Shown here piece after piece: positions 1-64,000 of a DNA stretch of 64,000 nt (the first letter of the stretch is position 1; each line of letters starts with the position of its first letter). The notes beneath the pieces were generated by a model. That model saw only the letters and a program-made list of their open reading frames with translations, was not told the DNA's origin and ran no database searches. The DNA is taken from contig REDM01000163.1 of assembly GCA_007693485.1 (NCBI GenBank), positions 3,036 through 67,035 on the forward strand, read 5' to 3'. The position numbers were made by a program, and so were the translations under genes. Origin of the DNA: Spirochaetaceae bacterium. Its GTDB lineage: Bacteria > Spirochaetota > Spirochaetia > DSM-27196 > PWMO01.

Positions 1-1
1 G

Positions 2-130
2 CTGATCCATTACAGCCCCCGCTACACCAACCACGACCTCAAGATCCTCGAGCGCGAGGCCCGAGTCCACTTCCCACACTCATTTCTGACCAAGGATCGC
101 CAGCACATCCCGATTCCGAACGTCGACTGA
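2..130 (+). CDS. 3' end of an MBL-fold hydrolase, RNase Z-like (partial, start lies outside the window)
   Basis: Frame 2 reads LIHYSPRYTNHDLKILEREARVHFPHSFLTKDRQHIPIPNVD* with TGA at 128-130. The H-[FY]-S-x-R-Y motif followed by ..A..vFP....A.D..i.i resembles the usual C-terminus of RNase Z/ElaC-type proteins. Confidence 0.5.
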   Translation: MIHYSPRYTNHDLKILEREARVHFPHSFLTKDRQHIPIPNVD

Positions 131-140
131 CGAGGAAAGA

Positions 141-1103
141 ATGATCGAAATCACCGATATTCACAAGCGCTACGGATCGGTAGAGGCGGTTCGCGGTGTC
201 AGCTTTGCGGTTGGCCCCGGCGAGATAGTCGGTCTGCTCGGGCCCAACGGGGCAGGGAAGACCACGATCCTCAAGATCCTGACCGGGTATCACTACCCCG
301 ACGCGGGTAGTGCCCGCATCGCCGGCGAAAATGTGACCGAGCGACCGCGCCACGTAAAATCGCACCTTGGGTATCTTCCCGAGAACGCGCCGCTCTACGG
401 AGAGCTGACGGTGGCAGAATACCTGCGGTTCCTGGCTGAAGCGCGCGGGGTTCCCCGTGAAGCGATTACTGCGCGCTGCAGTGACGCGGCGGTTGCCTGC
501 GGCGTGACCGAGGTTCTGCACCGCCGGATCGCCACGCTCTCCAAGGGGTATCGGCAGCGCACCGGGCTCGCGCAGGCGATGCTGCACGATCCCGACATTC
601 TGATTCTGGACGAACCAACCAGCGGTCTCGACCCCAACCAGATTGTTGAGATGCGCCGCCTGATTCGAAGCCTGGGGCAAGAGAAGACCGTCATCCTCTC
701 GTCGCACATCCTGCAGGAGGTAGAGGCCGTATGCGACCGGGTGCTGATTCTGCATCAGGGACGAATCGCTGCCGCGGGTACCGCCGAGCAGATTTCCGTC
801 GAGGTGGCCGGCGGCGGCAGATGGCGAATCACACTGATTGTACCCGGATCAACCGAAGAAACTGTGCCCACGCTCTTTTCCTCGCTTCCTGGCTGTACCG
901 CCGTGGAGGAGGTCCGCCGTGAGCCGCTTGGCGGACGCACCCGGGTCTCCGCGGAGGTAGCTCTCGGTGATTCCGGTGGGCAGGACCCCGGTGAGGTCAT
1001 ATTTGACTGGGCGTGTCATCAGGGGTACAAGCTGGTCGAGGCAGCGCCGGTCCAGCGCCGGCTCGAAGAGCTGTTCACGCGGCTCACCGGGGAGGCTCCA
1101 TGA
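141..1103 (+). CDS. ABC transporter ATP-binding protein (ABC-2 / GldA-like subfamily)
   Basis: Walker A GPNGAGKT, ABC signature LSKGYRQR, Walker B ILILDEPTSGLD. The stop overlaps the next start (ATGA at 1100-1103). Confidence 0.9.
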   Translation: MIEITDIHKRYGSVEAVRGVSFAVGPGEIVGLLGPNGAGKTTILKILTGYHYPDAGSARIAGENVTERPRHVKSHLGYLPENAPLYGELTVAEYLRFLAEARGVPREAITARCSDAAVACGVTEVLHRRIATLSKGYRQRTGLAQAMLHDPDILILDEPTSGLDPNQIVEMRRLIRSLGQEKTVILSSHILQEVEAVCDRVLILHQGRIAAAGTAEQISVEVAGGGRWRITLIVPGSTEETVPTLFSSLPGCTAVEEVRREPLGGRTRVSAEVALGDSGGQDPGEVIFDWACHQGYKLVEAAPVQRRLEELFTRLTGEAP

Positions 1104-1822
1104 GACGAACACTGACTCTGGCGCGCAAGGAGTTCATCGCGATGTTCCGCACGCCGGTGGCTTACCTGGTGATCGCGCTCTTTCTGACTGTGGCGTCGCT
1201 CTGGTTCTTTGGTGTGCATCAGTTTCTGGGGCGAAACGTTGCCTCTCTGCGCGCCTACTTCGCCGTGGTGCCGCTGCTCTTTGTCGTACTGCTGCCGGCC
1301 CTCACCATGCGCAGCTGGGCCGAGGAGCGATCGTCAGGCACCGCAGAACTCCTGCTCACCCTGCCGTTCAGCGAGCTGCAGCTGGTGGCGGGCAAGTTTC
1401 TCGGCGGGTTCGCCCTGGTGTGTGTGATGCTGATTCCAACGCTGCTGGTTCCGCTGAGTGTCGCACCGCTGGGGCGCTTTGACCCGGGGCCCATTATTGG
1501 GCAGTACTTGGGAACGGTACTCCTGGCTGCTGCGGGGCTTGCGGTGGGGCAGTGTGCGTCGGCGGTATCGCGGAATCAGATTTCGGCCTTTCTTTCCGCC
1601 GCAGCCCTGCTGATGGTGCTGACGGCGTTTCACGTGGTCAATGCCGTTGTACCGCTGCCGCCGACCGTTGCCGCCACGGTCAACCAGATCTCGTTTCTGT
1701 ATCACTTCTCCGGGTTCGAGCGGGGCGTCATCGACAGCCGCGCGGTGATCTACTTCCTGGTTGTAGTCGGGGCGTCGCTTGGGTGGACCACCCATGTGCT
1801 GGCAATGCGACGATGGAGGTGA
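1100..1822 (+). CDS. ABC-2 type transporter permease (GldF-like)
   Basis: ATG at 1100 overlaps the ATPase stop, so I prefer it over the track start at 1013. The product is multi-pass hydrophobic and begins MRRTLTLARKEFIAMFRTPVAYLVIALF, typical of ABC-2 permeases. Confidence 0.8.
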   Translation: MRRTLTLARKEFIAMFRTPVAYLVIALFLTVASLWFFGVHQFLGRNVASLRAYFAVVPLLFVVLLPALTMRSWAEERSSGTAELLLTLPFSELQLVAGKFLGGFALVCVMLIPTLLVPLSVAPLGRFDPGPIIGQYLGTVLLAAAGLAVGQCASAVSRNQISAFLSAAALLMVLTAFHVVNAVVPLPPTVAATVNQISFLYHFSGFERGVIDSRAVIYFLVVVGASLGWTTHVLAMRRWR

Positions 1823-1826
1823 GGAC

Positions 1827-3311
1827 ATGACTACGAAGGCAAAGCAGCGAGTGCTGTTCATACTCACCATGGTGCTGTTGCTCATGATCTGGCTCAACAG
1901 CGCGCACTACTTCGCCCGAATCGATCTCAGTGCAGACCGTACGCACTCGCTCTCCCCGGTGTCGCGTAACCTTGTTCGCGAACTCGGACAACCGGTGCGC
2001 GTAACCTACTACCTCTCCGATCGGCTGCGCGCGCGCGCGCCCGAGACTGAGCTTCTCATCGACCTTCTTCGCGAGTACGCCACCCATTCCCGTGGGATGG
2101 TAAGCCTCTCCATTCTGGATCCGGTAATCGCGGGTCTTACCGCGGATGCAGAGGCGCTTGGCATCGTTCCACAGCAGATCCAGGTGATTGAGCGTGATCA
2201 ACAGAGCCTTGCCACGGTGTACACCGGTGTGGTGATCGAGTACCTCGACCGCAGACGGGTCCTGCCGGTCGTCTTTGATCCGAGCACGTTCGAGTACGAC
2301 GTTACCTCAGCCATCCGCAACCTGGTCTCCGATCGTACTCCAGTCATTGGGATCCTGCTTGGCCGTCGCGAAGAAACTCCTGAGCGCGAGTATCAGATCC
2401 TCGTTGGGGAACTCGGACGAACCCACCTGCTGCGCCGCATCGAGATCGGCGAACCGATTCCACCAACCATCGATGCGCTCTTTGTGGTTGGCGCCCGTGA
2501 CATCGGACCCGCAGCGGCGGAACCCATCCGCGAGTTTCTCGACAGCGGAGGGAACGCGCTGTTTGCGGTGTCGGGGGTGGACGTGGATCTGGACACACCG
2601 GCCCTTCCTGCGGAAACCGCTTCCGGCTCGCTATTTGATCTGTTGCGCGAGCGGGGCGTGAACGTTCGTCATGAACTGGTGCTGGACCGCGCGCATCGCA
2701 CCATTCCGGTGACGCAGGAAATTGGCACCGCCCGCGTTCAGACGCTCCAGCCCTATCCTCACTGGATCAGTGTAACCGCCGCAAACCCCGATCACCCTGT
2801 CACGGCCGGTTTCTCCGAGCTCGATCTCTTCTGGTCGAGCCCGATCGACGTGGGGCTCGCCGACGATAACCGGATCGAGGTGCTGCTTGAGACAACGGGG
2901 CAGGCGTGGCTGATGGGCGAACCCTTTATCACCGCGCCGCAGCAGGCGGCTGGTTTCGAACGCGATGCGCGCGCCACTCGTGGTCGATACGTGCTGGGTG
3001 TGGCGTTGACTCACCCCGGGAGGGTGGTGGTAATCGGAGACGACAACTTTCTCAGTAACCTGATCCACTACACGGGTAGTGCGCACAACATCGATGTTGT
3101 CGAACGAATCGCCGGATGGCTGACACTCGATGATGATCTTGCATCGCTTCGGGCCCGCCCGCGCGGCGAGAGGCGGCTTGACCGGATTGACGACCCCGCA
3201 CGGCGACTGAGGGTTGGGCGAACTGCGGCGGTGCTGAATACCGTGCTGGTGCCCGTTGTGGTTGTTGTTGGGGGTGTGGTGTTGAACATTCGTCGCAGGA
3301 GGACTTCGTGA
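1827..3311 (+). CDS. GldG-like ABC transporter auxiliary protein (ABC_transp_aux family)
   Basis: ATG at 1827 lies 5 nt after the permease stop. N-terminal TM, then RIDLSADRTHSLSPVSRNLVRELGQPVRVTYYLS (typical GldG N-terminal block), and a C-terminal TM anchor. Its position after the ATPase and permease fits the family. Confidence 0.7.
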   Translation: MTTKAKQRVLFILTMVLLLMIWLNSAHYFARIDLSADRTHSLSPVSRNLVRELGQPVRVTYYLSDRLRARAPETELLIDLLREYATHSRGMVSLSILDPVIAGLTADAEALGIVPQQIQVIERDQQSLATVYTGVVIEYLDRRRVLPVVFDPSTFEYDVTSAIRNLVSDRTPVIGILLGRREETPEREYQILVGELGRTHLLRRIEIGEPIPPTIDALFVVGARDIGPAAAEPIREFLDSGGNALFAVSGVDVDLDTPALPAETASGSLFDLLRERGVNVRHELVLDRAHRTIPVTQEIGTARVQTLQPYPHWISVTAANPDHPVTAGFSELDLFWSSPIDVGLADDNRIEVLLETTGQAWLMGEPFITAPQQAAGFERDARATRGRYVLGVALTHPGRVVVIGDDNFLSNLIHYTGSAHNIDVVERIAGWLTLDDDLASLRARPRGERRLDRIDDPARRLRVGRTAAVLNTVLVPVVVVVGGVVLNIRRRRTS

Positions 3312-4348
3312 CCTATCGCGTACGCGTACTCCTGCTCTCGCTTGCCATTGGAGTACTGGCCCTCACCTGGCTGGTCGGAATGACCGGCCGCGGCCGTCGC
3401 AGCGCCCCGCCCGGTGCGGGAATCCCGCTGGTTGCTCCCGGCGCCCTGCCTGCGGTGACCACGGTGGAAATCGACGGTGCCGAGGCGATTCGGCTGGAGC
3501 GGGATCGCGTTGAAAACGGGCGGTGGTGGATCACGCTGGATGGCCGGGCGCTCCCGGCGCGGGGGAGTCGCATTGAGGAGTTTCTGCAGACCCTCGGTGA
3601 GCAGCAGACCGAGTCTCGTGTTGCGGTGTCTGCCGCGGGATGGCCACAGTTTGGTGTCGATGATCCAATATTGGTGCGGTTGTTCGACCCGGTCGGGCGC
3701 GATGTTGCGGAGCTCTTCTTTGGCCGTCGCAGTGACGCAGGACGTGGGGGGTATCTTCGCTTCGACACCGGGCAGGAGGTCTACCGCGTGGGTGACGCGC
3801 CGTTCTTTGCCATCGAGCGTAGTGCGGTCTACTGGTCAGACCTTCGCCTGCTTCCCCCCGGATTAACCGAGGATCGCGTGGCGGCAGTTCGGATCCGATC
3901 CGACATTGCCGCCATCAACGATCTGTCCCGGCGCTTTACGTACGCTCTGGTGCGGGGGAGTGGTGGGGAGTGGATTGTTGATGGTCCCGCCGGTCGTGTA
4001 CCCGCTCACGCGACGCGGGCGAGAGAGCTGATCACCGCGATACTGACGCTGGAGGGTTCGCGCTTTGCCGCGTCCGGCAGCCCCACCACCGACGGCCCCC
4101 GCGACACGGGTGTCGACAGCACCGTGACCGATCCACGTTTGACCACCGTGGACCGAGCGGTGATCGAGGTGGAACTCTTTGACGGGCGGCGGGCTTCCCT
4201 GACCATTGATGCGTACGGTGAACGTCTCTGGATCCAGCCGTCGGGGGTGCTGGCACCGGTGGACGGAGACGGGAGACCGGTTGCGTTTGAGTTTGCGCCG
4301 TGGAGCGCGGAACGGGTGCTCCGCCCCGTGGAAGACCTGGTGCAATAG
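3308..4348 (+). CDS. DUF4340-like protein (usual fourth gene of GldA/F/G-type ABC clusters)
   Basis: GTG start at 3308 overlaps the upstream stop (GTGA). Single N-terminal TM. The family call rests mainly on position and size. Confidence 0.5.
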   Translation: MTYRVRVLLLSLAIGVLALTWLVGMTGRGRRSAPPGAGIPLVAPGALPAVTTVEIDGAEAIRLERDRVENGRWWITLDGRALPARGSRIEEFLQTLGEQQTESRVAVSAAGWPQFGVDDPILVRLFDPVGRDVAELFFGRRSDAGRGGYLRFDTGQEVYRVGDAPFFAIERSAVYWSDLRLLPPGLTEDRVAAVRIRSDIAAINDLSRRFTYALVRGSGGEWIVDGPAGRVPAHATRARELITAILTLEGSRFAASGSPTTDGPRDTGVDSTVTDPRLTTVDRAVIEVELFDGRRASLTIDAYGERLWIQPSGVLAPVDGDGRPVAFEFAPWSAERVLRPVEDLVQ

Positions 4349-4365
4349 TCGACGGGCCGTCCCGC

Positions 4366-5532
4366 TTACCCGCTCTGCTGGGCGACGAAATCGCGGTATT
4401 TCTGTGGGTCGGCACGAAAGGCCAGAATGGTCTGTTGTTCGCTGTGTGCCTTCTGCAGCGCGTGCTGGGCCTCGCGAATCAGGCGGTCTGCTTCTACCAG
4501 GCGTCCCGACCGAGCGGTGATTCCGAAGAACGGTCGGCCGGGAAGGGGGGTGGCCTTGATCTCCGAATAGAAGTGCTCCACCTGCTTGATCGCCCGGTTG
4601 AGATCGGTGTTTGGCATCACCACGGCGAAACTGTCCTGTCCCTGTTCAAAGATCAGGTCCTCGAAGAGAAACTGCTCCACCATGGCGCGGGCACAGCTTC
4701 GGTACCCGTCGGTTCCGCGTGAGAGGCCGGGGAAGCGCGCATGCACAAACGCAAGGTCCTGGTCGTTGGAGGCGGCGCGCTCGAGTTCCAGCGCGAGTCG
4801 CCGCGGGAGGTGCGCTTCGTAGGTAAGACCGCTGTTTGGGTTGAACATGCCGGTCTGGCTGTCGCGATCGGCCGGCTGGTTGCCACGCCCCTCGGGTGCA
4901 GACCGTGGAGCGGCCGTTTGCGGTTCTGGCGGGGCCGAGCGGTCTGATTCTGGTGGGTGCGAATCGCGTGCGCCCGCCCTTCGTTGGCTGCGACCGCCGG
5001 CAAGCAGCACGACAACCGTTACTACCACGGTAAGAACCGCAAAGACGAGGACCGCGAGCAGGGTATCGTGGAAGAGGCGATACCAGATTGATGAGGGTAT
5101 CACCCGATAGACCGCCTCAACGATCACCGTTCGGCCGCCGGAAGCGGGAATACGCCGCGAAAGCGAGACCTCGGTGAGCTGATGATAGGTAAACTCGGGC
5201 GAGAGTGGTACCGGAAGTGCAGAGAGGTCATCTGCGAGGTAGCGACGATTCATCGACCAGAGATACTCGAGTCCACCCTCAAATGTATACACCGCTACGG
5301 CCCGCAGGGAGCTCCGTCCGGTTGTTGATGCGGCAAGTATGCGCTGAATGGCGATCGAGTCGAGCGGAGGGTCGTGATATTGAAGATCGCGAACTATGGA
5401 TGTGAAACGTGCCTCTGCCGCGGCGATCTCCCGGTTTCGGCTGTCATTCAGCCGTAACAGAAAGACCACCGAAAGGACCAGAACGAACAGCAGGGCACAC
5501 AGGGTGTACGCCGACGAAAAGGTGCGATTCAT
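4366..5532 (-). CDS. Two-TM membrane protein with a periplasmic segment and a C-terminal degenerate GGDEF-like domain
   Basis: TM at the N-terminus and at LLAVLVFAVLTVVVTVVVLLAG. The C-terminal region NSGLTYEAHLPRRLALELERAASNDQDLAFVHARF...FEQGQDSFAVVMPNTDLNRAIKQVEHF follows the GGDEF fold pattern, but the GG[DE]EF position reads GQDSF. Confidence 0.6.
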   Translation of the reverse strand: MNRTFSSAYTLCALLFVLVLSVVFLLRLNDSRNREIAAAEARFTSIVRDLQYHDPPLDSIAIQRILAASTTGRSSLRAVAVYTFEGGLEYLWSMNRRYLADDLSALPVPLSPEFTYHQLTEVSLSRRIPASGGRTVIVEAVYRVIPSSIWYRLFHDTLLAVLVFAVLTVVVTVVVLLAGGRSQRRAGARDSHPPESDRSAPPEPQTAAPRSAPEGRGNQPADRDSQTGMFNPNSGLTYEAHLPRRLALELERAASNDQDLAFVHARFPGLSRGTDGYRSCARAMVEQFLFEDLIFEQGQDSFAVVMPNTDLNRAIKQVEHFYSEIKATPLPGRPFFGITARSGRLVEADRLIREAQHALQKAHSEQQTILAFRADPQKYRDFVAQQSG

Positions 5533-5540
5533 ACATCCGC

Positions 5541-5546
5541 ATTATA
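5541..5546 (-). promoter_or_regulatory. Perfect TATAAT -10 hexamer 8 nt upstream of the ATG of the 4366-5532 gene (possible leaderless or near-leaderless transcript)
   Basis: The plus strand reads attata at 5541-5546 and the start codon is cat at 5530-5532. I see no convincing -35 element and no SD in the 8-nt gap. Confidence 0.3.
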
Positions 5547-5607
5547 GAGGAAAGTGCGTAAAAATGCACACTTTTCCGGTGACGAAACCCAATGATATGA
5601 TGGTCCC

Positions 5608-6486
5608 ATGCAAACGGTCCGTCCCCGTGGTCTTTCTCCTGGCTGGTACCCCGCTACCAGAAGCGGCGTCCTGCGTCAGTGTCGGCGCTGGGAGGAGTCG
5701 GTACGCACATCACCCGATGGAAAAAATGGCGCGTCCGCCGGGTTGGCCGCCGCAGAAGCGGCCGCGATACATGGTGCGGTGGTCGTTCCCCACGCCGGCT
5801 GGTCGTACTCGGGAGAGCTTGCGTTTCTTGGTTTCACACAACTTGGTTCCACGGTCGATACGGTAGTGGTGATCGGGGGGCACCTGGGCCCCGATGCCCC
5901 GGTTCTCCTTGCTGCCGAAGATCACTTTGCTACCCCACTTGGACGGATCGCCGCGGATCAGGAACTCTCCGACTGGATTCGGGCGGCGCTGCCGACACAT
6001 GACGACACAGACCGCGAGAACTCGGTTGAGATCCACCTTCCCATCGTACGATACCTCTTTCCTGAGGCGAGACTGGTCTGGCTGCGCGCTCCGGCCGGTC
6101 CGGTTGCCGTAGATCTTGGCCGGCGGCTGGCGCAATGGCCGCGCTCTGAACGGATTGCGGTGGTTGGCTCGACCGATCTCACCCACTATGGACCGCGTTT
6201 TGGACTGACGCGGCCCGGTTCAACCGAAGCCGCCCACCGGTGGGTGCGCGAAGAAAACGATCGCGGGTTTATTGACCGATGCTGTGCCGGAGATGGGGCA
6301 GGCGCGATCGAGCACGCCCTGCGAAACCACTCCGCCTGTTCGCCCGGCGCGGCTGCCGCTGCGATGGAGTTTGCCCGTGTGCGGGGGGCTGACGGCGGTC
6401 ATCTGATGCGGTACGCCACCAGTTGCGACGTGGCACCGGACGAGCATCTGGTGGGCTACGCGACCATCACCTATCCGACGAGCTGA
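5608..6486 (+). CDS. Memo-family protein (AmmeMemoRadiSam system protein B)
   Basis: N-terminal PGWYPA (AGxFYP-like) motif, then GAVVVPHAGWSYSGELA and VVVIGGHL blocks typical of the MEMO1 family. Confidence 0.75.
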   Translation: MQTVRPRGLSPGWYPATRSGVLRQCRRWEESVRTSPDGKNGASAGLAAAEAAAIHGAVVVPHAGWSYSGELAFLGFTQLGSTVDTVVVIGGHLGPDAPVLLAAEDHFATPLGRIAADQELSDWIRAALPTHDDTDRENSVEIHLPIVRYLFPEARLVWLRAPAGPVAVDLGRRLAQWPRSERIAVVGSTDLTHYGPRFGLTRPGSTEAAHRWVREENDRGFIDRCCAGDGAGAIEHALRNHSACSPGAAAAAMEFARVRGADGGHLMRYATSCDVAPDEHLVGYATITYPTS

Positions 6487-8126
6487 CGGATCAACTGCAC
6501 CGCCTCGCGTCGCGCCTGCTCCAGCGGATGGGGAGGCGTGCTGCCATGGAGGTTGGCGTTGGGGTGTGAGCCGGTGGCGCCGCTTCGGTGGTAGTATGCG
6601 GCCAGTGGGAAGAGTGTTGTCCAGAGGTTTTGCTCCTCTGCGCTGAGCTCGGACAGAAACCGCCATACCGGTTCGGTTGGCGCCGCCATTGTCGACAACT
6701 GCCCCGCATACTCGAGAAGGATCGCGCGGGTGCGGGTGCATATCGTGGTCGACCCACGCGAACCGGGCGCCGACGGCTGCCCATCCGGGTGCCCCGCGTT
6801 GGCGGCCGTTGGGGCCGCATCGGACTCCAGTGCGATCGTGAGTTGCTTCCGGTACCGGTCAAGAACCGCGGTTGTGTATCTGCCCGGGGTCTGATTCTCG
6901 TCCCACCGCACGCCGGGACGGTCGAGCACAAACCGGTACAACCAGCTGTGTGCGGGCTTCAGCCGACAGCCGTGCTGCACCGCGTGTACGGGCAGATAAC
7001 AGCCGCGTGCGTAGGCGGCGGCGCGAGGATACCCAAAGTCCGCGCCGATCACCGAGACCTCGCGTGCACCCAATGCCCGTGCCAGTCGTACCGCCGTGTG
7101 AGTGACGCTGCCGTCTCCGGTTGGCAGGTGAGGAATGCCAACACCCCGGGAGCGCAGCAGGGCGATCAGAGGATGGTCTCCGGCGACCCAGTGCACCCCG
7201 GCAAAGCGTCGAGCGACCGCAGGGGCGACGCCAAGATCGGCGACCAGGGTGCCGAGCGAATCCGGGTCGCCCATCGCGTGCAGATACGAGATCTGCTGCG
7301 CATCAACCGCGACGGTCAACGTTGGACGGACTCCCGCGGCGCTCAGCGCCGAGAGCGACGAATCGGTTGCAACGATGGCTTCATGGGGTTCCCGGCGCAA
7401 CAGGCTCGGCAGACTGTCATCCAGAGACGGCCCCGCGGCGGTAACCACCGCTCGGCTCAGACGGGGAAGCGATGGAGCCGGGCGGCCCGCGTGAATCAGA
7501 TTGATCACCATATTTCGCATCCAGCGCCGTCCGAAGAGCTGCTGAACCGAAAAGTCCCCAACCGACGCGTCAACTGCGTCGCGAACGGCCTGCGCGGCGG
7601 CGGAAAATCGTTCGGGGTCTGCGTCGACACGGCCTCGCAGGGGTACAACGCGCAGGTCTCCGTGGACAATCGGTACGTACCGGTCGGCTACCGTGTGTGC
7701 CAGGGTGCGGGGTTCTTCGTCGACCACCAGATTGACGCGGGGATCGTCAAACAGTCCATTGTGCGGCAACTTCTCCAACAGGGCGCGCACCATCCCAAGG
7801 TCATAGTCCACCACCAGAACCATCGTTACCGCGTCGTGCTGCAACAGACGGGCGATCTGGTGCCCCAGCCCGAGCCCCATGCAGACGATGAACCCCCGCG
7901 GTTCGATCGCCGCCACCGTGCGCTCGGCTTCCCGCTGCGGGTCGATGCGGGAGTGAAGCAGTCGTGGTGGCATCACCCCGTCCGCGCTTGCAGCTTCGGC
8001 GGTGAGTACACCGGTGCGAGCCGGGAAGACGCTGATCTGCCGGGCGGGAGCAACCCGCCGCAGGCGGTCCGCGAGATCGGCGTCTCGCTGTTCGATCGCG
8101 CGAAGGTGGCGCTCTACGCCGCTCAC
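6471..8126 (-). CDS. Motility-accessory-factor-like glycosyltransferase (Maf / DUF115, MptE-like), paralogue B
   Basis: AVVTAAGPSLDDSL and IVATDSSLSALSAAGVRPTLTVAVD blocks are paralogous to the upstream gene. GTG at 8126 forms a GTGA overlap with the upstream stop, so I prefer it over the track start at 8192. Confidence 0.7.
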   Translation of the reverse strand: MSGVERHLRAIEQRDADLADRLRRVAPARQISVFPARTGVLTAEAASADGVMPPRLLHSRIDPQREAERTVAAIEPRGFIVCMGLGLGHQIARLLQHDAVTMVLVVDYDLGMVRALLEKLPHNGLFDDPRVNLVVDEEPRTLAHTVADRYVPIVHGDLRVVPLRGRVDADPERFSAAAQAVRDAVDASVGDFSVQQLFGRRWMRNMVINLIHAGRPAPSLPRLSRAVVTAAGPSLDDSLPSLLRREPHEAIVATDSSLSALSAAGVRPTLTVAVDAQQISYLHAMGDPDSLGTLVADLGVAPAVARRFAGVHWVAGDHPLIALLRSRGVGIPHLPTGDGSVTHTAVRLARALGAREVSVIGADFGYPRAAAYARGCYLPVHAVQHGCRLKPAHSWLYRFVLDRPGVRWDENQTPGRYTTAVLDRYRKQLTIALESDAAPTAANAGHPDGQPSAPGSRGSTTICTRTRAILLEYAGQLSTMAAPTEPVWRFLSELSAEEQNLWTTLFPLAAYYHRSGATGSHPNANLHGSTPPHPLEQARREAVQLIRQLVG

Positions 8127-9739
8127 GGATGCGCTCCGGGCATATTCGTCTGCCTCATCCGCCCGACGCAGTGCGCGATCGTGGCGCGGCACGCGTCTGC
8201 GAGCGCCTCTGCGCCTGCGGACTGCGGGTGCCGAAGCACCGTCAGGTAGTGGGCTGTTTCGATCGTTCGGGCGATATCACACGCAAGCGCCTCTTCGTCG
8301 GACCGCTCGCGCGGCGGGCGGCGCAGAGCCTTCGGCAGCAGGTCGAGCGCCTTCGTCCAGCGGTCAACCGCTGATTGAAGCGGGGCGGGAGTGCCCGGTT
8401 CAGTCAGTCGCAGTCCGTCCGTGCGGTCGACGCGTGGGGTGCGGTTTCCGTGGGGCAGAACTCCTTCGGGCATCCGCAGCGCTACCGGAGAGGGATGGAT
8501 ACGGATTGCGTCCGTCGGGGGAGCGGCTTCGGCAAACCACTGTGCGTAGACCCGCATCGAGCGGGATATGCGCGCCCGTCCGCCGATCACGCGTCCGGTC
8601 CTGGGGTTCGTTGGCGCGGGACCCGGAACCACTTCGCTGCCCACCACAGATCGGCGATAGAGGATGGTGTAAAGCGGATTGGTCCGCTTCGCGACTGGCC
8701 ACAGAATACGCTCAAAGCGGTGTCCGGGCGGGTGGGAGTGGAGGTCGGCGCTGCAGAGATCGAGCCCAACGAAGAAGACGGTACGCACTCCAACCGCGCC
8801 CGCCAGGTACCACGCGCTTCCGGCAACGGTTCCGTGCGGAGGCAGTGAGATGGAGGCCGTTCGAAGCGTCCCGATCAGGTCGCGTTCGAACCATGAGCCC
8901 TGGTTGAGAACGACGATGGGGTAGTCATCTTCGGGGCGGTCGAGGGCAGCTGCGAGGGGCGCCGCCACCGGAATGCCAAGCCCTCGAAGCGGTTTGAGGT
9001 GCTCGATCGCGTAGGCGCCGCCGTCGGTTGCGACTACCAGGTCGGGACGAATCCCCGCGTTCAGCAGGACCGAGACGGCCGACGGAAGAGCCCAGATCCG
9101 CGTGGTATCCGGCAGGGCCGCCAGATCGGAGAGTGAGAGCGAAAGTGAGGGGCCGGCAGCAGCAATGACGACCGAATCTGTCGAGAGGGGGTGATGAGCC
9201 GCCGGCTTGGGTTCGGCAGAGCTGCGGCTGCAGAGTGCGAGGGCGTTGCGCACCGAGTTTCGCAGCCATCGTCGACCGAAGAATCCTTCTGTTGCGAGGA
9301 CGGCAGTTCGCCGGTCAAGCATGGTTCGCAGGGCGGTGAGGCAGCGCTCGGCGACGTCGGGAAAGGCCCTCGCCGCCGGCTCCCACGCCAGGACCAGAAG
9401 CGTGCTGCTCTCCTCCTCGACAAGCGCGTGATCCAGAAAGTGCTCCAGTGAGCCGCTGCCGCTCCACATCGCGTCGGCATCTGCGACACGGTGGTCGAAC
9501 AGATCGCGGCTGTAGTTCAGCCAGACCAGCCGTACGGACGGGAAGCGCTTGCGGACCGCATCCACGAGGTACCCAAGGCCGTCACCGAGAATGACCGCCG
9601 CACGGTACGTGCAGTCGGTGGACGCTTCCCGTTCCACGAAACGGTGCGCCTCCATGCGGGGATCGTAACGAGAGTGAATCCAGCGGCCGTCGTGAGAAGC
9701 AGCGAGTTCGCCCGAGCGGGCGGGGGAGTACGCAATCAT
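8123..9739 (-). CDS. Motility-accessory-factor-like glycosyltransferase (Maf / DUF115, MptE-like), paralogue A
   Basis: VVIAAAGPSLSLSL, ALPSAVSVLLNAGIRPDLVVATDGG and FFVGLDLC blocks are typical of DUF115/Maf proteins. About 540 aa, similar to Campylobacter Maf proteins. Confidence 0.7.
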   Translation of the reverse strand: MIAYSPARSGELAASHDGRWIHSRYDPRMEAHRFVEREASTDCTYRAAVILGDGLGYLVDAVRKRFPSVRLVWLNYSRDLFDHRVADADAMWSGSGSLEHFLDHALVEEESSTLLVLAWEPAARAFPDVAERCLTALRTMLDRRTAVLATEGFFGRRWLRNSVRNALALCSRSSAEPKPAAHHPLSTDSVVIAAAGPSLSLSLSDLAALPDTTRIWALPSAVSVLLNAGIRPDLVVATDGGAYAIEHLKPLRGLGIPVAAPLAAALDRPEDDYPIVVLNQGSWFERDLIGTLRTASISLPPHGTVAGSAWYLAGAVGVRTVFFVGLDLCSADLHSHPPGHRFERILWPVAKRTNPLYTILYRRSVVGSEVVPGPAPTNPRTGRVIGGRARISRSMRVYAQWFAEAAPPTDAIRIHPSPVALRMPEGVLPHGNRTPRVDRTDGLRLTEPGTPAPLQSAVDRWTKALDLLPKALRRPPRERSDEEALACDIARTIETAHYLTVLRHPQSAGAEALADACRATIAHCVGRMRQTNMPGAHP

Positions 9740-9766
9740 CGGTCCCGTACGACGGATTCCAGGCGC

Positions 9767-10794
9767 TCACGCGACACCAAGGGCTTCCGTTACCGAGGGG
9801 CCGTCCGGGCGAATGCGCACAATCTGCGGGGCCAGATCGATGGTTGCATCCATCTCGCAGAAGAGCTGGCCGAGCCCGAGCCCGAGCTGATGAACGACCA
9901 GATCGGCGTGTGCGGTGGTATCGGAACTCAGTGACACCACGATCCGCCCATCGTCGAGCAGTCCTGCAACCGCCGTTTCCTCGAGCATCGAACCGATAAT
10001 CCGCAGTACGTCCTGGGATGCCCGATACCGGTCGGCACCAGGGTAGGCAGTGCAGATCGCATCCACCAGTCCGGAAACCGATACGGTTGCGCAGGTCACC
10101 GGCTGGTGGTTCGCGGTGCGTCGCTGGTCCTCGATATGCGACACGACTTCAGTGGTACCTGAGAGGACGTGGCGAAATCCCGCCCGCCGTCGTGCCTCCT
10201 GATTCCGTCCCAGCAGCGCCTCAGCGGGTTCTCTGATGGCGGAGACGATGAGTTTGATCGCAAGGCTCTCTACCGAGAGATAGGGACAATCCAGAACCAG
10301 AACTACGGCAGCGAGCTCGTCGTTTGCACAGAAGGCCACCACCGCGATTCGCCGAAGCATCGACCCCTCCCGGAAAGAGAAAAATGGTTTCCAAGCATCC
10401 AGCTCTTTCTGCTCGATAATCGCGATGGAGGATGAGTCGCAGTACCCGGATACCATGGAGACGGGAACACGCAGTCGGTGTTCCGAGGTGGAGTCGATGT
10501 CGCGCACAACCCACGGGGCGAGATGGGTTCCGTCGTAATCGGGCAGGAGGAGGGCGCCTTTTGCGATGTCGAGTTGCTCGGCGAGGAGGGCAAACAGCTG
10601 GCTGGGAGCCTCGATCCCACCTGGTATGGTTGAGAACCTGCGAAGCAGGTCCGCGACTGCGTGCTCGGGATCGAGGGTGTCGTGCGAATCGTCTACGAGC
10701 GGCGCGTCGCGCAGCAGCTCGTCAAGCGCTTTTTTTTTTCGGTACCTTCGGTGCGCGCGCGCATGGCGCGGCGCAGCAGCCCTTCGTGACTCAT
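9767..10794 (-). CDS. GAF-like / degenerate GGDEF-like protein whose N-terminal ~96 codons are only reachable by a -1 shift in an A10 run (recoded gene, phase-variable gene or frameshifted pseudogene)
   Basis: The track ORF starts at GTG 10507, but the same frame is open up to 10828 with coding-like GC3 and no start codon. ATG 10794 is in the +1-offset frame and meets the long frame at the A10 tract. The C-terminal part (AGLLDDGRIVVSLSSDTTAHADLVVHQL) resembles a GGDEF fold lacking the motif. Confidence 0.55.
10729..10740 (-). other. Homopolymer A10 (T10 on the plus strand) containing the heptamer A_AAA_AAG in X_XXY_YYZ phase; candidate -1 recoding or slippage site
   Basis: The minus strand reads GAA AAA AAA AAG in the ATG-10794 frame. 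The -1 frame continues GCG CTT GAC..., which is the long ORF. An SD-like GAAGG lies ~10 nt upstream and a hairpin-capable GC-rich segment begins 6 nt downstream. Confidence 0.5.
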
Positions 10795-10821
10795 CGGAAC
10801 CTGCCCTTGTGTCCGGCCCAA

Positions 10822-12666
10822 CTACGATTCAAGCCCAAGCTCCTCGAAGAGTCGCTTATACACGTCAAAGTGCTCGGAGCGGGCAAACTCTTCGATCTTT
10901 TCTTCCGGCAGTGATTCAAGCAGCTGGTCCATGTATTTCAGAACCGACCGTATCTCGTCGCGAAGGTCCGACGGAAGGCTTTCGGCCTCGCTCTCGGCCT
11001 CGCTCTGGGATTTCGATTCCCGGTCCTGGAACGACGGAGTCAACACCTCTTCGCCAAATGTGAACGCTTCGTCGCCCTGATCACTGTCGAGGTCGATTCC
11101 GAGATCGTCGTCATCATCCTCATCAAGCGAGAGCGCTTCTTCGACGTCTTCATCGTCTTCATCGCCGGTCAGCTCCAGCGCACCGATTTCCTCGTCGTCA
11201 TCGAGGTTGAGTATCAGCGTATCGTCTTCCGCCGATGTGTGGGTAGTCTCGTTGAGATCGAGGTCATTCTCCAGCGTATCCGTGGACGAAAACGCCTCGG
11301 TGGCGAAGGGGGACTCGAGCTCTTCGTCGCTGAGCTCTTCGATGCCGGCGAGCTCGGAGTCGATGTCCATGTCCGCGAGTTCCTGGACGGCCGCCTGCGA
11401 TCCGGAAAACGGTGACGTTGGTTCGTCCGACATGGTCTCTGCGTCATCGTCTTCGTCGAGCAGCAGATCGGTATCCAGATCGGTCTCGTCATCATCGCTG
11501 GAGTGGAGGGTGATTTCTTCGTCGTGATCTCCGGGGCTGAGAGTATCGTCGAGCATGCTGAGGCCGGAATCCAGATCGATCGAGTCGAGCTCGAGATCAT
11601 CGTCTTCGGAGTCCATTTCTTCCAGCACAATTTCATCAAGGGGCTGGTCGGCGAGCTCCGAGTCGTCGGAAGCAGCGACGTCCAGGCCGAGGTCGATGTC
11701 ATCGACTTCGCTGGGTTGCCCCAGTTCTTCGGTAAACTCGGCGGTGTTGAGGATGTTATCCAGCTCGTCGCCGGTAAGCGCGATGGTCTCGTCTTCGTCT
11801 TCTTCAAAGAACCCCGCGTCGATCTGAGGCTCTTCGACCGGGGGAGCGGTGGCGGTGGAAGGGGCGACCGCAGGTGATCCCCGTCGCAGCTCAGCAAGTT
11901 CCTGCTTCAGTGCCTGCAATTCGGTTTTTATCGAGGCGAGCTCGGTTTCAATACCGGCCAGTGCTTCGGGTTCGGGGAATTCGGTTGGGACTTCGGCGAG
12001 CATTTCGGCAGTTACCGCCTCCACGTCGTCAAAATCTTCGTCCACATCGAGCTCCGGAAGTTCTTCACCCAGGTCTTCGACGTCGAATGAGGATTCGGAA
12101 ATCTCGTCCATGGGGTCGTCGGCGGGGATCGTCTCGATATCGATATCGATGCCACCGTCGTCGCCAAGCGAGATATCGGCTTCGTCCGACACGCTCGCAG
12201 CCGGTTCGGTTTCGGCTGACTCGAGAGAATCGATGGTGAACTCGTCATCATCGAGATCGATCGAGAACTCTTCGTCATCACCCGACGACGCGGAGTCGGC
12301 GCCGAGTGCAGATGGCTCTTCGAGCTCGGATTCGATGTCGTCCAGCGAAAAGTCATCGATCGACAGCGTCTCGTCCAGATCCTCCCCGGTATCATCGAAG
12401 GAGAATGATTCGCCGGAAGCCTCCTGGTCCGACGCACGCTCGAGGGCCGACGCGCGTTCCAGATCGTCACTGTCCGTGAGTTCATCATCTTCTTCTTCCA
12501 GCGAGGCGAGCAGATCCTCCTCTTCCGTGGTGAGGCTGCGCTCGTCGTCGAACGATGATTCGTCTACATCATCGGCAACATCGGACAGAGCAAACATTTC
12601 TTCGGACTCGTCGGTGACGTCCTCCGGCCCGGCTTTAACCCATACTCCATACTGCTCGAGATCCAT
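10822..12666 (-). CDS. Hyper-acidic (Asp/Glu-rich) low-complexity protein with short conserved-looking N- and C-terminal modules; function unknown
   Basis: ATG 12666 is preceded by GGGGAG 7 nt upstream, so I prefer it over the track start at 12738. The N-terminus is MDLEQYGVWVKAGPEDV, the central ~500 aa are dominated by D/E/S/L, a short coiled coil reads ELASIKTELQALKQELAELRR, and the C-terminus is LRDEIRSVLKYMDQLLESLPEEKIEEFARSEHFDVYKRLFEELGLES. Confidence 0.7.
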   Translation of the reverse strand: MDLEQYGVWVKAGPEDVTDESEEMFALSDVADDVDESSFDDERSLTTEEEDLLASLEEEDDELTDSDDLERASALERASDQEASGESFSFDDTGEDLDETLSIDDFSLDDIESELEEPSALGADSASSGDDEEFSIDLDDDEFTIDSLESAETEPAASVSDEADISLGDDGGIDIDIETIPADDPMDEISESSFDVEDLGEELPELDVDEDFDDVEAVTAEMLAEVPTEFPEPEALAGIETELASIKTELQALKQELAELRRGSPAVAPSTATAPPVEEPQIDAGFFEEDEDETIALTGDELDNILNTAEFTEELGQPSEVDDIDLGLDVAASDDSELADQPLDEIVLEEMDSEDDDLELDSIDLDSGLSMLDDTLSPGDHDEEITLHSSDDDETDLDTDLLLDEDDDAETMSDEPTSPFSGSQAAVQELADMDIDSELAGIEELSDEELESPFATEAFSSTDTLENDLDLNETTHTSAEDDTLILNLDDDEEIGALELTGDEDDEDVEEALSLDEDDDDDLGIDLDSDQGDEAFTFGEEVLTPSFQDRESKSQSEAESEAESLPSDLRDEIRSVLKYMDQLLESLPEEKIEEFARSEHFDVYKRLFEELGLES

Positions 12667-12855
12667 ACTCACTCCCCGCTGCGCGTCTGATACTCTGGTT
12701 ATCGGCAGTGCCGGAGGTCGCTTTGACACGTTTCTCACTGTACTGCAACGCTTTTCGCGTTGTCAACAAGAGTATGAGCCTTCAGAGGGGGCGACGGTCG
12801 CCTGCGAGGGGGTATCAGCTAAAGCAACGACACGAATCGACCGTATTCTTGAAGT

Positions 12856-13287
12856 GTGACCCTGAAGAGCCTCGGCATTGCCGCCTGCGTTACCGTCTGG
12901 TCGTATCTGCTCCTGACTTTCGCCTTTGGTGAGCGCGGGATAGTTGCGTACGGTCGAGTCGAGCAGTATCGGGACGAACTGCGCGCCCACATCGAGCTTC
13001 TGGAAACCGACCGTGACCGGCTTGCCGCCACCGCGGAACGGCTGCAGACGGACCCCGAGCAGATTCGCATCGAATCGCGCCGCATTGGCTACCTGCGCCC
13101 GGATGAGGGGATCATTCGCATTCCGGGGCGTCCATCATCAGAGCCGCAGATCGAACGTCCCGGCGACAAATTGCCCAGGCCCGAGCGGCACGCCGTGGTC
13201 GACCGCAGTCTGTTGCGGGCGCTGGCGCTCTGTCTGGGGTTGCTCTCCTTCGTGCTCGTTCAGACGATCTTCCGCGCTTCGAGGTAG
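12856..13287 (+). CDS. ftsB: Septum formation initiator family protein (FtsB/DivIC-like)
   Basis: N-terminal TM followed by the coiled coil GIVAYGRVEQYRDELRAHIELLETDRDRLAATAERLQTDPEQIRIESRRIGYLRPDEGIIRI, the typical FtsB/DivIC pattern. GTG start. Confidence 0.7.
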   Translation: MTLKSLGIAACVTVWSYLLLTFAFGERGIVAYGRVEQYRDELRAHIELLETDRDRLAATAERLQTDPEQIRIESRRIGYLRPDEGIIRIPGRPSSEPQIERPGDKLPRPERHAVVDRSLLRALALCLGLLSFVLVQTIFRASR

Positions 13288-14579
13288 TACCGTTTCTCTT
13301 CGGCCTCACCGAGCGAGAAGATCTTGCGCGGCAACGGCCCGTGATTGGCAACAAAACCAAACAGCGTCTCTGCACGAATGGCCGGGACCAGAAATCCGCT
13401 CCGCCCCGGCTGGGCACAGAGTGAGAGAATTGCCTCTGTTCCGTGAATGTAGTCCACCTCGATGGTGCCGGGCCGCTCGCGCTCCAGGTTTTCCAGCAGG
13501 TTCTGAACCAGCACCGCCGGGGCCTGCTCGGCCGAGCCTCCCGTTTCAAAGAGCAGCGCGGCGGCGTCCGAAATCAGGGCAAACTGGGATCCCGCTCCCG
13601 CGGGTATCGCAACCGCAGCATCCGTGGGCGCTACCCGGGCGCCCGGGGATCCGCCGGCCTGGGTTACCACCGCCGCGAGCTCCTCAAACGAGATTCCGCT
13701 CACGACTCGATGGATGGGCTCCACGTGCAGACCGGGGTCATGCATGTTGATCAGCTCCACCAGAGCATAGCGAGCCGGATCGTCGTCGGGGGCACCCTTT
13801 GCCTTCCGCTCTTCCCACACCTGCTTCGCGGTTGCCAGCGAGTGATTCCCGTCGCCGACCGCAAAGAGCATCGCGTCGTCGCGGCCGTAGCGCGCCTTCA
13901 GTCGACCCGGCTCTGCCAGGGCTGCGAGCGCATCGGCGATGCGCCCAAGGCGCGTTTCGTCGTTCACCGCGTATCCCCGCACCGAGCCGCCCCCCAGCAT
14001 GAGATCGGCTTCGTAGATGCATTCGAGATCATCGCGGTCGGTTGCGAGTGGCTCGATGACGGTTGTATCGGGGTCATCGATCAGCACGAGCACGTGGGGC
14101 AACTCGAAGCTCACCTGCCTGCGCACTTCGACGCGAGGGGGAAGCCGATCAAGGATGGTTCCTTCGGTTGCGCGGATGAGCGAGGTGGAGTCTGGGCGAA
14201 AGTCGTAGCGCTCCAGATCGAGGGCCACAACCAGACCGGTACGCACCGGAACGTGCGGTGTCGACCGCTGCACGAGCACCGCCATTGGTCCGCAGTTGCT
14301 GAGGATGCCTTCACGCTCGTACCGACGCATGGCCTCAGCAATACGGGTGATCCGGTCTGCGCGATCACGGGCGCCGAGGTAGACTTCGGGGAAGATGAGG
14401 GAGAGCGTGGATGGCGCGCCGGCGACGATCTGTTCCACGTGGCGCCAGTATTCGGGGTTGGAGGTGTGCTGATCGCACGCTATGACCGCCCATTGGTTCA
14501 AGTCGGTTCCCGCTGCGGGGAGCCAGATGTCGGGAATCTGGATCCCAACGGCGGCACATCGTTGCTCGATTGTCTGCAT
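13260..14579 (-). CDS. DUF1015 family protein
   Basis: About 440 aa from ATG 14579 (MQTIEQRCAAVGIQIPDIWLP). The FAVGDGNHSLATAK block corresponds to the DUF1015 (A)DGHHR region. The track start at 14690 adds an implausible extension. Confidence 0.65.
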   Translation of the reverse strand: MQTIEQRCAAVGIQIPDIWLPAAGTDLNQWAVIACDQHTSNPEYWRHVEQIVAGAPSTLSLIFPEVYLGARDRADRITRIAEAMRRYEREGILSNCGPMAVLVQRSTPHVPVRTGLVVALDLERYDFRPDSTSLIRATEGTILDRLPPRVEVRRQVSFELPHVLVLIDDPDTTVIEPLATDRDDLECIYEADLMLGGGSVRGYAVNDETRLGRIADALAALAEPGRLKARYGRDDAMLFAVGDGNHSLATAKQVWEERKAKGAPDDDPARYALVELINMHDPGLHVEPIHRVVSGISFEELAAVVTQAGGSPGARVAPTDAAVAIPAGAGSQFALISDAAALLFETGGSAEQAPAVLVQNLLENLERERPGTIEVDYIHGTEAILSLCAQPGRSGFLVPAIRAETLFGFVANHGPLPRKIFSLGEAEEKRYYLEARKIV

Positions 14580-14664
14580 ACGCCACCATATCCGCGAACC
14601 GCGTGAAAAGACAAGGGCGATTTTGCTTGCGCGGGGCCAACGGGGTGCGATAGAGTTGGAACCA

Positions 14665-15642
14665 ATGCGTGACTCCTGCAGGTTTCCCAACCGAATTGCC
14701 GTCGATCTCAGTTTCGCACCGCCTCACGCCGAGCGGCTTTCGCGAATCATCCCCGGCCTCGCGGCGCACGGTGTCTCTGAACTTGTGATCGACTGGGAGT
14801 CGGTCTTCCCGTGGACGATCGATGGTCGAATGAGCGGTCCTGGAGCGTTTACCGAGGAGGCTGTTGCCGGGGTGTGTGAGGTGATCCAACGCAGCGGGGT
14901 CACCCTTATTCCCCGACTCGCTCGCGGAGGTCTGATCCGGGCACTCGACCGGGTGCCCTCATTTGCACATTTCACCGGCCTGGCCTACGACCCCCAAACC
15001 CTGCGAGAGTACGCGGCGGCGGGAGTGCGCATGGCCGAGCGGGTGTGGGACGATCTCTGCTCGATCGGCGGTGAGCCGTCGATCGTGATTCTCGGTGTGA
15101 GCGAGGCACCGGCAGACTCTGCGGCCCTCTTTCGCGAGCTGGTAACCGAACCGGTCGCGGAGCGTATCGCGACGGACGGGATGAGCGTGCACATCGAAGG
15201 CGAGCTGCCTCCGCGATGGGACGGCCCGGTCGAGATGGCGATTGCCGCTACGGTGGATTCTCCCGTCGGCGGCGGGGTGGCATTCCCTGCCGCCACCGCA
15301 TCGGTACCCGACGTTGTGGCCGATATCCTCGCTGTCGCCGCGTTGGTGGCAGAGCTGGATGCGGTCATAGCATCGGGGTGGGGCATCGTGCGCCGGGTGA
15401 GTGACACGCTCGCCTGGGCGGTGCGCGATCCCGGGATGCGGCAGGTCGTCGCGGGGCACGGCACCGACTCCGACGAAGTCACCGGCGCGCTCGCGGACCT
15501 TCACCGCGTGCGGGAGCGGTTGCGGGAGCGGCTGGGCGGCGGAATGGATATACCGGTTGTCGCCGACTACCTCAGTCGGCGGTGCGCGGCGGTGGAGGAA
15601 CTGCTCGTAGTCCTCTCGGCGAGGCTCCGCGCATTGGGATGA
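14665..15642 (+). CDS. Hypothetical protein (possible TIM-barrel glycosidase-like N-terminal region)
   Basis: Coding-like ORF divergent from the DUF1015 gene. I chose ATG 14665 because the track start would overlap the divergent gene. I recognise no family. Confidence 0.45.
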   Translation: MRDSCRFPNRIAVDLSFAPPHAERLSRIIPGLAAHGVSELVIDWESVFPWTIDGRMSGPGAFTEEAVAGVCEVIQRSGVTLIPRLARGGLIRALDRVPSFAHFTGLAYDPQTLREYAAAGVRMAERVWDDLCSIGGEPSIVILGVSEAPADSAALFRELVTEPVAERIATDGMSVHIEGELPPRWDGPVEMAIAATVDSPVGGGVAFPAATASVPDVVADILAVAALVAELDAVIASGWGIVRRVSDTLAWAVRDPGMRQVVAGHGTDSDEVTGALADLHRVRERLRERLGGGMDIPVVADYLSRRCAAVEELLVVLSARLRALG

Positions 15643-15643
15643 A

Positions 15644-16897
15644 TCAGAGCGCTCGGCGCAGCAGGTCGAGCGCCCGCGCGCTCACACCCGGTTCGATCAG
15701 CCAGTCGCCGTGATGAATCACGCGCTCAACGTCGTTGCCCTCGCGGTCCAGCAGGCGGTAATCGGTCAGCACCACGGCTGCGCGATCTGGCCCCAGTAGC
15801 TCGACCGGCTCACCGCGGCGAAACCCGTTTTTCACCTCGAGCATGAACCGTCCCGGCGCAACTTCCTCGCCGATACTCCCGAGATAGAGACTCTCTCGGC
15901 GGTATCCGCTTGAGGCGGGCTTCTGGATCTCCCCGTCGCCAAAATAGAACCCGGTGGTGTAGTCGCGGTGGCTCACTCGCTGCAGCTCGTCGGTGAAGGG
16001 GCGTGCGGACGCGGGAAGCGCATTCGCGTTCGGTGCGGCCACCATGGCGTTGAGGGCGGCGCGGTAGGCACGGGTCACTACGGAGGTGTAGTAGACCGAC
16101 TTCATACGCCCCTCGATCTTCAGGCTGTCGATCCCAGCGTCGCGCAGGGCGGGCAGGTAATCAATCATGCACAGATCGCGAGACGAGAGAATCTCGGTGA
16201 AGCCCTCACCCTCGATAATGGGATAGAACTCCCCGGGGCGCTCGGCTTCCTCGAGCACCAGTGCATCGTGGGGAGCCTCGGGGCGCGCCTCGGGGTCCTC
16301 GCCAACGCGATAGCCCCAGCGGCAGGAGTGTGCGCAGTCTCCGCGGTTGCCCGAGCGCTCGGCCATCCACGCACTCAGGAAACAGCGCCCCGAGTAGGCG
16401 AGACACATCGCCCCGTGCACAAAGACCTCCAGCGCTACTTCGGGTACTGCGCTCTTGATTGCGGCGATTTGCGCCAGCGAGAGCTCCCGGCCCGGGACCA
16501 CACGCTGAAAACCGAGATCGCGGTAGAGGCGTACCGCGTCGGCGTTGACGCAGTTGGCCTGGGTGGAAAGATGAAGCTCGGTGTCGGGAAAGCGGCGCTG
16601 CAGGAGGCGCACGATTCCCAGGTCACTCACGATGAAGGCATCAAAGACTCCCGGCTCCACCCGGTCGAGGGCGTCGTTCAGACGGCCGATGTCGCCGTCG
16701 AAAAAATAGATGTTGAGCGCGCAGTAGAGCAGGCGCCCGCCTTTGAGCGCGCGAAGGGCGGCCGCATCCGTGGTGCTGAAGTTGTCCGCGCGGGTCCGCA
16801 ACGAAAACCCGTGCAGCCCGATGTAGGCCGCATCCGCTCCGTAGTGGTAGGCGTAGCGCAGTTTCTCCAGATTTCCCGCCGGTGCGAGCAGTTCCAT
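15644..16897 (-). CDS. Peptidase U32 family protein (collagenase-like / YegQ-RlhA type)
   Basis: N-terminus MELLAPAGNLEKLRYAYHYGADAAYIG and the internal EVFVHGAMCLAYSGRCFLS block are hallmark U32 motifs. Confidence 0.9.
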   Translation of the reverse strand: MELLAPAGNLEKLRYAYHYGADAAYIGLHGFSLRTRADNFSTTDAAALRALKGGRLLYCALNIYFFDGDIGRLNDALDRVEPGVFDAFIVSDLGIVRLLQRRFPDTELHLSTQANCVNADAVRLYRDLGFQRVVPGRELSLAQIAAIKSAVPEVALEVFVHGAMCLAYSGRCFLSAWMAERSGNRGDCAHSCRWGYRVGEDPEARPEAPHDALVLEEAERPGEFYPIIEGEGFTEILSSRDLCMIDYLPALRDAGIDSLKIEGRMKSVYYTSVVTRAYRAALNAMVAAPNANALPASARPFTDELQRVSHRDYTTGFYFGDGEIQKPASSGYRRESLYLGSIGEEVAPGRFMLEVKNGFRRGEPVELLGPDRAAVVLTDYRLLDREGNDVERVIHHGDWLIEPGVSARALDLLRRAL

Positions 16898-16902
16898 CGC
16901 GG

Positions 16903-17829
16903 TTACTCCTGCGCCGTCGGTGTCCGCAGCGAGCGAACGTGGTCACCATACTGGTGGAGAAACTCAAGCAGGTACTGCTGGATTCCACCGAAGAACTCGC
17001 GTTCGAGCAGGGTGGTCTCGCGCCCGAGGTAGCGGTAGTGCCACGGCTCAAAGATGTAGCCGGTGATCTCCTCGTAGCCTTGCGGGTATGAGAGTGAAAA
17101 GCCAAAGCGCCACGCGTGCTCGCGCAGCCAGAGATCGTCCCGGGTGCCGGTAAACTGGTGACCGATCGGCGCAAAGTCGATCGCTGTGCCAAGCTGATGC
17201 TGCGACTGGCCCGCGCGGGCGGAGAATCGATTGGCTGCATCCTCACCGTGGCGCGCGGCGTAGTTGGCAAAGAGTGTGGCCTGGAAGGCGTAGGATCGGA
17301 ACGCCGACTGCACCACCAGGTTTACTCCGTCGGATCGGGCCGCATCGGCCATGAGCAGCAGGTTGTCCACCATCACCTGCCGAACGGTGCGATCTGCGGC
17401 GGCGTATCGGATTCGCCCCTGGAACTCCGCCAGAGATACAAGGTCTTCGGGGTGCCAGTCGGAGGGGAGGGGGTTCTGCTTATCCACCAGGATCAGCAGG
17501 TCGTGCGGCAGATCGAGCACGGGCAGAAGCAGCTCGAGGAATCCGTGCGGGTTGGTTGACACCGCGGAACGTACCGTTTCGGGCTGGGAACCGGTGATTG
17601 CGAGTAACTCGGCGCGGGTCAGCTGGTAGCCGGGATGGAGGGCCGGCGGGGTCTCCACCACTGGTGGGGGTTCCACTGCGGGTCGCGTGCATCCCGTGAG
17701 CACCGCCGGTATCACGGCCAGGCCGATCGCGCCCGCCACGCCGGCAATCCGCCGAACCGAACATATCGAACGAAAACCGGCCGTCACAGCGGAAAATCCG
17801 GGACGGCCGGAGGGTGTGTCACATCGCAT
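16903..17829 (-). CDS. M15B D-alanyl-D-alanine carboxypeptidase family protein (VanY-like), lipoprotein
   Basis: Signal peptide with lipobox LTGC. SAFRSYAFQ, SQHQLGTAIDF and EPWHYRYLG blocks match the VanY zinc peptidase pattern. Confidence 0.85.
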   Translation of the reverse strand: MRCDTPSGRPGFSAVTAGFRSICSVRRIAGVAGAIGLAVIPAVLTGCTRPAVEPPPVVETPPALHPGYQLTRAELLAITGSQPETVRSAVSTNPHGFLELLLPVLDLPHDLLILVDKQNPLPSDWHPEDLVSLAEFQGRIRYAAADRTVRQVMVDNLLLMADAARSDGVNLVVQSAFRSYAFQATLFANYAARHGEDAANRFSARAGQSQHQLGTAIDFAPIGHQFTGTRDDLWLREHAWRFGFSLSYPQGYEEITGYIFEPWHYRYLGRETTLLEREFFGGIQQYLLEFLHQYGDHVRSLRTPTAQE

Positions 17830-17838
17830 GAATCATTC

Positions 17839-20196
<2,358 letters not shown>

Positions 20197-20273
20197 CGGT
20201 ACACCTTGTGAAGTAGGGTTGGTTAGCTTAAGAATAGGTACGGGATCCACCAACCGTCAAGCGTGAACGCGCG

Positions 20274-21020
20274 ATGAGCCGAAGCAGCACCACCGAAGTT
20301 GTCATTCTCCGTAACGGCCGCATCGGGGAGATCCACAAAAACGTCTGGATGCTCTCTCCGGATCTGGGCCTGATCTCCGCAATCGCGCACGGAGCGTACT
20401 CGCAGAAGGGGAAGCTGCGCGGGGTGACCAACCCGTTCAGCTTCGGGCGCTGCTATCTCTATACCGATCCAGTCAAAAAGAGCGTCAAGATCACCGATCT
20501 GGCGGTGCACGAGTTTTTTCCCGGCCTTCGCGAAGATGTCGCCAAATTCTACACCGCCTCGCTCTGGGCGGAACTGGTGCTGCGCACCTTCGGCGGTGGC
20601 GGCGAAAGCGGTACTCTGTTTTCTCTGCTGGTTGAATCGCTGCACGCTCTGGACGCGACGACTGGCTTTGAGCCGGTCACGGTGCAGTTTCTCTGGCGGT
20701 ATCTTGGGGTGAGCGGTCTGCAGCCGGATCTGGACGAGTGCGCCGTCTGCGGCGCCCCGCTTTCAGCAGGGCGTGCCTGGGACGCGTCGCACGGCGGGTT
20801 TCTCTGTCCGGCGTGTGCGCAGACCGCGGACCGTGCCGAGCTGACCGCGGGCGCCGCCGCCTACCTGCGGCACAGCGGTACACTATCGCTTTCAGATTCA
20901 CTGCACATTCGATTGGAGGCTGCCGCCTTGTCCAACGCCAAGCGCGTGTTGTACCGCATTGTGCAGGACGTGGCCGAGACCCCGCTCAATTCTCTGCGCA
21001 TCGGCGGAGGAATTCTGTGA
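20274..21020 (+). CDS. recO: DNA repair protein RecO
   Basis: OB-fold N-terminus, then the zinc motif CAVCGAP...FLCPAC. Size is about 248 aa. Confidence 0.85.
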   Translation: MSRSSTTEVVILRNGRIGEIHKNVWMLSPDLGLISAIAHGAYSQKGKLRGVTNPFSFGRCYLYTDPVKKSVKITDLAVHEFFPGLREDVAKFYTASLWAELVLRTFGGGGESGTLFSLLVESLHALDATTGFEPVTVQFLWRYLGVSGLQPDLDECAVCGAPLSAGRAWDASHGGFLCPACAQTADRAELTAGAAAYLRHSGTLSLSDSLHIRLEAAALSNAKRVLYRIVQDVAETPLNSLRIGGGIL

Positions 21021-21100
21021 CGCTCTGGAGCGGATTGCAGTGAGGGTCGGTCTGGCACTCTGGGGCCCATCTGTGATACCGTGTTGCTCGTGGAGAACCG

Positions 21101-22444
21101 ATGCGCGCGGTAGACTTGATTGCCAAAAAACGAGACGGCGGCTCGCTGAACCAACGCGAAATCGCGTTTCTGGTTGACGGCTACGTCGCCGCAGAGATCC
21201 CTGAATATCAGATTTCGTCGTGGCTGATGGCGGTGTTTTTCCGCGGAATGAGCGGGGAGGAGACCGGGTTTCTCACCGACGCGATGATCCGATCGGGCAC
21301 CGTCTTTGATCTCAGTGGCGTTCCCGGCCCCTTTGTGGATAAACACTCTACCGGCGGGGTGGGAGACAAGGTGTCGCTCATCCTCGCGCCCATTGTCGCG
21401 GCGTGCGGAGTTCGCGTTCCGATGATGAGCGGTCGCGCCCTCGGGCATACCGGAGGCACGCTGGACAAGCTCGAGTCGATGCCAGGGTTCTCCACGGCGC
21501 TCTCGTCGGAGCAGTTTCGTGCGCTTCTGAATGACGTTGGGTTTGCGATGACCGGCCAGAGCAAAGACGTGGTGCCCGCCGACCGACTGCTCTACGCCCT
21601 GCGCGACGTCACCGCGACCGTCGAATCGGTGCCCCTGATCACCGCGAGTATCCTCTCCAAAAAATTTGCCGAGGGGGCCGACGCTCTGGTGTTTGACGTC
21701 AAGTGCGGCCCCGGCGCCTTCATGAAAACCGAGGCGGATACGCGGCGGCTCGCGGAGTCCCTGGTTAACACCGGAAGCGCCCTCGGTAAGAAGATCGTCG
21801 CCGTACTGACCCGCATGGAAGAGCCCCTGGGCCACATGGTCGGGAACTTTCTGGAAGTCGAAGAATCAATCGCCTGTCTGCACGGATCCATCGGGGGGCG
21901 GTCCCTGTCTCCTGATCCGCGGTCGGCCGATCTCATGGAAGTGACGCGGCGGCTCTCGGCGTGGATGCTGGTCCTCGGTGGCGTTGCGGCCACGGTAGAC
22001 GAAGCGACCGCGCGCGTGGATGGCGTCCTCGAGGATGGCAGCGCGTGGGCGCGCTTTGTGCGCAACGTCGAGGGACAGGGCAGTTCGATGGAAGAGGTTG
22101 AGAAACGCTACGGAACGTGGCGGGCGCCCATCTGCGAAAGGGTGCCCGTGCCGCGCGCCGGAGTCATTCACGCGATCGACGCGTTTGCCGTTGGCATGGC
22201 GGGGGTCTACCTTGGGGTGGGGCGCAACACCGCCGCCGATCCGGTGCACCCCGACGTGGGGATAGAGTTCCACCGCAAGCGCGGCGATGTGGTATCAGCC
22301 GATGAGGCTCTCTGCACGATCTATGGCCATACCGCCGAAGCCGTTGCCTCCGCTCGCGAGCAGATCACCGGCGCGTGCGAGATTGCCGATACTCCGTGGA
22401 AGCCGCATCCGATTGTTTTCGACGAGATATCAAACCTGGAATGA
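21101..22444 (+). CDS. pdp: Pyrimidine-nucleoside (thymidine) phosphorylase
   Basis: MRAVDLIAKKRDG..L...EI.FLV.GY, DKHSTGGVGDK and SGRALGHTGGTLDKLES are canonical family motifs. Confidence 0.9.
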   Translation: MRAVDLIAKKRDGGSLNQREIAFLVDGYVAAEIPEYQISSWLMAVFFRGMSGEETGFLTDAMIRSGTVFDLSGVPGPFVDKHSTGGVGDKVSLILAPIVAACGVRVPMMSGRALGHTGGTLDKLESMPGFSTALSSEQFRALLNDVGFAMTGQSKDVVPADRLLYALRDVTATVESVPLITASILSKKFAEGADALVFDVKCGPGAFMKTEADTRRLAESLVNTGSALGKKIVAVLTRMEEPLGHMVGNFLEVEESIACLHGSIGGRSLSPDPRSADLMEVTRRLSAWMLVLGGVAATVDEATARVDGVLEDGSAWARFVRNVEGQGSSMEEVEKRYGTWRAPICERVPVPRAGVIHAIDAFAVGMAGVYLGVGRNTAADPVHPDVGIEFHRKRGDVVSADEALCTIYGHTAEAVASAREQITGACEIADTPWKPHPIVFDEISNLE

Positions 22445-24564
22445 AGTGGAATAAACCCTCAGTAGATTCACAGCTGGTACGCGAACTCGCTCAGTTGCAT
22501 CGGATTGACCTCCTCAGCGCCGCGGTGATGGTCCGTCGTGGCGTCAGTTCTCCACCGGAAGCGCTCTTCTTCCTGGAAGATGACCCGCAGTACCTGCACA
22601 GCCCCTTCCTCTTCGAGGAGATGGAAGACGCGGTTGATCGCATTCTTGCCGCGCGAAGCGAGGGCGAGAAGGTGCTGGTCTTTGGAGATCGGGACGCCGA
22701 CGGCATCACCAGCATCACCATCCTTGTGCAGACCCTGCGCGAACTGGGAATCGACGCGCAGTGGTCGCTCCCCATGGGCGATGAGCCATACGGGCTCACC
22801 ATCGAGACCGTTGAGCGCTTTGCCTCCGAAGATGGGACGCTCATTGTGGCGGTTGACTGCGGCATCACCAACGTTGCCGAGATCGCCCGAGCCGGGGAGC
22901 TGGGCGTTGACGTGATTGTGCTCGATCACCACAACCCGCCCGAGACGCTGCCCGATGCGATTGCCGTGGTCAACCCGAAGATGCCTGACACCGGCTATCC
23001 GTTTGCGGGCCTCTGTGGGTGCGCACTCGCGGCCAAGTTGCGCTGGGCTCTGCAGGTCGCAGGTACCGAGCTCTACAAGCAGACGGTCTGCCTGCTCAAC
23101 GTTCGACCGGGTAACGACTCCCTCATTATCGAGGCGGTGAAACTGGAAAATCTGATGGAGGTTGACCGCATCAGCGAGACGGTGGTTCCGGGGTTGGTGG
23201 GGATTGAGGATACACGGATCCCCGCCTTTCTGCACGGTCACGAAGTGATTGCCTACGACGCGCCGTCGCAGGAGCGCATGATCCGCCGCGCCTTTGGGAA
23301 TCGGGTTGATGTTGCGCTGATCGATGCTGCCCCGGAGATCGGGAAGACCTTCCCGGTCGTGGAGGGAAAAAGTCTGCTCAAGATGCTCGACGGCTCACGG
23401 CTTGCACGCTACCGCACGCGGCGCCCCGAAGAAATCGACGTCTTCGTGACCCTTTTCGCCCTTTACATGCAGAAGCGGCAGCCGAGCCTTCAGACCGCGT
23501 ATCAGGACGTAGCCGATCTGGTGGCGCTGGGAACCCTCGCCGACATGATGCCGCTTCAAAACGAAAACCGCATCCTCGTGAAGATGGGGCTCGCCAAAAT
23601 GACGGCCAATCCCCGGCCGGGTCTTCGTGCCCTGCTCGATCGGCAGAATCTCCTTGGGAAGTCGATCACCGCCCAGGACGTGGGGTTCCAGATCGCGCCG
23701 GTGGTAAACGCGTCGGGGCGAATGGGCGAGCCTGACAAGGCGGTACGCCTTTTTCTCTCGGAGAATCAGGCCGAGATTGCAACGCTCGCCGGAGAAGTGA
23801 TTGCGCTGAACGAGCGACGAAAGGAAATCGGGGAGCTCGCCTGGGCGCGGGTCATGCAGCCGGCCCGGTTGAGCGCCGAGCAGCACGACGGCAAACTCAT
23901 CGTGGTACAAGATGATGAGATTCACCGCGGCATTACGGGCATTCTTGCCGGACGGCTCTGTCGCCACTTTCGGGCTCCCGCCCTGGTTATGACTGCAGCA
24001 AACGGCAAGACCGTCGGGTCGGTGCGCAGTGCGCGCGGTTTTCTTGCGACCGAGTTTCTGAAGCAGTTTGAAGACATTCTGCACGAGTGGGGGGGGCACG
24101 ACCCCGCAGCCGGCTTTGCCCTGTCGTCCGAGCAGGTGCCCGACTTCCTGCGCCGCATCACCGCCTCCGTTCCCGCGATCCGTCTGGGCGACGAAGAAGA
24201 GAGCGCAACCGTTGACGCGGAAATTCCCCACTCGTTCATGACTCCCGAGCTCTTTCGTGTGGTAGACGTCTTTGCCCCCTACGGGCAGGAGCACCCGCCG
24301 CTGGTATTCATGGTTCGAAACGCCCGCATCGAGCGCATCGATTTCATGGGCAAGCAGGAGCAGCACGTGCGGCTTACCGTGGCCACCGGCGCCCACCGCT
24401 GGCCTGCGGTGTACTGGAACGCAGGCGAGCGAGTGAACGTGGATTTCAAGCTTTCCGATCTGGTTGATCTTCTGTTCCGTTTGGAGAAGAACTACTACCA
24501 GGGCCGGGAAACGCCGCAGCTCAATGTGATCGATCTTCGCCGAAACGGGGAGGGTGCGGAGTGA
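22441..24564 (+). CDS. recJ: Single-stranded-DNA-specific exonuclease RecJ
   Basis: DHH motifs (VFGDRDADGITS, DCG, VLDHH) and the DHHA1 GGH region. ATG 22441 overlaps the pdp stop (ATGA). Confidence 0.9.
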   Translation: MKWNKPSVDSQLVRELAQLHRIDLLSAAVMVRRGVSSPPEALFFLEDDPQYLHSPFLFEEMEDAVDRILAARSEGEKVLVFGDRDADGITSITILVQTLRELGIDAQWSLPMGDEPYGLTIETVERFASEDGTLIVAVDCGITNVAEIARAGELGVDVIVLDHHNPPETLPDAIAVVNPKMPDTGYPFAGLCGCALAAKLRWALQVAGTELYKQTVCLLNVRPGNDSLIIEAVKLENLMEVDRISETVVPGLVGIEDTRIPAFLHGHEVIAYDAPSQERMIRRAFGNRVDVALIDAAPEIGKTFPVVEGKSLLKMLDGSRLARYRTRRPEEIDVFVTLFALYMQKRQPSLQTAYQDVADLVALGTLADMMPLQNENRILVKMGLAKMTANPRPGLRALLDRQNLLGKSITAQDVGFQIAPVVNASGRMGEPDKAVRLFLSENQAEIATLAGEVIALNERRKEIGELAWARVMQPARLSAEQHDGKLIVVQDDEIHRGITGILAGRLCRHFRAPALVMTAANGKTVGSVRSARGFLATEFLKQFEDILHEWGGHDPAAGFALSSEQVPDFLRRITASVPAIRLGDEEESATVDAEIPHSFMTPELFRVVDVFAPYGQEHPPLVFMVRNARIERIDFMGKQEQHVRLTVATGAHRWPAVYWNAGERVNVDFKLSDLVDLLFRLEKNYYQGRETPQLNVIDLRRNGEGAE

Positions 24565-25499
24565 AGCCCATCCTTCCGGCTGCAATCATTCTGGCGGTGT
24601 GCGGGGTGCCTTCGCTGGCGGCGCTGCAGCTGCATGCGCCCGCTCTGGTGGAGCGGGGTACCGCCTTTCTGGTGCACCTCGACACCGGCGAGGGCATCGA
24701 CTCGCTGCAGACCGAAGTCGTTACCCAGGACGGAACGCGAATCGCCACCTCGGGTGGGTTTGTGGTTGAGGTAGCCGAGGGGCTTCCGGTGTGGGTGTCG
24801 CTGCTGGGGGTTCCGTCAACCGTTGCCTCCGGGGAGTACGTCGTCCGCGTGACCGTTTCCTGGGGTGATGGCACCTTCATCCGGCTGCAGCGACCGATAC
24901 AGATCGGTCCGCGCGTATTCTCCACCATGCGGATCGCGCTCAACCAGGCCCTTACCAATCTGCGGTCGGTACCCGACCCCCGCCAGGTTGCCGAGGCTCG
25001 AACCATCATCGATCTGGTCGCGCGCCACGATCCGCTTGCCCGGTTTGAGAAAGGTCCCTTTATTGTTCCGGTCGACAACGCGCGCGTCTCTGCGGGGTTT
25101 GGCGACCGGCGAGTGTTTGCCTACGCCGACGGGGGAGAGGCGCAATCGATCCATCTGGGAATCGACCTGGCGGCTCCCATCGGAACTCCGGTGGCAAGTT
25201 CCGGTGCCGGGCGGGTCGCCTTTGCCGGAGAACGCATTATTACGGGAAACAGTGTGGTGATCGAGCACCTGCCGGGGATGTTCGGTCTTTACTACCACCT
25301 CGATTCGATCGAGGTTCAGGTGGGCCAGGTGGTGCAGCGGGGCGACCTGATCGGCACCGTGGGAATGACGGGACTGGCAACGGGACCGCACCTTCACTGG
25401 GAGTTTCGCGTCGGAGGAACCCCGGTCGATCCCGAGCCCTTCGTGAACGCCCCGGTTGTTGACAAAGAGGCCATCTTTCGTAGAATGGGAGAACAGTAA
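24561..25499 (+). CDS. M23 family (LytM-type) metallopeptidase, secreted
   Basis: Signal peptide, then [14 protein letters not shown] and [20 protein letters not shown] start overlaps the recJ stop (GTGA). Confidence 0.85.
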
Positions 25500-25522
25500 A
25501 TCCGAATAACGGAAAGGGGGTG

Positions 25523-25738
25523 ATGTTCATCGCCGTAATCAGACTCGATGACGGAGAACCGCTGGAAAAGGCGATCAAACGCTTCAAGCGAATGGTTGAG
25601 AAAGAGGGAATTATCCGCGAATGGAAGAAGCGGGAGTACTTCGAGAAGCCCTCGACAATCAAGAACCGGAAACGAAAATCCCTGGAACGCAAACTTCTGA
25701 AGAAGCAGCGCAAGCTGCAGTCGATGAAGAACTACTGA
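25523..25738 (+). CDS. rpsU: 30S ribosomal protein S21
   Basis: [31 protein letters not shown] and a basic tail. RBS GGAAAGGGGG lies upstream. GTG 25520 is an alternative start. Confidence 0.9.
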
Positions 25739-25770
25739 TTTTCGACGCGTCGCGCTCACTGCGCCCTGCA

Positions 25771-27198
25771 GTGGAACACATCGTGAAACCGGAAACAAAC
25801 CTCGATGCGCCGGCCACCGTCCTACCGTGGTGGCGCGTTGAGAAAACCAATCAAGACGGGCCGGTGGTCGGCAAAGGCGTTTCTGTACGTCTGGCCGGGC
25901 CGCGCCCTGATTTCCTGAAACCCTGTTCAGACACCTCTGAGAACCCCGCAACCGAGGGCGGTAGCCCGAGCCCGCAGCTGTTATTCCTGTTGTCATCCGC
26001 ACCGGAACCCGTGCTTGTGAGCGTGAAACAGTTGCAGCCGTTGGCACAGCCACCCGTGCGGGAAGACGGCCGGTACGCTGCCTTGCTCAGGGGCATAACA
26101 CGCGCCGAGCTCACCGAGGGAGCCGTAGCGCTTCCGGTGATGTATGAGCCGTACTGCACCCGGATTGGCATACTGCGCCATGCGGGGCAGGGGAAGCTCC
26201 GGACCGGATCACGGCTTCGACTCGTACCTCCGGATGCAGGCCCCACCGTAACGGGTTGCACGTCCGCCTCCGATCTGTACGCCACCGTTGGTGACGTGTA
26301 CGCGCTTCCCCACGGTTTGCAACTGGTGGTGCTCTCGCGCAGCTTCCCCCTGCTCCCAGGCACCACGCTTCTGGTTGGTGATCCGAGTTCGAGCGCGCGG
26401 TCGGAATCGGAGGATCGTGCCGGGCGCGTGACGGTGCTGGGCTGTTACCCGCGCATGGACCTGGTGCGCACGGGTGCTATCCGGGAGCTGGTCGGTAAGG
26501 CCTCGGGCAGGCCCTCGCGTCCGATGAGCGTCCCCGAGCTGTACCACGTGATGGGGGTGTGCGCGCGAAGCGATCAGGCTCCCCCTGCGCCGGACGCCCT
26601 CTGCGTTGGGTCGTGGTGGGTCTCGCCCGCACTGCTGGCGCGCTGCGAGCAGGCGCTGGTGCAGCGCTGTCGTCGCCCCGGAGGCGCGCGCAGCGGTGAG
26701 CTTCGCCACACGCTGCACCGCGAAGGGATCGGGCCCGCGCTCGGTGACGCACTGCTGACACACGCCCGCGCTCGAGTCATCGAGCGGCGCGGCTCCGTCT
26801 GGCTTCCGGCGGGGGCCGGGGCGGATGAGTTTCTCTCGCTTCCCGCCCGCACGCTTCTGGCCCGAGTGGAAGCGGCCGGGAGCGCTGGTATTGACGGGGC
26901 CGCCGAACGCGCGCTCACACACGACGGCGCCGGCGTGCAGCTGGTCGATTACGGGCTTGTGATACTGCTGGAGAACGGGCGACTCTTCTCGGTCGAGGCG
27001 TATCAGGAGCTCGCGTTGCGGACGCGAACGGGGATCCGTGCCGCGGACGGTGAGCTTCATCAGCGCAGTCTTGCTGAGCAGCTTGGCCTCTCGCGCAATT
27101 CAACCCGGGCCCTGGTCGCACGAATGGTACACGATGGTTTGATCGAGCGGGCGTCTGCGGTTCACGTGCGCACTCGGGCAGACGGTGGGCAACCGTGA
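25771..27198 (+). CDS. Hypothetical protein resembling the non-GTPase part of SelB (beta-barrel-like region plus tandem winged-helix modules); start uncertain
   Basis: The track ORF overlaps rpsU. The first in-frame start after the rpsU stop is GTG 25771. The C-terminus GELHQRSLAEQLGLSRNSTRALVARMVHDGLIER is a winged-helix/HTH pattern, and the segment LQLVVLSRSFPLLPGTTLLVGDP...RVTVLG resembles translation-factor domain III. No P-loop is present. Confidence 0.45.
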   Translation: MEHIVKPETNLDAPATVLPWWRVEKTNQDGPVVGKGVSVRLAGPRPDFLKPCSDTSENPATEGGSPSPQLLFLLSSAPEPVLVSVKQLQPLAQPPVREDGRYAALLRGITRAELTEGAVALPVMYEPYCTRIGILRHAGQGKLRTGSRLRLVPPDAGPTVTGCTSASDLYATVGDVYALPHGLQLVVLSRSFPLLPGTTLLVGDPSSSARSESEDRAGRVTVLGCYPRMDLVRTGAIRELVGKASGRPSRPMSVPELYHVMGVCARSDQAPPAPDALCVGSWWVSPALLARCEQALVQRCRRPGGARSGELRHTLHREGIGPALGDALLTHARARVIERRGSVWLPAGAGADEFLSLPARTLLARVEAAGSAGIDGAAERALTHDGAGVQLVDYGLVILLENGRLFSVEAYQELALRTRTGIRAADGELHQRSLAEQLGLSRNSTRALVARMVHDGLIERASAVHVRTRADGGQP

Positions 27199-27857
27199 GA
27201 CACCGCGTGACACGTCCTCTCGTCGTGGTGCCTTTCGTTGTTGCAGCGCTGGCCCTGCTTGTCGGTGCATGCAGTGCAGCACCGCCGCAATTGGTTCGCG
27301 TGGAGGTTCGCCTCGAGCACGTCCATGATCTTGACCGGGGGGTCTGGTACGAGCAGCTTGTGTTTTTTGGCCTGGTTCGCGACGAGGACGGGTTTGCCGA
27401 CATTGAACAGCTCTATCTGCTCAACGATGAGCATCAGCTCTACTGGCGGCTTGATGGAGAAGGGTGGACCCACGAACGCCGCGCGGGGGAGGACTGGATT
27501 GGGATGGCCGGCCTGGTCATGGCGGGCGGGGAAGCATTTCCGCGCGGGGTCTACCGGGCGGTGGTGCTTGATGCCGCGGGGCAGCAGGATGAACAGCGAG
27601 TGCTGATTGACGCGCCGCTTCGCGGCGAACTCTCGGCTCGTTTGCCCGTCATTCGCGACGGGGTTGCGCGGATCCCGGCCGGGGGGGCGGTCCTGCGTGT
27701 GGTATCTACTACCCGCGACGACCTATCCCCGAGTGACAGCACGCTGGCGGCCGGGGAGCACCGGATTGACGGGCTCATTCCGCCGGACAGCATCGGGTTT
27801 CTGTTTCTTCCCCTGGACGACTACTCGGGGATTGTCTCCGGGCCTTTGCGGCGCTGA
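27195..27857 (+). CDS. Lipoprotein, function unknown
   Basis: GTG start overlaps the upstream stop (GTGA). Signal peptide with lipobox LLVGAC. Confidence 0.6.
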   Translation: MRHRVTRPLVVVPFVVAALALLVGACSAAPPQLVRVEVRLEHVHDLDRGVWYEQLVFFGLVRDEDGFADIEQLYLLNDEHQLYWRLDGEGWTHERRAGEDWIGMAGLVMAGGEAFPRGVYRAVVLDAAGQQDEQRVLIDAPLRGELSARLPVIRDGVARIPAGGAVLRVVSTTRDDLSPSDSTLAAGEHRIDGLIPPDSIGFLFLPLDDYSGIVSGPLRR

Positions 27858-28759
27858 TTCGTGTCCTGCATTCCAAACAGCGCGAGTATGCGCGACCAGA
27901 GTGAGCGCCCATATCGGCGTGACAGATCTCGCGCTACTTCCTGCATCGGATAGTCCTGACCGTATCGATCTTTCAGCAGGTGCCACCGTTTGATGATCCA
28001 CATGTAGAGGTCGGCCGGGGTGCGGCCGGGGAACCGGCTCATGATCCGCTCCGCGGAGATGGTATCGACCACCGGGCGAAAGACGTTGAGATACCAGGAG
28101 ACCAGCGCCTTTTCAAAGGGTATCTCTTCGGTTATACCCTGGTTGATGAAGTACTTGTGTCCATTGATGTGGATGAGCACTTCGTCATAGCGTCCGGTCG
28201 CGGTGAATTGCAGATCATAATCGGGGATCAGCGTGTCAAACCTCGTCTGCTCGTAGAACCGGCGCTTCTCGTACGCAACAACCGCCCGGGTTAGGTCGGC
28301 ACGTGTCATGCGGGGGTCAAGCATTATCTCCGACGCGAGCGACGTGACTTCCGCATCAACCGCCCGAACCCCCTGCATCTTCGCCACCGACACGCGATGG
28401 TTGCCGTCGCGGACAAAGTAGAGTCCGCTGATCTCATAGAGGCGAACCGGAGGGAGAATGATGTCCTGGAGATGGGCTTTGTCTATGCTTGTCCAGCGCT
28501 TGCGGAGGTGTTCGCGACGCGGCAGAAAGCTTTTGCTGAAGTCGCGATACCGGCCTTCACTCCCCACGATCTGTTCGATATCCACGGTCTGCAGTCCACG
28601 GTAGGTCTCTCCCGTCGGACGGACCGCTTCCTTCACCTCACTCAACGACAACAGCTCCTGTTCGTGAGGGGAGAGCAGGTTCATGATGCGGTACATCAGC
28701 TCCCGAAAGCGCGCCTTGTTGAAATCTTCGCGCGCTTCGTTATCAATAATGCTGCTCAT
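27821..28759 (-). CDS. ParB/Srx-like nuclease-domain protein with a DUF4032-like C-terminal half
   Basis: The YFVRDGNHRVSVAKMQG block is the ParB/sulfiredoxin-fold DGxHR motif. The C-terminal half (HINGHKYFINQG...ALVSWYLNVFRPV) resembles DUF4032. ATG overlaps the upstream stop (ATGA at 28756-28759). Confidence 0.6.
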   Translation of the reverse strand: MSSIIDNEAREDFNKARFRELMYRIMNLLSPHEQELLSLSEVKEAVRPTGETYRGLQTVDIEQIVGSEGRYRDFSKSFLPRREHLRKRWTSIDKAHLQDIILPPVRLYEISGLYFVRDGNHRVSVAKMQGVRAVDAEVTSLASEIMLDPRMTRADLTRAVVAYEKRRFYEQTRFDTLIPDYDLQFTATGRYDEVLIHINGHKYFINQGITEEIPFEKALVSWYLNVFRPVVDTISAERIMSRFPGRTPADLYMWIIKRWHLLKDRYGQDYPMQEVARDLSRRYGRSLWSRILALFGMQDTNQRRKGPETIPE

Positions 28760-29427
28760 TGGGACTCCTCGATTTCGAGCAGGTAGTGGCTGTACACATT
28801 AATTACCGTCGTCTCATCCACCTGGGAAATGCGCTCGGCGTTCATATCATACAGGTGGATGTGACCGTGCAGCAGGTAACGAGGTCGAAACCGCCGCATG
28901 AACCAGAGAAACGCCTTGAACCCGGTGTGGCATCGGTCGGGCTTGTCATGCACCCCCAACGGCGGTGCATGCGTCACCAGTATGTCCACAAAGCGTCCGT
29001 GTACCAGGCGGTTCCAGATCAGCTTGGGCACCATTCGCCATATCTCAATATACATCTGAAGATCCGTAAACTGGTTCTCTCCCTGATTGTATCGCAGACT
29101 TCCGCCAAGACCCGCGATGAGAAGCCGTTTTGTTCGAATGACCCGCCGGTGAAGGTGGGTTGAACCAAATTGGTGTTGCAGGTGGTCGACGGCAAGCTCG
29201 TTGCTGCTTGGTGCGATGGGATTGCGACGAAACCGGTGCATCTCCGAGGTGTTATGGTTGCCAAAGACAAAGAGCACCGGGATGTTAAAGCTGCTCGCCA
29301 GGAACCCGAGGTACTCCATCGGAAGGTCTCCCGCCGCGATGATCAGGTTGACATCGGGGAAGCGCTCGCGCACGTTGGACGCGTATACACGGGGGTCAAC
29401 ATGGTCGGAAACGCAGAGGATCTTCAC
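28756..29427 (-). CDS. Calcineurin-like metallophosphoesterase
   Basis: CVSDHVD, AAGDL, FGNHN, THAPP and LHGHIH metal-ligand blocks occur in canonical order. GTG start lies 10 nt after the upstream stop. Confidence 0.85.
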   Translation of the reverse strand: MKILCVSDHVDPRVYASNVRERFPDVNLIIAAGDLPMEYLGFLASSFNIPVLFVFGNHNTSEMHRFRRNPIAPSSNELAVDHLQHQFGSTHLHRRVIRTKRLLIAGLGGSLRYNQGENQFTDLQMYIEIWRMVPKLIWNRLVHGRFVDILVTHAPPLGVHDKPDRCHTGFKAFLWFMRRFRPRYLLHGHIHLYDMNAERISQVDETTVINVYSHYLLEIEESQ

Positions 29428-29437
29428 GACGCCAATG

Positions 29438-30793
29438 CTACAGGGTTATCTTCTTCAAGAGCTCCTGCAGCTTCTCCTTGTTCAGCAAATCGATCGGCCG
29501 GGACTCGACAAACTCTACCGCCGACCGTGAAAAAATTGCGCTGCAAACCAGCATGCCGCGGTTTATGTTCTGCTTCTTCATTTCTTCATGAAGGACGCGC
29601 ACCGTACCTTCGTCTACCGTCTCTGTTCCCCGCAGATAGCGGATTACGGTGGGCAGGTTGCGCGTGTTTCGCCACTTGGACTGTGGCTCGACGGCGATGA
29701 TCTCGCATCCGTTATCGATGGACGAAACGTCCCGGACGGAGTAGCCCATTTCCACGGTGAGCTTGCGGCAGATGCCGACAAATTCGTCGCTCGTACTGGT
29801 GAGGTAGTCCTTGATGCGGTCGTCGTGGCGCATCTCCTGGAACTGAGTCAGCTTCTCGGCAACATCCCGAAAGCCTGGCTTCTTCTGATAGATCTTTTCC
29901 CACTGTTCGATGGCCGGCTCGATGCGGCGCGTTTTCTCGTACGCGGTCGCCAGGAAGTAGCGCGCATAAAGGGTTTCCGCCGCCGATTCGTCCTCGGCGT
30001 TCTTCACCGCTCGCTCGAGCTCTGAAGCCGCGCGGTCGAAGTCTCCCAGGGCGAGCAGCGACCCCCCGCGCTCCACCAGGGCGCGCATTTTGAGTTCGGG
30101 GTCCTTGGTCGCCTTCTCGAAAGCGGACATCGCAGCGGTATGGTCACGGAACTCTTTCTGGATTTTGCCAACGTAGAACCATGCCCGGTAGTTCTCCGGG
30201 TCGAGGCGCACGGCTGTGTCGAGGTAGCCTTTGGCCTCCGCGTACTGCTTGGCGCGAAAGAGCAGCGAACCGAGACCCGAATGTGCCTGTGAATGGCGCC
30301 CGTCGAGTTCGACCGCCTTCTTGTACAAGGCCGCTGCCTTGCTCGAGCGCTCGCGGTCCTCGAAGAGTCGTCCGGCCTGGTAGTAGTAGTTGGGGTTTCC
30401 AGGGTCTTTTTTGATCAAAACCAGGTATTCTTTCAGAGCTTCTTCGGGTTGATTGAATTTGACGAAAAGTTCCGCTATCTTCTGTCTGAAGGGGACCTCG
30501 CGGACAAACCCTTCAAACTGGCCGATCTGATTAACGGTCTTGAACTCCATCAGAGCCAGTTCTGCCTTATTCTCCCCCAAGTACGCGAGTCCCAGCAGGT
30601 AGTGAGCGTCGGCGTTGCGTGGTTCCTTGACCAGCACCGCCTTGGCCAGTCGTATGGCGTGGGCGTGCTTACCCTGTTTGACCAGGTTGGCAATCGTAGT
30701 CACCTTTTTGGGCGCCATGATGGAGCGGACGACGAAAAAGGTAATGAAACCGATACCAACACCGAGGATAATAATGAGGATAACTATGCCCAT
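29438..30793 (-). CDS. Membrane-anchored TPR-repeat protein with a C-terminal Mrr-like (PD-(D/E)xK restriction-endonuclease-fold) domain
   Basis: N-terminal TM (IVILIIILGVGIGFITFFVV), about 7 TPR-like repeats, and a C-terminal ~120 aa (FVGICRKLTVEMGYSVRDVSSIDNGCEIIAVEP...VIRYLRG...GMLVCSAIFSRSAVEF) laid out like Mrr_cat. Confidence 0.6.
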   Translation of the reverse strand: MGIVILIIILGVGIGFITFFVVRSIMAPKKVTTIANLVKQGKHAHAIRLAKAVLVKEPRNADAHYLLGLAYLGENKAELALMEFKTVNQIGQFEGFVREVPFRQKIAELFVKFNQPEEALKEYLVLIKKDPGNPNYYYQAGRLFEDRERSSKAAALYKKAVELDGRHSQAHSGLGSLLFRAKQYAEAKGYLDTAVRLDPENYRAWFYVGKIQKEFRDHTAAMSAFEKATKDPELKMRALVERGGSLLALGDFDRAASELERAVKNAEDESAAETLYARYFLATAYEKTRRIEPAIEQWEKIYQKKPGFRDVAEKLTQFQEMRHDDRIKDYLTSTSDEFVGICRKLTVEMGYSVRDVSSIDNGCEIIAVEPQSKWRNTRNLPTVIRYLRGTETVDEGTVRVLHEEMKKQNINRGMLVCSAIFSRSAVEFVESRPIDLLNKEKLQELLKKITL

Positions 30794-30826
30794 ATTCGGT
30801 CTACCGTTGGCGTACCGGTGTCTTTC

Positions 30827-31666
30827 ATGACGATCAGAGCATACGGGGTTTCCCGAATCGTGTCAAATAAGCGGGGCTGCGTGACGCTGCTCGCGCTGTC
30901 GCTGTTGGTGCTGTGCGCGTCGACTGAGGCAGTCGCTTCACCGCTCCTCCGTCGTGGCGAGGAGCTGTTCATGCAGAACCGTCCGGAGGAGGCCGCCCCC
31001 GTACTCGAGGCCGCACTCGAAGCGGAGCCCACCAACGAACGGATCTTTCTCTACCTCGGGATCGTCTACGAACAGCTGGGACGTCCCGAGCGCGCCGCTG
31101 AGATTCTTCGACGAGGGGCCGAGATCGGCGGGCAACACCGGGGTGTCATCCTGTTCAACCTTGCAAACAACTACGCGGCCATGGGACAAACTGAGCAGGC
31201 CGAGCAGATGTACACCCAGGCGATTCGCGTCGACAGTTCGCTTTCAGCCGCGTACCTGAATCGGGCCAACCTTCGCGTGCGGACATCGGAGTTCCAGCGT
31301 GCCATCGACGACTACACCATATTTCTCACCCTTGCCCCTACCGCCCCGCAGCGTCCGCAGGTTGAGCAGATGATGTCGCTCCTGCGAGATACCATGGAGA
31401 GGGAAAAGGTTCGCCGGGCGGAGGAAGAGCGCGTGGCCCGCGAGGAAGCTGAACGTCGTCGTGTAGCCGAAGAGATTGAGCGTCAGGCCGAACAGCGTCG
31501 GGCGGAAGAGGCAGCACGACGCCAGGCCGAAGAGGACGCTCGGAGAAGGGCGTTGCTCGATTCGGTGCTCGATTCACTCGGCGGCACTCGCGGCGAAACA
31601 CGGGCACTTGGTGGAGGCGCGGAGGACATCCGCGACTTCGAAGACAGCTTTGATATTGTGGACTGA
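30827..31666 (+). CDS. TPR-repeat lipoprotein with a charged coiled-coil tail
   Basis: ATG 30827; the track start at 30293 would run antisense through the neighbouring gene. Lipobox LVLCAS, TPR repeats, then an ER/RA-rich segment REEAERRRVAEEIERQAEQRRAEEAARRQAEEDARRR. Confidence 0.7.
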   Translation: MTIRAYGVSRIVSNKRGCVTLLALSLLVLCASTEAVASPLLRRGEELFMQNRPEEAAPVLEAALEAEPTNERIFLYLGIVYEQLGRPERAAEILRRGAEIGGQHRGVILFNLANNYAAMGQTEQAEQMYTQAIRVDSSLSAAYLNRANLRVRTSEFQRAIDDYTIFLTLAPTAPQRPQVEQMMSLLRDTMEREKVRRAEEERVAREEAERRRVAEEIERQAEQRRAEEAARRQAEEDARRRALLDSVLDSLGGTRGETRALGGGAEDIRDFEDSFDIVD

Positions 31667-31699
31667 GAACGGATAACGAACCCCAAGCGAGAGGAAAGC

Positions 31700-33676
31700 G
31701 TGTTTTACGATACAAAGAAGGTTGTGATCGTCGCCGCGGCGGCAATATTGATTCTGGGCGTTGCCGGATTTTTTCTGGTCCGTGGACTGCGTGGTCGCGA
31801 ACCGGCTCCCACGGTAACCGTGGTGAGCGAGGCGGAACGGGCGCGGGCTAATCGGTTGCGGCTGGCACGCGACTATTTTGAGAGCGGCGAGTTCCAGCGG
31901 GCACTCGACATCCTTGACCAGATTCTGATCGCCGACGCCGACGATGAAGAGGCTCGTGAGCTCAAGGCCCTGGTTGTTGATGCTCGTCGCGCCGAGCAGC
32001 AGCGGCTCGCCGCCGAGGAGGCCGAACGGCAGCGGCAACGCGATGCGGCACTTTCGCGGCCCGACGATGCCACACTGCGCGCCCTCCAGACGCAGCAGGC
32101 CGAGGCGATGGCCCGCGCCCGCGAGGCGGAGGCGCAGGTCGCACGCCGGCTCGAAGAGCAGCGCCGGGCCGACGAAGAGCGCCGGCGGGTGGAAGAGGAA
32201 CAGCGGCGACGGGCGGAAGAGGAACGGCTCGCCCGGCTCTCCGCCGAGGAGCGTGCCCGCGAGCAGCGGATTCAACAGCTTCTTGCGGAAGGAGACGCCT
32301 ACCTTGCGCGGCGTAACTTCCGCCAGGCACGAGACGCTTTTCAGGAAGTACTCGACATCAGGCTGCAGGACAGCGCGGCAAATAATCGTTACCACGCAAC
32401 GGCCCTGGCCCGGGCGGCCCGCGCCGTCTACGAGGAGAACCCTGGGAGCGCCGAGGCGCGTGCCCAGGCGATTCAGTTTTCCAATCGGGCGATCCAGCTG
32501 GACAATCAGCTCTGGGAGCCTCACTTCATTCTGGGACGTATCTACCACGATACCGAGCTCTTCCCCGACGCGATATCGTCGTTCCGCGCTGCCGCCCGTC
32601 TGAACCCGGACAACGCCGCGGTGTTCTTTGCTCTGGGAAACTCGCAGTTTCGGGCACGGCAGTTTCGCGATGCGCGGCAGTCGTACGAGGCGACGGTTCG
32701 TATCGATCCGCGCTTTGAGAATGCCCATCACAATCTGGGTATCACCCATCTGGCGCTGGAGGATCCCACGCGCGCCCTTGAAGCGTTCCGGTTTGCGGCT
32801 CAGGTGAACCAAAACGACGCGCGTGCCCACTTTCGCATTGGTTCTATTCTGCTCGATCGCGGAGAAGTTTCCGCAGCAACCACATCGTTGCAACGCGCTG
32901 TCGAATTGGACGGCAATAACGCGACGCACCATTCCCGGCTGGCTACCGCCTTCTTTCGGCAGGACCGCCTCCCGGACGCCGAGCGCCACTTTGCCGCCGC
33001 GGACCGCCTTCAGCCCAACAACGCGACCCACAACTACAACCTTGCGGTGGTTCGTTTTGATCTCGGCCGCAACGCCGACGCGCTGCGGAACGTTCGCCGC
33101 GCCATCGAACTGAACGCAGAACCCGCCGAGTACCACTACACGCTTGGACAGATTCTGGAGAAGGGCGGCGACATCGACGGAGCGATTGCCGCTCACACCG
33201 CCGCTATCAGTCGCAACCGGAGTTATGTGCGCGCCATGGTCGAGCTGGGACGGATTCTCGGCGAGCAGCGGATGCACGATCAGGCGTTGGAGTTTCTGCG
33301 TGCAGCGCACCGGATCGAGCCCAACTCGGTGGAAGTGAACACCAACCTCGGGAACGTCTACCTGAACAAGGGAATGTACAACGACGCTATCACCCACTAC
33401 CGTCGCGCAGTGGATCAACGGCCCAACGAAACGGTCATGCGCTACAATCTGGCGCTCGCGTATATTGGCGGGAGCCGGTTCGCCGAGGCGCAGGAAGCGT
33501 TGAATCATGTGATTCGGCTTGATGCCACCTACTGGGTCGCCCACCACCGTCTTGGCGAGGTCCTGGTGGCAAAAGAACAGACCACCGATGCACGACGGGT
33601 GCTTCAGCAGTTGCTCCAGCGAAATCCGCAATACGCGGCGCGGGGAGAAGTGGAAGCGATTCTCGCCGGGTTGTAA
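31700..33676 (+). CDS. Membrane-anchored multi-TPR protein
   Basis: GTG 31700, N-terminal TM, an ER-rich coiled coil, then more than 10 TPR repeats (recurrent A..Y..AL.L.P....A..NLG pattern). Confidence 0.75.
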   Translation: MFYDTKKVVIVAAAAILILGVAGFFLVRGLRGREPAPTVTVVSEAERARANRLRLARDYFESGEFQRALDILDQILIADADDEEARELKALVVDARRAEQQRLAAEEAERQRQRDAALSRPDDATLRALQTQQAEAMARAREAEAQVARRLEEQRRADEERRRVEEEQRRRAEEERLARLSAEERAREQRIQQLLAEGDAYLARRNFRQARDAFQEVLDIRLQDSAANNRYHATALARAARAVYEENPGSAEARAQAIQFSNRAIQLDNQLWEPHFILGRIYHDTELFPDAISSFRAAARLNPDNAAVFFALGNSQFRARQFRDARQSYEATVRIDPRFENAHHNLGITHLALEDPTRALEAFRFAAQVNQNDARAHFRIGSILLDRGEVSAATTSLQRAVELDGNNATHHSRLATAFFRQDRLPDAERHFAAADRLQPNNATHNYNLAVVRFDLGRNADALRNVRRAIELNAEPAEYHYTLGQILEKGGDIDGAIAAHTAAISRNRSYVRAMVELGRILGEQRMHDQALEFLRAAHRIEPNSVEVNTNLGNVYLNKGMYNDAITHYRRAVDQRPNETVMRYNLALAYIGGSRFAEAQEALNHVIRLDATYWVAHHRLGEVLVAKEQTTDARRVLQQLLQRNPQYAARGEVEAILAGL

Positions 33677-33762
33677 GCGGGCGCGGTAACCGTCCGCCGC
33701 GCGGTTGACGCGGCGGGCCGCCTTTCGTACCTTTCACTCAGCTAAGCACACAGAGGTGAACC

Positions 33763-34713
33763 ATGTCCGACGCAACCGAGAACGTCATCATCATCGGGTC
33801 CGGCCCCGCCGCGCACACCGCCGCAATCTACACCGCCCGCGCTGAGCTCAAGCCGCTCCTGTTCGAGGGCTTCATGGCTGCAGGCGTTGCCGCGGGCGGA
33901 CAGCTCACCACTACCACCGAAGTGGAGAATTACCCCGGCTTTCCCGAGGGTATCCAGGGCCCCGAGCTCATGGACCGCATGCGGGCGCAGTCAATCCATC
34001 ACGGATGCCGCATCAAGACTGAGACCATCGCATCGATGGATCTCTCCGCTCGGCCCTTCACCGTCACCACCGAATCCGGCACGGCGTACCAGGCGAAGGC
34101 GCTGATTCTCGCCACCGGGGCCACGGCGAAGCGGATGCATCTACCAGGCGAGGAAACCTACTGGCAACGCGGCATCTCCGCCTGTGCGGTGTGTGACGGC
34201 GCCCTGCCGATCTTTCGAAACCAGCCGCTGGTGGTGATTGGTGGCGGTGACAGCGCCTGCGAAGAGGGGAGCTTTCTCACCAAGTTTGGAAGCACCGTGA
34301 TCATGCTGGTGCGGCGTGACGAGCTTCGTGCGTCCAAGGCGATGCAGAAGCGCGTCCTGGATAACCCCAAGATCGATATTCGCTGGAACACCGAGGCGCA
34401 GGAAGTGCTCGGCGACGGCAAGGTGATGACCGGTATCCGCGTGAAAAACAACAGAACCGGCGAAGAGGACACGATCGACGCGAAAGGGCTGTTCTATGCA
34501 ATTGGCCACATCCCCAATACCGAGTTTCTGAACGGCCAGCTTGAGACCGATGAAACCGGGTACCTGGTGACGCGCGGAAAAACCACCGAAACGAGCGTCC
34601 CCGGCGTCTTTGCTGCCGGAGACGTTCAGGACAAGAAGTACCGTCAGGCGGTTACTGCAGCGGGAAGTGGGTGCATGGCGGCGCTGGAAGCCGAGCACTA
34701 TCTGAATTCTTAG
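33763..34713 (+). CDS. trxB: Thioredoxin-disulfide reductase
   Basis: FAD motif [14 protein letters not shown], redox centre CAVCDG, NADPH motif [11 protein letters not shown]. Confidence 0.95.
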
Positions 34714-34750
34714 GTACTGTTCCAAAACCTGTGCATTTTTCGTTGCGCGC

Positions 34751-36514
34751 TCAGGTGCGCCCCACCATGGCGGCCAATTGTTCGCGGCTGATTTCGGCCC
34801 AGAGCGGCCGTCCGTGGGGGCATCGCGGCTCGGGGAGGGCGAAGATCTGGCGCAGCAGCGTGATCGCGCCGGTGTCGTCGAGCCGGTCGCCCTGTTTTAC
34901 GGCCGCCTTACACGCCATCTGTGCGTAGAATCGCTGCACCAGCTCCTTCGGATGGCGCGTTACCTCACGAACCGTCTCAACCACCTCATCCTGATGCCGC
35001 AGGTAGGCCGCTCCCAAGGCGGTGATGCTCCACCGCCCGGGACCGCTTCGTTCCGCGCGTATGCCGAGCGCCGCAATCTCCTCGCTGCGGTCGCGCAGCA
35101 CCCGGTCTTCCTGTGCGTCAACCTCAACGAGAATAGGCACCAAGAGCTCCTGCACGCCGCCCTGGGCGCGAAAGCGGTCGTAGAGGATGCGTTCGTGCCC
35201 GGCGTGCTGATCCACAATCAGGAGTCGCCCGTCGCGTTCGACGAGCAGATAGAGATTGAAGGCGCAGGCGAGGTAGCGAAATGATCCACCGTTGGCGGAA
35301 CCGGCGTCGCTGGGCGACGCATTTGCTACCGGGCCGGCAACATTGCCCAGAACAGCACCGGTTCGAGTCGAAGCGTGCGCCGGCCGAAGCTCGTGCAGCG
35401 GGCGGTAGACTGGAGGGGATTGCTCGCCGAGCATTTCCACTGGCCGATCGGCGTACGCCGGGCGGGGATCGGGCGGGAAGAGCGGCGAGGGGGAAGGCGA
35501 TATCCGCTCGGCGATCACCGATGCGTGCAGGAACGCCGAGACAGTCTCGACGGTACGGCGGTGGATGTCGGGCAGGTTGCGGAAACGGACCTCACGCTTG
35601 GCAGGGTGGATGTTGAAATCCACCAGCGCCGGATCGCACTGAATAAACAAAAAACAGACCGGGTGGCTGCCGCCGGGGGCAACGGGGTCGAAAGCGTGTT
35701 CGATCGCCTGTACCAGCGCGTACTCCCAGACGCGGCGACGGTTCACAAAGACCTGGGTGAGGCGCCGGTCGCGCCGCAGCAGGGCGGCTCCGGTGGTGAC
35801 GGCGGAGAGCGAGAATCCGTCGCCGCTGCCGGTAATGGTTGAGAGAAGTTTTCGGTCGCCGATCTCCGCATAGCAGGCGAGAAGTCTCGCCTCGGCATCC
35901 GCGGCGGGCAGAAACAGACGAAGATCCCCGTCGACAAAGAAGCGAAAGGTTACCTCGGGGAAGGCAGCGGCCTTGTCCAGAAGCACCGTCCTGCAGAGGC
36001 CGCCTTCGCTCGCGGCCCGTTTGAGGAAACTCCGGCGCGCGGGGACGCAGTAGAAGAGGTCCTCTACGGTGACGCGTGTTCCGCGAATTGCCTCGCAGGC
36101 AGAAAGCGCCACCACGCTCCCGCCGTGAACCACCAGCTCGTGGCCGGGTCGGTCGTGGTGTTGTCCGCTGCGGATGGTGAGGCGCGCCACTGAGGCGACG
36201 CTGGAGAGTGCCTCGCCGCGGAAGCCGAGGCTCGAAACGCGTTCAAGGTCGGCTTCGGTCTCGATCTTGCTGGTGGCGTGGGGAAGGTGACAGATTTCCA
36301 GATCGTCCCGGCTCATCCCGGAGCCGTTGTCGATCACCTCGATGCGTGCGCGCCCGCCGTCTGCAATGTGCAGATCGATCCGGTCCGCTCCAGCGTCGAG
36401 GGCGTTGTCGAGCAGCTCGCGCACCACCGCCTGCGGCCGGTCGATTACCTCGCCCGCAGCAATTTTGCGTGCTACCTCGTCTCGTAACACCCGCACCGGT
36501 CGGTTCTGGCTCAT
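34751..36514 (-). CDS. mutL: DNA mismatch repair protein MutL
   Basis: GHKL ATPase N-terminus VARKIAAGEVIDRPQAVVRELLDNALDAGA and C-terminal CPHGRP motif. Confidence 0.95.
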   Translation of the reverse strand: MSQNRPVRVLRDEVARKIAAGEVIDRPQAVVRELLDNALDAGADRIDLHIADGGRARIEVIDNGSGMSRDDLEICHLPHATSKIETEADLERVSSLGFRGEALSSVASVARLTIRSGQHHDRPGHELVVHGGSVVALSACEAIRGTRVTVEDLFYCVPARRSFLKRAASEGGLCRTVLLDKAAAFPEVTFRFFVDGDLRLFLPAADAEARLLACYAEIGDRKLLSTITGSGDGFSLSAVTTGAALLRRDRRLTQVFVNRRRVWEYALVQAIEHAFDPVAPGGSHPVCFLFIQCDPALVDFNIHPAKREVRFRNLPDIHRRTVETVSAFLHASVIAERISPSPSPLFPPDPRPAYADRPVEMLGEQSPPVYRPLHELRPAHASTRTGAVLGNVAGPVANASPSDAGSANGGSFRYLACAFNLYLLVERDGRLLIVDQHAGHERILYDRFRAQGGVQELLVPILVEVDAQEDRVLRDRSEEIAALGIRAERSGPGRWSITALGAAYLRHQDEVVETVREVTRHPKELVQRFYAQMACKAAVKQGDRLDDTGAITLLRQIFALPEPRCPHGRPLWAEISREQLAAMVGRT

Positions 36515-36553
36515 GGTGGCATCGTATCTGCGCGGGGGTGGGGGTGCAAGCGG

Positions 36554-39500
36554 CTAGAACTGTATCCGCCCCTCGATGCCCGCCTGAATCCCGAGAATGA
36601 ACATCCGCTCCCGTACCGCGTCGAGGTCGAAGGGCTTCCAGCCGAGGCCGAGGTCGAAGTAGGCGCGCACCGAACCCTGGTCGGGCAGCTCCAGTGAGGT
36701 CTCGTGACCAAGCAGCACGGTGATCTCGTTTCGCCAGCGGTCTTCACGGAACTGCAGGGCGGTGACGGTGAGCCGTTCGCTGTGCTGATAGTATGCGCCG
36801 CGATCGATAGCCGGTTGCAGCGCTTCAATCCCGAAGATGGACGCCGGTTCATTGCGGCGGCGGAAGGCGACTACCGACTCCACGTCGATCTGGGTGTCCT
36901 CAGGGGCGCTGATGCCAACCGCGTGGTCGATGGCGAGACTGCGGTTGCGCCGGCCGAAGAAGGCGCTCTCCGAGAGGATCTGCGTATCGATCTGGTATGT
37001 GCCGTCTGTGCGACGGTCCTGTATGCGGAAATCGATACTATTTCGAAACTCGTCACTCTGGTAGAAGGTCACGAGCTGATACGCACCCAGAGAGCCAAAC
37101 AGATTCACCGCGGCGGAGGTGAGGTCGAGCTGCCACGTGACGGTATCGGTGACGGCGTCCGCATCGCGCACCAGCGAACGGCGCAGTGCGGTACGCACTC
37201 GATGCGGAACGAAGAGATCGCGGATGGTGGAGCCGAAGTTCCGCTGGTAGGTGAGTGACGCCTCCGGGTCGTACCGCGCGCTCGAGAGTCCTGCGGTGTC
37301 TGAGGCGAAGAGCAGGTCGTCAGCCGGAGCGAGTAACTCGTAGAAGGGAGGAGAGGTGAAAAAATAACGCTGCTCACCAAAGGCGCTCCAGAATGCGGCG
37401 ATATCGTCGCGGTAGCTGTCATGGTCCGGCGCAACAGTGGTGAACGCGGCGGCCCGTGAATACGCTGGGGTAAGCGACCAGGCGCGGAATCCCGGACCGC
37501 CGAATCGCAGGGGCGTCGAAAGCGCCAGCGAGCCACGGTTTCGCTGCGTTCCCCGGGTCGCACTCTGATTCTGTATATCCCAGTTGGGCTCGACTTGTAC
37601 GGACGCCCGGTCGTAGTCGAACCGCAGCCGGGTCTCCGAGCGGGTGTCACGCGCAATACCGCTTCCCTCCACGTTGGGGGCGAGCAGCTGGTATCCGCTG
37701 ATCCACGAACTCGCGTAGTCGAGGTCGTCCGAGAGCTGGAACCCGCCCGAGGAGTGAATGAAGGTCATCTGCGTGAAAACCGACGGGTTGTCGCTCCAGC
37801 TGGACTCCAGGCGGATCCGCCACGTTTGGCTCAGGTTCTCGCCCCGAAGCCGCGCGTTGGCGTCCACGCGCGCTACCCCCAGGTCTTCGCCGGTGAGGAT
37901 CAGCGCATTGGAGCGGAAGAGCGAGCTCACCGGGCTGCGGTAGCTGCGGCGGTAGCTCTCCAGCAGCACCACCGGTGACGCCGCGGCGGGGATGCGAAGG
38001 GCGTGGCCACCGGTGAAGGTGGTAGTCTCCTCCGACACCGCCATGGAGAAGTCGGTCTCCACGCGGGCTCCCACAATGGTGGAGCGCAGGGCGGTGGCAG
38101 ACGAATAGAGCCCCGCCCCGGTTCCGGCCGCCGCATCGGTGGTGAAACCAGCGCTTCGCACGCTCATGTCGTGATCGAGCTTCATATCGCGCACGACGTC
38201 CACGCTGCCCCAGCGCCAGATGGTATCGGGCCGCTGCCACGAGAGCGCCAGCCGCGAGGTTCCCTCCAGGGTGATGCGGCTGTCGGCCCAGTGAACCTCA
38301 TCCAGGTAGATTTCGCCGGCGCTGGTGTTTCCCATGCCGATCGACAGCCGCGTGAGGTCCCGCCCCGCCGCCGGCGGATCCACGGTGATCTGCGCCCCCG
38401 GCGGAAGGTCCACCCCGTCGATGGTGACACTGCGCGACGCCACATCGAGCTCAACCCGCCGCCAGCGGGAGCCGAGCAGAGTCTCCGCGTCGGGAAGAGG
38501 AATCTCCGCGAAGATTCCACGCGCGCCGTCGCCGGCCTCGTCGGTGAGCGACACCGTCAACACCGGATCGCCGCCGCTTTCGGTCAGGGGGGGCGCCACC
38601 CGCAGATAAAAAATCAGCTTGTCGTAACGCCGGAAGGGTACCGGTGTGACGTAGTCCACGATTTTCCACTGTGGGTCCGTGAGAGGCGGGTCTCCCCAGC
38701 TGATGCGCAGCACGCGCTGGGCGTCGCGCGACTCGGGGTGGAAGACGTCGCGCACCTCAGGGTACTGATCGATGAGTCGGGCCACTCCGCCGGGCGGGCG
38801 ATCGGTTACTTCGCGCACGTTCACGTTGGGCGGCACAAGCGGCGGGGGGACTGGATCCGGGTTTCCACTGTCCGTCGGGTCCGCGGTGGAAGCAACCGCC
38901 GGTCGTGCGCCCTGCACCCGGAAGTCGCCAAAGAGCAGACGGCCCGCGGTCGCCGTACCGTTTCTCACCACAATGACGCGGATGGCTCGCGTCTCGGCCA
39001 GACGGCGGCGTTGTTCAGCGCTCAGACTGATTTCCGCGGTCTGCCATCCAGAAGGAAACGGATCCGCGCCGTTGAGGCCCGGTGTTTCCAAGCGCAGCTC
39101 GCGGCTTGTAAACACCAGCTCCGGCACCTCGCGGTCCAGCACACCGTTCCCGGTGCCGTCTTCGCTCAGCACCAGGGTTCGCCCGGGAGCCACGGTCCCG
39201 GCGCGGAGGGTTCCGACGCTGGGGTGGTTGAACAGAAAACTCGGCAGCAGCGGGCTCGACCCTTCGTCCAGAACGCCGTCGCCGTCGAGGTCTTCGTCCG
39301 TTGCACCGATCTGAAGGTAGACGCGGACGTCGTTGGGATTGCCAACCGCTGTCGGGTCCGTTGCGTCCAGCGACTCCAGCGCCCGCCAGCGGAAGGTGAT
39401 GCCGGTGGCATCCGAGAAATCCCTGCGCCCACCGGGAACCCGGAGCTGCGCACCGACCCAGTCGTCGCCGTCGAGTTCGTAATCCATGACCATCACGTTG

Positions 39501-41563
39501 CCGTCGATGCCGTCGGCGTCGGCGCGGGCGGGGTAGGGGCCGATGCGGGAACCGTCGGCATAGGGAAAGATGCGCGAGGCGGGAAGGCTCGCGGTGTACT
39601 CCCGCAAGCCCCCGCCGCTGAAGACGCCCGCCTCGGTGAAGTAGTCGCGAAAGAAGAGCTTGCCGCGGTTGCCTTGTGTGAGAGTCGCGAGCGGTGCTGG
39701 GAGATCATCGCCTTCAGGCGGTGCAGAGGGAAACATCGCGAACTCGGCGGCGGGGATGCGGGTCTCGCGCTCTTCCATGCCCAGGAGGCGCAGGATGCCG
39801 GTGGTGTCGGGGTTGGTGAGCTGGACGGCGCCGTCGAGAAAGCCCTGGAAGTTCGGGCGGTTCCAGTCGAGGCGCGCACTGGCGGTGATGGCGCCGGGGT
39901 GGTCGTCTGGGGTGATGGAGTAGGTGTTGCCCAGCACGTTCCAGCGGATACCAAAGGCGAGCTGCAGGTCGAAGGTGTCGTTCAGGCGGATGCGATTTCC
40001 CGATGCGAAGAGCAGATCGCCGCCGGAGCCGTCGGAGAGATAGCTGCGATAGCTCACGTCGATGACGTCGTTGGGGGCTACCGGGAAGCTCGTGGAAAGC
40101 TCGCCGGTGGAGTAGTTCACCGTGAAGCTGTTGTCGGGGCGGCCGTTTCGGGTTACCGAGACCGAGCCGGGAATGGCGCCGGGTCCAATGGAGATTGCGT
40201 TCACCGGCCGCAGCGCCCGGGTCAGAATCTGAAAGTCGGTGTAGCCCGCCTCGGTGGTGCGGTTGGGTCCGTAGAGGCGGGGGAAGGTCGGCGTCGCGAT
40301 TGCGAAGGGATATCGGTTGGCCGGATGGCGGAGGTCCACCGATTTGTCGCCTACGATGAGCTCGCGGCGCTCCTCGCCGAGCGAGAGCGACGATCCTGAG
40401 AGCGAGCGCTCGCGGCTGCTCTCGCGCAGCACCAGCGCGGTGGTCAGGTCGGTGTCGCGCTGAAGGTTGAAGCCGGAGACGTCGTAGCGGTTCTGCAACT
40501 CGAAGGGCGAGAACCGGCCGGGTTGGTAGAGGAGAAGCGCAGCCCCCGGACCGCCGGTCAGTGTTACGCGAAGGTCCTCGAGGAGATTGATTCCGTAGTA
40601 ATCAACATCGGCGAACTCGAAGTTAATCCGACCAGACACATTGAGCAGAAACTCCTCGCCCGGCCGGTCCGCTTCACCAATCAGCGCGTCAACACCGAGC
40701 CCAGACGACCCGACCGGCACCCCCCCAACGGAGTAAAACACCAGCACCCGGCCGGTCGCCGGACGGCGCAGGAAGACAAAGCCTTCGCTCGTGGAAAAAA
40801 CTGCCTCGGCATCGAGGTTGATCCGCTCGTACAATCGGCCGTCGCCGCCGGAAAAGCTCCCGTCGGCCGACTCACGGAAGAGCTGCAGATCCTCTACGTT
40901 CTGGTCGGGCAGGACGAAGAAGCGGCCGCGGATGAAGGCGGAGGGCTCGATGCGCCGTTCGTCGAGTTCGTTCATGCCGAAGAAGCGGCGGCGGTCGGTA
41001 GATGATGGCTCGTAGCGCAAGAGCAGCTCGTGAAGGGTGGTGTCGCTTCGGAACTCGGCCGATGCGCCGGGAGAGTTCTCGAGCGACTCGTTGAAGTCGA
41101 TGTAGGGGTAGGGCGAGATGGAGAGCCCGGCGTTCCCCACCCGCACCGACTGGACAAACTCTCCCTCCTGGCCCTGGTATCCCAGAAGCACCGTGTTGAA
41201 CTCGAAATCGTTAATGAAAGTGGTCTCAAAGAAGAACCGCTCGTAGAGCCAGAGCGAGATGGTGAGATCGACGATGTTGTAGAAGGGGCGCCGCTGCATG
41301 GAGGGAAAGGCGTAGGGAAAGGTGACCCGGCGTCCGTCCGGAGGAATTGCGGGGTGGAAGGCCCAGCCGAGGGTGCCGCCGATGCCGGTACGCCACGAGC
41401 CGTCGATGAAGAGATCAACATCGGCATCGCCAAGCTGAGCCGAAAAGAGGGCCGACGGGGCGTCGGGAACCAGCATGCGGTCGATGTCGCTTTGGGCCCG
41501 AACCGCCGGTGCCAGAAGCAGGAGAAAAAGGGCCGGCAGGAGAATTCGCGGCGCGCTACGCAT
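36554..41563 (-). CDS. Giant (1669 aa) secreted protein, probable outer-membrane beta-barrel-containing protein; family not recognised
   Basis: ATG 41563 gives MRSAPRILLPALFLLLLAPAVRAQS, a clear signal peptide with an AxA site. The track start at 41872 adds 103 implausible residues. The body is rich in alternating beta-strand-like segments and G/D/N turns. The C-terminus GIQAGIEGRIQF ends in Phe, as OMP beta-signals do. Confidence 0.7.
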   Translation of the reverse strand: MRSAPRILLPALFLLLLAPAVRAQSDIDRMLVPDAPSALFSAQLGDADVDLFIDGSWRTGIGGTLGWAFHPAIPPDGRRVTFPYAFPSMQRRPFYNIVDLTISLWLYERFFFETTFINDFEFNTVLLGYQGQEGEFVQSVRVGNAGLSISPYPYIDFNESLENSPGASAEFRSDTTLHELLLRYEPSSTDRRRFFGMNELDERRIEPSAFIRGRFFVLPDQNVEDLQLFRESADGSFSGGDGRLYERINLDAEAVFSTSEGFVFLRRPATGRVLVFYSVGGVPVGSSGLGVDALIGEADRPGEEFLLNVSGRINFEFADVDYYGINLLEDLRVTLTGGPGAALLLYQPGRFSPFELQNRYDVSGFNLQRDTDLTTALVLRESSRERSLSGSSLSLGEERRELIVGDKSVDLRHPANRYPFAIATPTFPRLYGPNRTTEAGYTDFQILTRALRPVNAISIGPGAIPGSVSVTRNGRPDNSFTVNYSTGELSTSFPVAPNDVIDVSYRSYLSDGSGGDLLFASGNRIRLNDTFDLQLAFGIRWNVLGNTYSITPDDHPGAITASARLDWNRPNFQGFLDGAVQLTNPDTTGILRLLGMEERETRIPAAEFAMFPSAPPEGDDLPAPLATLTQGNRGKLFFRDYFTEAGVFSGGGLREYTASLPASRIFPYADGSRIGPYPARADADGIDGNVMVMDYELDGDDWVGAQLRVPGGRRDFSDATGITFRWRALESLDATDPTAVGNPNDVRVYLQIGATDEDLDGDGVLDEGSSPLLPSFLFNHPSVGTLRAGTVAPGRTLVLSEDGTGNGVLDREVPELVFTSRELRLETPGLNGADPFPSGWQTAEISLSAEQRRRLAETRAIRVIVVRNGTATAGRLLFGDFRVQGARPAVASTADPTDSGNPDPVPPPLVPPNVNVREVTDRPPGGVARLIDQYPEVRDVFHPESRDAQRVLRISWGDPPLTDPQWKIVDYVTPVPFRRYDKLIFYLRVAPPLTESGGDPVLTVSLTDEAGDGARGIFAEIPLPDAETLLGSRWRRVELDVASRSVTIDGVDLPPGAQITVDPPAAGRDLTRLSIGMGNTSAGEIYLDEVHWADSRITLEGTSRLALSWQRPDTIWRWGSVDVVRDMKLDHDMSVRSAGFTTDAAAGTGAGLYSSATALRSTIVGARVETDFSMAVSEETTTFTGGHALRIPAAASPVVLLESYRRSYRSPVSSLFRSNALILTGEDLGVARVDANARLRGENLSQTWRIRLESSWSDNPSVFTQMTFIHSSGGFQLSDDLDYASSWISGYQLLAPNVEGSGIARDTRSETRLRFDYDRASVQVEPNWDIQNQSATRGTQRNRGSLALSTPLRFGGPGFRAWSLTPAYSRAAAFTTVAPDHDSYRDDIAAFWSAFGEQRYFFTSPPFYELLAPADDLLFASDTAGLSSARYDPEASLTYQRNFGSTIRDLFVPHRVRTALRRSLVRDADAVTDTVTWQLDLTSAAVNLFGSLGAYQLVTFYQSDEFRNSIDFRIQDRRTDGTYQIDTQILSESAFFGRRNRSLAIDHAVGISAPEDTQIDVESVVAFRRRNEPASIFGIEALQPAIDRGAYYQHSERLTVTALQFREDRWRNEITVLLGHETSLELPDQGSVRAYFDLGLGWKPFDLDAVRERMFILGIQAGIEGRIQF

Positions 41564-41671
41564 CGATGCGCCATTATTTGCGGAATCGTCGGTTATGTAA
41601 ACGGCGCCCCCTTCCGAAATTTGAAGAAGGCAGTATACTGAAGCAATATCCTTGCGCGCGGAGTGTCGATC

Positions 41672-42565
41672 ATGCGAAAAACCGGAACAATTGCAGGGGC
41701 GATCATCGCGATTGCCGGGGTCCTGGTGGTAATTCATCTTGCCGTCCAGGAGCTGGCGGTTATCCTGCGCTGGAGCTGGGATCATCGGATGATCCTGCTC
41801 TACGTCGGGCTCGCCCTGGACCTCATCTTTACGGTTGACTTCCTGGTGCGCTCCTACTTCGCGCTGCTCCACCGGCGGATGGGGAGGTACTTCTTCCGCG
41901 AGCGCGGATGGATCGATTTCCTGGCGTCAATACCGATTCTGTTGTTGATCTCCGGACCGCCGGTGCTTGCAGCCATGGCAGGAACAGCCACCATTGCGGG
42001 GTTGAGCCGGGTGGCCAACGTCATCGAGATCACCAAGGCGGTGCGCATCGGACGCGGACTTCGCCTCCTGCGCGTGCTGAAGTTCTTTCGCCTTCAGACC
42101 GAGGACGATTACGGCCCCTCAAGCTTCCACCGTCTGCTCGCTGCGGCGGTCTGTTCCATTGCCATCCTCGGTTTTCTCGCGGGACTTGCCCCGGTCTGGA
42201 TCAACGTTGACGGTCTGGAAGCACGAGCCGAGGCACGCTACGACACCATTGTCCGGTTGGTTGCCGAAGGTAACCTGACGCAATCCGGCGGGCAGGCGAT
42301 GCTCTCCACCCTGGTGACCCTCGAACCGGATCTGTTGGCAATCCACGACGGCGAACGGCGGGTTTACTCGCGCCATTCTGCCGAGTACCACGCGACGCAA
42401 CTTGGCCCTCAGGACTATCTCTATCTGCAGTCGGGATCGGTCGGGCTCTTTTTTGACATACGTCCGATTCACGTGGCTGCCGCACGCGCGAACCTTACCA
42501 TGCTCGTGATGATTCTGGGGGTGCTGCTCGTTGCCTTTGCTACCCCACGGAGGAATCGGGAGTAG
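41672..42565 (+). CDS. Membrane protein with an ion-channel-type voltage-sensor-like domain (S1-S4) but no recognisable pore/selectivity filter
   Basis: The S4-like helix RIGRGLRLLRVLKFFRL has Arg/Lys at every third position and is preceded by S1-S3-like TMs (DLIFTVDFLVR, GWIDFLASIPILL). Two further TMs flank a ~100-aa soluble insert. No T-x-G-[YF]-G motif is present. Confidence 0.55.
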   Translation: MRKTGTIAGAIIAIAGVLVVIHLAVQELAVILRWSWDHRMILLYVGLALDLIFTVDFLVRSYFALLHRRMGRYFFRERGWIDFLASIPILLLISGPPVLAAMAGTATIAGLSRVANVIEITKAVRIGRGLRLLRVLKFFRLQTEDDYGPSSFHRLLAAAVCSIAILGFLAGLAPVWINVDGLEARAEARYDTIVRLVAEGNLTQSGGQAMLSTLVTLEPDLLAIHDGERRVYSRHSAEYHATQLGPQDYLYLQSGSVGLFFDIRPIHVAAARANLTMLVMILGVLLVAFATPRRNRE

Positions 42566-42581
42566 CCCGGCAGGACAGGTC

Positions 42582-42869
42582 ATGGTTGTCTCGATGATTC
42601 AGTTCATTATCGAACTGCCGGACGTGACGTCCATCAAGGAGAAACGACGGATCGTTCATTCGGTTCGGGATCGATTGATCCGAAAGTACAAGCTTTCGGT
42701 GGCGGAGGTGGATCTGCTCGACAGCCTCGCCTATTCGCAGATTGGTGCAGCCCTGGTCTCCAACTCAAAGCGGTACGGGGAAACGGTCATGCACAAGGTG
42801 CTCGCCTTTCTGGAAGACGAGTGCGAGGGCCGGCTGCACGACGTGCAGATTATCTCCGAACAGTACTGA
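42582..42869 (+). CDS. DUF503 family protein (YlxP-like)
   Basis: IELPDVTSIKEKRRIVHSVRDRLIRKYKLSVAEVD is the typical DUF503 N-terminal block. ATG 42582 gives the usual ~95 aa size. Confidence 0.75.
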   Translation: MVVSMIQFIIELPDVTSIKEKRRIVHSVRDRLIRKYKLSVAEVDLLDSLAYSQIGAALVSNSKRYGETVMHKVLAFLEDECEGRLHDVQIISEQY

Positions 42870-42871
42870 CG

Positions 42872-43561
42872 CTACACCGGAAAGAGGTAAAGATCAGAGA
42901 TCACGTGCTCACGGTCGAACCGGAAGACCTCCGCCCGACGGGGGTCAGCCGTCATTCGCAGTGAAAAGACGTGCTCGATCGCCTCAAAACCGGCAACCTT
43001 CGCGGTAATCACAAAATCAAAGGTCTGAATCGCTCTCTCGGTGGCCGGTATTGATCGTGGCCAGAAGAGATAGGTTCCGTGAGTGCCCGTTCCCAACTGG
43101 AAGGGATTCTGCCAGCGTGGGTCAAACATGGGAACGAGACCGGAATCCTGATGCAGTTCGACGTCGATCCCCGTCATGGGTTCAAAGGTCAGACCGTGGA
43201 AGACCCTCCCCTTGATGGTGGGAAAGTTGAAATGGGGCCCATCGACCGTTGGAGCTGCCGGCTCGGCGTCACCGTAGTAGGAGCGCTTGACGAACGAGAC
43301 GCGGCGAAGCGCCTCGTGTGCCATGGTGACCACATCGATCAGCGTCTGAGGGTTTTCGGAGATGTCGGTCTCAACGTGCGCCATTCCGCGTGCAGAGGTG
43401 ACGTACCTCGCCGGCTGGCGGTTGAGCACGTAGCACGCGGCATCGAGTCGGCAGAGGCGCGAGGTGCTGTAGTTGTGGGGATTACCGGACGCTTCTTCCT
43501 CATCGCAGATCTCGTTGACTATCTGGAGGACCTCGTCCTCCATCAGGTTATGAATCTCCAA
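42872..43561 (-). CDS. ComFB-domain protein with a C-terminal beta-sandwich-like extension
   Basis: (L/M)EIHNLMEDEVLQIVNEICDEEEA...RLCRLDAACYVLNRQPARYV matches the ComFB pattern (N.mEe.V...C.C..C..D..a.aLN.lpp.Y). TTG 43561 or ATG 43543 could be the start. The upstream part of the track ORF is not coding-like. The C-terminal TIKGRVFHGLTFEPMTGIDVEL resembles a CarboxypepD_reg-type fold. Confidence 0.65.
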   Translation of the reverse strand: MEIHNLMEDEVLQIVNEICDEEEASGNPHNYSTSRLCRLDAACYVLNRQPARYVTSARGMAHVETDISENPQTLIDVVTMAHEALRRVSFVKRSYYGDAEPAAPTVDGPHFNFPTIKGRVFHGLTFEPMTGIDVELHQDSGLVPMFDPRWQNPFQLGTGTHGTYLFWPRSIPATERAIQTFDFVITAKVAGFEAIEHVFSLRMTADPRRAEVFRFDREHVISDLYLFPV

Positions 43562-44006
43562 ATGAGACCCCCCGGCCAAACTCACGCTGGATCTGGAACA
43601 GCTCCTCCAGCGTATCGATGGTCTCACGGAAGTCACGCACGGTCTCTTTGAGCGAAAAGTAGTTGAGCCCCGCGTAGTAAATCTTGGAGAAGATTGAGAA
43701 CGAGATCTCGCCGTCGGCCGTCTCAAGGTTGAAATAGCAACCAAACTCGTAGCAGATGTGGACGATGTCCTCCAGCCGGCTGCGGATGAAATCGGCAAAA
43801 TGGGGCGAGAACGAGAAGGTAAAGGCCAGCTCGAGAAACTTGCTCTCCCGGTCTATGAACAACCCGCCCTGAAAGCCGTCATCGCTTTCAAAGCCGGCGG
43901 AGTAACTGTCCTCGAGCAATTCTCCATCCAGCACCTCGTACCCCAGTTCGCGAAAGAGTACCTCGGTGCGGCGGATCCGCTCCTTCATGAGTTTGGAATA
44001 CTTCAT
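43548..44006 (-). CDS. Small acidic hypothetical protein (possibly YbjN-like fold)
   Basis: A 152-aa coding-like ORF with 27-nt spacing to the upstream gene. It ends 5 nt before, or overlaps by 14 nt, the ComFB gene start. I recognise no diagnostic motif. Confidence 0.5.
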   Translation of the reverse strand: MKYSKLMKERIRRTEVLFRELGYEVLDGELLEDSYSAGFESDDGFQGGLFIDRESKFLELAFTFSFSPHFADFIRSRLEDIVHICYEFGCYFNLETADGEISFSIFSKIYYAGLNYFSLKETVRDFRETIDTLEELFQIQREFGRGVSFGDS

Positions 44007-44033
44007 CGAGTGCTCCGCATGGTCATCAGTCTA

Positions 44034-44867
44034 CTACGAACCATCGGTTGTATCAATTGTGTCAATCTTGCCCGGGAGGTAGTCCCAATTGATGTTCGCG
44101 GTACTGCGGTAGATGTTCTGTCGGACTCGCGGATTGTGCCGTCGCAGTTCGCGGATCATCGGCTTGAGCACGGTGCGAATGTTTTTCTCCTTGAGCGGGC
44201 AGTTGATGGAGACCACCGGGAGACTGAGTCGCTCGGTGACGCGCACGATCTCCTCTTCGGTGACCCGACAGAGCGGTCGGATGATGTGCAGTCGTCCGTC
44301 AAACAGCTCCTGCCTGGGCTTCATGGTGGCAAACTCTCCGCGAAAGCAGAGGTTCATCAGCGTGGTCTCCACAATGTCGTCAAGATGGTGCCCGAAGGCA
44401 ACCAGGTTGGCGCCGCGTTCGCGCGCCACGTCAAACAGCACTCGCTTGCGGTTTCGGGCGCACAGGTAACAGTCAAACCGTCCGTGGAACGACGGGGGAA
44501 ACATCGACATGGGGATCGAGGTAAATGGGACCTCGATCGCCGCAAAATACCGCTCAAGGGCCGCATGATCGGACTCGGAGAGAGCGTGTTCGCGCCAGTC
44601 GACGTGGATCGCCTCCACAGTGTAGGAGATGGGCAGCCACCTCCGTCGAAGGCTCAGCGCGAGGGCGAGCGAGAGCGAGTCCTTTCCGCCCGAGACGCCC
44701 ACCAGGACGTGGTCGCCCTCGGAGATCATCGCGTGCTCGTTGATGCCGCGACCGACGGTTCGTACGAAGCGCTCCAGCCAGGGAGGTGTTTCGCCGCGCC
44801 GCATGATTCGCTCAAGCTCGGCAAACGTCGCGTCCGTGGTCCCTTCTTCCGGCCCGCCTGTTCCCAT
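44034..44867 (-). CDS. ttcA: PP-loop ATPase of the TtcA (tRNA 2-thiocytidine) family
   Basis: PP-loop VGVSGGKDS, Cys motifs CYLCARNRK and INCP, and the HHLDD block. ATG 44867 lies 7 nt after the HD gene stop. The upstream part of the track ORF is not coding-like. Confidence 0.7.
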   Translation of the reverse strand: MGTGGPEEGTTDATFAELERIMRRGETPPWLERFVRTVGRGINEHAMISEGDHVLVGVSGGKDSLSLALALSLRRRWLPISYTVEAIHVDWREHALSESDHAALERYFAAIEVPFTSIPMSMFPPSFHGRFDCYLCARNRKRVLFDVARERGANLVAFGHHLDDIVETTLMNLCFRGEFATMKPRQELFDGRLHIIRPLCRVTEEEIVRVTERLSLPVVSINCPLKEKNIRTVLKPMIRELRRHNPRVRQNIYRSTANINWDYLPGKIDTIDTTDGS

Positions 44868-44874
44868 GCTTCCC

Positions 44875-46140
44875 TCAGCAGGCAAGCAGTGCCTCCGGAT
44901 TGCGCACCTCGGCGGCGATCTCCGGGGCCACCACCAGACGGAGCCGTCGCAGGGTGCGGGTGAAATCGCCGATGACGCCGGTGGTGAACACGGTATCCGA
45001 CATCGGGTAGTCGAGCGCTTTCCCGTCGTGCACCACGGGCAGATGAACCTCAAAGCTGATGTTCTCCGGCACGTCGATGATGACCGCCTCAGGGGGGACC
45101 GATGCTGCGTGCGCCCCGTCGAGCCGGGCGGCAATCCGCGCTTCCAGTTCGGCACGGACGGAGAGGTCGGTGACTGCGGCGTGGATCGGGTTTGCGGGAT
45201 CGAAAGCCACCTCGTAGACCGGCTGATGGAGCCTGCGGTTGTAGACGCGGCGGATAAGATCGAAGACCGGGTATTCGCGCTGGGCAAACTGCACGAAGAA
45301 CAGATCGTCATCGAGGCCGTAGAGGTCGCTCGGTTGGATGACTCCCTCGCGCAGCGCCAGATGGACCGCCTTCTTGATCATGGCGGTTGCCACCCGCACC
45401 GTGCGGTGCCAGTAGACCGCGCGGTACATCAGGTACTTCGCAAAGAGGATGCTCTCAACGGCCGAGATTCCCGATGCCTCCAGAGCGATCCCGTTTCGAC
45501 CCGATGTCTGGAGGCGGCTCAGAATAAAGTCGATGTCCTGCACGCCGTAGGGCACCCCGCAGAAATAGGCGTCTCGATTGAGGTAGTCGAGTTTGTCCGG
45601 GTCGAGGGTGCCGGAAAGAATGGCACGAAAGAACGCCACTTCGCTCCCCTCGGCAGCCGGAAGCGTCGTGTCCACGATGGCAGCAACCATTGCCGGATCG
45701 GCGTGTACCGATTCGCGGATCACCGAGACAACCGGTTCGCTCTGCACGAGCTCGGCGGTGAGCACCTCGTGCTCCTTGAGCGCAAGCTCCTTGAAGCTGT
45801 GGGTGTAGGGAAAGTGACCCAGGTCGTGCAGCAGGGCGGCAACCAGGAAGGCTTTGACTCCCTCGAGGCTCACATCCAGGTTCGGATCCACCACCAGTAG
45901 ACGCCGAATCATCCGCCGGGCGATGTCAAACACGCCGAGACTGTGACTAAGCCGCGTGTGGGTGGCGCCCGGATAGACGAGGTAGGCGGGGCCCAGCTGT
46001 TTGATGCGCGAAAGCTGCCGGCATGCCGGCGTATCCAGCAGTCTCTGAATTGGCTCGGAAACGTAGATGTGCTTCCACAGGGGATCGCGTATTGGCTTCT
46101 GGTAATCGCGTTCGAGGTGGTCTACAATGCGGGAATCCAT
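44875..46140 (-). CDS. HD-domain phosphohydrolase (dGTPase/SAMHD1-like subgroup)
   Basis: IRDPLWKHIYVS...RLSRIKQLG...THTRLSHSLGV and LLHDLGHFPYTHSFKE are HD metal-ligand blocks in the dNTP-triphosphohydrolase-like arrangement. Confidence 0.8.
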   Translation of the reverse strand: MDSRIVDHLERDYQKPIRDPLWKHIYVSEPIQRLLDTPACRQLSRIKQLGPAYLVYPGATHTRLSHSLGVFDIARRMIRRLLVVDPNLDVSLEGVKAFLVAALLHDLGHFPYTHSFKELALKEHEVLTAELVQSEPVVSVIRESVHADPAMVAAIVDTTLPAAEGSEVAFFRAILSGTLDPDKLDYLNRDAYFCGVPYGVQDIDFILSRLQTSGRNGIALEASGISAVESILFAKYLMYRAVYWHRTVRVATAMIKKAVHLALREGVIQPSDLYGLDDDLFFVQFAQREYPVFDLIRRVYNRRLHQPVYEVAFDPANPIHAAVTDLSVRAELEARIAARLDGAHAASVPPEAVIIDVPENISFEVHLPVVHDGKALDYPMSDTVFTTGVIGDFTRTLRRLRLVVAPEIAAEVRNPEALLAC

Positions 46141-46897
46141 GTGGGACCCATTCTATCGTAGGACAGACCGTTTGACCAACGGTTTGGCGCGATGCGTCAC
46201 GGTGGCGGCTTTCTGCCTGCTTGCTGTGCTGATGCTCATCGGGTGCGACCGCTCGCGCATCGAAGGCGACGCGCAACCTCCCGAGGAGGCGGTTGCCTCG
46301 GACGTGTCCGAAACGGAGGCCCCCGAAGCGGACGCGTCCGAAACGCAATTGCGCCCCGCCACCGGCGATTCTACTGAGGCCGTCTCTCGATCGGAGGCCC
46401 AGCCATCCGCTGTTGCCTCGATCAATGCTCCGCGATTCCTGGTTCCCAAGGGGCGACTGCAGCGCCTCACGCCGGCGGATGCCTTCATCGGAGAACTGGT
46501 CGATACCGAAACTGCGGCACAGACCGAGGTCTACGCCGTTGCGTATGACTTTCTGCGTGCACTCGATGACCCGAAGCGCGCGATCTCGCTGGTTATTCCG
46601 GAGGCGAGGAGCAATCTGGAGCGGATCATCACCGATGAGGGGACGCCGTTTCTGGACGTGCCGTCTATTCGCATCGCGCGTGCCCGCTTTGTCTCGGCAC
46701 GGGAGGCGACGGTCTCTGTTCGGCTTCTGGTACACGATGCGAGCACCATGGGGAACCTGGTGGTGGAGAATCGAGACAACAATTGGTATATTGCGGACAT
46801 GCTGCTTGACCTTCGTGAGCTGTCCCGACCCGCCGACCGAACAATGGGCGCGCGTCTGGAACCGTGGGCCGATCGCTCACCGCTCATCGGACCATGA
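46139..46897 (+). CDS. Lipoprotein, function unknown (start uncertain: ATG 46127, ATG 46139 or TTG 46172)
   Basis: Signal peptide ending in lipobox LMLIGC. Divergent from the HD gene. Confidence 0.55.
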   Translation: MWDPFYRRTDRLTNGLARCVTVAAFCLLAVLMLIGCDRSRIEGDAQPPEEAVASDVSETEAPEADASETQLRPATGDSTEAVSRSEAQPSAVASINAPRFLVPKGRLQRLTPADAFIGELVDTETAAQTEVYAVAYDFLRALDDPKRAISLVIPEARSNLERIITDEGTPFLDVPSIRIARARFVSAREATVSVRLLVHDASTMGNLVVENRDNNWYIADMLLDLRELSRPADRTMGARLEPWADRSPLIGP

Positions 46898-46941
46898 TCC
46901 GGGCACACCATATGCCGATCAGACCATAAGAGGAACCGTGG

Positions 46942-48174
46942 ATGGCCACCGAGATCCGACACGTTGAGAAAGAGTTCATCTTTACCAGCCTGAAAGAGAA
47001 AAAGACTCCCGTCGAGCTTCATGTCGGAACGAATCGCATTTCCGCAGTGCTCAAAGAGTTCAACGATCGGGAGCTGGTTTTTGCGGTACCTGCTGATGCA
47101 GACCCACTACGCGAACGACAGGATGCAGTCGCCTTCTTTCGCTTTCGCGACCACCCCATGACCTTTCGCACCGTTGTCGCGGAGCTGGATGGTGAGACGC
47201 TTCGACTCCGCCAGCCGAAGTTGCTGCATCGGGATCTGGGGCGCTCGTTCGAGCGTATCCTCTCGCCGGAAGGAGTGTCGGTCTCGCTCCTCGTCAAGGG
47301 GCATGAGGTCAGTCTCAGCTATCCCGCCTCGGATCTGTTTGAGCCGGTCGAAGCCCCGCAGTACGATCTGGGTTTTGACGTGACCCGTATTTCGAATCTC
47401 CTCACCGCGTTTCGCGAACGGGCCGAGCGGATCGCCGGCGAGAACCGCATCGTCATGTATCGGGAGCGTGCGCCGCAGACCATTCAGGAGCGGCTGGTCG
47501 CCACCACCGGGCGGATTCTGGTGGTTCCCCCTTGGACCGGAGATTTCCAGGCCCTCGACGTTTCGATCCGCGACCGTTTGCTGCTGAAACGCCACATCGA
47601 GGCGATGGACAACGGAGAAGAGCTGCTGGAAGAATATGAGCTGGTGTCCAACCAGCTTCGTCGCAAGCGAATTGGATCCGAAGTCTACTGCCCAATCCTT
47701 TACCGCCAGTACGTGGTCGGGTATCTCTATCTCATGTCCGCGGGTGAATCCGACGCCGATTTCACCGGGCCCGATCTTGAGTTCCTGCGCGGGTTTGCAC
47801 GCATTTTCTCCTACTCGCTCGAGGTGAACGGCTATTTCCGCTCGGAGATCGAAGAGCAGGAGCTCTCCGACACGCAGCTTATCGACATCAGCGGATCCGG
47901 GCTGCTGTTTGGTCTTGGTGTGCGGGGACCCGACCTGAGCCTCTACTCCGAGATTGACCTGCGAATCCATGTCGATGACGTGGTGTTGCCGGCCAAGGGC
48001 CGAATCATGCGGCGGTACAGCGATTCGGACCGGAACTATTACGGCGTCCACTATTCGGACATGGAACTTCAGCATATGGAGAAGCTCTTTGACGAGCTCT
48101 ACGGAAGCGACTACCGCGGTGACATCGACAGCCGTGGGGTAACCGGTGTCGACGCAGGGCCCGACGTCTTCTGA
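46942..48174 (+). CDS. PilZ-domain protein (N-terminal PilZN-like module, central region, C-terminal PilZ with atypical RxxxR)
   Basis: The C-terminal QLIDISGSGLLFG is the PilZ D-x-S-x-x-G motif within a beta-barrel pattern. The upstream position of RxxxR reads RSEIE. The N-terminal VELHVGTNRISAVLKEFNDRELVFAV resembles a YcgR/PlzA-type N-domain. Confidence 0.6.
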   Translation: MATEIRHVEKEFIFTSLKEKKTPVELHVGTNRISAVLKEFNDRELVFAVPADADPLRERQDAVAFFRFRDHPMTFRTVVAELDGETLRLRQPKLLHRDLGRSFERILSPEGVSVSLLVKGHEVSLSYPASDLFEPVEAPQYDLGFDVTRISNLLTAFRERAERIAGENRIVMYRERAPQTIQERLVATTGRILVVPPWTGDFQALDVSIRDRLLLKRHIEAMDNGEELLEEYELVSNQLRRKRIGSEVYCPILYRQYVVGYLYLMSAGESDADFTGPDLEFLRGFARIFSYSLEVNGYFRSEIEEQELSDTQLIDISGSGLLFGLGVRGPDLSLYSEIDLRIHVDDVVLPAKGRIMRRYSDSDRNYYGVHYSDMELQHMEKLFDELYGSDYRGDIDSRGVTGVDAGPDVF

Positions 48175-48234
48175 GTTGCCGGCGGTTCTGCTTCACGTTT
48201 GGTTCGCCTGAGCCGACACTTGAAAAGAGTCGCC

Positions 48235-51200
48235 ATGTACGCACTGTTTCTTGAGCTGGAAGGATTGCGCCAATTATCTCGTCTCACTCCCGACGTCGGT
48301 CGAGAACTGCTCAACTCGGTAGGTGCTACCGTTCTTCCGCTGGGTGGGGTGATCGCACAGCACGAGGGGAATCACCTGCTCGTGTTGTTTCCCCGCAGCG
48401 GAGAAGAAGACCATTATCAGGTTCTCGATGCCGGGTTCCAGCTACTTGCCGGCCTCAAACCATGGCACCAGGAGTTGATTGGATCGACGCTGGTTGCCGA
48501 ATACGTTGAAGACGAGCTGGATACCGGGTTTCGGCGATTGCGAAAGATGGTGAACCGCCTCCCGCACGACGCCGGGATATGGATTGGAACCACGGCGGAG
48601 CGAATCCTTGACGGCACGGTTGCGATGCGTCGGGATCGCGGGTTCGCCCTCATTGACGCTCCCACGCAGAGCGAATCGCGCGGGCCGGTTGACTGTCACA
48701 CGTTTTTGCGCAGCGACGAAGCGGTCATCGAAGCTCTCGATGCGATGGAGCCGTGGATTGTCGGTGATGCGCCGCCGGCGATGCTGCTGTTTCGTTCCCG
48801 CGATCGCCGCCACGCGCGCGCGGTTGCCGAACACGTCGCGGGCGATCTCTGCGGAACCGCCGCCGAGCCTCGGTGGATTTCTCTCTACCCATCCGAGCGC
48901 GAAGATGCCGCCGTCGCACCAATTGCGAACTCGGTATTCCCGGGAGAGAGTCTGAACGCCTTTCTTCATTCGTACGAAGCCGCGCTGCGGGATCGATGTG
49001 TGGTGGTGCTCGACGGGGTTCGCAACGCGCCGGCGACGCCCGGGGTGTTTGACCACCTGGAAACGGATGTGTTGAGCTCGTTTGGACTGGCCGTCCTCGC
49101 CCGGTATCGCGAACTTCGATCACAGCTGATTCCGCCGGTTATGGTTCTTGAAAACATTGATCATTTCTCTGTCGAGAGCGTTCGATTGATACGTCGGGTG
49201 TACGATCGCCTTGAGCCGGAGGTTCGACCCTTCCTTCTGGCCACCTCTGCACACGCGACCGTTCCCGTCGCGTTTGCTGATCTTCTCATGCAGGTCATCG
49301 CGCTCCAACGACCAACCGCCGCCACTATCGCAGCCGCCGCCGATCGAATGCTTTCCGACACCGCCAAGCGGAGCGTGCGGATTGCCGACAGCCTGCGCCG
49401 TTCGGGGGGGATGTTCTCACGGCTCTATCACCACTTTGTCTGCGTGCACGATGCGCTCAATCATTCCGCCGCCCATCGCACACCAATAGCCCCCGCACCC
49501 GAGAACACCGGAGGAAACTCACCCGACACCGATGAGGATACCCCGGCCGAGCTGTCGGCGACCCTCGATCTTGTTGATCGGCTGCATCAGGATGAGCGGG
49601 AGATCCTGGCCGTTGCTTGTCTGGTAGGCGGGCGGGTAGGTGCTGCGCTCGCCGGGGAGATTGCGCATGCCCTGTCGTTTGACCCGTTGCGGGTTCGTCA
49701 GGTTGCGCGGCGGCTGGCCTCACTGGGGCTGGTTCGCGACGCGGGATCGCTCTTCGTTGAGAACGGGAGTCTCCGCGATGCCGTATTACAAAGCGTCGAA
49801 GGCGACACCAGGCGGATCCGCTCGGCGGTCGCACGAACCCTGCTCTCGATGGTGGAGACAGATCAGATCCACCTCACCCGTTCGCTGATTTCCGTTGTCT
49901 CTTCCACGGGAGAGGACTGGTTGCCGGCGTTTCGCGCGTTTCTGCGACACGCGCTGGATGCACGCCGGTTCGACCGGGTCCTCCCGATCTTTGGCTCGGC
50001 CGCGGACGTTCGTGGCGCAACTGACCGTCCCGACCTGTTCGATGACCTGCTCGCGTTCGCACAGCTGCGGATGGCGCTGCTCGCCGGCGATGAGACAAGC
50101 GCTGATCAACGGTACGTGGAATACTCGGAAGGACCTCGCACACCCGCGCCGTTTGATCGTTCGGTTGCCGCCGACGGTGCCCTTGAGCTGGCACGCTACG
50201 CCGCGGCAAAGGGCGATTTCCCGCGGGCACGTTCGATGTGCAAACAGGCGATCATGGGGTATCAGGATGCCGATGACTCCGCGGGGGTAGGAAGGGCGAA
50301 TCTGGAGTTTGGATCTCTGCTGCTTGGTCGGGAGCAGATCGGCGACGCACGCGATTATTTCCTCATGACCAGACCTCCGTCGGGAAGCGGGCGGTACGGA
50401 TACGACGAGGTGCGGGGGGTGCTCTCGGAGATCGTCTGTCTGTTTGTCTCCGGGCATCTTACACGGGTACGTGGACACGTGCAGATGATTCGAAACCATG
50501 CTCACGGACTGGGAATGCGCGATGTTGAGTTGTTGCTGGATCTGGTTGAGGGGCGGGTAGCGTTTGAGCTGGGGATGTACGATGAGGCGACCAGCCACCT
50601 GGAGCAGGGCCTCTGCTCGGCGAGGATCTACGACAATGCTGCGGCCGCGGCGGTCTTTCGAGCGTGGATCGCACGCTGTCTTGTATACCGAGACGATCCG
50701 CGAACCGCGTTGTGCGCACTTGAAGAAATGGACACACGAGGTGAAGTGCGCCTGTTCCGCGCGGAGGCACTCTATCGCATGGATATGCCGCGCGAGGCCG
50801 GTGCGCAGCTTACTGACCAGGAGCCCGATGGGAGAACCGTGTTTCGGTCTCCCGAAACGATCGACTGGTCCGACGGATTTGCCCCCCTTGAGAATCGTGC
50901 CTTCGGGGTAAGCGCAGGGGAGTCGGTGCTGCGTAACCAGGCTACCTCGCTTGGCGCCTATCTCACCGCAGTGAACGGTGAGGTGGACGACGCCATCGAA
51001 CAGATGCACCGGCTTACCCGGCAGGAGAAGATCTCCACAAACGACCCGTATAATCGCCTCTACTACTTTCTGTACAGCGAAATTCTCCCACGATCCAAGA
51101 GCCCCGATCGTGAGGACTATCTGACCATTCTGGGAAAGTCGGTGAAATACATGCAGGAGCGCAACAGCCGCCTCGACGAATACCGGGACAAGACGTCGTT

Positions 51201-51264
51201 TCTCTCTCGAAACTACTGGAACCGGCTTCTGCTCGAAGAAGCGCGCACCCATAACCTGATATAA
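48235..51264 (+). CDS. Large regulatory scaffold: class-III-cyclase-like N-domain, AAA_16/STAND-like region and C-terminal TPR-like repeats, with catalytic motifs apparently degenerate
   Basis: ATG 48235. N-terminus YALFLELEG....GGVIAQHEGNHLLVLF versus the cyclase pattern F.D..GFT...GG...K..GD....F (metal Asp positions not conserved). The expected Walker A position reads LLFRSRDRRHARAV, and the Walker-B-like block is VMVLENIDHFSVESVRLIRRV. The C-terminal half is helical-repeat rich. Confidence 0.5.
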   Translation: MYALFLELEGLRQLSRLTPDVGRELLNSVGATVLPLGGVIAQHEGNHLLVLFPRSGEEDHYQVLDAGFQLLAGLKPWHQELIGSTLVAEYVEDELDTGFRRLRKMVNRLPHDAGIWIGTTAERILDGTVAMRRDRGFALIDAPTQSESRGPVDCHTFLRSDEAVIEALDAMEPWIVGDAPPAMLLFRSRDRRHARAVAEHVAGDLCGTAAEPRWISLYPSEREDAAVAPIANSVFPGESLNAFLHSYEAALRDRCVVVLDGVRNAPATPGVFDHLETDVLSSFGLAVLARYRELRSQLIPPVMVLENIDHFSVESVRLIRRVYDRLEPEVRPFLLATSAHATVPVAFADLLMQVIALQRPTAATIAAAADRMLSDTAKRSVRIADSLRRSGGMFSRLYHHFVCVHDALNHSAAHRTPIAPAPENTGGNSPDTDEDTPAELSATLDLVDRLHQDEREILAVACLVGGRVGAALAGEIAHALSFDPLRVRQVARRLASLGLVRDAGSLFVENGSLRDAVLQSVEGDTRRIRSAVARTLLSMVETDQIHLTRSLISVVSSTGEDWLPAFRAFLRHALDARRFDRVLPIFGSAADVRGATDRPDLFDDLLAFAQLRMALLAGDETSADQRYVEYSEGPRTPAPFDRSVAADGALELARYAAAKGDFPRARSMCKQAIMGYQDADDSAGVGRANLEFGSLLLGREQIGDARDYFLMTRPPSGSGRYGYDEVRGVLSEIVCLFVSGHLTRVRGHVQMIRNHAHGLGMRDVELLLDLVEGRVAFELGMYDEATSHLEQGLCSARIYDNAAAAAVFRAWIARCLVYRDDPRTALCALEEMDTRGEVRLFRAEALYRMDMPREAGAQLTDQEPDGRTVFRSPETIDWSDGFAPLENRAFGVSAGESVLRNQATSLGAYLTAVNGEVDDAIEQMHRLTRQEKISTNDPYNRLYYFLYSEILPRSKSPDREDYLTILGKSVKYMQERNSRLDEYRDKTSFLSRNYWNRLLLEEARTHNLI

Positions 51265-51295
51265 TCTCCGTCGGCGTTCGATCGCAGCATCTTTC

Positions 51296-51324
51296 TTGAC
51301 ACTCTTGGGCGCCGTTGGTATAGT
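51296..51324 (+). promoter_or_regulatory. Near-consensus sigma70-type promoter for the tRNA gene
   Basis: TTGACA (51296-51301), 17-nt spacer, TATAGT (51319-51324). The tRNA 5' end lies 17 nt downstream of the -10 element. Confidence 0.7.
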
Positions 51325-51340
51325 GGCGACCAATTCACGC

Positions 51341-51413
51341 GGTGGCGTAGCTCAGTCGGTAGAGCAAGCGGCTCATATCCGCTCGGTCAGGGGTTCAAGT
51401 CCCTTCGCCACTA
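51341..51413 (+). tRNA. tRNA with anticodon CAT (elongator Met or lysidine-modified Ile2; not initiator-like), CCA not encoded
   Basis: Manual cloverleaf: acceptor GGTGGCG/CGCCACT (G1-U72 wobble), D arm GCTC-AGTCGGTA-GAGC, anticodon arm AGCGG-CTCATAT-CCGCT, variable loop CGGTC, T arm AGGGG-TTCAAGT-CCCTT, discriminator A. The anticodon stem lacks the three G-C pairs of initiator tRNA. Confidence 0.85.
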
Positions 51414-51426
51414 CTTCGGTTTCTGG

Positions 51427-51942
51427 TTACGGTTTGGTTGGTGTGGTGTCCGGTGTGCTTCCTCGTGTCGCACGCCGGTCCTTGAGTTCGGTCAGGGTTT
51501 CAATCTCGGTCACAAACTCATCAACGCCCGCATAGTTTCGGTACACCGAGGCAAAACGGATATAGGCAACCCGGTCAAGGTCGTAGAGCTTATCCAGAAC
51601 CATTTCGCCAATCTGGGTCGAGGTGACCTCGTGGGTCGCGCGACCGAGCATCATGGCGGCTTCTTCCACCTCGTCGAGCATACCCTCGATCTGCATCTGA
51701 GAGACAGGGCGTTTTCTCAGAGCCTGTTGAATGCCTTTTTCCAACTTCTCCCGATCAAACGGCTCTCGTCGCGAATTGGTCTTCTTGATGACCATCAGCA
51801 CCTTCTCTTCGATCGTTTCGTACGATGTGAACCGGTACCCGCAGGCTGCGCATTCACGTCGACGTCGGATGCTTCCACCACCGGCGAGGGTGCGGGATTC
51901 TATCACTCGATCATCGAGACTCTTGCAACGAGGGCATCGCAT
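51427..51942 (-). CDS. nrdR: Transcriptional repressor NrdR
   Basis: MRCPRCKS...ECAACGYRFTSYE zinc ribbon followed by an ATP-cone (VIKKTNSRREPFDREKLEKGI). ATG 51942 is preferred over the track start. Confidence 0.9.
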   Translation of the reverse strand: MRCPRCKSLDDRVIESRTLAGGGSIRRRRECAACGYRFTSYETIEEKVLMVIKKTNSRREPFDREKLEKGIQQALRKRPVSQMQIEGMLDEVEEAAMMLGRATHEVTSTQIGEMVLDKLYDLDRVAYIRFASVYRNYAGVDEFVTEIETLTELKDRRATRGSTPDTTPTKP

Positions 51943-51992
51943 GGGCAGAGTATACCCGAAAACAGGAATCGATACACAACAAGGAGCACGGG

Positions 51993-52670
51993 GTGGAACG
52001 AGATCAGACACTCACCGCTCGTCGGTGGGGAAATGCGGACTCCAGTACCGCGGTAGTTCTGCTGCACGGATTTGGAGCCGACTACGACGACCTGGTGCCG
52101 CTTGGGCGCCACATCGATCCCGAGGGACGGTGGGACTGGCATTTCCCCCGAGCGCCCGTGGACATGCGGGTGGGAGGGGTCCCCTATGGTCGAGCGTGGT
52201 TTCCTGACCAGGAAAGCGATTTGATGCAGGCGCTTACCGGGCACTACTTCCAGGAGCTTGAGTCCATCGATCCCGACGGCCTGCGATCTTCGGGAGCGCA
52301 GATCGCCGACTACTGCCGAGCCGAAATCAGCCCAACCGCGCAGCTTGTTCTCGGCGGATTCAGCCAGGGTGCCATGGTAAGCGTCGAGGCGTGTCTGCAG
52401 CTGGATCGCCCGATACGCGGTGTTTTGCTCTGCTCCGGCGCGGTGATTGCCGCGGAACGCACAGAGCGGCAGCTGGCCAACCGTGAACCGCTGCACTTCG
52501 TGCAGGCGCACGGCACCGAAGACGCAGTGCTCGAGTACCGGGCCGGGGTTCGTCTCTTTGACCTGCTGAAAGGAGCAGGGTGGAACGGTCGGCTCATTAC
52601 CTTCACCGGAGGACACACCATCCCCTCGGAGGCGCTCGTCGCGCTCGAGGAGATGATGGAAACGTGCTGA
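51993..52670 (+). CDS. Alpha/beta hydrolase (phospholipase/carboxylesterase family)
   Basis: VVLLHGFGADYDDL, nucleophile elbow GFSQGA, and a C-terminal H in GGHTI. GTG start is preceded by AAGGAG. Confidence 0.8.
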   Translation: MERDQTLTARRWGNADSSTAVVLLHGFGADYDDLVPLGRHIDPEGRWDWHFPRAPVDMRVGGVPYGRAWFPDQESDLMQALTGHYFQELESIDPDGLRSSGAQIADYCRAEISPTAQLVLGGFSQGAMVSVEACLQLDRPIRGVLLCSGAVIAAERTERQLANREPLHFVQAHGTEDAVLEYRAGVRLFDLLKGAGWNGRLITFTGGHTIPSEALVALEEMMETC

Positions 52671-52691
52671 GTTTCCGGTGAGGCGGGTGGT

Positions 52692-53084
52692 TTATTGGCC
52701 CGTCAGGGCAATGGCTTCGACTTCTACCGAAGCCCCTTTCGGTAGGGCCGAAACCTCTACGCACGAACGCGCGGGGTAGGGCTTGTTGAGCCGACGCTCG
52801 AACACCTCATTCACAATCGGGAAGTTGCCAAGGTCGGTGAGGAAGCAGAGGATCTTCACCACGCGATCAATCGATGAGCCCGCCGCGATGAGGACCGCCT
52901 CGAGGTTGTCCATGACCTGCTCTGCCTGCCGATGGAAGTCTTCCGACACCAGAACGCCGGTAGCCGGGTCGAGGGGTATCTGACCGGAGGTAAATACCAA
53001 CTGGTCCGTTCGAATTGCCTGAGAATAGGGGCCGATGGCCGCGGGGGATGCCGTGGTAGATATTGCTTCTCGATTGCTGCTCAT
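52692..53084 (-). CDS. ridA: RidA family (YjgF/L-PSP) enamine/imine deaminase
   Basis: APAAIGPYSQAI, VFTSGQIPLDP and ARSCVEVSALPKGASVEVEAIA blocks. Confidence 0.9.
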   Translation of the reverse strand: MSSNREAISTTASPAAIGPYSQAIRTDQLVFTSGQIPLDPATGVLVSEDFHRQAEQVMDNLEAVLIAAGSSIDRVVKILCFLTDLGNFPIVNEVFERRLNKPYPARSCVEVSALPKGASVEVEAIALTGQ

Positions 53085-53123
53085 GGCTATCTCTCCTTGA
53101 TTGGGTCGCGGGTCGCCTGCCGA

Positions 53124-53909
53124 CTACACCCGTGCCTCGCGAATGTAATTGTACACGGTATAGCGCGAAACGCCGAGCTCTTTGGCAACAATCTCTACGG
53201 CGCCTTTGACATCAAAGATTCCCTGACCGTAGAGTTCACTGACCACGAGCTTGTTCTTGACCTGATGCGACATCTCCCGTTTGGGGTGGATCTGCGAAAT
53301 CGCGGTATCCAGCGAGCGTCGCACCAACTCTTCGGTGCTCATGACAAAATGCTCCGGAGAATCCTCGGGGCGTGGCTCGCCTCCCGATGGGAAAAACTGC
53401 GCGATGATCTCCAACAGCGGCGCCGATAGGTTCATGTTGATACAGAGCATTCCGATTGGCTTTGCTCCGTTTCGAATCAGGGCCGTGACCGACTTGAGGG
53501 TCTTTCCGTCGTTGGTTGTGCTGAAGTAGCTGCCGACCACATCGTCTTCAACGGTCCGGGTGCTCTTCAGCACCTTGATACCGAGATCGGTAATGGGCGA
53601 TCCCACCGAACGGCCGGTGACGTGGCCGTTGCGGATCTTGATAATCGAATGGCCGAGGTCCTCGAGCGAGTGGATCAGCACCTCGCACTGATTCCCAAAG
53701 AGCGTGGCGATTGCATCCACCACGGGGCTAAGGGAGTCAAGCAGCGCGCGATCGCCGGCGGTAAGAGTGAGGCCCTCCAGCTCAAGCTCGTCGATGGGTC
53801 CGCCAAACTCCTCGATGATCGCTGTTTCCCGCTCCGTCGTCTCTCGCTCTGCCACAAAGTCTTCTCCTCTTGACCGCGGATCCGTTTCGCGTACGGTGGT
53901 TCGATTCAC
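53124..53909 (-). CDS. YheO/DauR-like transcriptional regulator (PAS-like sensor plus C-terminal HTH)
   Basis: LSPVVDAIATLFGNQCEVLIHSLEDLGHSIIKIRNGHVTGRSVGSPITD and the C-terminal VAKELGVSRYTVYNYIRE HTH. It overlaps the patB-like stop by 4 nt. Confidence 0.75.
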   Translation of the reverse strand: MNRTTVRETDPRSRGEDFVAERETTERETAIIEEFGGPIDELELEGLTLTAGDRALLDSLSPVVDAIATLFGNQCEVLIHSLEDLGHSIIKIRNGHVTGRSVGSPITDLGIKVLKSTRTVEDDVVGSYFSTTNDGKTLKSVTALIRNGAKPIGMLCINMNLSAPLLEIIAQFFPSGGEPRPEDSPEHFVMSTEELVRRSLDTAISQIHPKREMSHQVKNKLVVSELYGQGIFDVKGAVEIVAKELGVSRYTVYNYIREARV

Positions 53910-55105
53910 AGGACCGCCGCAATTCGTGAGACGCCTTCTTCCACCATTGCCCTCGGGCAGCCGATGTTGATCCGCATATGGCCGTCTCCACCTTCACCAA
54001 AGCTGGTGCCGTCGTTCAACCCGACCTGAGCGCCGCAGAAGATGGTCTCACGAAGAGCCGCCTGCGACAGACCGAGCTTTGAGAAATTGAGCCACATCAG
54101 AAAGGTGCCTTCCGGCTGCACGGCGCTGACCTGTGGAATGTCACGCGCCAGTCGCTGTTGAACGTACTCCACGTTTGCCGCGAGATAGGGCAGTGCCTGG
54201 TCGAGCCAGGGGCCTCCGTACCGATACGCGGCTTCAGCCGCTGCGATCGCAAACACATTCGCGGTGTAGAGGCCGAATACCCGTTCCTGCGCCTGGTCAA
54301 ACGCGTGCCGCATTCTGGTGTTCTCGGTGATGATGACCGACGCTTTCAACCCCGCGATGTTGAAGGTCTTGCTGGGAGCAACACCGGTTATGGTTCGTGC
54401 CGAAATCTCCGGCGACAGGGATGCAAAGGGTGTGTGGTGAAACCCGGGGAATACCAGATCGCCGTGAATCTCATCGGCAAAGACCAGAAGGTCGTGCCGC
54501 TGCACGATGTCTGCGAGCCGCTCCAACTCTGCACGGGTCCAGACGCGACCCACCGGGTTATGTGGACTGCACAACAGCAGCATGCGCGTTCGATCGTCAA
54601 TCTGCTCTTCCAGAGCGTCGAAGTCCATCTCGTAACGACCATCGCGCAACACGAGCTGGTTGTTCACCACCTGCCGACCGTTGTTGCGAATCGAGGCGAG
54701 GAAGGGTGGATAGACCGGTGACTGCAGAATAATGCGGTCCCCCGGCGCGGTGAAGGTCTGGATCGCAACGTTCATGCCGGTAATCACGCCGGGCGAGTAG
54801 GAAAGCGAACCCGGCTGCACCGACCACCGGTGGCGGGTATCGAGCCAGCTGACGATGGCGTCGTAGTAGCCTGAGGGCATCTCGGAGTATCCGTAGACGC
54901 CGTGACCCGCGACGCGAAGCACCGCTTCCATGACCTCCGGCGGCGACTGGAAGTCCATGTCCGCAACCCACATGGGAAGCATCTGGTCCGCGCCGTCGCA
55001 GCAGGTGCAGAAGTCCCACTTGACCGAGTTGGTTCGCTTTCGGTCGATTACCGTATCAAAATCGTATACATGCAGGGTTCTCACAGTCTCTTTGCCTCTC
55101 GTCAC
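53906..55105 (-). CDS. PatB/MalY-type PLP-dependent aminotransferase (cysteine-S-conjugate beta-lyase family)
   Basis: YDFDTVIDRKRTNSVKW, MWVADMDF and SPHNPVGRVW, with the SKTFNIAGLK PLP-lysine block. GTG 55084 (RBS GAGAGG) is a plausible alternative start, given the promoter at 55119-55146. Confidence 0.85.
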   Translation of the reverse strand: MTRGKETVRTLHVYDFDTVIDRKRTNSVKWDFCTCCDGADQMLPMWVADMDFQSPPEVMEAVLRVAGHGVYGYSEMPSGYYDAIVSWLDTRHRWSVQPGSLSYSPGVITGMNVAIQTFTAPGDRIILQSPVYPPFLASIRNNGRQVVNNQLVLRDGRYEMDFDALEEQIDDRTRMLLLCSPHNPVGRVWTRAELERLADIVQRHDLLVFADEIHGDLVFPGFHHTPFASLSPEISARTITGVAPSKTFNIAGLKASVIITENTRMRHAFDQAQERVFGLYTANVFAIAAAEAAYRYGGPWLDQALPYLAANVEYVQQRLARDIPQVSAVQPEGTFLMWLNFSKLGLSQAALRETIFCGAQVGLNDGTSFGEGGDGHMRINIGCPRAMVEEGVSRIAAVL

Positions 55106-55118
55106 GATGCTGGCGCCG

Positions 55119-55146
55119 ATTATACCCGGCCGTTAAAATATGTCAA
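55119..55146 (-). promoter_or_regulatory. Consensus sigma70-type promoter driving the patB-yheO(-ridA) genes
   Basis: The minus strand reads TTGACA (55146-55141), 16-nt spacer, TATAAT (55124-55119). Confidence 0.65.
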
Positions 55147-55175
55147 CAAAACTTGCAAAAATATTTTATTCCGGC

Positions 55176-55204
55176 TTGACAAAACGCATCGGTATACCGA
55201 TACT
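55176..55204 (+). promoter_or_regulatory. Sigma70-type promoter for the liv-type ABC transporter operon
   Basis: TTGACA (55176-55181), 17-nt spacer, GATACT (55199-55204). This predicts a ~230-nt leader before ATG 55435. Confidence 0.6.
55188..55201. promoter_or_regulatory. Perfect 14-bp palindrome ATCGGTATACCGAT inside the liv promoter spacer and -10 element (candidate operator)
   Basis: Read directly from the sequence. The half-site CGGTA recurs as AACGGTAGGAT (~55254) and ATCGGTAGATT (~55360) in the leader. Confidence 0.5.
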
Positions 55205-55215
55205 CGCGCTTGTTG

Positions 55216-55248
55216 AGCACTGAATCGTAGATGGCTAGATTCAGTGCT
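55216..55248 (+). promoter_or_regulatory. Strong 5'-proximal stem-loop in the liv leader
   Basis: AGCACTGAATC (55216-26) pairs perfectly with GATTCAGTGCT (55238-48). After a bulged G, an inner TAG/CTA extension closes a 4-nt loop. No U-tract follows, so it is not a canonical terminator. Confidence 0.55.
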
Positions 55249-55382
55249 ACAAAACGGTAGGATGCGGGAGCCGATCCCGGCGTGACCGAGGCTGGGCAGT
55301 AGAGACTTGGGGCACAGTTCCTTCCGAATCGAAGAGGTTGTCCGGCGCGTTGCGCCGGCATCGGTAGATTCATGAGGGGCGT

Positions 55383-55399
55383 TGTTGATAAAATCAACA
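55383..55399. promoter_or_regulatory. 17-bp palindrome TGTTGAT-AAA-ATCAACA 35 nt upstream of the livK-like start (operator or small hairpin)
   Basis: Perfect 7-bp arms read directly from the sequence. Confidence 0.4.
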
Positions 55400-55434
55400 C
55401 TGCTACTCATAATGCACACTGCAAGGAGGTTCCT

Positions 55435-56580
55435 ATGAAGGGAATAATGCGTTTTTCGGTTCTCGCGGTCTTGACCGCGGTTCTGGTGCTGGCCGGATGC
55501 GGCGGCGGATCACAGCAGGCGACGACGGGCGAGCCCGAGACGATTCACATCGCGCTTACCGCACCGATCACCGGTGACTGGTCTGAGTACGGCGTCAACT
55601 TTCGTCGCTCCGTTGAGATGGGAATTGACTACCTCAACGCCAACGGTGGAGTACTTGGTCGGCAGCTTCGTCTGTCGGTAGGAGACACCGGTGGAAGCCC
55701 GCAGGAAGCGGCAACGCTGGCGCAGCGCTGGACGTCTGATCCTACGATCGTGGCGCAGATCGGTTCGTTCTCGAGTTCGGAGGCCATGGCTGCTCAGCCA
55801 ATCTTTGACGCCGAGGGCATGGTCCAGTTGTCCCCGACAGCGAGCCACACCGACTTTGCCCCTGGTTCTGATTGGAGCTTCGGCATCGTTGGTACGCAGG
55901 CTGCCGAAGGTCCCTTCATGGCGAACTTTGCCTATAACGACCTTGGTCTGCGACGGATCGCAGTGCTGCACCTGAACAACGACTGGGGCATCGACACCGC
56001 CCGTCACTTCTCGGATGCATTCACCCGTCTGGGCGGAGAAATCGTTCGCACCGAGTTCTACTTTGACGGCGAGCGCGACTTCACCGCGGTACTGACCCGC
56101 CTCGCGGCCACCAACGCCGACGGCTTCTTCATGGCTTCGTTCTTCAACGACGGAGCAGCGATCGCTCGCCAGAAAGAGCGGATCGGTTGGGACGTTGCCT
56201 TTCTGGGGCCAAGCTCGCTCTACTCGCCGCAGCTCATTGAGTTGGGTGGAACCGCGGTCGATGGACTGAAGACCAACGTCAGCTTCTTTGGAGACGATCC
56301 GGACCCCCGGATTCAGGCTTACGTGAGCGAGTTTCAGCAGCGGTTCAACGCTCGCCCCAACTTCCACGCAGCCCTGGCGTACGATGCGATCATCCTGCTC
56401 GCAGATGCGATGGAGCGTGCGGGCTCGACCGATCGCCAGGCCATCCGCGACGCGCTTGCACAGACAAAAGACTTTCCCGGTCTGACCGGCAGCATCACCT
56501 TTACCCCTGCCGGCGATGCACAAAAAGAGTACCGGCGACTTTGGGTGAATAGCGGACGCTTCGAGATCTGGGAGGGCTGA
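55435..56580 (+). CDS. livK: Branched-chain amino acid ABC transporter substrate-binding lipoprotein (LivK/LivJ family)
   Basis: ATG 55435 is preceded by AAGGAGG. Lipobox LAGCGG. Type-I periplasmic binding fold pattern (IHIALTAPITGDWSEYG...). Confidence 0.85.
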   Translation: MKGIMRFSVLAVLTAVLVLAGCGGGSQQATTGEPETIHIALTAPITGDWSEYGVNFRRSVEMGIDYLNANGGVLGRQLRLSVGDTGGSPQEAATLAQRWTSDPTIVAQIGSFSSSEAMAAQPIFDAEGMVQLSPTASHTDFAPGSDWSFGIVGTQAAEGPFMANFAYNDLGLRRIAVLHLNNDWGIDTARHFSDAFTRLGGEIVRTEFYFDGERDFTAVLTRLAATNADGFFMASFFNDGAAIARQKERIGWDVAFLGPSSLYSPQLIELGGTAVDGLKTNVSFFGDDPDPRIQAYVSEFQQRFNARPNFHAALAYDAIILLADAMERAGSTDRQAIRDALAQTKDFPGLTGSITFTPAGDAQKEYRRLWVNSGRFEIWEG

Positions 56581-56591
56581 TCCCTCGCTGT

Positions 56592-56620
56592 GTGCCGGCA
56601 GGCGAGTGCGTCGCCGGCAC
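56592..56620 (+). other. Intra-operon GC-rich hairpin after the binding-protein gene
   Basis: GTGCCGGC (56592-99) pairs with GCCGGCAC (56613-20) around a 13-nt loop, followed by CGCGCTTTGA (weak U-tract). A second small hairpin CGCGGG-N9-CCCGCG follows. Confidence 0.45.
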
Positions 56621-56693
56621 CGCGCTTTGAATCCTGCGCGGGGCTATCCGTCCCGCGTTCTGTTCCACCACTCGCGGCAAGGAGTAACCGAAG

Positions 56694-57560
56694 GTGCTTG
56701 CACAGCAGATCATTAACGGCATAACCCAGGGTAGCCTGTTTGCCTTGCTCGCGATATCGTTCGCGATTGTCTACGGGACGCTTCGACTGGTCAACTTTGC
56801 GACTGGTTCGCTCTACATGATTGGAGCGTATACATCCTTCTATGTGGTCCGCCACGTGTCATCCAATCTCTTTGTCTCCCTTGCCATTGCGGCGGTGGTC
56901 GGCTTTGTGATGGGATTGATTCTTGAGCGGCTGGCGTTCAAGTCGCTGCGCGGTGTTTCGCGCATCGCCTCGCTCATCTGTACCATCGGGTTCTCTCTTT
57001 TCCTGAACGAGCTTGCTGCGGTGATCTTCGGTCGCGAGACCCGGGTCATGCCGTCGGTCTACACCGGGACGGCGTTTCGCATCGCGGGAACGAATATCAT
57101 CTGGTTGCAGGTGATCATGATTCTGGTAGCGGGCGTTATCGTGATCGGGCTGCAGCTTCTGTTGTTCAAGACCAAGATGGGGCTCTCGATTCGGGCGGTT
57201 TCGCTTGATTATAAAACCGCCGGCCTGATGGGAATCAACGTTGACCGAACCATCTCGTTTGCCTTCGGGTTGGCCAGCGCGTGTGCGGGCGTTGCCGGGG
57301 TGCTCGCGGCGTTTTATTACAATTCGGTCTTTCCGGTCATGGGAACGCTTCCCGGCTTGAAGTCGTTCTCCGCTGCTGTATTCGGCGGCTTGACGTCGAT
57401 CCCCGGGGCAATCCTCGGCGGGTACCTCCTGGGGGTCATCGAAAATCTCGCGGTGCAGGTTATCTCGTCCGGCTACCGCGATATAGTCGGGTTCATCATT
57501 CTGGTGGTCTTTCTTCTCGTACGTCCGCGCGGTCTGCTCGGACGCAAGATACCGATGTAG
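56694..57560 (+). CDS. livH: Branched-chain amino acid ABC transporter permease LivH
   Basis: N-terminus LAQQIINGITQGSLFALLAISFAIVYG is typical of LivH. GTG start. Confidence 0.9.
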   Translation: MLAQQIINGITQGSLFALLAISFAIVYGTLRLVNFATGSLYMIGAYTSFYVVRHVSSNLFVSLAIAAVVGFVMGLILERLAFKSLRGVSRIASLICTIGFSLFLNELAAVIFGRETRVMPSVYTGTAFRIAGTNIIWLQVIMILVAGVIVIGLQLLLFKTKMGLSIRAVSLDYKTAGLMGINVDRTISFAFGLASACAGVAGVLAAFYYNSVFPVMGTLPGLKSFSAAVFGGLTSIPGAILGGYLLGVIENLAVQVISSGYRDIVGFIILVVFLLVRPRGLLGRKIPM

Positions 57561-57572
57561 CAGGGGACCGAC

Positions 57573-58658
57573 ATGGAACTGAAACAGACGCTTCGGCGTA
57601 TTCCGACACTGCTCGGATCCGCTCGTGCAGCCATGGCCGCCTTTTCCGCGCGGTATCGAATGCCGCTGGTTCTTTTGCTGCTGGTGGGCATCGTCGTCTT
57701 TCCGCACGTGATCACCGGCCCGTACTACATCCGGGTTGCAACCATTATGGGCATCTACGTCATTCTGGCGTCGAGTCTCAATATCATCATTGGATTCACC
57801 GGGCTCTTCTCGCTGGGACACGCTGCGTTCTACGGGATCGGGGCGTATACGTCGGCGCTGCTGGCGACCCAAGCGGGCGTCTCGTTCTGGATCGCCCTTC
57901 CGGCCGCCGGTCTGGTGGCCGCAGCATTTGGCGCCCTCATCGGAGTGGCAACGCTTCGGTTGCGGGCGGTCTTCCTGGCGTTTACCACGCTGGGATTTGG
58001 CGAGATCACCCGGATCGTGATTCTGAACTGGCGCTCTTTCACACGTGGCCCGCTCGGCATTGCGGGCATTCCCGTGCCTCAGTTTTTTGGGACCCCGTTT
58101 ACGCGGGTGTCCTACTGGTACCTTGTTGCGGGTCTGGCGGTCGTGACGGTGCTGGGGGTCTACCGCGTCTATCACTCGCGCATCGGGCGCGCTCTCGTGG
58201 CCATCCGCGAAGACGAGCTCGCCGCGCGCAGCATGGGTATTCACGTCTTTGGGTACAAGGTGCTTGCGTTCACCATGGCCTGTTTTTTTGCGGGAATTGC
58301 GGGATCGTTTTTCGCGCACTTTCAGCGTTTTATCTCGGCAGACTCCTTTCTTAACACCGAGTCGTTCACCATTATCACCATGGTCGCGCTTGGCGGTACC
58401 GGTTCGATCGTCGGGGCGGTGGTTGGAGCGGTGATCCTTACGCTGCTGCCCGAGATGTTCCGGTTTCTTGTTGAGTTCCGGATGGTTCTCTACGGGTTGA
58501 TTTTGATCATGGTCATTGTGCTCAAGCCGGGCGGAATTGTGGGCGTGAAGGGTGTCTTTGAGAAGCCAAAGAGCCAGCGAAAGCCGTGGATCGTAGAGAA
58601 GCTGACCCGAAAACCGACCATTCCCGACGCCACGCAACCGCAAGGAGGGACGCTGTGA
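57573..58658 (+). CDS. livM: Branched-chain amino acid ABC transporter permease LivM
   Basis: GFTGLFSLGHAAFYGIGAYTSALL is a LivM hallmark. Multi-pass membrane protein. Confidence 0.9.
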   Translation: MELKQTLRRIPTLLGSARAAMAAFSARYRMPLVLLLLVGIVVFPHVITGPYYIRVATIMGIYVILASSLNIIIGFTGLFSLGHAAFYGIGAYTSALLATQAGVSFWIALPAAGLVAAAFGALIGVATLRLRAVFLAFTTLGFGEITRIVILNWRSFTRGPLGIAGIPVPQFFGTPFTRVSYWYLVAGLAVVTVLGVYRVYHSRIGRALVAIREDELAARSMGIHVFGYKVLAFTMACFFAGIAGSFFAHFQRFISADSFLNTESFTIITMVALGGTGSIVGAVVGAVILTLLPEMFRFLVEFRMVLYGLILIMVIVLKPGGIVGVKGVFEKPKSQRKPWIVEKLTRKPTIPDATQPQGGTL

Positions 58659-59431
58659 GCGGCGACGTAATCCTCGAAATGAAAAAGGCCCGTCGAACCT
58701 TCGGCGGCCTGGTAGCGGTGAACGACGTGGACATGCAGATTCAGCGCGGGTCGATCCATGCGATCATTGGCCCAAACGGTGCGGGCAAGACGACGTTCTT
58801 CAACGGCATCACCGGCATCATTCCCGTGGTCTCTGGTTCGATTCTGTTTGAAGGTACCGAAATCCAACAGACGGCTACGCACACGATCTGCCGGCTTGGG
58901 ATTGCGCGGACCTTTCAGAACATACGCCTCTTTCCCTATCTCTCGGTGTTGGACAACGTGAAGATTGGTACGCACAGCCTCTACAGTGGCTTTGTGTTGG
59001 CGGCCCTTTTGCGCAGCCCCAAGTATCGACGGGAGGAACGCGAGATTACTGAGTTCTGCATGTCGCTGCTCGAGAAGATCGGCCTTGCCGACAAGGCGGA
59101 TCTGTACGCACGAAACCTTCCGTACGGGGACCAGCGGAAGCTGGAAATTGTTCGAGCCCTCGCGAGCAAGCCCAAAATGTTGTTGCTCGATGAGCCCGCA
59201 GCCGGTATGAACAATACCGAGACTGCCGGTCTTGAACGATTCATTCGCTCGCTGAAAGACGAGGCGTATACCATCGCCATTATCGAGCACGACATGAAGC
59301 TCGTCATGAGCATAGCCGATGTCATCTCCGTCCTCGATCACGGCGAGAAAATTGCCGAGGGGACCGCCGGTGAAATTCAGAACAACCAGCGAGTGATCGA
59401 AGCCTATCTGGGCAAGCAGGGAGCCGCGTAG
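58655..59431 (+). CDS. livG: Branched-chain amino acid ABC transporter ATP-binding protein LivG
   Basis: GTG 58655 overlaps the livM stop (GTGA) and is preceded by AAGGAGGG. Walker A GPNGAGKTT, signature YGDQRKLEI, Walker B LLLDEPAAGM. Confidence 0.9.
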   Translation: MSGDVILEMKKARRTFGGLVAVNDVDMQIQRGSIHAIIGPNGAGKTTFFNGITGIIPVVSGSILFEGTEIQQTATHTICRLGIARTFQNIRLFPYLSVLDNVKIGTHSLYSGFVLAALLRSPKYRREEREITEFCMSLLEKIGLADKADLYARNLPYGDQRKLEIVRALASKPKMLLLDEPAAGMNNTETAGLERFIRSLKDEAYTIAIIEHDMKLVMSIADVISVLDHGEKIAEGTAGEIQNNQRVIEAYLGKQGAA

Positions 59432-60144
59432 TGAAAGTGCTCGACGTCCAAAGTCTGGTGGTCTTCTACGGCAAGATCAACGCCCTGAAGGGCGTCTCGC
59501 TCTCGGTGGAGCAGGGGCAGTTTGTCACTCTCATCGGGGCGAACGGTGCGGGGAAGACCACGCTGTTGAACACCGTGACCGGGGTGGTCGAGGGCACCGA
59601 AGGCTCGGTGCGCTACCACGGTAAGGAGATTCTGAATCGGTATCCGCACGATATCGTCCGATTGGGAATTGCCCACGTGCCGGAGGGTCGAAAGATCTTT
59701 CCGGAACTGACGGTCGAGGAGAATATGCGCATCGGCGCATTTATCATGAAGGACCGCACACGAGTACAGGCACTCCTGGATCGGAACTACGAGCTCTTCC
59801 CCCGGCTTGCCGAGCGCCGCCGTCAGGAGGGCGGAACGCTCTCCGGTGGAGAACAGCAGATGCTCGCGATTGCCCGTGGGCTGATGTCGGACCCCGAGCT
59901 CATTCTTCTCGATGAGCCGAGTCTGGGCCTTGCGCCTCTGCTGGTTGAGAAGATCTTCGAGTTTATCGTAGAGATCAATCGTCTGGGCAAGTCGATCCTG
60001 CTCGTCGAACAGAACGCCAACCTTGCGCTGCAGGTAGCGCACTACGGGTACGTGATGGAAACCGGCCGCGTCGTCCGCGAAGACAGTACCGATCGTCTTC
60101 GAAGCGACGATGCCATCAAGAACGCGTACCTCGGTATCGGGTAA
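59431..60144 (+). CDS. livF: Branched-chain amino acid ABC transporter ATP-binding protein LivF
   Basis: Walker A GANGAGKTT, signature LSGGEQQML, Walker B ILLDEPSLGL. GTG start overlaps the livG TAG by 1 nt. Confidence 0.9.
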   Translation: MKVLDVQSLVVFYGKINALKGVSLSVEQGQFVTLIGANGAGKTTLLNTVTGVVEGTEGSVRYHGKEILNRYPHDIVRLGIAHVPEGRKIFPELTVEENMRIGAFIMKDRTRVQALLDRNYELFPRLAERRRQEGGTLSGGEQQMLAIARGLMSDPELILLDEPSLGLAPLLVEKIFEFIVEINRLGKSILLVEQNANLALQVAHYGYVMETGRVVREDSTDRLRSDDAIKNAYLGIG

Positions 60145-60222
60145 GAGGGCGGAATCGCACCGCTGCGGATCATCAATTACTGCGCATCGATCAACCGGTG
60201 CGCAGATACAAGGAGAGAGGCA

Positions 60223-61158
60223 ATGACCAAGATTGAACGTGTTGAGAAGTCCCTCGCGGGCGTGGAGGTCGACCGACCACCGGTGTCGTTCTGGTACCAC
60301 TTTGGTGTTCAGCACGAGCCCGGTGAGCGCATCGCGGAACTGTCGATCGAGTTTGTCCGATACTTCGATCTCGACTTTCTGAAGCTGATGAACGACTACT
60401 ACTACCCAATGCCCGACGGGCTGAACGAGGTAACCAGCGCCGACGACCTCGGAAAGATCAAGCGCTTCGATATCCACGCCAGTGACTGGGCGCAGCAGCT
60501 TCGCGCGATCGATATTCTGGCCCGCGAGCTGAAGGATGAGGTCTATTTCATCGATACCGTGTTTGATCCGTGGCAGATCCTGCTGCGCAATCTTGCCGGC
60601 GAGCACCTTCCTCGTCTCCTGAAAGAGTGCCCCGACGCGGTTCTTGGTGCCCTCGACGTAATCACCGAGAACACCATCGCTTACTGCAAAGAGGCGCTGA
60701 AGCGCGGTTGCGCGGGTGTGTTCGTCTCGACCTTTGGGGCCGAGAAGCAGATGCCGCGCGAGCAATATCTCACGTTCGCCAAGCCGTTCGTGAAGCGGAT
60801 CTTTGATGAGACAGCCGGTTCGGCAATCATGAATACCGCTCACGTTCACGATTACGGCATCTTTGTGGATGACGTTCTCGATATCCCGATGGACATCCTC
60901 TCGTACGAGGACCGTGACCCGTCGAACCCATCCATGCCCGAGATGCGCAAGAAGTTTTCCGGAAGCATCATGGCCGGCATGGACAAGAACCGCATGACGC
61001 GGGTAACGCCTGCCGATGCCGTTCGTAACGCCCTCGAAGGCTGCGAGCTCGGTGGCAAAACCAAGTTCTTCCTCGCACCCGGATGCAGTTTTCCGACGTG
61101 GCTCTATCCACGGTCGGGAACCCTGCTGGTCGAGGCGGTCAAGGCGTTGGGAGCCTGA
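60223..61158 (+). CDS. Uroporphyrinogen decarboxylase (URO-D) superfamily protein, probably not HemE itself
   Basis: N-terminal MTKIERVEKSLAGVEVDRPPVSFW and about 310 aa in size, which fits the URO-D/MtaA-like fold family. RBS AAGGAGAG lies upstream. Confidence 0.6.
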   Translation: MTKIERVEKSLAGVEVDRPPVSFWYHFGVQHEPGERIAELSIEFVRYFDLDFLKLMNDYYYPMPDGLNEVTSADDLGKIKRFDIHASDWAQQLRAIDILARELKDEVYFIDTVFDPWQILLRNLAGEHLPRLLKECPDAVLGALDVITENTIAYCKEALKRGCAGVFVSTFGAEKQMPREQYLTFAKPFVKRIFDETAGSAIMNTAHVHDYGIFVDDVLDIPMDILSYEDRDPSNPSMPEMRKKFSGSIMAGMDKNRMTRVTPADAVRNALEGCELGGKTKFFLAPGCSFPTWLYPRSGTLLVEAVKALGA

Positions 61159-61170
61159 TTCCCGGGTGGC

Positions 61171-62658
61171 ATGTCCGTTCTGGTTGTAGACTTCGGCACA
61201 TCAAGCTGTCGCGCGGCAACCGTTGACCGCAACGGGATCGTGACGTCGGTCTCCCGTATCGAACATCCTCCGGGACAGCGGGGCGTCACCCTCGATGTTG
61301 AGACCGCGTGGAATACCCTCTGTTCGGCGATCCGGACGGAACGCCACGGCAGCGACTTGGCCATTGAAGCAATTGCCGTTGCCGGTTTGCTCGCCTGGGT
61401 CTTCCTCGATGGACATGGCGATCCGCTTGGGCCAGCGTTGACCTACGCCGATGCGCGCGGAGGCGCCGAAGCTCACGCCGGCGAGATCGCTGATACCGAA
61501 GGCGATAACGCTGGCGAAACCCGACTTCGTCTCAGCGGACGCCGCGCCCGGGCCGACCTCGCGGCGTGGAAGCTCGTGTGGATGCGCGCCCACCAGCCTG
61601 AAATCTTTTCTCGGGTTGCCGCGGTACACGGCCTCAAGGACGAGTTTGTGCGCCGGCTCACTGGAGAGCGCGTTACCGATTTGGCGCACGCCGACTACAC
61701 TCACTGTTTTTCACCCGGCGACCGGCGGTTTTCCGACGAGTTGTGCGAACGAGCCGGACTCTCGCCCCGGCTCTTTGCTCCGGTGGTTGCGGCGCAGCAG
61801 GTGGTGGGGCGACTGCGTCGCGATGGAGCCGCCGCGGCGGGCGTGCCGGAGGGCACTCCGGTGGTTGCCGGCAGCAGCGACGGAACCACCGCGATGTACG
61901 GCTGCGGCGTGCTGAGCGGCGAGCTCGTAGCCGTTTGTGGAACCACCGACGTGCTCATGCAGCATCTGACCCAACTCCCGTCCGAGCCCTCGCGAGCCCT
62001 CACGGTGAACAGCGCCATGGCTGGAAGCGGATTTCTGGTTGGTGGTGCCACCGGATCATCGGGGGGTATGCTCGCGGCGGTGGCCGCGCTGACGGGACTG
62101 GAACTCGGGGAGTGTGACGCCGCGGCGGCACAGGTGCAGCCGGGATGCGAGGGGCTGATTGCGGTGCCTTCGCTGACGGGCGAGCGCGCGCCGTACTGGC
62201 ACGACTCATTGCGTGGCGGATTCATCGGCCTCACCGAAGCGCATACCCGTGAACACCTGGTGCGGGCGGTCATGGAGGCGTGCGCCTACCGCTGGCGGCG
62301 CCTTGTGTCTCTGCTTGACGACGCGGGCGGCGGGAGCAGGAGCATTGCGGTTTCCGGCGGCGGCTCGACGTCGACGATCTGGAATCAGATCCGCAGCGAC
62401 GTGGTCCAGCGCGCGGTAGTGCGGCGTTGTGAGCCCGAGTCGACGATCCTTGGAGCAGCGATGTTTGCCCGGGCGGGGGTGGATCCGTCGGTTACGCTCC
62501 CGGAGCTGGGGCGCCGGTGGATCAGTGATGCCGAGACGTGGACACCACGCGGAGAGACGGCATCGGTCTACGCGGACGCGTTCGCCCGGTTTGAGCGTAT
62601 CATTTCGTCCGGGGCACAGGAGGCAGTGTGGCAGGCAACATCTACTTTGTCGGAATGA
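61171..62658 (+). CDS. FGGY-family carbohydrate kinase
   Basis: N-terminus VLVVDFGTSSCRAATVD (actin-fold phosphate-1), GTTAMYGCG, and the C-terminal AVSGGGSTSTIWNQIRSDV block. Confidence 0.8.
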   Translation: MSVLVVDFGTSSCRAATVDRNGIVTSVSRIEHPPGQRGVTLDVETAWNTLCSAIRTERHGSDLAIEAIAVAGLLAWVFLDGHGDPLGPALTYADARGGAEAHAGEIADTEGDNAGETRLRLSGRRARADLAAWKLVWMRAHQPEIFSRVAAVHGLKDEFVRRLTGERVTDLAHADYTHCFSPGDRRFSDELCERAGLSPRLFAPVVAAQQVVGRLRRDGAAAAGVPEGTPVVAGSSDGTTAMYGCGVLSGELVAVCGTTDVLMQHLTQLPSEPSRALTVNSAMAGSGFLVGGATGSSGGMLAAVAALTGLELGECDAAAAQVQPGCEGLIAVPSLTGERAPYWHDSLRGGFIGLTEAHTREHLVRAVMEACAYRWRRLVSLLDDAGGGSRSIAVSGGGSTSTIWNQIRSDVVQRAVVRRCEPESTILGAAMFARAGVDPSVTLPELGRRWISDAETWTPRGETASVYADAFARFERIISSGAQEAVWQATSTLSE

Positions 62659-63146
62659 TCGGTTCGGGAAAAACCACTCTCGGTCGGATGGTCGCTGAGC
62701 GAATAGGCCGCCGCTTTGTGGATCTTGATCAGGAGATGGACCAGCGGCTGGGCTACTCCTTTCACCGGCTCGTGGAGGAGCAGGGCTGGCTCCCGTTTCG
62801 CGAACTGGAGTACCAGATCTGCAAGGACTTTTCCCGGATGCAGGACACAATTGTCTGCTTGGGCGGGGGCACCGTTCGCTACGAGTGGAACATCGACGCG
62901 GTGCGGGGTTCAGGGCACATCGTGCTGCTGGAGGTTTCGCTTGATGAGCTGGTGCGTCGGGTGCGTGCCGCAGACCGCCCGCGGGTTAATCCGGGTACCG
63001 ACCTGGTGGCCGACGTGCAGCGGATCTGGTCAACGCAGAGCGAGAAGTACTACCGCCCGGCGGAACTGGTCTACCGGGCGGAAGGGAAAAGCATCGATCA
63101 GGAGACCGACGAGCTGATAACGGAGATCACCACCCGAGGGTGGTGA
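62628..63146 (+). CDS. aroK: Shikimate kinase
   Basis: NIYFVGMIGSGKTTLGRMVAERIGRRFVDLD and FRELE. GTG start overlaps the kinase gene by 31 nt. Confidence 0.85.
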   Translation: MAGNIYFVGMIGSGKTTLGRMVAERIGRRFVDLDQEMDQRLGYSFHRLVEEQGWLPFRELEYQICKDFSRMQDTIVCLGGGTVRYEWNIDAVRGSGHIVLLEVSLDELVRRVRAADRPRVNPGTDLVADVQRIWSTQSEKYYRPAELVYRAEGKSIDQETDELITEITTRGW

Positions 63147-63187
63147 TCCGGTTTGGCTCGCTGGGATTTTTTGGTTTTGCCGGACGC

Positions 63188-64000
<813 letters not shown>

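Follow-up and report, generated by a model that had tools for sequence, protein, structure and literature searches.

The window, by which we mean the whole 64-kb stretch of DNA that was analysed, carries on its minus strand an operon in which the gene for a very acidic protein (10822..12738, minus strand), whose orthologues carry PF27359 (TP_0179 family), is followed by a gene divided between two reading frames and then by two MptE-like / Maf-type genes (8123-9739 and 6471-8192, minus strand; Pfam PF01973, E = 4e-16 and 1e-21). A promoter-like site is located by the acidic-protein gene, at 12766-12737, and the same gene order is shared by those related loci whose contigs extend far enough. The divided gene belongs to a flagellin-glycosylation (Maf) operon and encodes a GAF plus GGDEF-like protein.

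The layout of the reading frames was re-read from the sequence and agrees in each particular with the preliminary description. On the minus strand, 27 nt separate the stop of the acidic-protein gene (TAG 10824-10822) from an ATG at 10794, which has a Shine-Dalgarno-like AAGGG (10804..10808, minus strand) 9 nt on its 5' side, with equivalents in the related loci L001 and L004. From this ATG, frame 0 reads MSHEGLLRRAMRARTEGTEKKKRLTSCCATRRS over 33 codons and closes at a TAG (10693..10695, minus strand), which terminates the unshifted 33-aa product. The N-terminal coding segment of this frame, from the ATG to an AAG codon (MSHEGLLRRAMRARTEGTEKKK; 10729..10794, minus strand), has GAA AAA AAA AAG as codons 19-22, and the resulting run of ten A residues (A10; 10730..10739, minus strand), the putative recoding site, holds two overlapping in-phase heptamers, A_AAA_AAA and A_AAA_AAG, the latter at 10735-10729. 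The -1 frame has no stop between 10828 and the one at 9769-9767, and its earliest ATG, GTG or TTG is the GTG at 10507. A -1 shift leads into the codons GCG CTT GAC, and the body of this frame (9767..10729, minus strand) extends from GCG 10729 (ALDELLRD...) to TGA 9769-9767, beginning with 74 conserved codons that contain no start codon. A stop in the third frame (TGA, 10722..10724, minus strand; ...KKKSA and stop) would terminate the products of mRNAs with nine or twelve A residues. Joined at A10, the two frames give a protein of 342 aa, and with A11 in place of A10 there is a single 342-aa ORF, which can be aligned over its full length with in-frame members of the family.

The homopolymer is as conspicuous as had been claimed. 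It is the sole run of at least nine in the 64 kb, the next longest A/T run being 7, and the expectation for an A/T run of at least ten in the window under an independent, identically distributed model is 0.007, so that its occurrence lies far beyond chance.

The description of the product as GAF-like was supported by an AlphaFold model, by Foldseek matches and by Pfam matches in family members. The predicted GAF domain comprises about residues 44-185 of the model (10184..10609, minus strand; pLDDT 91), and Foldseek matched this part to the GAF domains of Lcd1 (TMt 0.54) and PtsP (TMt 0.66). Pfam and NCBIfam returned no family match for the fused protein of the window, and Pfam GAF_2 and GAF were matched in 2 of 41 family members (best GAF_2 E = 3.9e-5). 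Towards the C terminus, Foldseek points to an alpha/beta domain that is tentatively a degenerate GGDEF-like domain (9770..10156, minus strand). Matches across both domains were to PelD, Dcsbis and DosP with low TM-scores (0.27-0.39), profile matches to GGDEF chains were sub-threshold (3icl, E = 0.078; 4rnf, E = 0.36), neither the window protein nor the family members gave a Pfam GGDEF match, and no GGDEF motif could be recognised. The resemblance of the second domain to GGDEF, itself a tentative assignment, is confined to the fold. The predicted order of a GAF domain followed by an alpha/beta domain is that of GAF-GGDEF and PelD-type signalling proteins, from which the present protein differs in having no Pfam GGDEF match and no recognisable motif.

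Comparison with orthologous loci, which the preliminary description had proposed, showed that the two-frame layout is deeply conserved. An identical arrangement with exactly A10 in the same phase was found in 14 distinct sequences from eight clades, with protein identities down to 28%, originating from independent projects and assemblers (MEGAHIT, SPAdes, JGI, Logan and NCBI MAGs; the A10 sequences are the window, L003, L001 and L004; L002 and L005; L007-L009 and L011/L012; L014 and L015/L016; L019-L021; and L022). The heptamer A_AAA_AAG is present in seven of the eight clades, L022 having A_AAA_AAT instead. Upstream of the run, the GLLRRA motif of frame 0 can be aligned both to the N-terminus of in-frame members, MGLLxRA, and to the corresponding frame-0 ORFs in the remaining frameshift clades. 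Directly downstream, the first 74 codons after A10 differ between the window and L001, a 92% relative, at 33 positions, 31 of them third positions of the -1 frame. Thirty of these differences are synonymous and three non-synonymous in that frame, as against one synonymous and 31 non-synonymous when read in frame 0, and this bias is strong comparative evidence for purifying selection on the -1 frame immediately after the run. The alignment of the N-terminus to in-frame relatives, together with the 30:3 synonymous bias in the start-less stretch, indicates that both halves are coding. The tail of frame 0 behaves differently: its stop lies 1 to 28 codons past the AAG depending on the clade, and the tail thus lacks conserved coding sequence. 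The claim that the two frames are parts of a single gene, whose protein requires a change of frame at the A run, hence has strong comparative support.

These comparisons also bear on the possibility that there is no recoding at all and that the layout reflects a sequencing or assembly error, a decaying pseudogene or an independent internal start such as GTG 10507. Homopolymers are prone to error, and gene finders do place the body at internal starts, with products of 197-286 aa. However, the same layout recurs across independent assemblies and clades, A11 was assembled correctly in L010 and L013, the frame-0 N-terminus is conserved, and purifying selection acts strongly on 74 codons that lie ahead of any start codon. 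Error and pseudogene, both alternatives raised in the preliminary description, are excluded by the two-frame layout conserved in the 14 sequences and eight clades; independent internal initiation was rejected on account of the selected start-less codons and of the first internal start, which lies at differing positions between clades. As a whole, we judge an explanation without recoding to be highly improbable. A non-canonical start in the long frame 5' of A10 was likewise rejected, as the sequence there shows no conservation and L005 has a stop codon in it.

Most of the family consists of ordinary in-frame genes, with 243 profile hits in total. In three of the in-frame members, KKK is encoded at the equivalent spot by a run of A10 or A11 (A11 in L010 and L013), and one near pair differs in state, L013 being in frame with A11 and L022 frameshifted with A10. 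The length of the tract therefore toggles over evolutionary time, which a switch at the DNA level would also predict. A protein search returned only three relatives, every one a truncated call, and at least six matches were obtained with the 41-sequence alignment. A search with the N-terminal junction region of the eight clades gave none at E <= 0.001 and is uninformative for in-frame alleles. A scan of metagenomes with a protein pattern gave chance matches among the matches listed, and the metagenome DNA pattern A8+GCNCT...GANCTNCTNCGNGA, which suits clades A-C only, had no match. A cluster look-up of ten relatives returned the name "hypothetical protein" only.

We then asked how the run relates to codon usage. 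In the window, AAA makes up 33% of lysine codons, GAA 34% of glutamate codons and CAA 13% of glutamine codons, AAG being the preferred lysine codon (67%), and the other GC-rich loci are similar. Nevertheless, no clade departs from xAA AAA AAA AA, even though synonymous sites are saturated among them, and the third base of the preceding Glu or Gln codon is A in 8/8 clades, though A_AAA_AAG does not need it. The comparison indicates that A10 is kept against codon bias, beyond the needs of the protein and of codon usage. This extra conservation is compatible with a purely ribosomal mechanism, as A10 holds two overlapping in-phase -1 heptamers, and the G that follows the run is uninformative either way, being fixed by a conserved Ala codon. 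The in-frame A10/A11 relatives were considered as evidence of selection on the run itself and dropped, because their genomes prefer AAA (64-85%) and GAA; a KKK motif with AAA-rich codon usage suffices to account for them, and they are not independent evidence.

A homopolymer early in a coding region and adjoining Maf-type flagellin-modification genes could also be a site of phase variation, in which slipped-strand mispairing during replication would switch the DNA from A10 (off) to A11 or A8 (on) and back, populations would be mixed, and the assemblies would merely happen to show the off state. Campylobacter maf and flagellin-glycan genes are reported to be phase-variable by way of homopolymeric tracts (PMC3068675, PMC13130089), and the sister lineages L013 and L022 do differ in state, in-frame A11 against frameshifted A10. 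Against this, the run is exactly A10 in 14/14 frameshift-clade sequences, with A9, A11 and A12 not seen among them, and it is constant in repeat samples of the same or near-identical populations (L007-L009, L011/L012, L015/L016, L019-L021 and window/L001/L004). A tract that was merely mutable would be expected to drift in length between clades diverged to 28% identity, and an in-frame full-length allele of clades A-C was not found among 5.8 billion clustered proteins or among 1.84 billion representatives. Phase variation is the weaker rival to recoding, and we consider it distinctly unlikely.

If the frame is restored during expression, programmed -1 ribosomal frameshifting of the dnaX type is an obvious candidate, in which ribosomes would slip on A_AAA_AAG or A_AAA_AAA of a faithful A10 mRNA with the help of a Shine-Dalgarno-like motif 6-17 nt upstream and a stable hairpin 4-10 nt downstream, both expected to be conserved among orthologues. 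The X_XXY_YYZ phase of the heptamer is correct in the window and is shared by seven of the eight clades, A_AAA_AAG ranks with the most effective -1 motifs of bacteria (PMC4066793), and two tandem in-phase heptamers could account for a run longer than 7. Both flanking elements reported earlier are also present in the window: a GAAGG at 10749-10745 (minus strand), 9 nt 5' of the heptamer, and a stem ACGAGC...GCTCGT (10722-10695, minus strand), 6 nt past the heptamer, which forms in the predicted minimum-energy fold. Their interpretation as dnaX-type stimulators, however, did not withstand comparison. The energy of the window hairpin is no better than that of shuffled sequences (z = -0.29 and z = -0.17 in two computations), the stem is broken by a G->A change in L004, a 93% relative, in clade B another hairpin directly abuts the run, and the downstream fold in L015, where the hairpin is absent, reaches only -0.5 kcal/mol. 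Folding of the upstream and downstream regions of 11 loci yielded no conserved or unusually stable structure (every |z| < 2), and a cmscan of 10400-11000 at E <= 10 found no Rfam DnaX frameshift element, returning one unrelated chance match. GAAGG is not conserved beyond clade A, and most clades, B, C, D and E among them, have no Shine-Dalgarno-like motif upstream of the run. The motifs proven to stimulate -1 frameshifting are GAGG, GGAG, AGGA, GGNGG and AGGKG (PMC4066793); GAAGG falls outside this set and carries no weight, and the experimentally listed motifs occur only in L019 and L022.

Further points weigh against a mainly ribosomal route. L022 carries A_AAA_AAT, and heptamers without stimulators frameshift in E. 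coli at well under 1%, only 2-10x over a background of 0.055% (PMC4066793). A dnaX-type shift would call for a sole, shift-prone tRNA-Lys(UUU) that also reads AAG. The preference of this GC-rich genome for AAG (67%) suggests that it probably has a cognate tRNA-Lys(CUU), as in Thermus, where polymerase slippage is used instead, and a separate AAG-reading tRNA-Lys is expected to shift poorly on AAG (PMC5009743); the only tRNA gene within the window is a tRNA-Met. Taking these points together, we regard ribosomal frameshifting on a faithful mRNA as a possible but rather unlikely sole explanation.

Across the aligned loci, the A10 run is the sole conserved nucleotide feature of the site, and transcriptional slippage, the first alternative named in the preliminary description, fits better for this reason. 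Bacterial RNA polymerase slips efficiently on A/T runs of at least nine, for example on the A9 of Thermus dnaX (PMC1088944, PMC5009743), transcriptional realignment is the mechanism assigned to reported dnaX genes that consist of two ORFs and carry A10 (PMC3711429), and the A11 of C. rodentium tssM1 gives a restoration of ~20% and mRNAs with 10-15 A (PMC4256274). On balance, we therefore lean towards reading A10 as a conserved obligatory recoding site, with RNA-polymerase slippage as the most likely route and a possible contribution from -1 ribosomal slippage. The persistence of this split across eight or more distantly related lineages makes it most likely that the cell restores the frame deliberately, as the message is copied or read. 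The machine that slips, its rate of slippage and the purpose we infer from these patterns of conservation. Translation from ATG 10794 would produce the family's normal N-terminus (xGLLRRA...EKKK). RNA polymerase would slip on the T10 template and add one A, converting A10 into A11 in the mRNA, which ordinary translation would read as GAA AAA AAA AAA GCG..., and a -1 ribosomal slip on A_AAA_AAA or A_AAA_AAG would yield the identical protein and might provide extra yield. Unedited A10 mRNA would give the 33-aa peptide ending at 10693, and mRNAs with A9 or A12 would end at the stop at 10722. Only those expression events that regain the frame at the run would then yield full-length protein. In this way, the site may keep the level of a regulator-type protein in a fixed proportion to the products of its neighbours in the operon, the TP_0179-like acidic protein upstream and the two homologues of Maf-type flagellin glycosyltransferases downstream.

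The A10 site would be a new example of an already known recoding trick. To our knowledge, conserved recoding is seldom met in ordinary genes of bacterial chromosomes, prfB, dnaX and a few others being the usual examples, and our literature search found no described case from a spirochaete. The present site would add a deeply conserved one, with at least eight clades and orthologues down to 28% identity. It would also provide a natural series for separating the shares of polymerase and ribosome in slippage on one tract, with GC-rich lineages that keep A10 against mutational pressure, a variant with A_AAA_AAT and in-frame A10/A11 relatives. Gene finders report two pieces, an ORF of 59-68 aa and a truncated body of 197-286 aa, so that for this GAF-type, Maf-linked protein both annotation and family models are systematically wrong in these lineages. 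A more speculative extension, which we hold to be doubtful, is that the A run serves as a tuned rheostat of expression and was already present in the ancestor of an entire branch of the spirochaete-specific GAF/GGDEF-like family. If so, the frequency of slippage would set the amount of the regulator relative to the flagellin-glycosylation enzymes of the same operon, slippage might respond to ATP/NTP pools, growth rate or lysyl-tRNA supply, and the gene would have a second functional product in the short N-terminal peptide (MGLLxRA...KKK). On the evolutionary scale, A10 would be a mostly-off and A11 a mostly-on setting between which lineages would move, and about a quarter of the sequence clusters of the family (37 short-N calls of ~150) would be recoded genes truncated by annotation.

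Among known systems, the maf and flagellin-glycan genes of Campylobacter jejuni share with the present locus a homopolymer inside a coding region and a setting among Maf-type genes for flagellin glycosylation. The Campylobacter tracts are poly-G/C and differ in length from strain to strain as well as within a strain, whereas the tract described here is poly-A, lies in a GAF-type gene rather than in the maf genes, and is of constant length in all frameshift sequences. With E. coli dnaX, the site has in common A_AAA_AAG in the X_XXY_YYZ phase and the decoding of Lys-Lys at the shift. The internal Shine-Dalgarno sequence and downstream stem-loop that define that system are not conserved here, and no Rfam match was found; furthermore, the shift yields a shorter product in E. 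coli and a longer one here.

Closer parallels are found in C. rodentium tssM1, Yersinia pseudotuberculosis tssM (A11) and Shigella mxiE (T9), in which non-templated addition of A restores an interrupted gene without a Shine-Dalgarno motif or hairpin, and the argument from absent stimulators was used for tssM1 as well (PMC4256274). Both length variants of tssM1 are functional, and the tssM and mxiE cases are limited to a few related enterobacteria, while the present site spans at least eight clades whose proteins have diverged to as little as 28% identity. Thermus thermophilus dnaX (A9) and the two-ORF dnaX genes (A10; Chlorobi and others) share with it a run of 9-10 A on the sense strand in a chromosomal, non-mobile gene, and in them too the run is conserved among orthologues (PMC5009743, PMC3711429). 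There, a mixed mRNA population gives products in different frames, as is proposed here. The dnaX genes encode a clamp-loader subunit and make a functional truncated subunit when unshifted, in contrast to the unrelated GAF plus GGDEF-like family described here from sequence comparison, in which the site lies near the 5' end (codons 19-22 in the window) and the unshifted product is consequently a short peptide. In the two-ORF dnaX genes, as most probably at this spirochaete locus, the long product requires the shift (PMC3711429).

On the minus strand of the window, the stop codon of a gene for an acidic protein (TAG, 10824–10822) is followed 27 nt later by ATG 10794, which opens a frame (frame 0) reading MSHEGLLRRAMRARTEGTEKKKRLTSCCATRRS* and ending at TAG 10695–10693. 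Codons 19–22 of this frame, GAA AAA AAA AAG, contain a run of ten A (A10, 10739–10730), and in the −1 frame an open stretch extends from 10828 as far as the stop at 9769–9767, with GTG 10507 as its first ATG, GTG or TTG, all as set out in the preliminary description, whose SD-like GAAGG (10749–10745) and stem (10722–10695) are likewise present. The A10 run is the only homopolymer of at least 9 nt in the 64-kb window, where the longest other A/T run is 7 and 0.007 A/T runs of at least 10 are expected under an iid model (62% G+C). The second-longest homopolymer is a G8 at 24089–24096 (+), inside a long ORF (22375–24564, +).

A first search with the fused protein returned only three relatives, each annotated as a truncated protein, and each of their contigs showed A10 and the two-frame layout as in the window. 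With more loci obtained through a genome scan, a profile search against 1.84 billion representatives (243 matches at E <= 0.001) and contig look-ups, the layout was found in 14 distinct sequences from 8 clades: A (window/L003, L001, L004; 91–100% identity to the window protein), B (L002, L005; 46–48%), B' (L007, L008/L009; 44%), C (L011, L012; 47%), D (L014; 30%), E (L015/L016; 28%), F (L019–L021; 28%) and G (L022, sister of the in-frame protein P0075). All 14 have a run of exactly ten A that follows a G or C and is phased xAA AAA AAA AAN. Since the sources of these sequences are MEGAHIT, SPAdes, JGI and Logan assemblies as well as NCBI MAGs (soda-lake and other spirochaetes), and since A11 runs were correctly assembled in family members L010 and L013, a sequencing artefact can, judging from these assemblies, be considered excluded for practical purposes.

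Frame-0 ORFs encode the usual N-terminus of the family (MGLLxRA/MGLYNxx in clades D–G, xxxGLLRRA in clades A–C), which in-frame members carry joined to the GAF body within a single polypeptide, and in most clades translation of the −1 frame past the run gives KKKAL(D/A)ELL.... A comparison of the window with L001 over the 74 codons ahead of any start codon shows 33 differing sites, 31 of them at third positions; in the −1 frame 30 of the codon changes are synonymous and 3 non-synonymous, compared to 1 and 31 if the differences are read in frame 0. Upstream of the run the pattern flips to favour frame 0, at few sites, and the long frame there is unconserved, with a stop codon in L005; the frame-0 tail past the run (1 to 28 codons) is also unconserved across clades. 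Because the conserved N-terminus lies in frame 0 and the selected body in the −1 frame, the protein requires a frame change at the run, and the two frames form one gene. This substitution pattern indicates that the window gene is under selection and contradicts a pseudogene, and internal initiation cannot explain the conserved start-less stretch. Given this selection and the A10 shared by 14 sequences, an artefact (the indel raised in the preliminary description), a decaying pseudogene or an internal start are, even jointly, highly improbable.

At the site itself, only the run and the Ala-Leu codons after it are conserved across clades. AAA makes up 25–50% of Lys, GAA 20–49% of Glu and CAA 9–27% of Gln codons in the GC-rich clades, and the chance of xAA AAA AAA AAA is ~0.003–0.04 per lineage, yet it is present in every clade, despite saturation at synonymous sites. 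All 8 clades have A as the third base of the E/Q codon, a position outside A_AAA_AAG; clade B, for instance, uses CAA there against a strong preference for CAG. While A10 and the two-frame layout are kept at orthologous loci, the dnaX-type stimulators proposed earlier are not: an SD-like motif from an experimentally validated list occurs in L019 and L022 only, the window hairpin is lost in L004 by G→A and gives way to another stem in clade B, and the downstream region of L015 has no structure (−0.5 kcal/mol). Neither upstream nor downstream of the run was any fold distinct from shuffles (|z| < 2), an Rfam search at the site gave no match, and T follows the run in L022.

Polymerase and ribosomal slippage would yield an identical protein (...TEKKKALDE...). 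On balance we lean towards polymerase slippage, to which ribosomes may or may not contribute, because the run is conserved as a run, its flanks are free to vary, and its length matches the RNA–DNA hybrid of 9–10 bp; the site shows every testable feature of a transcriptional realignment site. Published long A runs also slip, as in Thermus dnaX (A9; PMC1088944, PMC5009743), two-ORF dnaX genes (A10; PMC3711429) and tssM1 (A11, ~20% restoration, mRNAs with 10–15 A; PMC4256274). Purely ribosomal −1 frameshifting, for which the heptamer phase is right and the two overlapping heptamers within A10 could account for the extra A, appears rather unlikely, as heptamers without stimulators yield well below 1% in E. 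coli (PMC4066793) and organisms with a separate AAG-reading tRNA-Lys shift poorly on AAG (PMC5009743). The window has a single tRNA gene, for tRNA-Met (CAT; 51341–51414, +). DNA-level phase variation of the tract, which the location beside Maf genes might suggest by analogy with Campylobacter, is improbable: tract length is constant in all frameshift sequences, including repeat samples of the same populations, and protein and profile searches found no in-frame full-length allele of clades A–C.

Among ~150 family representatives, 80 are full-length and in frame without KKK, 15 are full-length and carry KKK in their N-terminal linker, and 37 have short N-termini; all seven short-N representatives inspected at the DNA level are A10 frameshift genes, and verified frameshift members group together in neighbour-joining order. 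Three in-frame KKK members were inspected as DNA: L013 and L010 have A11 (GAA GAA AAA AAA AAA) and L017 an in-frame A10 (GAT AAA AAA AAA AGT). The genomes of these three favour AAA (64–85%) and GAA (56–76%), and these runs may merely be the KKK motif in favoured codons. The sisters L022 (A10, frameshifted, T after the run) and L013 (A11, in frame, G after the run) are in opposite states, which means that more than one change of frame state has occurred in evolution. Plausibly, an EKKK motif encoded by A11 lost one A, the lineage would have survived because the tract slips, and A10 would then have been retained while genomes turned GC-rich. Lys-rich, A-rich linkers seem recurrent in this GAF-type family. 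In low-GC L022 a second run, A8 (GAA AAA AAA GTA, 2326–2333), lies early in the frame-0 ORF that contains A10, and the N-terminal linker of P0090 contains KKK twice. Gene finders split the frameshift genes into a small upstream ORF of 59–68 aa (for example L008 2717–2911, L015 2238–2444, L019 2220–2399, L022 2295–2474) and a truncated body of 197–286 aa from assorted internal ATG/GTG/TTG codons (proteins P0001–P0007, P0080, P0153); with 37 of ~150 representatives having such short N-termini, a sizeable share of the family may be mis-annotated.

The structure model of the body (pLDDT 91) comprises two domains, GAF and then alpha/beta, and as a whole matches GAF-GGDEF and PelD-type proteins best among PDB entries. 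Since profile matches to GGDEF chains are weak and Pfam gave no GGDEF match, the modelled second domain is only tentatively a degenerate GGDEF-like one. Related loci share the gene order of a very acidic protein of the TP_0179 family, the GAF-type gene and two MptE-like/Maf-type genes, with DivIC and DUF1015 upstream and Memo downstream. A promoter-like site precedes the gene for the acidic protein, and between the genes no terminator-like site was found. The window's acidic-protein gene (10822–12738, −) encodes an extremely acidic, low-complexity product of which only the C-terminal tail LPEEKIEEFARSEHFDVYKRLFEELGLES appears conserved; PF27359 (TP_0179) is a precomputed match on its orthologues, and a Pfam scan of the window protein gave no match. 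Its listed GTG 12738 overlaps the promoter-like site (12766–12737), so that translation probably starts further downstream, at MDLEQYGVW. The tandem MptE-like/Maf-type paralogues (6471–8192 and 8123–9739, −), syntenic in related loci with contigs reaching that far, overlap by 70 nt as listed, and the second probably starts further in. Our guess from this context is that the GAF-type protein controls flagellin glycosylation.

The mechanism class is already known; a literature search returned no report of this GAF-type family or of any spirochaete case. The depth and strictness of A10 conservation, and the systematic mis-annotation caused by the frame split, set this example apart. Three features that define the E. 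coli dnaX signal are lacking at the site, which among known cases most closely resembles tssM1 and the two-ORF dnaX genes with A10.
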